A stretch of DNA of 23,754 nt. Source: Candidatus Thorarchaeota archaeon. GTDB lineage: Archaea; Asgardarchaeota; Thorarchaeia; Thorarchaeales; Thorarchaeaceae. The notes beneath the pieces were generated by a model. The model ran no database searches and had not been told where the DNA came from. It was given only the letters and a program-made list of their open reading frames with translations. The stretch covers positions 1 to 23,754 of the forward strand of contig JBHLRZ010000041.1 in NCBI GenBank assembly GCA_048882045.1. Direction: 5' to 3'. The translations under genes and the position numbers were made by a program. Below are positions 1 to 23,754 of this stretch, in pieces. Position 1 is the first letter of the stretch. Each line of letters opens with the position of its first letter.

Positions 1-6
1 CCAAAT

Positions 7-816
7 CTATTTCATGTTTGTCTTCGCAGCTAGTTTGTCTACAACCGCAGAAAATGCCTTAGCAGCTTTTGAATCAGGGTCTGAAATAACAAATGGAGTA
101 CCTTCATCACTCAATGTGATGATTCTCGGATCCAAGGGAAGAGTACCGAGATGGTCGACTTTGTACTCCTCCGATGCTTTCTTCGCAGCTCCTTCTCCAA
201 ATAGTTTGTAGGACTCTCCACATTTCGGACACACAAATTCTGACATATTCTCAACAATCCCCAATATACGAACTCCCATCTTCTCTACAAGCTGGATTGC
301 TCTGCGAGCGTCAAGTACTGCAACCTCTTGGGGTGTCGAAACGATTACTACTCCATCAATTCCAGGAATCAATTGAAGAATACTTAGTATCTCATCTCCT
401 GTTCCAGGAGGAAGGTCTACAACTAACACTTCAAGGTCTCCCCAGCAAACACCTGACAAGAACTGGCTTATTGCCTTCGCTACCAACGGTCCTCTCCAAG
501 CAACTGCATCATCATCTTTTTGAAGGAGAAATCCCATGCTCATTACTCGAATATCTAGTGGACCCAAAATTGGTTTGATGACTTCTTGCTCCACCGTCGG
601 ATGTTGACCTTCCAGTCCCAATAGCTTTGGTACATTCGGACCATAGATATCTACATCGAGGATACCCGCAGTTTTTCCCCGTTTTGCGAATGATACAGTG
701 AGGTTTGTAGCTACAGTTGTCTTGCCAACACCGCCTTTTCCCGACAGAACAACAATCTTGTGTTTCACACCTTTCATATTCTCTATAATCTCAGGCGGTA
801 ATTGAGGTCTGGACAT
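7..816 (-). CDS. mrp: Mrp/NBP35 (ApbC) family Fe-S cluster carrier ATPase
   Basis: Deviant Walker A GKGGVGKTT, DVDIYGPN, WRGP, DLPPGTGD, GIVENMS and CPKC (CxxC) motifs. Confidence 0.95.
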   Translation of the reverse strand: MSRPQLPPEIIENMKGVKHKIVVLSGKGGVGKTTVATNLTVSFAKRGKTAGILDVDIYGPNVPKLLGLEGQHPTVEQEVIKPILGPLDIRVMSMGFLLQKDDDAVAWRGPLVAKAISQFLSGVCWGDLEVLVVDLPPGTGDEILSILQLIPGIDGVVIVSTPQEVAVLDARRAIQLVEKMGVRILGIVENMSEFVCPKCGESYKLFGEGAAKKASEEYKVDHLGTLPLDPRIITLSDEGTPFVISDPDSKAAKAFSAVVDKLAAKTNMK

Positions 817-879
817 TACTATCAGTTTCAGTCGCGTTCAGAATCATTATTCAATATTCCTGTATGGAGATAATTTTAG

Positions 880-1698
880 CTAACTCTGGAAGATAGCTAA
901 GATTTGTCTTGCAAGTGTTTCATTTGACGCTGCTACAATGTTCATCATCAAGTCAGGTTTCAAAGGACTACAGTATCGTGTCCCATCAATATCAAGTACA
1001 TACCCTCCAGCTTCAAACACCATATGCGTTCCGCTGAGATGAATAATTGGGAGCATATCTCTTAGATCTACCAAGCCATCGAGGAATCCTGCCGCTGTCC
1101 AACAAAGGTCAAGAAGATTGCTTGCAGTTCTTCTGATATCATGGAGCGATTTGATTGCTTTGAGAGACCTATCCATATACACACTGTCCCAAGTCTTCTT
1201 TGTGTCGTATGAAACGATTGCCTTTTCGAGCTCGACAGGAGGACGGACTTTCACGCTTTTGTTATTCCTGGATACCCCTTTTCCAGTGATTGCGACATAT
1301 GTTTCCTCAGTGAAAACTGAATCAATCACGCTTATTTCTACATCATCTGTGGTCATTTTGTCTTTATACGGAACTATTGAGATTCCAATCGTAACCAAGG
1401 GTATTCCACGTTCTATGTTTGCTGATCCATCGATAGGATCAACGATTGCTAGATACTCTGGTGTTTGGTCACTCTCTACAAATCCCTTCTCTTCAGTGAG
1501 AATTGCGAAGTCGATGCTTGAGCTCTGGAGGATTGAAAGTATCTCCTCCTCCGCCATCATGTCCAGTAGGAGGGTCTTGTCCCCATAAGGATTGACAGAA
1601 CCTGTCTGCTCTGATGACTGTTCAAGGTTCTCCAAGATGCACCTCTTTGCTGCTGAAATTGCTGTATGGATTGTCTTCAAAGCAGTCATTGTGTCCAC
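880..1698 (-). CDS. Inositol monophosphatase / archaeal FBPase family protein
   Basis: GDxT..D..AE, TEE, DPIDGS and EAGG motifs. GTG start. Confidence 0.88.
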   Translation of the reverse strand: MDTMTALKTIHTAISAAKRCILENLEQSSEQTGSVNPYGDKTLLLDMMAEEEILSILQSSSIDFAILTEEKGFVESDQTPEYLAIVDPIDGSANIERGIPLVTIGISIVPYKDKMTTDDVEISVIDSVFTEETYVAITGKGVSRNNKSVKVRPPVELEKAIVSYDTKKTWDSVYMDRSLKAIKSLHDIRRTASNLLDLCWTAAGFLDGLVDLRDMLPIIHLSGTHMVFEAGGYVLDIDGTRYCSPLKPDLMMNIVAASNETLARQILAIFQS

Positions 1699-1805
1699 TA
1701 ACTTTGCTGAAACTTAATTCTCTATATCACTCGTCCGGTAGTTGTACAATACCTTAAATGCGTCAGTTTACGAGTAGAGGTGTAAGGCCAAAACTGGTGT
1801 ATGAA

Positions 1806-2471
1806 ATGGGATTCCTGAGCGGTAAGAAGAAAGTAGACACGGAACGTGGGATCCTTGAGATGAAGGGCACCATGAACGCCCTGACACTGAGGATGCGAAG
1901 ACTTGAAACTAGGATGACTGAGGAACAGAAGTCAGCGAAAGATGCAATGGCTCAGGGTAATCGCTCACAAGCAAGGTCTCACCTGACGATTGTCGTTGAT
2001 CTTGAGAATCGGAAGTCTCGATATCAACAGCAGTTTCTTACCCTTGAAACTGCCCTTCTAAATCTGGAAGAAGCCAAGACCCAAGCAGAGGTTCTCCGCG
2101 CGTTCACCATTGCAAATGATGCCCTGACAGAAGCTCGATCAATGCTCCGGCCAGAGGAAATCCAAACCCAACTGGATAAACTATCCGAATCATTCGAGTC
2201 AATCTCAATCGCTGGTGAACTCCTCTCAGAAGACCTTTCTGGTGCTGATACTACAGTCGAGAGTGAGGAACGAATAGATCGACAGCTCGAAGCCATGGAA
2301 GCTGAAGTTCTTCTCGAAAAAGAGGGTGTCCTCCCTCCACTGGAAACTGCAGGCCCCTCGAAGACCAAGGAGAAATCATCTGGCGCTTCCGAAGAGAAAC
2401 GAATCGATGAACTTCTTGAAGACTTGGAGCGTGAAGCTCGAGAAGAGCGAGAACGAGAAGCTGAAAAGTAA
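1806..2471 (+). CDS. ESCRT-III / Snf7 family protein (Vps20/32/60-like)
   Basis: All-helical with basic N-terminal half and acidic C-terminal half. Snf7-like segments LE.A..Q.EVL.A...AN.AL and EE.ID..LE.ME.E, Pro-containing linker, C-terminal helix. ATG 1806 (MGFLSGKKK) is preferred over 1758. Confidence 0.85.
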   Translation: MGFLSGKKKVDTERGILEMKGTMNALTLRMRRLETRMTEEQKSAKDAMAQGNRSQARSHLTIVVDLENRKSRYQQQFLTLETALLNLEEAKTQAEVLRAFTIANDALTEARSMLRPEEIQTQLDKLSESFESISIAGELLSEDLSGADTTVESEERIDRQLEAMEAEVLLEKEGVLPPLETAGPSKTKEKSSGASEEKRIDELLEDLEREAREEREREAEK

Positions 2472-2509
2472 ACTGTCTTCATTCCAACTGGTTCCAGAGG
2501 TAACTGATA

Positions 2510-3157
2510 TTGTCAATTAGACTCGTTGTATTTGATGTAGATGGCACCCTTACAAAGCACAGTAGCATTTGGTGGAGACTTCACGAGCTGTTTGGAACCA
2601 CTGTGAAGGGCAAGATATACTATGACCAGTATTTTGCTGGAGAAATCTCATATGACCAGTGGGCAGATTATGATGCAGCACTTTGGAAAGGCAAACCCGT
2701 GCAACCAGTAATAGAAACGGTTCGTGCTGCGAAGTTGGTTCCTGGTGCCTTAGAAACAATATCGATTCTAAAGGAGAACAAGATAGATTCTGCCATTCTT
2801 TCTGGTGGGCTTGATATTATGGCAGATGAAATCGGACGTCGCCTTGGGATTGACTATGTCCTAACTAATAAGCTTCACCAGAGGGATGGACTACTCACAG
2901 GAACAGTCGACAATCTTGTGGCTTGGGGCGAGAAGGCCAAGGAGATTGGAAAGATCACTGACCATTTTGGTGTGAGTTTGGACGAGACTGCCTTTGTCGG
3001 AGACGGTCGCAATGATGTCAGTGTCTTCGAAATTGTCAGACTCTCCATTGCGTTCAATCCAGAAGATCAGCAGGTTGCAGATGCTGCTGATGTTGTTGTT
3101 CGAGAGGACGACCTACGTTCAATTCTTCCACACATCATATCGGGGTTCCAGCGATGA
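2510..3157 (+). CDS. HAD-superfamily phosphoserine phosphatase-like (SerB family)
   Basis: FDVDGT motif I, SGG motif II, conserved K, GDGRND motif IV. TTG start after GAGGT SD. Confidence 0.88.
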   Translation: MSIRLVVFDVDGTLTKHSSIWWRLHELFGTTVKGKIYYDQYFAGEISYDQWADYDAALWKGKPVQPVIETVRAAKLVPGALETISILKENKIDSAILSGGLDIMADEIGRRLGIDYVLTNKLHQRDGLLTGTVDNLVAWGEKAKEIGKITDHFGVSLDETAFVGDGRNDVSVFEIVRLSIAFNPEDQQVADAADVVVREDDLRSILPHIISGFQR

Positions 3158-4307
3158 GTAACACAAATACATATGCCTGTAGTAAGATGATCATCGCTCC
3201 TTCGAAGAAGTCCAGTTTATGATCATCAGTAATAACTCGTTTCAAAAACCATAGGCTTCCAGCTATAACCATGATTTGAAACAACACATAACGATCCAAT
3301 GGTATTGGGACAAACATCCCTATACCTCCCATGACAAGAAGAACTATCTGCAGAACTCCACCCATGAGATTGCCTACCGCCAGTCCCGCTTTTCCCTTTG
3401 TTGCTGCAACAACAGCTATTCCATGCTCTGGTATTGCCCCTGCAGCTCCAAGAATCAATGCTGCAATAGCAACTTGATTCCCTAACAATCCGATTGTATC
3501 AAAATGGTCATGTAATAATGTTTCCACTGAATGTGTCAAAATCTCTCCGGCAAAGAAGATGCCAATGAATCCCATGATGGCCAAGATGGCCGCAGTCCGC
3601 TTTGAATGACTGGCCTTAGCTATGGGTTTTGATACATCATTCACAACATCTCCTGTTTTCAATGCTCCTGCATATATCAAATAAGAGAGAAACAAAACAA
3701 ATGAGGCAGCAGCTGGGAATCTCGGGTCCACTGGTGCATCAGGTGTCGCCATATCTATGACCCCTAATGCAAACATACTGAGGAGAGCAACGAAGGTCCA
3801 TTGTATCAATACTGAATCTTTCTTAATAGCTTCCTCGGGGACATCCATATCCGGCTTTCCCCTAGTGGAAATGATGATGGTGATTCCTAGAAGAAACATA
3901 TTGAAACCTGCGGCAATCAGGATTGAAAGAACTGCTATATCAAGCAGATCTTGACTTCCTGTCGCCCATCCATTGAATGCTGCGATACCACTAATGACTG
4001 CTTCCGGCATGTTACTTGCAAGGCTTGACAGCATTCCAGCAACATATGCTGTATACCCCAGGTGTCCTGCGGCACTTTCCATTCCTTCCACAGCCCACTC
4101 AGAAGGTCTGAATGCAAGCCATGTCCCACCGACCAGTCCTAATATGAGAACAAGAGTTGGTTCAATGTTATTGAATCTCAAATAGAAATAGAACATTAAA
4201 AGTCCCAAGAAAAAGACGAGTTCTTTTCTTCCAGCTACTAAGGAGTCTCGAACTCCGTGGTATTGTTCAGGATTGTCCGTAGACTTTTCGATTTGAATTT
4301 CCCCCAT
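3135..4307 (-). CDS. Ca2+/cation antiporter (CaCA, Na_Ca_ex family) membrane protein
   Basis: About 10-11 hydrophobic helices and two alpha-repeat-like motifs, SSLASNMPE and GAAGAIPE...GNLMGG. Confidence 0.8.
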   Translation of the reverse strand: MGEIQIEKSTDNPEQYHGVRDSLVAGRKELVFFLGLLMFYFYLRFNNIEPTLVLILGLVGGTWLAFRPSEWAVEGMESAAGHLGYTAYVAGMLSSLASNMPEAVISGIAAFNGWATGSQDLLDIAVLSILIAAGFNMFLLGITIIISTRGKPDMDVPEEAIKKDSVLIQWTFVALLSMFALGVIDMATPDAPVDPRFPAAASFVLFLSYLIYAGALKTGDVVNDVSKPIAKASHSKRTAAILAIMGFIGIFFAGEILTHSVETLLHDHFDTIGLLGNQVAIAALILGAAGAIPEHGIAVVAATKGKAGLAVGNLMGGVLQIVLLVMGGIGMFVPIPLDRYVLFQIMVIAGSLWFLKRVITDDHKLDFFEGAMIILLQAYVFVLLIAGTPI

Positions 4308-4364
4308 TGGGCATCTTGATTGACTTGGTAAATTCTATTCCTGAGATTTAATAATGCTGGTTTT

Positions 4365-5522
4365 CTAAGCACCACTAACGTAGCGTGCTCCACTTCCTGT
4401 ATTCAGCAGTACAACTTCTTCGTCATAGTCAATTCTACCAGAGTCCACCAGATTACTCAAGCCACATATTCCCACTGCTGCTTCTGGGCAAATGTCGAGG
4501 CCCTCTAACTTGGATGCCATTCTGCGAGTTGGTTCAATGTCCTGTTCCGCAACTGCTACAGCACCACCTGCTGATTCTCTAATTGCTTTTAGAATGAGTT
4601 TTCCAGCAAATGGACTTGGAACCCTGAGTCCAAGTGCAGAAGTTTGACCATTCACCCAAGATTCCACATTCTCCAAATCTTTCTCGATAGCTCTGACAAT
4701 GGGTGCACAGCCACCACTCTGCGCAGCGAACATCTTGGGACGTTCTTTCCCTATGAGACCAACAGCTTCCATTTCCTCAAAAGCTTTCCATATCCCGATA
4801 ATCGCTGTACCTCCTCCAGTTGGACAAATGATGGCATCAGGAACAGACCAGCCCATCTGTTCTGCAATCTCAAACCCGAGAGTCTTCTTCCCCTCAACAC
4901 GATAGGGTTCCTTCGTCGTTGAAAGATCAGTCCAGTTTCCATTCTGTCGCGTCATCTCAGCTCCAGCATCAGAGATGTTCCCTTCTACGCGCGTAGTCAC
5001 CGCACCGAACAACACACACTGTGAAAAGAATCCTAGTGGTGTATCATCTGGCATGAAGATGTGCGCTTTGAGACCTGCAGCTGCAGCGTATGCGCTAGCA
5101 GATACTGCAGCATTACCAGCTGAAGGAAGTGCAAATGATTTAGATCCCAATTCATAGTGTTTGGAGACAGCCGCGCTGAGACCCCTATCTTTGAAGCTCG
5201 TAGTTGGATTCTGTGCTTCATCTTTGATTCTTAGCATCTGAAGACCTAGGTGTTTCCCAAGTCTTCTCGAAATCAGTAATGGTGTCCATCCCTCACCAAG
5301 ACTTACAACACACGAAGGTGATCTCACAGGTAGGAGCTGTGAATATCTCCACATGCTGTTGAGATCTGTCGGAAACTCGTTTGCTGCTATGTCTTCTCTC
5401 ACACCCGCGATGTCATAACTCGCAAAAAGTGGTGTTCCGCATACACAGTATGAAGCGGGTCCATCAGCAGTATGCTTTCGTCTGCATTGAGGACATTCCA
5501 GATGTGAAATGCGAGATATCAA
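4365..5522 (-). CDS. thrC: Threonine synthase (PLP fold type II)
   Basis: N-terminal Cys cluster, LGEGWTPL, NPTTSFKDRG (PLP lysine), SAGNA, EGKKT, PTGGG, LNTG. GAGGTGAG SD upstream on the minus strand. Confidence 0.92.
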   Translation of the reverse strand: MISRISHLECPQCRRKHTADGPASYCVCGTPLFASYDIAGVREDIAANEFPTDLNSMWRYSQLLPVRSPSCVVSLGEGWTPLLISRRLGKHLGLQMLRIKDEAQNPTTSFKDRGLSAAVSKHYELGSKSFALPSAGNAAVSASAYAAAAGLKAHIFMPDDTPLGFFSQCVLFGAVTTRVEGNISDAGAEMTRQNGNWTDLSTTKEPYRVEGKKTLGFEIAEQMGWSVPDAIICPTGGGTAIIGIWKAFEEMEAVGLIGKERPKMFAAQSGGCAPIVRAIEKDLENVESWVNGQTSALGLRVPSPFAGKLILKAIRESAGGAVAVAEQDIEPTRRMASKLEGLDICPEAAVGICGLSNLVDSGRIDYDEEVVLLNTGSGARYVSGA

Positions 5523-5602
5523 GAAGACTCACCTCTATTACATACATAGATGCCCTTATTTGTACCTGTCACTGGTGTTTTTCGGAACACAGACTTGTTG
5601 GG

Positions 5603-6799
5603 ATGACGATGAGTGAGCTCAAACGTACAACACTTCCATTCACATCTCTCGTAGGAATGGAAAGGTTGAAGCTAGCTCTGATTCTCAACGGAATCAATCC
5701 TCTCATTGGAGGAGTTCTGATTTCTGGACCAAAAGGGACTGGTAAAACCACAGTTGTTCGTGCATTGGCTGATTTGTTACCAGAAGTTGACGTTGTTGAT
5801 GGTTGCAGATTCGGATGCAATCCTAATCAACATGACCTCCTCTGTTCAGAGTGCTCGGAGAAAGTTGGGTCTGGCAAGAAGCTCAAAGGACATACTAGGA
5901 AGATGCGGGTTGTCAATCTTCCTCTCTCAACAACCGAGGACAGATTGATTGGAGCTCTCGATATTGAGCGAGTTCTTAAAGACGGAATACAAGCACTACG
6001 TCCAGGGATTCTTGCTGAGGCTCATCAAAACGTGCTCTATGTAGATGAAGTAAACCTTCTTCCAGATCATCTAGTAGATGATCTTCTTGATGCTGCTGCA
6101 ACAAAGATCAACGTGATTGAAAGAGAAGGAATATCGATAGCACATCCATCGGATTTTGTACTCATTGGGACCATGAACCCTGAAGAAGGTGAACTCAGAC
6201 CTCAGCTTCTAGATAGATTCCCACTGCATGTTGCTGTTGGATCAAACCACTCAATTGAAGAACGAATGGAATTGGTTCGTCGAAATCTTGAGTTTGAAGA
6301 TGGGCCAGACGAGTTTCGTAAGGTCTGGGAGGAAGAACAGAAGAGATTGAGAGAAAAAATAATCCATGCGAAAGAACTGTTACCGAAAGTTATCCTTCCT
6401 GAGTCCAATCTAAGAGCGATTGCTATGGCCTGTGACGCACTTGAGGTTGATGGGGTTCGACCTGACATTATAATTTCAAAGGCAGCGATTACCAATGCAG
6501 CACTTGAAGGAAGAACAGAAGTTACACTCGAGGACATGAAGATGGCCTCACAATTGGCTCTGAGTCACCGAACTCGAAGAGGAGGTCTTCTGGAACCTCC
6601 AGCACCAGAGGATGTGGATCAGGCAATTACAAAAGCCGCGGAAATCGCCAAGAAGTCTGGTGCTAAGAAGTCTCCCACAGAGGTTCCTCCAGAGGAGGAT
6701 CAATCTGGTCCAAGGATCAGTGGAGGCAGATTCGGTAGAGGCAACAGATACGCAGAGTATGGAAAACAGGAAGGCAAAAAAAAACGCCGACGGGAATAA
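5603..6799 (+). CDS. Mg/Co-chelatase subunit I-like AAA+ ATPase (zero-frame product of a probable frameshifted chlD-type gene)
   Basis: PFTSLVG, Walker A GPKGTGKT, TEDRLIG.LD, Walker B YVDEVN, MNPEEGELRPQLLDRF, LSHR then a Pro/acidic linker. Start at ATG 5603 or 5609; the ORF-track start at 5381 overlaps thrC. Confidence 0.92.
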   Translation: MTMSELKRTTLPFTSLVGMERLKLALILNGINPLIGGVLISGPKGTGKTTVVRALADLLPEVDVVDGCRFGCNPNQHDLLCSECSEKVGSGKKLKGHTRKMRVVNLPLSTTEDRLIGALDIERVLKDGIQALRPGILAEAHQNVLYVDEVNLLPDHLVDDLLDAAATKINVIEREGISIAHPSDFVLIGTMNPEEGELRPQLLDRFPLHVAVGSNHSIEERMELVRRNLEFEDGPDEFRKVWEEEQKRLREKIIHAKELLPKVILPESNLRAIAMACDALEVDGVRPDIIISKAAITNAALEGRTEVTLEDMKMASQLALSHRTRRGGLLEPPAPEDVDQAITKAAEIAKKSGAKKSPTEVPPEEDQSGPRISGGRFGRGNRYAEYGKQEGKKKRRRE

Positions 6800-6814
6800 G
6801 GAATCCCCGAGGCG
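6776..6814 (+). promoter_or_regulatory. Putative -1 frameshift / transcriptional slippage cassette: A9 run followed by a GC-rich stem-loop
   Basis: A9 at 6776-6784, zero-frame stop at 6797-6799, and the -1 frame open from 6739 to 8274. CGCC 6785-88 pairs with GGCG 6811-14 and CGGG 6791-94 pairs with CCCG 6806-09. Confidence 0.7.
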
Positions 6815-8274
6815 ACCCCATAAAGGGAACCATCTGTTCTATTATAATGGTTGTAATCTTCATGTATTTTGCTTGGATATTTGCTAGTCCCATCAACTGG
6901 CTTTTTGGTCAGACAATACTCCAATTTCCCTCCCCCTTACCATTGATTATCGACACAATTGTCATTGCTCCTGTGATTTGGGTTTTCGTAAGAAAATGGC
7001 TTGAAGTCATGACTCGAAGGACTAGTGGACCAGCAGCAGGTGTTGACACGGTAGAGCCTGGCGAAGGAAAACCAGAGCCAGGTGATGAATGGGGATTAGC
7101 CACACGACCGTACACAGCAAAGAAGGAAACCAAGGTATCTGGGTCCAAGTCCGAAATACGAGAATCACCATATGACCTTGGAGAGGAGTTCTTTGTGAAA
7201 GTCCCAGACATCGATACTGGTGAAGAGCTATTCGATCTAAAGGAACTTCAAAAACGAAGTATGGTCCGTTCTCGAGTTTCCTCAGGAGGATGGATTAAGA
7301 AACGTGTGAGTTCACGTGCAGTAGGGTCTCTCAAATCATCTGACACCATGAAATATGGAAGACCGATTCGTTCTCGCATACCTCCCCGGGAAATCGGAAG
7401 TATTGATCTTCCAGCAACAGTAATAGCAGCGGTAACTCGTACAGGTAAAACCGCTGATGGGAGTATAACACTAACACAAGATGACATTAGAGAGAGTGTA
7501 TTCACGGGACGTACTCCTCTTACAGTAATTCTCGTGATAGATGTCAGTCTCTCCATGAAAGGCAGTATGAAGCAAGTCCGTGAATTCTTGGAACGCCTTG
7601 AGAGTGAAACACGGGGGTCAAAAGATCGAACTGGAATTGTAGCATTCAAAGATAGTGGAGCTGTTGAGATTCAATCACCCACAACAAACTGGAATAAAAT
7701 CTATCGAGCACTAGGACGACTTAAACTGTCGGGACTTACTCCATTGGCTGAGGCGCTCCGAAAATCTCTCGAAACAATTAGACGCGAAAGAATGAGGAAT
7801 GATGACCTTGAACCTCTCATCATACTTATTTCTGACTTCTCTCCCAACATCCCACTTTCTCATTCTGTAGGACCTGGACATGAACTGTATACTCCAATTC
7901 AAGATCTTGTTAGAACTGCTAGACTTGTAAGAAAGGCGAAAGTCCGACTGGCCGCGGTCACAGTGGACCCAGAGCAGTCCAAGTGGCCTTTATTTTTGAA
8001 GCGCCCTTATCACGAAGCTCTCGAGCTCGCAGCAATGTTGAGGGGTAGAAAGGAGGGTCTTCAAGATCCAATTGAAACCATCCTGCAAGTAGATGAATTC
8101 AGGAAGACTTTTGGAGCGTATTTGGTAGCTCGGGCATCTGGAGGACGAGCATATCTCTCAACGGAGCTCATGAAGGAGTCGTCAATCCTTGGTACTCTGC
8201 TATCCTCTAGTCGCTCAAGAGTCCGACTCAGAGAGGAGGACTTACGAGAAGTCGAAGCATACCTGCCCAAATAA
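6784..8274 (+). CDS. Two-TM + von Willebrand factor A domain ORF (ChlD-like C-terminal half), probably expressed as a -1 frameshift fusion; stand-alone ATG at 6847
   Basis: ID..AT..AA pre-VWA segment typical of ChlD, MIDAS DVSLS, GLTPLAEAL (Thr), LISD (Asp), and two hydrophobic segments at the N-terminus. Confidence 0.85.
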   Translation, partial: TPTGIRNPRGDPIKGTICSIIMVVIFMYFAWIFASPINWLFGQTILQFPSPLPLIIDTIVIAPVIWVFVRKWLEVMTRRTSGPAAGVDTVEPGEGKPEPGDEWGLATRPYTAKKETKVSGSKSEIRESPYDLGEEFFVKVPDIDTGEELFDLKELQKRSMVRSRVSSGGWIKKRVSSRAVGSLKSSDTMKYGRPIRSRIPPREIGSIDLPATVIAAVTRTGKTADGSITLTQDDIRESVFTGRTPLTVILVIDVSLSMKGSMKQVREFLERLESETRGSKDRTGIVAFKDSGAVEIQSPTTNWNKIYRALGRLKLSGLTPLAEALRKSLETIRRERMRNDDLEPLIILISDFSPNIPLSHSVGPGHELYTPIQDLVRTARLVRKAKVRLAAVTVDPEQSKWPLFLKRPYHEALELAAMLRGRKEGLQDPIETILQVDEFRKTFGAYLVARASGGRAYLSTELMKESSILGTLLSSSRSRVRLREEDLREVEAYLPK

Positions 8275-8328
8275 CAAGAGTCAGTGCCTCTCTCGATTAT
8301 GTTATTAGCACGCAGTCATTTTCAGACA

Positions 8329-8434
8329 TGCGCACCCGGTCTGAAAGATGTCTGATGTCATAGTGAGCGAGGAGAGCCCCGTAAGGGTCACTATGATTCG
8401 TCTTTTCATGCATCAGACACAGGATCGGTGCGCA
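8329..8434 (+). ncRNA. Candidate structured ncRNA or cis-regulatory leader of unknown family
   Basis: Nested perfect helices 8329-36/8427-34 (8 bp), 8349-57/8411-19 (9 bp) and 8358-66/8388-96 (9 bp), with an apical CCC-GTAA-GGG GNRA loop. Intergenic. Confidence 0.6.
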
Positions 8435-8457
8435 CCTATCATGAGGTGATTGTAGGA

Positions 8458-9468
8458 ATGCTGCAAGGAAAGGTTCCGCCTGAAATCCTGCAACGGTTAG
8501 TATTTGACAAGCTCGGAGCTACTGATTCTGATGTGATACTTGGTCCTAAACTTGGTGAAGACGCTGCAGTAATACGTATTGGAGAAAAGGTGATCATAGC
8601 TGCGACCGATCCGATCACTGGGTCCATCTCAGACGTCGGATGGCTCTCAGTTAATATCAATGCAAATGACATTGCAACATTCGGAATCCTTCCTCGTTGG
8701 TTTTTGGTGACAATTCTGTTACCAACTAATTCAACACCTGAAGAACTTCAAGAGATAATGAAACAGATTGATACTGCTTGTCAGAACTTGGGCATAGCAG
8801 TGGCTGGAGGACATTCAGAGATAACAAAAGGAATTGACAGACCCATAATCACTGGATTCATGATTGGTATGACTGACGAAGGGAAATATGTCACATCATC
8901 TGGAGCAAAACCTGGAGACTCAATTATAGTCACTAAGACCATAGCTATTGAAGGAACATCAATTCTCGCAACCGAGGGGGAGGAGATTCTTGCCAAGCAA
9001 ATACCTGCCACTACAATCACATACGCTCAGAAACTGAGAGAACAGATCAGTGTGGTTGCCGAGGGAGTGGCTGCATATGAAACTGGTTATGTCACAGCAA
9101 TGCACGATCCTACTGAAGGAGGCTTGTCAAATGGACTTCATGAGATATGTGACGCAAGCAACGTAGGATTTGAGATCTATAGTGATGCAATTCCAATAGA
9201 TGATTCGACCTTCAAAATATGTACTGCATTGGATGTCAGCCCCATGGAGCTAATCAGCAGCGGATGCATGATTGTATGTTGCGATGAGAAGAATGTGAAT
9301 GAGGTTATCAACACGATTAGAACAAGAGGTGTTTCAGCAACTGTGATTGGCCAGATTGTAGAAGATCCCAAGAGAAGAATTCTTGTGACAGATTCGGATG
9401 GAATTCCTCTGAAACGTCCAATTACTGACGCACTTTGGGATGCACTGAAGAAGCTCAATCACTCATGA
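8458..9468 (+). CDS. AIR synthase (PurM/HypE/ThiL/SelD) family protein
   Basis: GEDAAV, TDPITG, NANDIA, GGHSE, MHDPTEGGL, ISSG motifs. SD GAGGTGA 8443-8449 favours ATG 8458. No C-terminal PRIC, so not a bona fide HypE. Confidence 0.9.
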   Translation: MLQGKVPPEILQRLVFDKLGATDSDVILGPKLGEDAAVIRIGEKVIIAATDPITGSISDVGWLSVNINANDIATFGILPRWFLVTILLPTNSTPEELQEIMKQIDTACQNLGIAVAGGHSEITKGIDRPIITGFMIGMTDEGKYVTSSGAKPGDSIIVTKTIAIEGTSILATEGEEILAKQIPATTITYAQKLREQISVVAEGVAAYETGYVTAMHDPTEGGLSNGLHEICDASNVGFEIYSDAIPIDDSTFKICTALDVSPMELISSGCMIVCCDEKNVNEVINTIRTRGVSATVIGQIVEDPKRRILVTDSDGIPLKRPITDALWDALKKLNHS

Positions 9469-10234
9469 ACTTCTCAAGTTTCTGCACATCCTCATCATCT
9501 ATCCAATCGAGGATGACTGGGGACAAGGATATGTTTCCATTGACAAAGACCTCATATGCATCAGAATTTGGTGTAGGGTCTCGCTCAATTCCCAGGTACC
9601 AATAGTAAGGTCGACCATTTGGATCTGTTCTTCTTTCAACCTCGTTATGCATTCGGATTTTTGTTGGCTTTGTAACAACGATCCTAGAACTACTTGATAT
9701 CGTTGATGGGAAGTTCAAATTGAGTAAGTCGATTCCATTTGGGAGCCCCTTTTTTAGAACCTTCAAAACGAGGTCTTTAGATATCTCACACATCTTTTCA
9801 CATTCTGCGTCTGAACCTGCAGAATCAAACCATTCGCTAGGTGTTGCTTGACGTGATACTGCAATTGCTGGAAGTCCTCTGATTGCTGCTTCAAACGCAG
9901 CTCCTACAGTCCCGCTTGTTAACATACTCTGATATCCAACATTCGCTCCAGAATTAATCCCCGATATCAAGAGATCGATGTCTTCATAGAATGCTTGAGC
10001 AAGAATGACTGAGTCAGCAGGTTCTCCATCATGTGATACAAATTGGTACCCATTCATTTCATGCTTCTCGGTTATTCTAATTGGTCGCTTGAGGGTCAAT
10101 GATTTTCCTGTTGCACTGCGTTGACTATCCGGTACAACAACAATCAATTCAACGACTTTGCTCAATTCTTCTGCTAGCTTAAGCATACCCTCGCTACGAG
10201 GACCATCATCATTTGTTAAACAGACCTTGTACAA
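9455..10234 (-). CDS. surE: 5'/3'-nucleotidase SurE
   Basis: LTNDDG, QRSATG, G.PADSV, SGINSGAN, SGTVGAA, NLNFP, DPNGRPYYW. Confidence 0.95.
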   Translation of the reverse strand: MYKVCLTNDDGPRSEGMLKLAEELSKVVELIVVVPDSQRSATGKSLTLKRPIRITEKHEMNGYQFVSHDGEPADSVILAQAFYEDIDLLISGINSGANVGYQSMLTSGTVGAAFEAAIRGLPAIAVSRQATPSEWFDSAGSDAECEKMCEISKDLVLKVLKKGLPNGIDLLNLNFPSTISSSSRIVVTKPTKIRMHNEVERRTDPNGRPYYWYLGIERDPTPNSDAYEVFVNGNISLSPVILDWIDDEDVQKLEKFMSD

Positions 10235-10305
10235 TCGAGACTACTCCTGAAATGAAATAATCAGAGCCACTATCACCTGTTGATAAGAGTGACGTTTGGA
10301 GGAAG

Positions 10306-10344
10306 AAAAAAGGTTGTGGAAGCACGCTGATCTGCTGCTTCCAC
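10306..10344 (-). terminator. Hairpin + T-tract downstream of the histone gene
   Basis: 9-bp inverted repeat GTGGAAGCA 10316-24 / TGCTTCCAC 10336-44, followed on the minus strand by AACCTTTTTT. Confidence 0.6.
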
Positions 10345-10369
10345 TTCCCGGCATCTTTAGACGATTGAA

Positions 10370-10540
10370 CTATAGGTCGTAAGCCTTGAGGGTCTTACGC
10401 TTGTTATCGCCAGTTCTCTTGGCAGCTTTATCTAGAAGCATTTCGATCTTCTTGTCAAGTGCTCCGTAGAAGTCACCACTGACTTGTAGCTTCTTCTTCT
10501 TCGCATAATCTTGTACTGCCTTCTTAACGATGAAAGTCAT
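10370..10540 (-). CDS. Small histone-fold protein with truncated alpha3 (face-to-face / 'alpha3' prokaryotic histone type), 56 aa
   Basis: Manual translation MTFIVKKAVQDYAKKKKLQVSGDFYGALDKKIEMLLDKAAKRTGDNKRKTLKAYDL*. RKTxxxxD loop-2/clamp motif, strong SD GGAGGAG, upstream TATA and downstream terminator. Below the ORF-track size cutoff. Confidence 0.9.
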   Translation of the reverse strand: MTFIVKKAVQDYAKKKKLQVSGDFYGALDKKIEMLLDKAAKRTGDNKRKTLKAYDL

Positions 10541-10586
10541 TTTTAATTACTCCTCCAAAAGGGTAGTTTTAACGTGTTTTAGGACA

Positions 10587-10594
10587 CTTATAAG
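10587..10594 (-). promoter_or_regulatory. Probable TATA box of the histone gene
   Basis: CTTATAAG about 50 nt upstream of the ATG, which leaves room for a short leader containing the SD. Confidence 0.5.
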
Positions 10595-10807
10595 GCTATG
10601 CTTAGAAACCTATTCTATAGCGCCCTTCCCCCTATTCTGAGGCATTTGCGCATTTAAACCCAGCGCGCTTCTCCTTTGAGTTCTGTGCATTAGAGAAATT
10701 TCCAAGCTGAAAATTACATCTAGAAGGCTTGAAGAAATCCGCAAAACATCTAAAAGAATCCCTCAACACAAGATGAATTGGTTAATTCTCTGAGGTGAGT
10801 TGGACAC

Positions 10808-11590
10808 ATGCGATACGCTCATGGAATAGTCACTGGCGCAATATTTCCCCTCATCATTTTCTTTGTGGCTACTGTGATTAATGTTGCAGGTATTGGAGCG
10901 GATCCTACTGTACTCGAAATTCTATGGGGTATCTATATAATCTGGTTCATGATATCTATTGGAATTGCTATAATCCCCCCCATTGTGGTTCGCATTGGGA
11001 GGAAGGAAATGTTCCGTGAATTTGTCATCTATGAAGCAGGTGGATTCGGAGTCTTCACTCCGATTTGGGTCATATTTTTCACTGATCTCTCTGGTGATTC
11101 TTGGACCAAGATTTTCACAGAAGGGATAAACAACGCTCTTATAGCACCAGGATTGGGTGGATTGATTGGGATAGATGTAAGCAGTACATTCCTCATACCC
11201 TTCTTCATTTTCTCCTTCCTAGCAGGTGTTTTCGTTCTTCGTCCGTCTTTCATCCAGAAATATGGCACTGTTGAACCCACTGAACTCACTGCTCTGAAAA
11301 GTGATGCTGCACCTGTGACTCCGACTAAGGACCCGATCGAAGCTGAAATGCCCGATGTCGCACCACCTCCAGCAAGTGCTGCTTCTATTGCGGATTTGAA
11401 AAGTGTACTAACTGAACTAGGTGTGGATGAATCAGTAATTAACCAGATACTGAGTTCTGGAATTGCCACTACTGAGGATTTTGTTGCAACAAGTGCAGAC
11501 CACTTAGCAACAATAACCGGACTCGATAAAAGGAAAATCGAAGAAATTCATATGGCGGTTCAGAAAAAAGCTTTCTTTGGTGGAATCTAG
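10808..11590 (+). CDS. Membrane protein (about 4 TM helices) with Pro/Ala linker and C-terminal helix-hairpin-helix (RadA N-terminal / HHH_5-like) domain
   Basis: Hydrophobic N-terminal 145 aa. The C-terminal LGVDESVINQILSSGIATTEDFVATSADHLATITGLDKRKIEEI fits the G....L...G..T.E.L.....L..I.G HhH2 pattern. SD GAGGTGA. Confidence 0.7.
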   Translation: MRYAHGIVTGAIFPLIIFFVATVINVAGIGADPTVLEILWGIYIIWFMISIGIAIIPPIVVRIGRKEMFREFVIYEAGGFGVFTPIWVIFFTDLSGDSWTKIFTEGINNALIAPGLGGLIGIDVSSTFLIPFFIFSFLAGVFVLRPSFIQKYGTVEPTELTALKSDAAPVTPTKDPIEAEMPDVAPPPASAASIADLKSVLTELGVDESVINQILSSGIATTEDFVATSADHLATITGLDKRKIEEIHMAVQKKAFFGGI

Positions 11591-12339
11591 GTTTTATCCC
11601 TCTTTAATGAAATGATTGCATCAAGGGCAATTGTCACAAGATCATCCAGTGGTGGTTTCCCAACTATCTTTTGTTCTCTCTCTATGTTCTCTCCAATTAC
11701 CACACAGGCTGTCCCTACCTTTACACCGCGAAGATGTCCTATGACGAACAGCGCAGCTGCTTCCATCTCAGTTGCAAGTACTCTGGCTTCTCTCAATGCT
11801 TCCCACTTTGCTCTGGTCGTATCTGGATCTGTTACAAGGTCGGGATGCTCACTATAGAATGCATCCTTGCTATGACCTATACCGACAGCATATTTCGCAC
11901 CTCTGGCTTCAGCTGCTTCCTTAAGAGCTATGACAACTGAAGGGTCCGCTATTGCTGGGAAAGAGGGTGGTACATAATGCTTGGAGGTGCCTTCATCTCG
12001 GACTGCTCCTGAGAAGATTACAATATCACCAGCTGTCAACTCTCTACTAATTGCTCCTGAAGTTCCAACACGAATGAATGTTGTACAGCCCACCTTTACT
12101 AGTTCTTCCAATGCAATCGCTGCTGATGGACAACCAATTCCAGTTGAACAAACTGCAACAGGAACTCCCTTCCATTTCCCTTTGAAACTCCAGTACTCTC
12201 TCTTCTTAGCAATTTCTTCCGGTTCATCAAAGAACTCCATGGCAATCTTCTTTGCTCTATCCGGATCGCCAGGTAGGAGAACTAGCTCTGGAATCTCACC
12301 AGGTGCAATGTCTATGTGATACTCCTTTTCGTCAGACAT
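11587..12339 (-). CDS. udp: Uridine/nucleoside phosphorylase (PNP_UDP_1)
   Basis: YH, LPGDPDR, STGIG.PSAAI, RVGTSG, RDEGTS, DAFY, EMEAA. Confidence 0.9.
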   Translation of the reverse strand: MSDEKEYHIDIAPGEIPELVLLPGDPDRAKKIAMEFFDEPEEIAKKREYWSFKGKWKGVPVAVCSTGIGCPSAAIALEELVKVGCTTFIRVGTSGAISRELTAGDIVIFSGAVRDEGTSKHYVPPSFPAIADPSVVIALKEAAEARGAKYAVGIGHSKDAFYSEHPDLVTDPDTTRAKWEALREARVLATEMEAAALFVIGHLRGVKVGTACVVIGENIEREQKIVGKPPLDDLVTIALDAIISLKRDKT

Positions 12340-12436
12340 CGTTCAACCTCTGGCGCTGTTGATGTTATAGAGAAAAGGGTTTCGCATCAAGGAGATAGCC
12401 TTAAGAACCTATGAAAAGCCATCTTGATTGGTAACA

Positions 12437-12661
12437 ATGAGCGAGGACTTAACTGGTCTGCAACGCAAAATACTCGAGCTGATTCTATCAAACACGAGTA
12501 GACCCTCTGCAATCACTTCAATACTTCGACGTAAAAATGCTGAGATAAATCAGAATGACGTTGTTCAAGCTCTTTTGGATCTTGAATCTCGTAAGTTGGT
12601 CGAGAGAGTTAGTGGCAAAGCATGGAGTGCTACTAGTAGAGCTGAAAGTTCTCTCGATTAG
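12437..12661 (+). CDS. Small winged helix-turn-helix protein
   Basis: LT.LQ.KIL..I, V..AL..LE.R.LVER and wing W.AT fit a wHTH pattern. TATA-like CCTTAAGA lies about 30 nt upstream. Confidence 0.6.
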   Translation: MSEDLTGLQRKILELILSNTSRPSAITSILRRKNAEINQNDVVQALLDLESRKLVERVSGKAWSATSRAESSLD

Positions 12662-12670
12662 ACTTGGCTA

Positions 12671-13660
12671 CTACTTCAGGACCTTCACCAAGGTTTCCAC
12701 TATGTTATACATGAGCTCACAATTGTTCTCGCAGAAAGCTTCGGTTTGAACTGTGTTTGTTGTCACAATCAGACGACTAGCTTTTTCGATGAGCTCTTCG
12801 AGGAGTTCTTCGCCCTTCTCCATCAATGGCAAAACATGAGCCACAGCCATTCCAACAGCATCTGCTCCCTGATTCAGTAATCTGTCCTTTGCCTTCAAGA
12901 GAGTGCTTCCGCTCTTTGTCAGATCATCGATAACGATTACCTGTTTGTCTCGAACATCCAAATCTCCAGTGATCTCTACCTTGAATGAATTCTCTCGATC
13001 CTTGCCAAATCCTTGAATCTTGTATCGCTCTTGAGCTCCTTCATCTGGGCTCACTAAAACAGGATCCTTGAAATTAAACTGCTTCTTAGCGAACTCCACC
13101 AAATCAGGAAGCACATCAATCGTTTCGTAGAGGTTCTTTTTCCGCAAGTCTTGGACCCAATCCAGACTATCAGGTGCGTGTGGGTTCACGACCCATACCT
13201 TGTTACACGCTTTTGATATGGTTTCTATGGCCCACCGAGCAGAAACTGCTTCTCCTGTTTTGAAAGCTTTATCCTGTAAGGCGAATGGTTGGAAAGTCAA
13301 AACTACCTCCACATTTGAGGGTGGTTCAATGCATTTGCACTCGTATTTTTTGTGACCAATCTTATTTACCGCAACTGGCCGAGAAAGTAGATCCAGTAGT
13401 AGCAAAAGTTCAACAACTCTGTCAGAGGTCGTATAGGGCTCTTTTTCAGCTGGGCCAGAGCCAGTACAGGACTGAATCACAATCACTCTTCGGTTTGAGA
13501 GTTCAGAAACATCTTCCAGCTTGGCATAAATGTCTGCATTTGGAAACAATCTTCTTCTGTCATAGTTTAGCGCAGAAGTAAAGACACGATAATCATGGTC
13601 CTGAAAACTTCTCTTGAGGTGTTCACTTCCGCTTGCAAGAACGACATCAAAGTCCTTCAT
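12671..13660 (-). CDS. Ribose-phosphate pyrophosphokinase-like (phosphoribosyltransferase fold), divergent
   Basis: FP..DI, VIVIQS, ELLLLLD, QDK.FK.GE.VS, H, SPDEG, IDDL.KSGSTL (PRPP loop). Confidence 0.8.
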   Translation of the reverse strand: MKDFDVVLASGSEHLKRSFQDHDYRVFTSALNYDRRRLFPNADIYAKLEDVSELSNRRVIVIQSCTGSGPAEKEPYTTSDRVVELLLLLDLLSRPVAVNKIGHKKYECKCIEPPSNVEVVLTFQPFALQDKAFKTGEAVSARWAIETISKACNKVWVVNPHAPDSLDWVQDLRKKNLYETIDVLPDLVEFAKKQFNFKDPVLVSPDEGAQERYKIQGFGKDRENSFKVEITGDLDVRDKQVIVIDDLTKSGSTLLKAKDRLLNQGADAVGMAVAHVLPLMEKGEELLEELIEKASRLIVTTNTVQTEAFCENNCELMYNIVETLVKVLK

Positions 13661-13779
13661 CTAACAGACCTCCGTTCGTGTGCGGCAAGAATTACTATAT
13701 GAGATTTGTCCAAAGGTCTACGGTAACCTAAAATGGTTGTCCGACTATCGATTCATGCCACCAAAGGTACGTGCATCGA

Positions 13780-14505
13780 GTGAGTCTAACGGCTAGGGAG
13801 CTTATTCAGACGTTATCCAATGACATTGGACTCCCATACCAGACAGTTGCAAGGCAAGTCAATCGGCTCATGGAGAAGGGTATGGGTCTTCTTGAAGCTG
13901 TTTCAAGTCTTGCTTCAGAAAAGGGCCTAGACAAGAAATACCGCATCGACGCTGAAAAGATAGTCAAGGAGACCGAAAAGATACTCCGAGAGGACTACAC
14001 TCAGACTCTAATGATTTCAGCTGTTTTGGGACAGATGGTCGAGGCAAAGGGAAAGGATAGGTTTCCTGCGCCAGCGTTTTTTGCATTCATTGAGATGCTA
14101 TCTCGAATATCTGATGCAAAACGAGACACCAAGTCTGAATCCTCTACTGAGATTGAAGAACGAACGACTCGTATTATAGAGCTTATGACAACCCTTGTGT
14201 CAGTACTATGTCAATGGTCCGAGAAAGGAGTTGTTGGAGTGGCTGAGAATTGTCCCGAATCTCTTCGTGACATGGCTAAGACTATCTTCCGCAAGACTAA
14301 ACTTCTGCAAGGAGGATTATGGACTTGCATTTCCTGCGGGAACATAGTGAATGCAAAGGAAACGCATGCCCTCCTGTGCTCCGATTGTGATAGTAAGATC
14401 TCACAGCAAAGTATTCACGACAGATTTGAACACATGGTAGGTCGCTATAGGGATAGAGAATGGATCTCGTCGGATGAAGAATCTGAGGACTACGACCTAA
14501 TCTGA
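13780..14505 (+). CDS. Hypothetical protein with HTH-like N-terminus and C-terminal CxxC-x13-CxxC zinc finger
   Basis: IGLPYQTVARQVNRLMEKG and WTCISC...LCSDC. Start uncertain (GTG 13771 or 13780). Confidence 0.65.
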   Translation: MSLTARELIQTLSNDIGLPYQTVARQVNRLMEKGMGLLEAVSSLASEKGLDKKYRIDAEKIVKETEKILREDYTQTLMISAVLGQMVEAKGKDRFPAPAFFAFIEMLSRISDAKRDTKSESSTEIEERTTRIIELMTTLVSVLCQWSEKGVVGVAENCPESLRDMAKTIFRKTKLLQGGLWTCISCGNIVNAKETHALLCSDCDSKISQQSIHDRFEHMVGRYRDREWISSDEESEDYDLI

Positions 14506-15131
14506 AGATTAAGACCTTGTTTCAAATATATCAAAGCTTCTTCAACATCCGCTTGCGTTATAGACTCGTCATCGATTTGGAGTATGATCTCACTTTCTCT
14601 TGATTCTTCCAGAAACAAAACTATGGGGTCTAATCCTGCCGCACTACCCGCACTGATAAGTGGGGCAGTAATTCCATCGTAGTAATCCGATCTACCGAGA
14701 GGGATGTCCATCCTCTTCAAAAGCCTCTCACCCTTCTTTGATAGGGCCTGTCCACAGGTCGGTCCTTCGTAGGTTGTTAGAGAAAACACGAACCTTGAAG
14801 GCACATTACCTCGTAGATAGAATAACATGTCAGTCATCCAATCAAACTCTCGAATCATGACATCTCCAAAGATGATCATCAGATCATCTGCAACCATCCC
14901 ATGGACTGGGACAACTGGTGGTTTGACATCTACTGGGTATCGGTTCCAGGATGAAAATGCTGGAGAATTGAACAATAGAACAGTTTCAAACTCGTTATTC
15001 TGATATAGTGTCCTACAGAGAGCCTGGCCCAATGGATTGAGCCCCAAGATGATAGAGTAGGTTTCTGTAATCTTCCTTTTCTTGTAAACTTCCAGAATCG
15101 GACTGACCCATTCCTGTTCGAATGTTGGCAT
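14490..15131 (-). CDS. Hypothetical protein, possibly PAC2/PbaA-like proteasome assembly chaperone fold
   Basis: IILG...LG.....L, F.S..F, IIFGD and GITAPLI..G...GLD..VL resemble the PAC2 family pattern. Confidence 0.45.
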   Translation of the reverse strand: MPTFEQEWVSPILEVYKKRKITETYSIILGLNPLGQALCRTLYQNNEFETVLLFNSPAFSSWNRYPVDVKPPVVPVHGMVADDLMIIFGDVMIREFDWMTDMLFYLRGNVPSRFVFSLTTYEGPTCGQALSKKGERLLKRMDIPLGRSDYYDGITAPLISAGSAAGLDPIVLFLEESRESEIILQIDDESITQADVEEALIYLKQGLNLQIRS

Positions 15132-15313
15132 TGTTCCTATCTCAAACTCTACTGAACCAATATGGCTAATGACTGTTTGTCTTACTATTTCGAACTTATG
15201 TTATCAGAAACCGCAGTTTCGTTGCTTCTTTGTTTTCGGGTCCGAATCCGATGAATTTATGTGGAATATAACCTGCGCCACGACCGAGTTTAACTAGTGG
15301 TGAGTTGATACCA

Positions 15314-16666
15314 TTGGATAAGTACATAGAGAGTGTCTATAATCGCGTCGTTGAGAAAGACCCTGATCAGAAGGTCTTTCATCAAGCCGCGCTAGAAGTA
15401 CTGGAGTCTCTGGAGCCAGCCATCCAGAAGCATTCCCAGTACAAGGAAAACTCGATCCTTGAAAGGATTACCGAGCCTGAACGTATAATTCAGTTCCGTG
15501 TCCCCTGGAAGGATAGAGATGGCAAGATTCAGGTAAATCGTGGTTTCAGAATCCAATTCAACTCCGCCCTCGGTCCATACAAGGGTGGCCTTCGTTTCCA
15601 TCCTACCGTGACCCAGGGTATACTGAAGTTCCTCGGATTCGAGCAGATTTTCAAGAACAGCTTGACAACACTACCAATGGGTGGTGGTAAGGGAGGTTCT
15701 GACTTTGACCCAAAGGGAAAGACAGATGCGGAGGTTGAGAGCTTCTGTGAAAGTTTAATGTTCGAGCTCTACCGACATATCGGTCAGTTCATTGATGTAC
15801 CTGCAGGCGATATTGGTGTTGGTGGTCGTGAGATTGGCTACCTATATGGTGCCTATAGGAAAATCACAAACAATCATGGAACATGCGTTTTGACCGGCAA
15901 GGGTGCAGGTTGGGGTGGATCACTGATACGTCCTGAAGCTACTGGTTACGGTTGTGTCTACTTCGTCCAAGAGATGCTGAAGACTCGCGGTGAAGACATG
16001 AAAGGCAAGACTGCTGTAGTTTCTGGTTCTGGAAATGTTGCCCAGTATGCTACTGAGAAATGTATCGACCTAGGTGCTAAGGTGATTGCACTAAGTGACT
16101 CAACTGGGTGGATTCATGACCCAGATGGAATTGACAGAGAAAAGCTCGCATGGGTTATGGACCTCAAGAATGTCCGCAGAGGCCGAATCAAGGAGTACGC
16201 TGAACACTTCAAAGTCGATTACACTGAAACCAAGAATGGTACTCCATGGAGCCTAAAGTGTGATGTTGCACTTCCAAGCGCAACACAGAACGAGGTGGAT
16301 GCCAAAGAGGCAAAAATGCTCGTAGACAATGGGGTTATGGCTGTGGGCGAAGGCGCCAACATGCCAACCATTCCAGAGGGTATTGAGATCTTCCTTGAAG
16401 GCGGAGTTCTCTTTGGCCCCGGTAAGGCTGCCAACGCTGGTGGTGTATCAGTTTCTGGTCTCGAAATGGCACAGAACAGTCAGCGATTCTTCTGGACTCG
16501 TGAGGAGGTCGACGCTAAACTCCATCTGATCATGCAAGCCATCCACGCAAATGCCTACAAGACATCTGAGATGTTCGATCACAAAGGCAACTATGTCATG
16601 GGTGCAAACATCGCAGGTTTCCTAAAGGTAGCTGACGCAATGATCGCCCAAGGCCATCGCGTATAG
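15314..16666 (+). CDS. gdhA: NADP-specific glutamate dehydrogenase
   Basis: GPYKGGLRFHP, EQIFKN, GGGKGG, DVPAGDIGVG, RPEATGYG, GSGNVA, EGANMP, KAANAGGV. TTG 15314 (SD GGTGA) or 15305. Confidence 0.97.
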   Translation: MDKYIESVYNRVVEKDPDQKVFHQAALEVLESLEPAIQKHSQYKENSILERITEPERIIQFRVPWKDRDGKIQVNRGFRIQFNSALGPYKGGLRFHPTVTQGILKFLGFEQIFKNSLTTLPMGGGKGGSDFDPKGKTDAEVESFCESLMFELYRHIGQFIDVPAGDIGVGGREIGYLYGAYRKITNNHGTCVLTGKGAGWGGSLIRPEATGYGCVYFVQEMLKTRGEDMKGKTAVVSGSGNVAQYATEKCIDLGAKVIALSDSTGWIHDPDGIDREKLAWVMDLKNVRRGRIKEYAEHFKVDYTETKNGTPWSLKCDVALPSATQNEVDAKEAKMLVDNGVMAVGEGANMPTIPEGIEIFLEGGVLFGPGKAANAGGVSVSGLEMAQNSQRFFWTREEVDAKLHLIMQAIHANAYKTSEMFDHKGNYVMGANIAGFLKVADAMIAQGHRV

Positions 16667-16675
16667 ATCATCAAT

Positions 16676-16714
16676 TGCAGAACCCACATCCGGGTTCTGC
16701 ACTCGTTCCTTTTT
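16676..16714 (+). terminator. Hairpin + T-tract downstream of gdhA
   Basis: 10-bp perfect stem TGCAGAACCC 16676-85 / GGGTTCTGCA 16692-701, followed by a pyrimidine/T5 run, between convergent genes. Confidence 0.65.
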
Positions 16715-16723
16715 ACAATCGGA

Positions 16724-17329
16724 CTATTTCCTAATGATTTCAAGCAGCTCTGCAAGTCTTCGTTTGACATCTGATTCTACTGTACTCAGTTCTGCAAGCT
16801 GTCGAATATGGTCAATCCTTGTTTCTCTATATGTTTCTTCTGAGATGCTCCCATTACGCCTTTTTACCTCTAGCCTATCTGATTCTGCATTTATCTCATC
16901 TCGCTTAGCTTCGACCAAATCGAATCCCTGTTTAAGAGACATCCACTCGATCATCGCATGACTACGTTCCTCTTCCATTCTCTCTCTTCGGTGACGCTCT
17001 TCTTCTGCTTGCTTCAACTGCTTGTTGGCTTGACGTATCTCTCTCTGAATTTCATAGAGGCGTTTCTCTACCTCTCTCTTCACTTGGAGGATTTGTGTTG
17101 ACTCCGCCCACTTCTCCCTGTAGAGAACTATATGTTCCCCATCGGTAAGCTCACCAGTTTCCAGACGTCTATCGATACGAGTAAGCTCCTCCTGAACGTC
17201 AAGAAGTTGTCTCTTTACCTCATCATAAGATTTTCTGAGTGAAACCCATTCAACACTATACTGTGAAAGAACCTCTTTCGGGTCCACATAGTAGTCATCT
17301 TCTGGTGGAGATCCTTCGTGGTGACTCAT
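16724..17329 (-). CDS. Coiled-coil protein with an internal duplication, CdvA coiled-coil-like
   Basis: Two ~70-aa repeats, EWVSL...GELTDGEH...VEKRL and EWMSL...GSISEETY...VKRRL. Confidence 0.55.
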   Translation of the reverse strand: MSHHEGSPPEDDYYVDPKEVLSQYSVEWVSLRKSYDEVKRQLLDVQEELTRIDRRLETGELTDGEHIVLYREKWAESTQILQVKREVEKRLYEIQREIRQANKQLKQAEEERHRRERMEEERSHAMIEWMSLKQGFDLVEAKRDEINAESDRLEVKRRNGSISEETYRETRIDHIRQLAELSTVESDVKRRLAELLEIIRK

Positions 17330-17465
17330 TCATGTTTTCTCCTAGCGAGTCTCTCATGTCATCGTATGCCTTATGGTATTTTCTGATACGCAATTTTCTC
17401 AGTTTCTTGCAAACCCATCCGCTTAAGAGGTGGAAGTGTACATAGGAGACTCGTTGTGCTTGAGA

Positions 17466-18533
17466 ATGAACATCGAAGTCGATCTAGTTCCCAAGGATGA
17501 AAGGAAGGAGAAACCTTCCGATGTACTTCAGGTGGCATTCGGGACTGTCTTCACAGATCATATGTTTTCAATGAAACACAATGGTGCCGAATGGACCAAC
17601 GCAAGAATCCATCCCCATGGGCCACTCTCATTGAGTCCTGCTGCACTATGCCTGCATTATGGACAAGGAATCTTTGAAGGAATGAAAGCGTATTGTAGAG
17701 GAGACAGGGTCCTTCTTTTCAGACCCGAGAAGAACTTTGAGAGGTTCAATGAATCTGCAAAGAGAATGGTCATGCCAGAGATAGACACCACTTTTGCGTT
17801 GCATTCTCTGAAAGAACTTCTTAAAATTGAACGTTCTTGGGTTCCGGATGTTTCAGGAAGTTCTCTCTACATCCGTCCTACTATGATAGGAACAGAACCA
17901 AAGCTTGGTGTCAAACCTTCCTCGGAATATCTCTATTACATAATTCTTAGCCCAGTTGGTCCATACTTCAAAGAAGGCTTTTCTCCAGTCAAGATTTACG
18001 TAAGTGATAAGTATGTAAGAGCAGTACGGGGCGGCACAGGTGCTGCAAAGGCAAGCGGTAACTATGCTGCTGGGCTCCTCGCTGGTACAGATGCGACCAA
18101 GGTCGGCTATTCTCAAGTTCTATGGTTGGACGCTCTTGAAAACTGTTGGATAGAGGAGGTAGGCACCATGAACCTCATGATCAGGTTCGATGATGAAGTT
18201 GCAACACCCCCTCTCACAGGTACAATACTCCCTGGAATCACAAGAGATTCTGTCTTGACACTCCTCAAGGACTATGGAATGAATGTCAATGAGAGAAGAA
18301 TCTCAATAGACGAAGTGATTGAGGGTATTAAATCTGGGAAGGTAAAGGAAATCTTTGGTTGCGGAACTGCTGCAATAATCGCTCCTGTAGGTTCCCTCTG
18401 GTACAAGGACACTCCTTATGACGTAGCAAATGGAAATATTGGAGAACTCACTCAACGACTCTTTGATGAACTGATTGGCATCCAATCAGGAGAGCTTGAA
18501 GATCCCCATGACTGGGTTGTTCCAATAGACTGA
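17466..18533 (+). CDS. ilvE: Branched-chain amino acid aminotransferase
   Basis: FG.VFTDHM, LHYGQ.IFEGMKAY, LYIRP, GTG.AK..GNY, EEVGTMN, ILPGITR, GCGTAA. The start could be a few codons upstream (TTG 17454 or 17460). Confidence 0.95.
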   Translation: MNIEVDLVPKDERKEKPSDVLQVAFGTVFTDHMFSMKHNGAEWTNARIHPHGPLSLSPAALCLHYGQGIFEGMKAYCRGDRVLLFRPEKNFERFNESAKRMVMPEIDTTFALHSLKELLKIERSWVPDVSGSSLYIRPTMIGTEPKLGVKPSSEYLYYIILSPVGPYFKEGFSPVKIYVSDKYVRAVRGGTGAAKASGNYAAGLLAGTDATKVGYSQVLWLDALENCWIEEVGTMNLMIRFDDEVATPPLTGTILPGITRDSVLTLLKDYGMNVNERRISIDEVIEGIKSGKVKEIFGCGTAAIIAPVGSLWYKDTPYDVANGNIGELTQRLFDELIGIQSGELEDPHDWVVPID

Positions 18534-18538
18534 GATTT

Positions 18539-18958
18539 CTATTCAAGACCCAACTCTTCTCGTTCAGCATCTGAAACCTCTGGTTCTCTCTCATCCAGTG
18601 AGTCCCATGCTGGTGGAGGGTCAAGCGATGGTTCAGGTGTTTCCGGAGCTTTTTCAAAGGCCTCCTCGACAGGTGGCGGAAGTTCCTCCTCCTCAACGAA
18701 TTCTTCCTCGAAATACTCTGCTGGTGTTTCCTCCTCCTCCTCCTCTTCTTCTTCTTCATCCAAGTCCTGTAACCTGAATTCAGCGACTAATTTCCCAGTC
18801 TCGATCTTTTCAAGGAGGAGTTTGAACATTCTCTCAACGACTACACTTCGTCCCTTTGCTTCAAACTCAATGTTACCAATCTCAAATTCGACCTCAGCAT
18901 AATCGGACTTCTTCTTTTTCTTCCCTGTGTCAGGCTCAACGACTTCGTCTTCTGACAT
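18539..18958 (-). CDS. Hypothetical protein: short beta-beta-alpha domain plus a very acidic low-complexity tail
   Basis: K5 patch, EVEFEIGNIEFEAKG...VERMF, poly-Glu tract. The ORF fills the gap between ilvE and the ferredoxin. Confidence 0.65.
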   Translation of the reverse strand: MSEDEVVEPDTGKKKKKSDYAEVEFEIGNIEFEAKGRSVVVERMFKLLLEKIETGKLVAEFRLQDLDEEEEEEEEEETPAEYFEEEFVEEEELPPPVEEAFEKAPETPEPSLDPPPAWDSLDEREPEVSDAEREELGLE

Positions 18959-19067
18959 GATAATTCAACCTATTCGGTCGTAATACTTGACTCCTAATAA
19001 ACCGTTCAGCGGCCCGAAGCATTTTAGAGTGGATATGCTAGATTCACTATGCCTCGAGGTGGTAAGA

Positions 19068-19559
19068 CTGCCAGCACAATTGATAGTTGATTTCACAAAA
19101 TGTACAGGTTGTCGCATCTGCGAAATGGCATGTACTGCAAAACATGAAAGGAAATTTCAACCAAGTCTAGCGAGATTGAAGATTGTGAAGTATGATGACT
19201 TGGGCTTGGATCTCCCAAACGTATGTGGACCATGCGAAACGGCTCCCTGCGTTGACATCTGTCCGACCTTTGCCATGCGTCGTGATCCCATCACAAAGAT
19301 GACTTTTCTCGAAGAGGACAAATGCATATTGTGTAAATCATGCGTTGGAGCTTGCGTAAATGGTGTCATCGTGCTAGATACACATCGAATGAAGATTCTC
19401 AAATGTGATCATTGTGAAGGGGATCCTGAATGCGCAGAGGTGTGTCCAACTGGTGCCATTATCTATTCTGATGTAGCAGTAGCTCCGTCAATCGATCGTC
19501 ATAGTAAGATTTCAGACTACCTCAAGGAGATTGGGAGGACAGCCTCAGGAGCTGGATGA
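19068..19559 (+). CDS. 4Fe-4S dicluster (16-Cys type) electron transfer subunit of AOR
   Basis: CTGCRICEMAC, CGPCETAPCVDICP, CILCKSCVGAC, CDHCEGDPECAEVCP. SD GAGGTGG 19056-62 points to a start near 19068 (CTG) or 19080 (TTG). Confidence 0.9.
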   Translation: MPAQLIVDFTKCTGCRICEMACTAKHERKFQPSLARLKIVKYDDLGLDLPNVCGPCETAPCVDICPTFAMRRDPITKMTFLEEDKCILCKSCVGACVNGVIVLDTHRMKILKCDHCEGDPECAEVCPTGAIIYSDVAVAPSIDRHSKISDYLKEIGRTASGAG

Positions 19560-19560
19560 T

Positions 19561-21453
19561 TTGAGTCCTGGTGGTTACAAGGGAAAGATTCTCCGAGTCA
19601 ATCTCTCAGAGAATAAGTTTGTTGTAAATCCCCTTCCAAAGGAGTGGATAAAACCATTCATCGGAGGTGATGGGTTTGGTGCTCGACTGCTGTTCGAAGA
19701 GGTTCCAGCAAGGACTGATCCTTTAAGTGAAGCAAACAAACTGCTGATTGGTACTGGCCCAATCACTGGTACACTCTGGCCTATGAGTGGTAGGACTGTC
19801 TTAATTTCGAAGGCTCCGTTAACAGGAATCTGGGGTGAAAGCCACGTTGGAGGTTTTCTTGGAGCTGAATTGAAGTATGCAGGATATGACATGCTGGTTA
19901 TTGAAGGGAAGTCTGAGAAACCTGTATACATCTACATTGAGGATTCAGACTTGCAGGTTCGAGATGCTAGCAAACTTTGGGGCCGAACGACTGATGACGT
20001 GACTATGACCATCAAAAAAGGTCACAATGACCCTGATATCCAAGTAGCTGCAATTGGTCCTGCTGGAGAAAATCTCATCAGGTTCTCCAGTGTCATGGTG
20101 AATCATGCAAGAGCGGCAGGACGAACTGGAATGGGGGCCGTACTTGGATCCAAGAATGTGAAAGCTGTGGCTATTCGTGGTCATGGAGCTGTTGAGGTTC
20201 ATGACCATGAGGGTTTTGTTGATTTTGCTAAAAAGGCTCATAGACGTGTTGGTGAAAATCCGCAAGCTCAGGAGATGGGCAAGTGGGGGACTTGGGTACT
20301 GACTGCTGTAAAGCAAGAGATTGGTGAACTGCCTACATACAATCATCGAACTGGAGTTTTTGATGGTTATGAAAAACTGACTGGAGATTTTATTCGCCCT
20401 CGATTCACAGTGTCTGATAGAGCTTGTTTTGGATGTAGTCTGGGTTGCAAGAAAGTGAACTATGTCCGAGAGGGCCCCTTCTCCGGTACGCTTGAAGAAG
20501 GGCCTGAGTACGAAGGACTGATGGCTTTTGGGAGTTCACTGGGTGTTGATGATTATGCAACGACTCTCAAAGCGAACCAGATATGTAACAGACTCGGAAT
20601 GGACATCATATCTGCTGGAGCCACAATCGGTTATGCAATCGAAGCGTTTGAGAACGGTTTCATAGATGAGAAAGACACAGGCGGTATGAAACTGGCCTGG
20701 GGCGATAGAGAGGGAATCATCAAGCTCCTTGAGATGATAGCTCGACGTGAGGGTTTTGGAGATATTCTCGCAGAAGGAAGTAAGAGAGCAGCCAATTTCA
20801 TCGGCAAAGGTTCTGAGAAGTTCGCACTTGAAGTAAAGGGAATGGAGATTTCAGGTCAGGACGGACGAACTCACCGAAGCATCGGCCTTGGGCATGCCAC
20901 TGGTGCACGTGGGGCTGACCATCTTCGTAGTCTAGTAGTTGTTGATCAGCTTGGATATGAGGATGTTGCGGCCAAGAGATGGGGTGCTGATAAGCTTCCG
21001 GAAATCATCGACCCGTACACTGAGAAACACAAGGCTGTTGCAGTGGTTGAGAGCGAGAATTCGTATTGTATTCGTGATACATTGATTGTATGTTGGTACT
21101 CCGTGTCGTGGCCTCCAATATTCTGGATGGAGGATTTCGCAACTATTCTCCCACTCGCAACTGGTGAGAAACACTTTGGTAAGGTCAAAAATCTCACAGA
21201 AATAGCTGAACGACAGGTAACACTGAAACGACTGTTTAACCAACGAGAAGGAATATCTCGAAAGGATGACAAACTACCTGATAGGTTCACGAAGGAACCA
21301 ATGCCAGATGGTCCCGGTAAGGGACAGACTGTGAACTTGGATCCAATGCTAGATGACTACTATCGACTAAGAGGATGGGATTTAGAAACAGGACTGCCTA
21401 CTGAAGAAACCATCAAGCGCCTTTCGTTGCAGTGGACAAAGGAGTACTTCTAA
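19561..21453 (+). CDS. aor: Tungsten/molybdopterin aldehyde:ferredoxin oxidoreductase family protein
   Basis: GY.GKILRVNLS, KAPLTG, LKYAGYD, IGPAGEN, AAGRTG.GAV.GSKN.KA, C..C...C, EYE, G.D.IS, RGADH, YY.LRGWD. TTG 19561 directly follows the ferredoxin stop. Confidence 0.95.
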   Translation: MSPGGYKGKILRVNLSENKFVVNPLPKEWIKPFIGGDGFGARLLFEEVPARTDPLSEANKLLIGTGPITGTLWPMSGRTVLISKAPLTGIWGESHVGGFLGAELKYAGYDMLVIEGKSEKPVYIYIEDSDLQVRDASKLWGRTTDDVTMTIKKGHNDPDIQVAAIGPAGENLIRFSSVMVNHARAAGRTGMGAVLGSKNVKAVAIRGHGAVEVHDHEGFVDFAKKAHRRVGENPQAQEMGKWGTWVLTAVKQEIGELPTYNHRTGVFDGYEKLTGDFIRPRFTVSDRACFGCSLGCKKVNYVREGPFSGTLEEGPEYEGLMAFGSSLGVDDYATTLKANQICNRLGMDIISAGATIGYAIEAFENGFIDEKDTGGMKLAWGDREGIIKLLEMIARREGFGDILAEGSKRAANFIGKGSEKFALEVKGMEISGQDGRTHRSIGLGHATGARGADHLRSLVVVDQLGYEDVAAKRWGADKLPEIIDPYTEKHKAVAVVESENSYCIRDTLIVCWYSVSWPPIFWMEDFATILPLATGEKHFGKVKNLTEIAERQVTLKRLFNQREGISRKDDKLPDRFTKEPMPDGPGKGQTVNLDPMLDDYYRLRGWDLETGLPTEETIKRLSLQWTKEYF

Positions 21454-21457
21454 GCGA

Positions 21458-22417
21458 CTACATCCTTTGGTACTCAACACGGTGCGGCGTTCCACAGGCT
21501 GGACAGGCATATTGGTCTGGTCCAGTCCAGTCTATCTGTTCCCATGACATCGGAGCAGAGCAATTGGAACATCTGTTTGCGATTACTGGTTTAACGAAGA
21601 CTGTTCCAGCACCACCATTTCCAGCAGTCACAGTGACCTCTTGCTTGGTTTCTGTTGCCACTGGAGTTGGAACCACAGTTGCAGAGTCACGAATAGCATA
21701 CTGAGTAAGTGGATGATGAGGAGTAATGTAACTGAAAGGTCTGATGAGCCAATCTAGATGCTCCTTGGGCAATCTGTCCCATAATCTAGTCTGCCACATG
21801 CTTACGAGGTGGTCTTGCCTTGGTATTCTGCCTCTAATCTCGAACTTGCCAGAAGTTGCTTTGATCTTCAGTCTGTCTCCTCTAGATTCAAAAGTTTCAA
21901 CCATATAGAGGGGAAACATGAATACCTTTCTCGTTCTAGCATCAAATTGATAGAGTCTGTAGTTGGTGAGGATGAAGCTGTCTGGATAGTAAGTGTAGAC
22001 CTCCTCATCTCGTAACCAAGCAAATGTCTGATAGAAGTGCCTGGAGAAATTCTTGTGGTATCCTATTGACACCCAGCGGTTGTAGGGATGATCTGGATGT
22101 ACGAATGGTACTCCACTCACCTCGCATATCTTGCGCTGGGCTCCAACATTGAGACTATCGAACTCTCTCAGTCCTAGAGCTGCTCGCATCTCTTCCCTCC
22201 TTGGCATGGCTCCTATTACGTTGATAATGCCATTGATGACTTTGTACATTGCTGAGCCGGGAGTCAGTTTGTATTCCTTAATGATATGTAGAGGGATACT
22301 TGCACTATTTCGTGAGCCACGATCAAACTGAATCAATCGATAGTTTGTCAGGATGTATTCCTGATGCTGGCTCAAAACTCGTTCGTTCTCAATCGGGATG
22401 TATACAAGGGATGACAC
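21458..22417 (-). CDS. Tandem PH-like domain protein with a C-terminal zinc ribbon
   Basis: Duplicated E.V......ILTNYRL.QFD........PL motif, Thr/Val-rich linker, CSNC...CPAC. GTG start with GGTGA SD. Confidence 0.65.
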   Translation of the reverse strand: MSSLVYIPIENERVLSQHQEYILTNYRLIQFDRGSRNSASIPLHIIKEYKLTPGSAMYKVINGIINVIGAMPRREEMRAALGLREFDSLNVGAQRKICEVSGVPFVHPDHPYNRWVSIGYHKNFSRHFYQTFAWLRDEEVYTYYPDSFILTNYRLYQFDARTRKVFMFPLYMVETFESRGDRLKIKATSGKFEIRGRIPRQDHLVSMWQTRLWDRLPKEHLDWLIRPFSYITPHHPLTQYAIRDSATVVPTPVATETKQEVTVTAGNGGAGTVFVKPVIANRCSNCSAPMSWEQIDWTGPDQYACPACGTPHRVEYQRM

Positions 22418-22497
22418 TATAATTTCACCAACAACTATTATTGGTCTAGACAGGTATTAGGAACCCTTATGCCAATTAAACCTTGGCTGTATGGGAC

Positions 22498-22731
22498 CTA
22501 TTCATTTGCGACTCCCATTCTCTGACGAGGAATCGATATGTAAAGGATATCATCAAACCCAAGGACTCCATATCCACTTGGGTTCTCGAGTCTTACATAA
22601 TCATCATAGATTTCCTGAACCCTCACATTTGGTATTTTTGCAAGGGTGTCCCTTTGCGTGTACCTAAGATACACAGTGAAAGTCTGTCCTGTTGTTTTCA
22701 AGTCTTGGAAAATGCTCCTCCAATCAGGCAC
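22498..22731 (-). CDS. Small protein, probable Sm/Hfq-like beta-barrel
   Basis: N-terminal helix plus five predicted strands (TVYL, VRVQEIYDDYVRLE, VLGFDDILYISI). Strong SD GGAGG before GTG. Confidence 0.55.
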   Translation of the reverse strand: MPDWRSIFQDLKTTGQTFTVYLRYTQRDTLAKIPNVRVQEIYDDYVRLENPSGYGVLGFDDILYISIPRQRMGVANE

Positions 22732-22788
22732 GCTGAGTTTCCTCCTTATTGTTTAAGTTGAACTATGGGAGCATTTAACCCTTGCTGC

Positions 22789-23265
22789 TCACGAAACAGA
22801 CAGAACATTCCCATCAGTGGTTAATGATGGGGTAAGACCTAATTTCTGAAACGTGGATATAACAAGATGCTCAATTACAGCATCAGTGTTTCGCTTAATT
22901 CTGAAGATGTGAGCAGAGCATCCGCTCTTACAGTCCGAAGCTCCAAACTGTTTTGGCCCCGCTTCAAAGTATCCTCCAGTTTCAAACTCTTGAGCAATTT
23001 CACATTCAACATGTGTAGAACTCTCTGCCCAGTAGGCTCTAGATAGGAGTACATCTTTCTCTAGTAGATGATCTATATGCCAATATACGGTTTTATCTGA
23101 CCTGAAATGTCTCTTTAGTCGATTCTCAATGTTGGTCGAACCATCACCCATTGCTGAGCCAACATATACCCATTTTCCAGGATCAAACACTAGTGATCCC
23201 AGAGACTGTATGCTGAAACATACACGTTTTTCAATGTCTATAAGCAGGACATATGCTCCTTTCAT
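22789..23265 (-). CDS. DUF123 / GIY-YIG superfamily nuclease
   Basis: KGAYVL, YVGSA.G, R..RH, WHID.L, EC.IA, FGASDC..GC..H. Confidence 0.88.
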   Translation of the reverse strand: MKGAYVLLIDIEKRVCFSIQSLGSLVFDPGKWVYVGSAMGDGSTNIENRLKRHFRSDKTVYWHIDHLLEKDVLLSRAYWAESSTHVECEIAQEFETGGYFEAGPKQFGASDCKSGCSAHIFRIKRNTDAVIEHLVISTFQKLGLTPSLTTDGNVLSVS

Positions 23266-23350
23266 CGCTACTCCTCTCTTGTGTCTTCTTGATAAGGTTC
23301 ACTCACCGTCGATATTATCATAAGCACTAGTGAGAGTCGGTGTTCTTGAG

Positions 23351-23754
23351 ATGTCCTCGACTGAGATAATACCTGGAGTCCATGCAGTTCGTGGTAAATT
23401 TGCTGGAGAGTTCGGTTTCATCGCTAGCTATCTTATCGTTGATGAAGGCGAGATACTAGTCATTGATCCTGGTACTGCGGGAGACCCTGGCAATAAACTT
23501 GAGAAATCAATCAAGAATCTGGGCCTCAATCCCAAGACCGATGTTAAGGGTATACTATGCACACATGGACATCCCGATCATGTAGGTGGTGCAGGACGCT
23601 TAAAGAAGATCACTGACGCTCCTGTCATGATACATGAAGAAGATGCAGAGATTCTGGTCAAACCTGGAGATTTTCTCAATAAGCGGCTTATACTGGACAA
23701 GGCTCAGAGATTCGCCATGAAACTCGATAAGGGTCCCCTACGTGTAAACTTCCG
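23351..23754 (+). CDS. Metallo-beta-lactamase fold hydrolase (partial, runs off the window)
   Basis: Manual translation MSSTEIIPGVHAV...SYLIVD...VIDPG...ILCTHGHPDHVGG (HxHxDH). No stop before the window end. Confidence 0.9.
   Translation, partial: MSSTEIIPGVHAVRGKFAGEFGFIASYLIVDEGEILVIDPGTAGDPGNKLEKSIKNLGLNPKTDVKGILCTHGHPDHVGGAGRLKKITDAPVMIHEEDAEILVKPGDFLNKRLILDKAQRFAMKLDKGPLRVNF

Follow-up and report, generated by a model that had tools for sequence, protein, structure and literature searches.

The gap between a VWA gene and an AIR-synthase-related gene in a Thorarchaeota genome can be drawn as a long rod-like hairpin, which raises the question of what this structure is. The window, i.e. 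the whole stretch of DNA analysed here, comprises 23,754 nt of contig JBHLRZ010000041.1 (assembly GCA_048882045.1, Candidatus Thorarchaeota archaeon, Thorarchaeaceae). The intergenic gap carrying the hairpin is 183 nt long, from the end of the VWA gene at 8274 to the ATG of the AIR-synthase-related gene at 8458. An initial annotation had left the rod unexplained, with a small RNA, guide RNA, riboswitch-like leader or MITE-like repeat as options. We found that the hairpin is a real small RNA of Thorarchaeota (Asgard archaea) without a catalogue entry. It is almost certainly an H/ACA-type RNA, and probably an archaeal box H/ACA guide of the single-hairpin form, extended by an outer helix and with two targets in helix 69. 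Archaeal box H/ACA guide anatomy with a likely 23S helix 69 target thus replaces the label "unexplained". Elsewhere in the window, the only A9 run (6776-6784) lies at the end of a ChlI-like AAA+ ORF. In the -1 frame, an open stretch starts just ahead of this run and continues into the VWA ORF, an arrangement consistent with a chlD-type programmed frameshift.

Conservation and fold of the hairpin

The elements from which the rod had been drawn are all present: outer arms 8329-8336/8427-8434, helices 8349-8357/8411-8419 and 8358-8366/8388-8396, CCC-GTAA-GGG at 8378-8387 and TTATTA at 8302-8307. Folding against shuffles gave z-scores of -3.98 on the plus strand and -4.49 on the minus strand, with 0/200 shuffles as good. 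Both strands beat the shuffles, so thermodynamics alone does not choose between them; the plus strand, preferred in the initial annotation, is favoured by G-U covariation, the upstream TATA and the motifs of K-turn and ACA. An Rfam scan of the hairpin found no family at the gathering score (best E 0.82), and hence no catalogued family, in keeping with the earlier failure to match it to a known RNA. SECIS, hammerhead, C/D box, SRP and tRNA readings were rejected on inspection, the invariant bases being unlike their cores.

A covariance model identified one copy of the RNA in 74 of the 86 genomes of the window's family, BLAST recovered the hairpin in 29/36 family relatives, and named records with the core pattern were almost all Thorarchaeota. 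The hairpin is also single-copy in the window's own genome; one copy per genome at a fixed locus is not the behaviour of a MITE-like repeat. The downstream AIR-synthase-like gene is constant in 48/48 loci long enough to test, whereas the upstream gene varies. In G037, from the second of the order's two families, the same gene is preceded by a diverged homologue. No recognisable RNA is present in one genus (three genomes, 96-99% complete) that has retained both genes and the TATA-like element, so the RNA is dispensable there. Its genomes (L236-L238) have a 130-150 nt spacer upstream of the AIR-synthase-like gene, with the TATA-like element in place, and one retains a TTCATGC..ACA remnant. This genus offers a natural negative control for the predicted pseudouridines. 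In G041 the AIR-synthase-like gene is present and the RNA is absent. The same genome (L215:1490-1610) has an unannotated H/ACA-type RNA, apparently of two hairpins each followed by ACA, with the 5' guide UUGAGU.

Orthologues in distant Asgard families were beyond the reach of covariance models, whereas a motif search for the pocket and K-turn detected them, with matches in 178/399 Asgard genomes and sparse matches in controls. What connects these "orthologues" of other Asgard families is the shared motif and not an alignment over the full length; loose pattern searches were at chance level. Public reads (three runs, 0.10 word share) yielded only low-depth contigs of relatives, which run past both RNA ends, give no information on ends or strand and contain no read evidence of a discrete small RNA.

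Four helices of the RNA covary, with two-sided changes in 31/35 pairs, a level reached by 0/500 shuffles; the alignment behind this count was fitted to the model, and an unfitted MAFFT alignment gives the same picture. Two-sided changes occur in 8/9 pairs of the lower stem P1, 5/6 pairs of the upper stem P2 and 12/13 pairs of the outer helix P0, where 95% of cells are paired. Compensatory changes thus back the outer and lower helices of the rod. Its apical half fared differently. The inner 9-bp helix TCATAGTGA/TCACTATGA has 0 compensatory changes, two of its columns are broken in about half of the homologues, and it is perfect in only 2/66 family members. The GNRA loop is likewise not conserved (CCC-GNRA-GGG in 3/66 family members), and the supposed 11-nt and 14-nt bulges are the two strands of the upper stem plus the K-turn and the 3' pocket strand. 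The rod as drawn, with inner 9-bp helix, GNRA loop and two one-sided bulges, is a fold peculiar to the window's genome, where it competes with the guide fold (-42 vs -37 kcal/mol, the K-turn not being scored). RNAalifold proposed an alternative inner hairpin pairing a K-turn strand with the 3' pocket strand, which is uninformative because it is built of invariant pairs only.

Box H/ACA anatomy and the outer helix

The features of the locus, in window coordinates, are as follows.

8294-8308, plus strand: promoter-like element, CGATT then TTATTA (8302-8307); conserved family-wide, putative function
8330-8342, plus strand: 5' arm of outer helix P0, G8330 being the predicted transcription start; covariation, start-site context
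8343-8349, plus strand: internal-loop 5' strand facing the ACA box; unpaired and variable in alignments
8350-8358, plus strand: lower stem P1, 5' strand; two-sided changes in 8/9 pairs
8359-8364, plus strand: 5' guide strand CAUAGU (plus U8358); complementary to 23S 1913-1918/1919, places U1911
8365-8370, plus strand: upper stem P2, 5' strand, 6 bp; covariation
8371-8374, plus strand: K-turn non-bulged strand with GA tandem 8372-8373; GAG invariant in 66/66
8375-8390, plus strand: apical stem-loop (K-turn C-stem) with variable loop; alignment, GNRA not conserved
8391-8397, plus strand: K-turn bulged strand with C8391, bulge N-R-U at 8392-8394 and GA at 8395-8396; C..TGA invariant, bulge always NRU
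8398-8404, plus strand: upper stem P2, 3' strand, one bulged base; covariation
8405-8410, plus strand: 3' guide strand UUCAU(G/A); 6/6 with 1915-1920 (U1921), weak with 1905-1910 (U1911)
8410-8418, plus strand: lower stem P1, 3' strand; covariation
8419-8421, plus strand: ACA box inside an internal loop, 14 nt below the pocket top; invariant
8422-8436, plus strand: 3' arm of P0 (8422-8433) and NCC tail (8434-8436); covariation
8443-8448, plus strand: Shine-Dalgarno-like GAGGTG of the downstream gene, outside the structure; sequence
8458-9468, plus strand: AIR-synthase-related gene (AIRS + AIRS_C); below the cut-offs of HypE, ThiL and SelD

The pocket is a 6x5 internal loop between the 9-bp lower stem and the 6-bp upper stem, and the invariant bases of the RNA are the two pocket strands, the K-turn and the ACA at 8419-8421. 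In a sequence-level test, the GA/GA tandem, NRU bulge and closing G-C of the K-turn are all invariant, and position 3b.3n is mostly A.G, as in Kt-7. The ACA lies 14 nt below the pocket top in 52/66 family RNAs, 15 nt in the other 14/66, and 13 nt in the G037 homologue. These dimensions equal the productive geometry of archaeal H/ACA RNAs, a 6-bp upper stem and 14-15 nt to the ACA (PMC2377435), and the hairpin fits fold family 10/5/9, subfamily 65, the commonest (PMC4652768). The window's genome encodes Cbf5, above the family cut-off and with the catalytic aspartate motif, together with Nop10 and L7Ae; its Gar1 Pfam match (L318) spans one in-frame TGA. The guide RNA option of the initial annotation was thus borne out to the extent of a conserved, covarying, non-coding plus-strand RNA with archaeal box H/ACA anatomy. 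Neither Rfam nor the literature searched yielded an H/ACA guide from Asgard archaea.

What sets the RNA apart is the outer helix. P0 has 10-16 bp (mode 13) and follows directly after the ACA in 65/67 loci. The flank duplex reaches -21 to -26 kcal/mol with P0, as against -1 to -13 kcal/mol in the motif-sharing guides of other Asgard families, from which P0 is absent. The classic subtype has its ACA on a free single-stranded 3' tail; here the ACA abuts the outer helix, and the hairpin is therefore filed as a variant rather than a classic single-hairpin H/ACA member. The archaeal H/ACA literature that we searched contains no description of an enclosed ACA box. That the ACA is predicted to sit within an internal loop, with no free tail to carry it, counts against the guide reading. 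Another Asgard family, represented by G182 (L286:1500-1600), has a different H/ACA-like hairpin with a K-turn, ACA at 15 nt and an 8-bp outer helix beyond the ACA; enclosing helices may recur in Asgard guides. The strands of the G182 hairpin appear to match the 23S peptidyl-transferase region.

The TATA-like TTATTA upstream, which the initial annotation had pointed out, is conserved and begins about 28 nt (range 27-31 in 60/61) before the first G of P0, and the start-site context Y-1/G+1 occurs at the G8330 position in 60/66. With this 28-nt spacing and pyrimidine-G context, the first G of P0 probably begins the transcript. A sigma-70 promoter scan is unsuited to archaea. The NCC-like tail has C as its second base in 67/67 and exact ACCA in 10/67, an SD-like sequence follows within 35 nt in 63/67, and none of the 67 loci has a T5 run downstream of the RNA; there is no terminator. 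From the spacing, transcription would start at G8330, driven by the conserved TATA promoter, and the RNA would form the 5' portion of the AIR-synthase-like mRNA. P0, a helix backed by covariation, would pair the transcript 5' end with the sequence just after the ACA and leave the NCC tail. Its most likely role is that of a signal or barrier for excising an RNA of about 107 nt from the leader and protecting its ends. A G-started helix of about 12 bp, a discriminator-like base and CC resemble a tRNA acceptor end; the RNA may be released by a nuclease of tRNA 3' processing, trimmed back to the helix or circularised. Inspection of the alignments found no bulge-helix-bulge motif conserved at the outer helix ends. 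By analogy with the known RNP, L7Ae would bind the K-turn and Cbf5 the lower stem and ACA, with Nop10 and Gar1.

Predicted pairing of the pocket with helix 69

The window's assembly has no rRNA and targets were therefore taken from relatives, 30 family genomes supplying 23S and five supplying full 23S/16S. Numbering is that of E. coli 23S, assigned by the conserved loop sequence. Yeast 2258 equals E. coli 1915 (PMC2794176). The G037 23S (L262:1700-2650) carries an insertion of about 800 nt right after helix 69 with a LAGLIDADG-like ORF, a probable archaeal rRNA intron with a homing endonuclease. Action of the RNA on helix 69 is likely; as for single uridines, the evidence leans towards modification of U1911, and modification of U1921 is proposed tentatively, at slightly less than an even chance.

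The 5' strand CAUAGU pairs with 23S 1913-1918 in 66/66 family RNAs, one variant keeping a G-U pair, and the 5' guide 7-mer has a single site in 23S+16S. For the G037 homologue the 3' strand also fits, and U1911 is the best-scoring site (4/300 shuffles). Motif-sharing RNAs of other Asgard families are short hairpins, mostly with ACA/ANA at 14 nt, whose 3' strands begin CUCC, pairing with the GGGAG before U1911. Their 5' strand is UAUAGU where the 23S has A1918 (G251, G394) and CAUAGU where it has G1918 (G043, G037 and the window's family). This switch, read in genomes where both guide and 23S were available, is, at the level of sequence and on few independent lineages, a guide-rRNA compensation. 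Two genomes with guide variants, G093 and G028, lack an assembled 23S to compare with their changes. The two-sided U1911 guides and the 1918 compensation across Asgard archaea point to U1911 as the ancestral target.

In the window's family the 1910:1920 pair of helix 69 has flipped from G-C to C-G, which leaves U1911 with weak 3' pairing: the U that opens the 3' guide mismatches C1910 in 66/66 family RNAs, and the best two-sided score for U1911 does not beat shuffles (252/300). With a G or A at this guide position, pairing to the final base of the 5' guide would extend P2, and this may account for the absence of a clean compensation. The 3' strand UUCAU(G/A) pairs 6/6 with 1915-1920, a register with the correct spacing to present U1921. 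No other uridine has a 6/6 3' duplex in each of the four family genomes tested; a random hexamer gives such a duplex at any helix-69 uridine 1.6% of the time. The last 3' guide base, opposite U1915, is only G or A, and it stays A in nine RNAs whose stem partner no longer pairs. Against this, the 5' side offers only 2 bp in the U1921 register, the duplex is weak (about -2.5 kcal/mol) and the junction is mismatched in G037 and G070. We observed A-U at 1910:1920 in the G070 23S (L143), which restores the U1911 junction and breaks the U1921 junction.

Pairing by the 3' guide is reported to matter more than 5' pairing (PMC2377435, PMC7075261), whereas in Haloferax in vivo guide pairing on both sides is needed (PMC7075261). 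S. islandicus sR148 modifies two helix-69 sites by its 3' guide only, one of them in vivo via a 6-bp duplex, as shown by deletion (PMC11077068). U1921 corresponds to yeast Psi2264 and human Psi3747 (PMC2794176). Since the two registers together explain all invariant pocket bases and either alone half of them, a dual-target guide for U1911 and U1921 is the favoured reading of the sequences. In register one the 5' strand would lie on 1913-1919 and present U1911, the ancestral Asgard target; in register two the 3' strand would lie on 1915-1920 and present U1921, the best fit since 1910:1920 became C-G. Cbf5 would isomerise the presented uridine.

Two other 23S sites were tried and rejected: one near 445 at first appeared to covary with the G/A guide base, but several genomes have a mismatch or no U there, and one near position 29 is weak and fails in G037. 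Position 1971, which corresponds to yeast 2314, is a G in the family and so cannot become pseudouridine. A genome-wide search for strict contiguous targets gave two matches, which is chance level. Contiguous matches to tRNAs were likewise at chance level.

Alternative explanations and relation to known H/ACA RNAs

The constant position of the hairpin directly upstream of the same gene, 26-48 nt from the first codons and even at loci with a different upstream gene, also suits a cis-acting leader that binds L7Ae or H/ACA proteins and tunes the AIR-synthase-like mRNA, guiding being vestigial or secondary. No terminator separates hairpin and gene, and L7Ae regulates archaeal mRNAs via leader K-turns (PMC5539422). 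We consider such a leader unlikely. The structure does not include the Shine-Dalgarno, to which no conserved pairing extends, mRNA tuning does not require invariant rRNA-complementary pocket strands or an ACA ruler, one genus keeps promoter and gene without the hairpin, and G041 has the gene without the RNA. The 5' leader position and the strong terminal inverted arms had also suggested a ligand-sensing riboswitch, a MITE or a chance fold, readings to which we assign next to no probability. Single copy per genome, conserved synteny, covariation, the lack of an Rfam match and of an expression platform all speak against them, and the K-turn, the ACA and rRNA complementarity account for all invariant bases. 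For the riboswitch-like leader of the initial annotation, the external Shine-Dalgarno and the missing terminator and Rfam match leave no support; the single copy at a fixed locus and the covariation refute MITE and chance fold.

Two further alternatives accept the H/ACA class and question the function. The poor two-sided helix-69 pairing in the window's family would suit a true guide whose main substrate lies outside helix 69, at another rRNA site or in a tRNA, mRNA or small RNA; archaeal pockets can have many targets (sR435; PMC11077068), and four genomes share a weak site (5+3 bp) close to the 23S 5' end. However, searches of 23S, 16S and the tRNAs found revealed no contiguous target that is both strong and conserved, and with the 445 site losing its U in several genomes and strict genome-wide matches numbering two, as by chance, a main substrate elsewhere is very unlikely. 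Quite unlikely, too, is a non-modifying, snR30/U17-like chaperone that would bridge helix 69 (1913-1919) and GCAUGAA (1963-1970), with the rRNA looping out at the pocket bottom and domain IV held open during large-subunit assembly. Both sites occur in inverted order in all family 23S read, the second 43 nt downstream; the window's RNA matches them with 7+8 Watson-Crick pairs (shuffle P 0.0004), the 3' duplex at 1963-1970 is the most stable (-9.1 kcal/mol), and a 7-bp 3' duplex ends 7 nt before the ACA, the spacing of snR30 (PMC2664660). Yet the family-invariant cores give only 6+5 or 7+5 pairs (P 0.085 and 0.02), 24/66 RNAs have A opposite the rRNA C, which breaks the duplex (-2.4 kcal/mol), the first base is mismatched in G037 and one family member, and the extension requires opening of the covarying lower stem. 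Relatives in other families are plain U1911 guides without a complement to 1963-1970, and the RNA is lost in one genus whereas snR30 is essential. The fuller version of the proposal, in which a large-subunit chaperone with a tRNA acceptor-like outer helix is released from the mRNA leader by tRNA-processing enzymes, is equally improbable; if true, archaea would gain their first H/ACA RNA without a modifying role, and this in a relative of the eukaryotes.

If the dual-target guide reading is right, it predicts pseudouridines in the helix-69 stem of Asgard ribosomes, at 1911 and at the eukaryote-type position 1921, made by a guide whose fit moved between two sites once one rRNA base pair flipped. 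The locus would also be a natural test of Cbf5 activity when the ACA box is confined to an internal loop, and of guide release from an mRNA leader. The RNA class is well known, and the unusual part is the extra end helix enclosing the ACA box; this is a specialist's result within a known class, not a new system.

With the classic single-hairpin archaeal H/ACA sRNAs, such as Pab91 and Pab160/Pf9 of Pyrococcus and sR115 and sR435 of S. islandicus (PMC2377435, PMC4652768, PMC11077068), the Thorarchaeota RNA shares the 9-bp lower stem, 6x5 pocket, 6-bp upper stem, K-turn, ACA at 14-15 nt and a full protein set encoded in the genome. Unlike them, it encloses its ACA in a helix of about 13 bp joining both ends, lies in an mRNA leader, matches no Rfam family and would hold each proposed target mainly by one pocket strand. 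Like sR148 (PMC11077068) and stem-loop 2 of H. volcanii sR-h45 (PMC7075261), it is predicted to serve two helix-69 uridines with one pocket: 1917/1923 for sR148, 1915/1917 for sR-h45 stem-loop 2 and, by our prediction, 1911/1921 here. sR148 has neither lower stem nor ACA, whereas the Thorarchaeota RNA has both plus the extra helix. Yeast snR3 (Psi2264, helix 69; PMC2794176) shares the predicted site U1921 and is a two-hairpin eukaryotic snoRNA without a K-turn. An inverted two-site rRNA contact with 7-nt ACA spacing, as in snR30/U17 (PMC2664660), can be drawn for the window's RNA, but its sites lie in 23S domain IV and the contact is not conserved family-wide. snR30/U17, of which no archaeal homologue is known (PMC7991803), targets the 18S expansion segment ES6, has an H box and a two-hairpin body and is essential; the Thorarchaeota RNA shares none of these traits, being a single hairpin that is absent from three 96-99% complete genomes of one genus.
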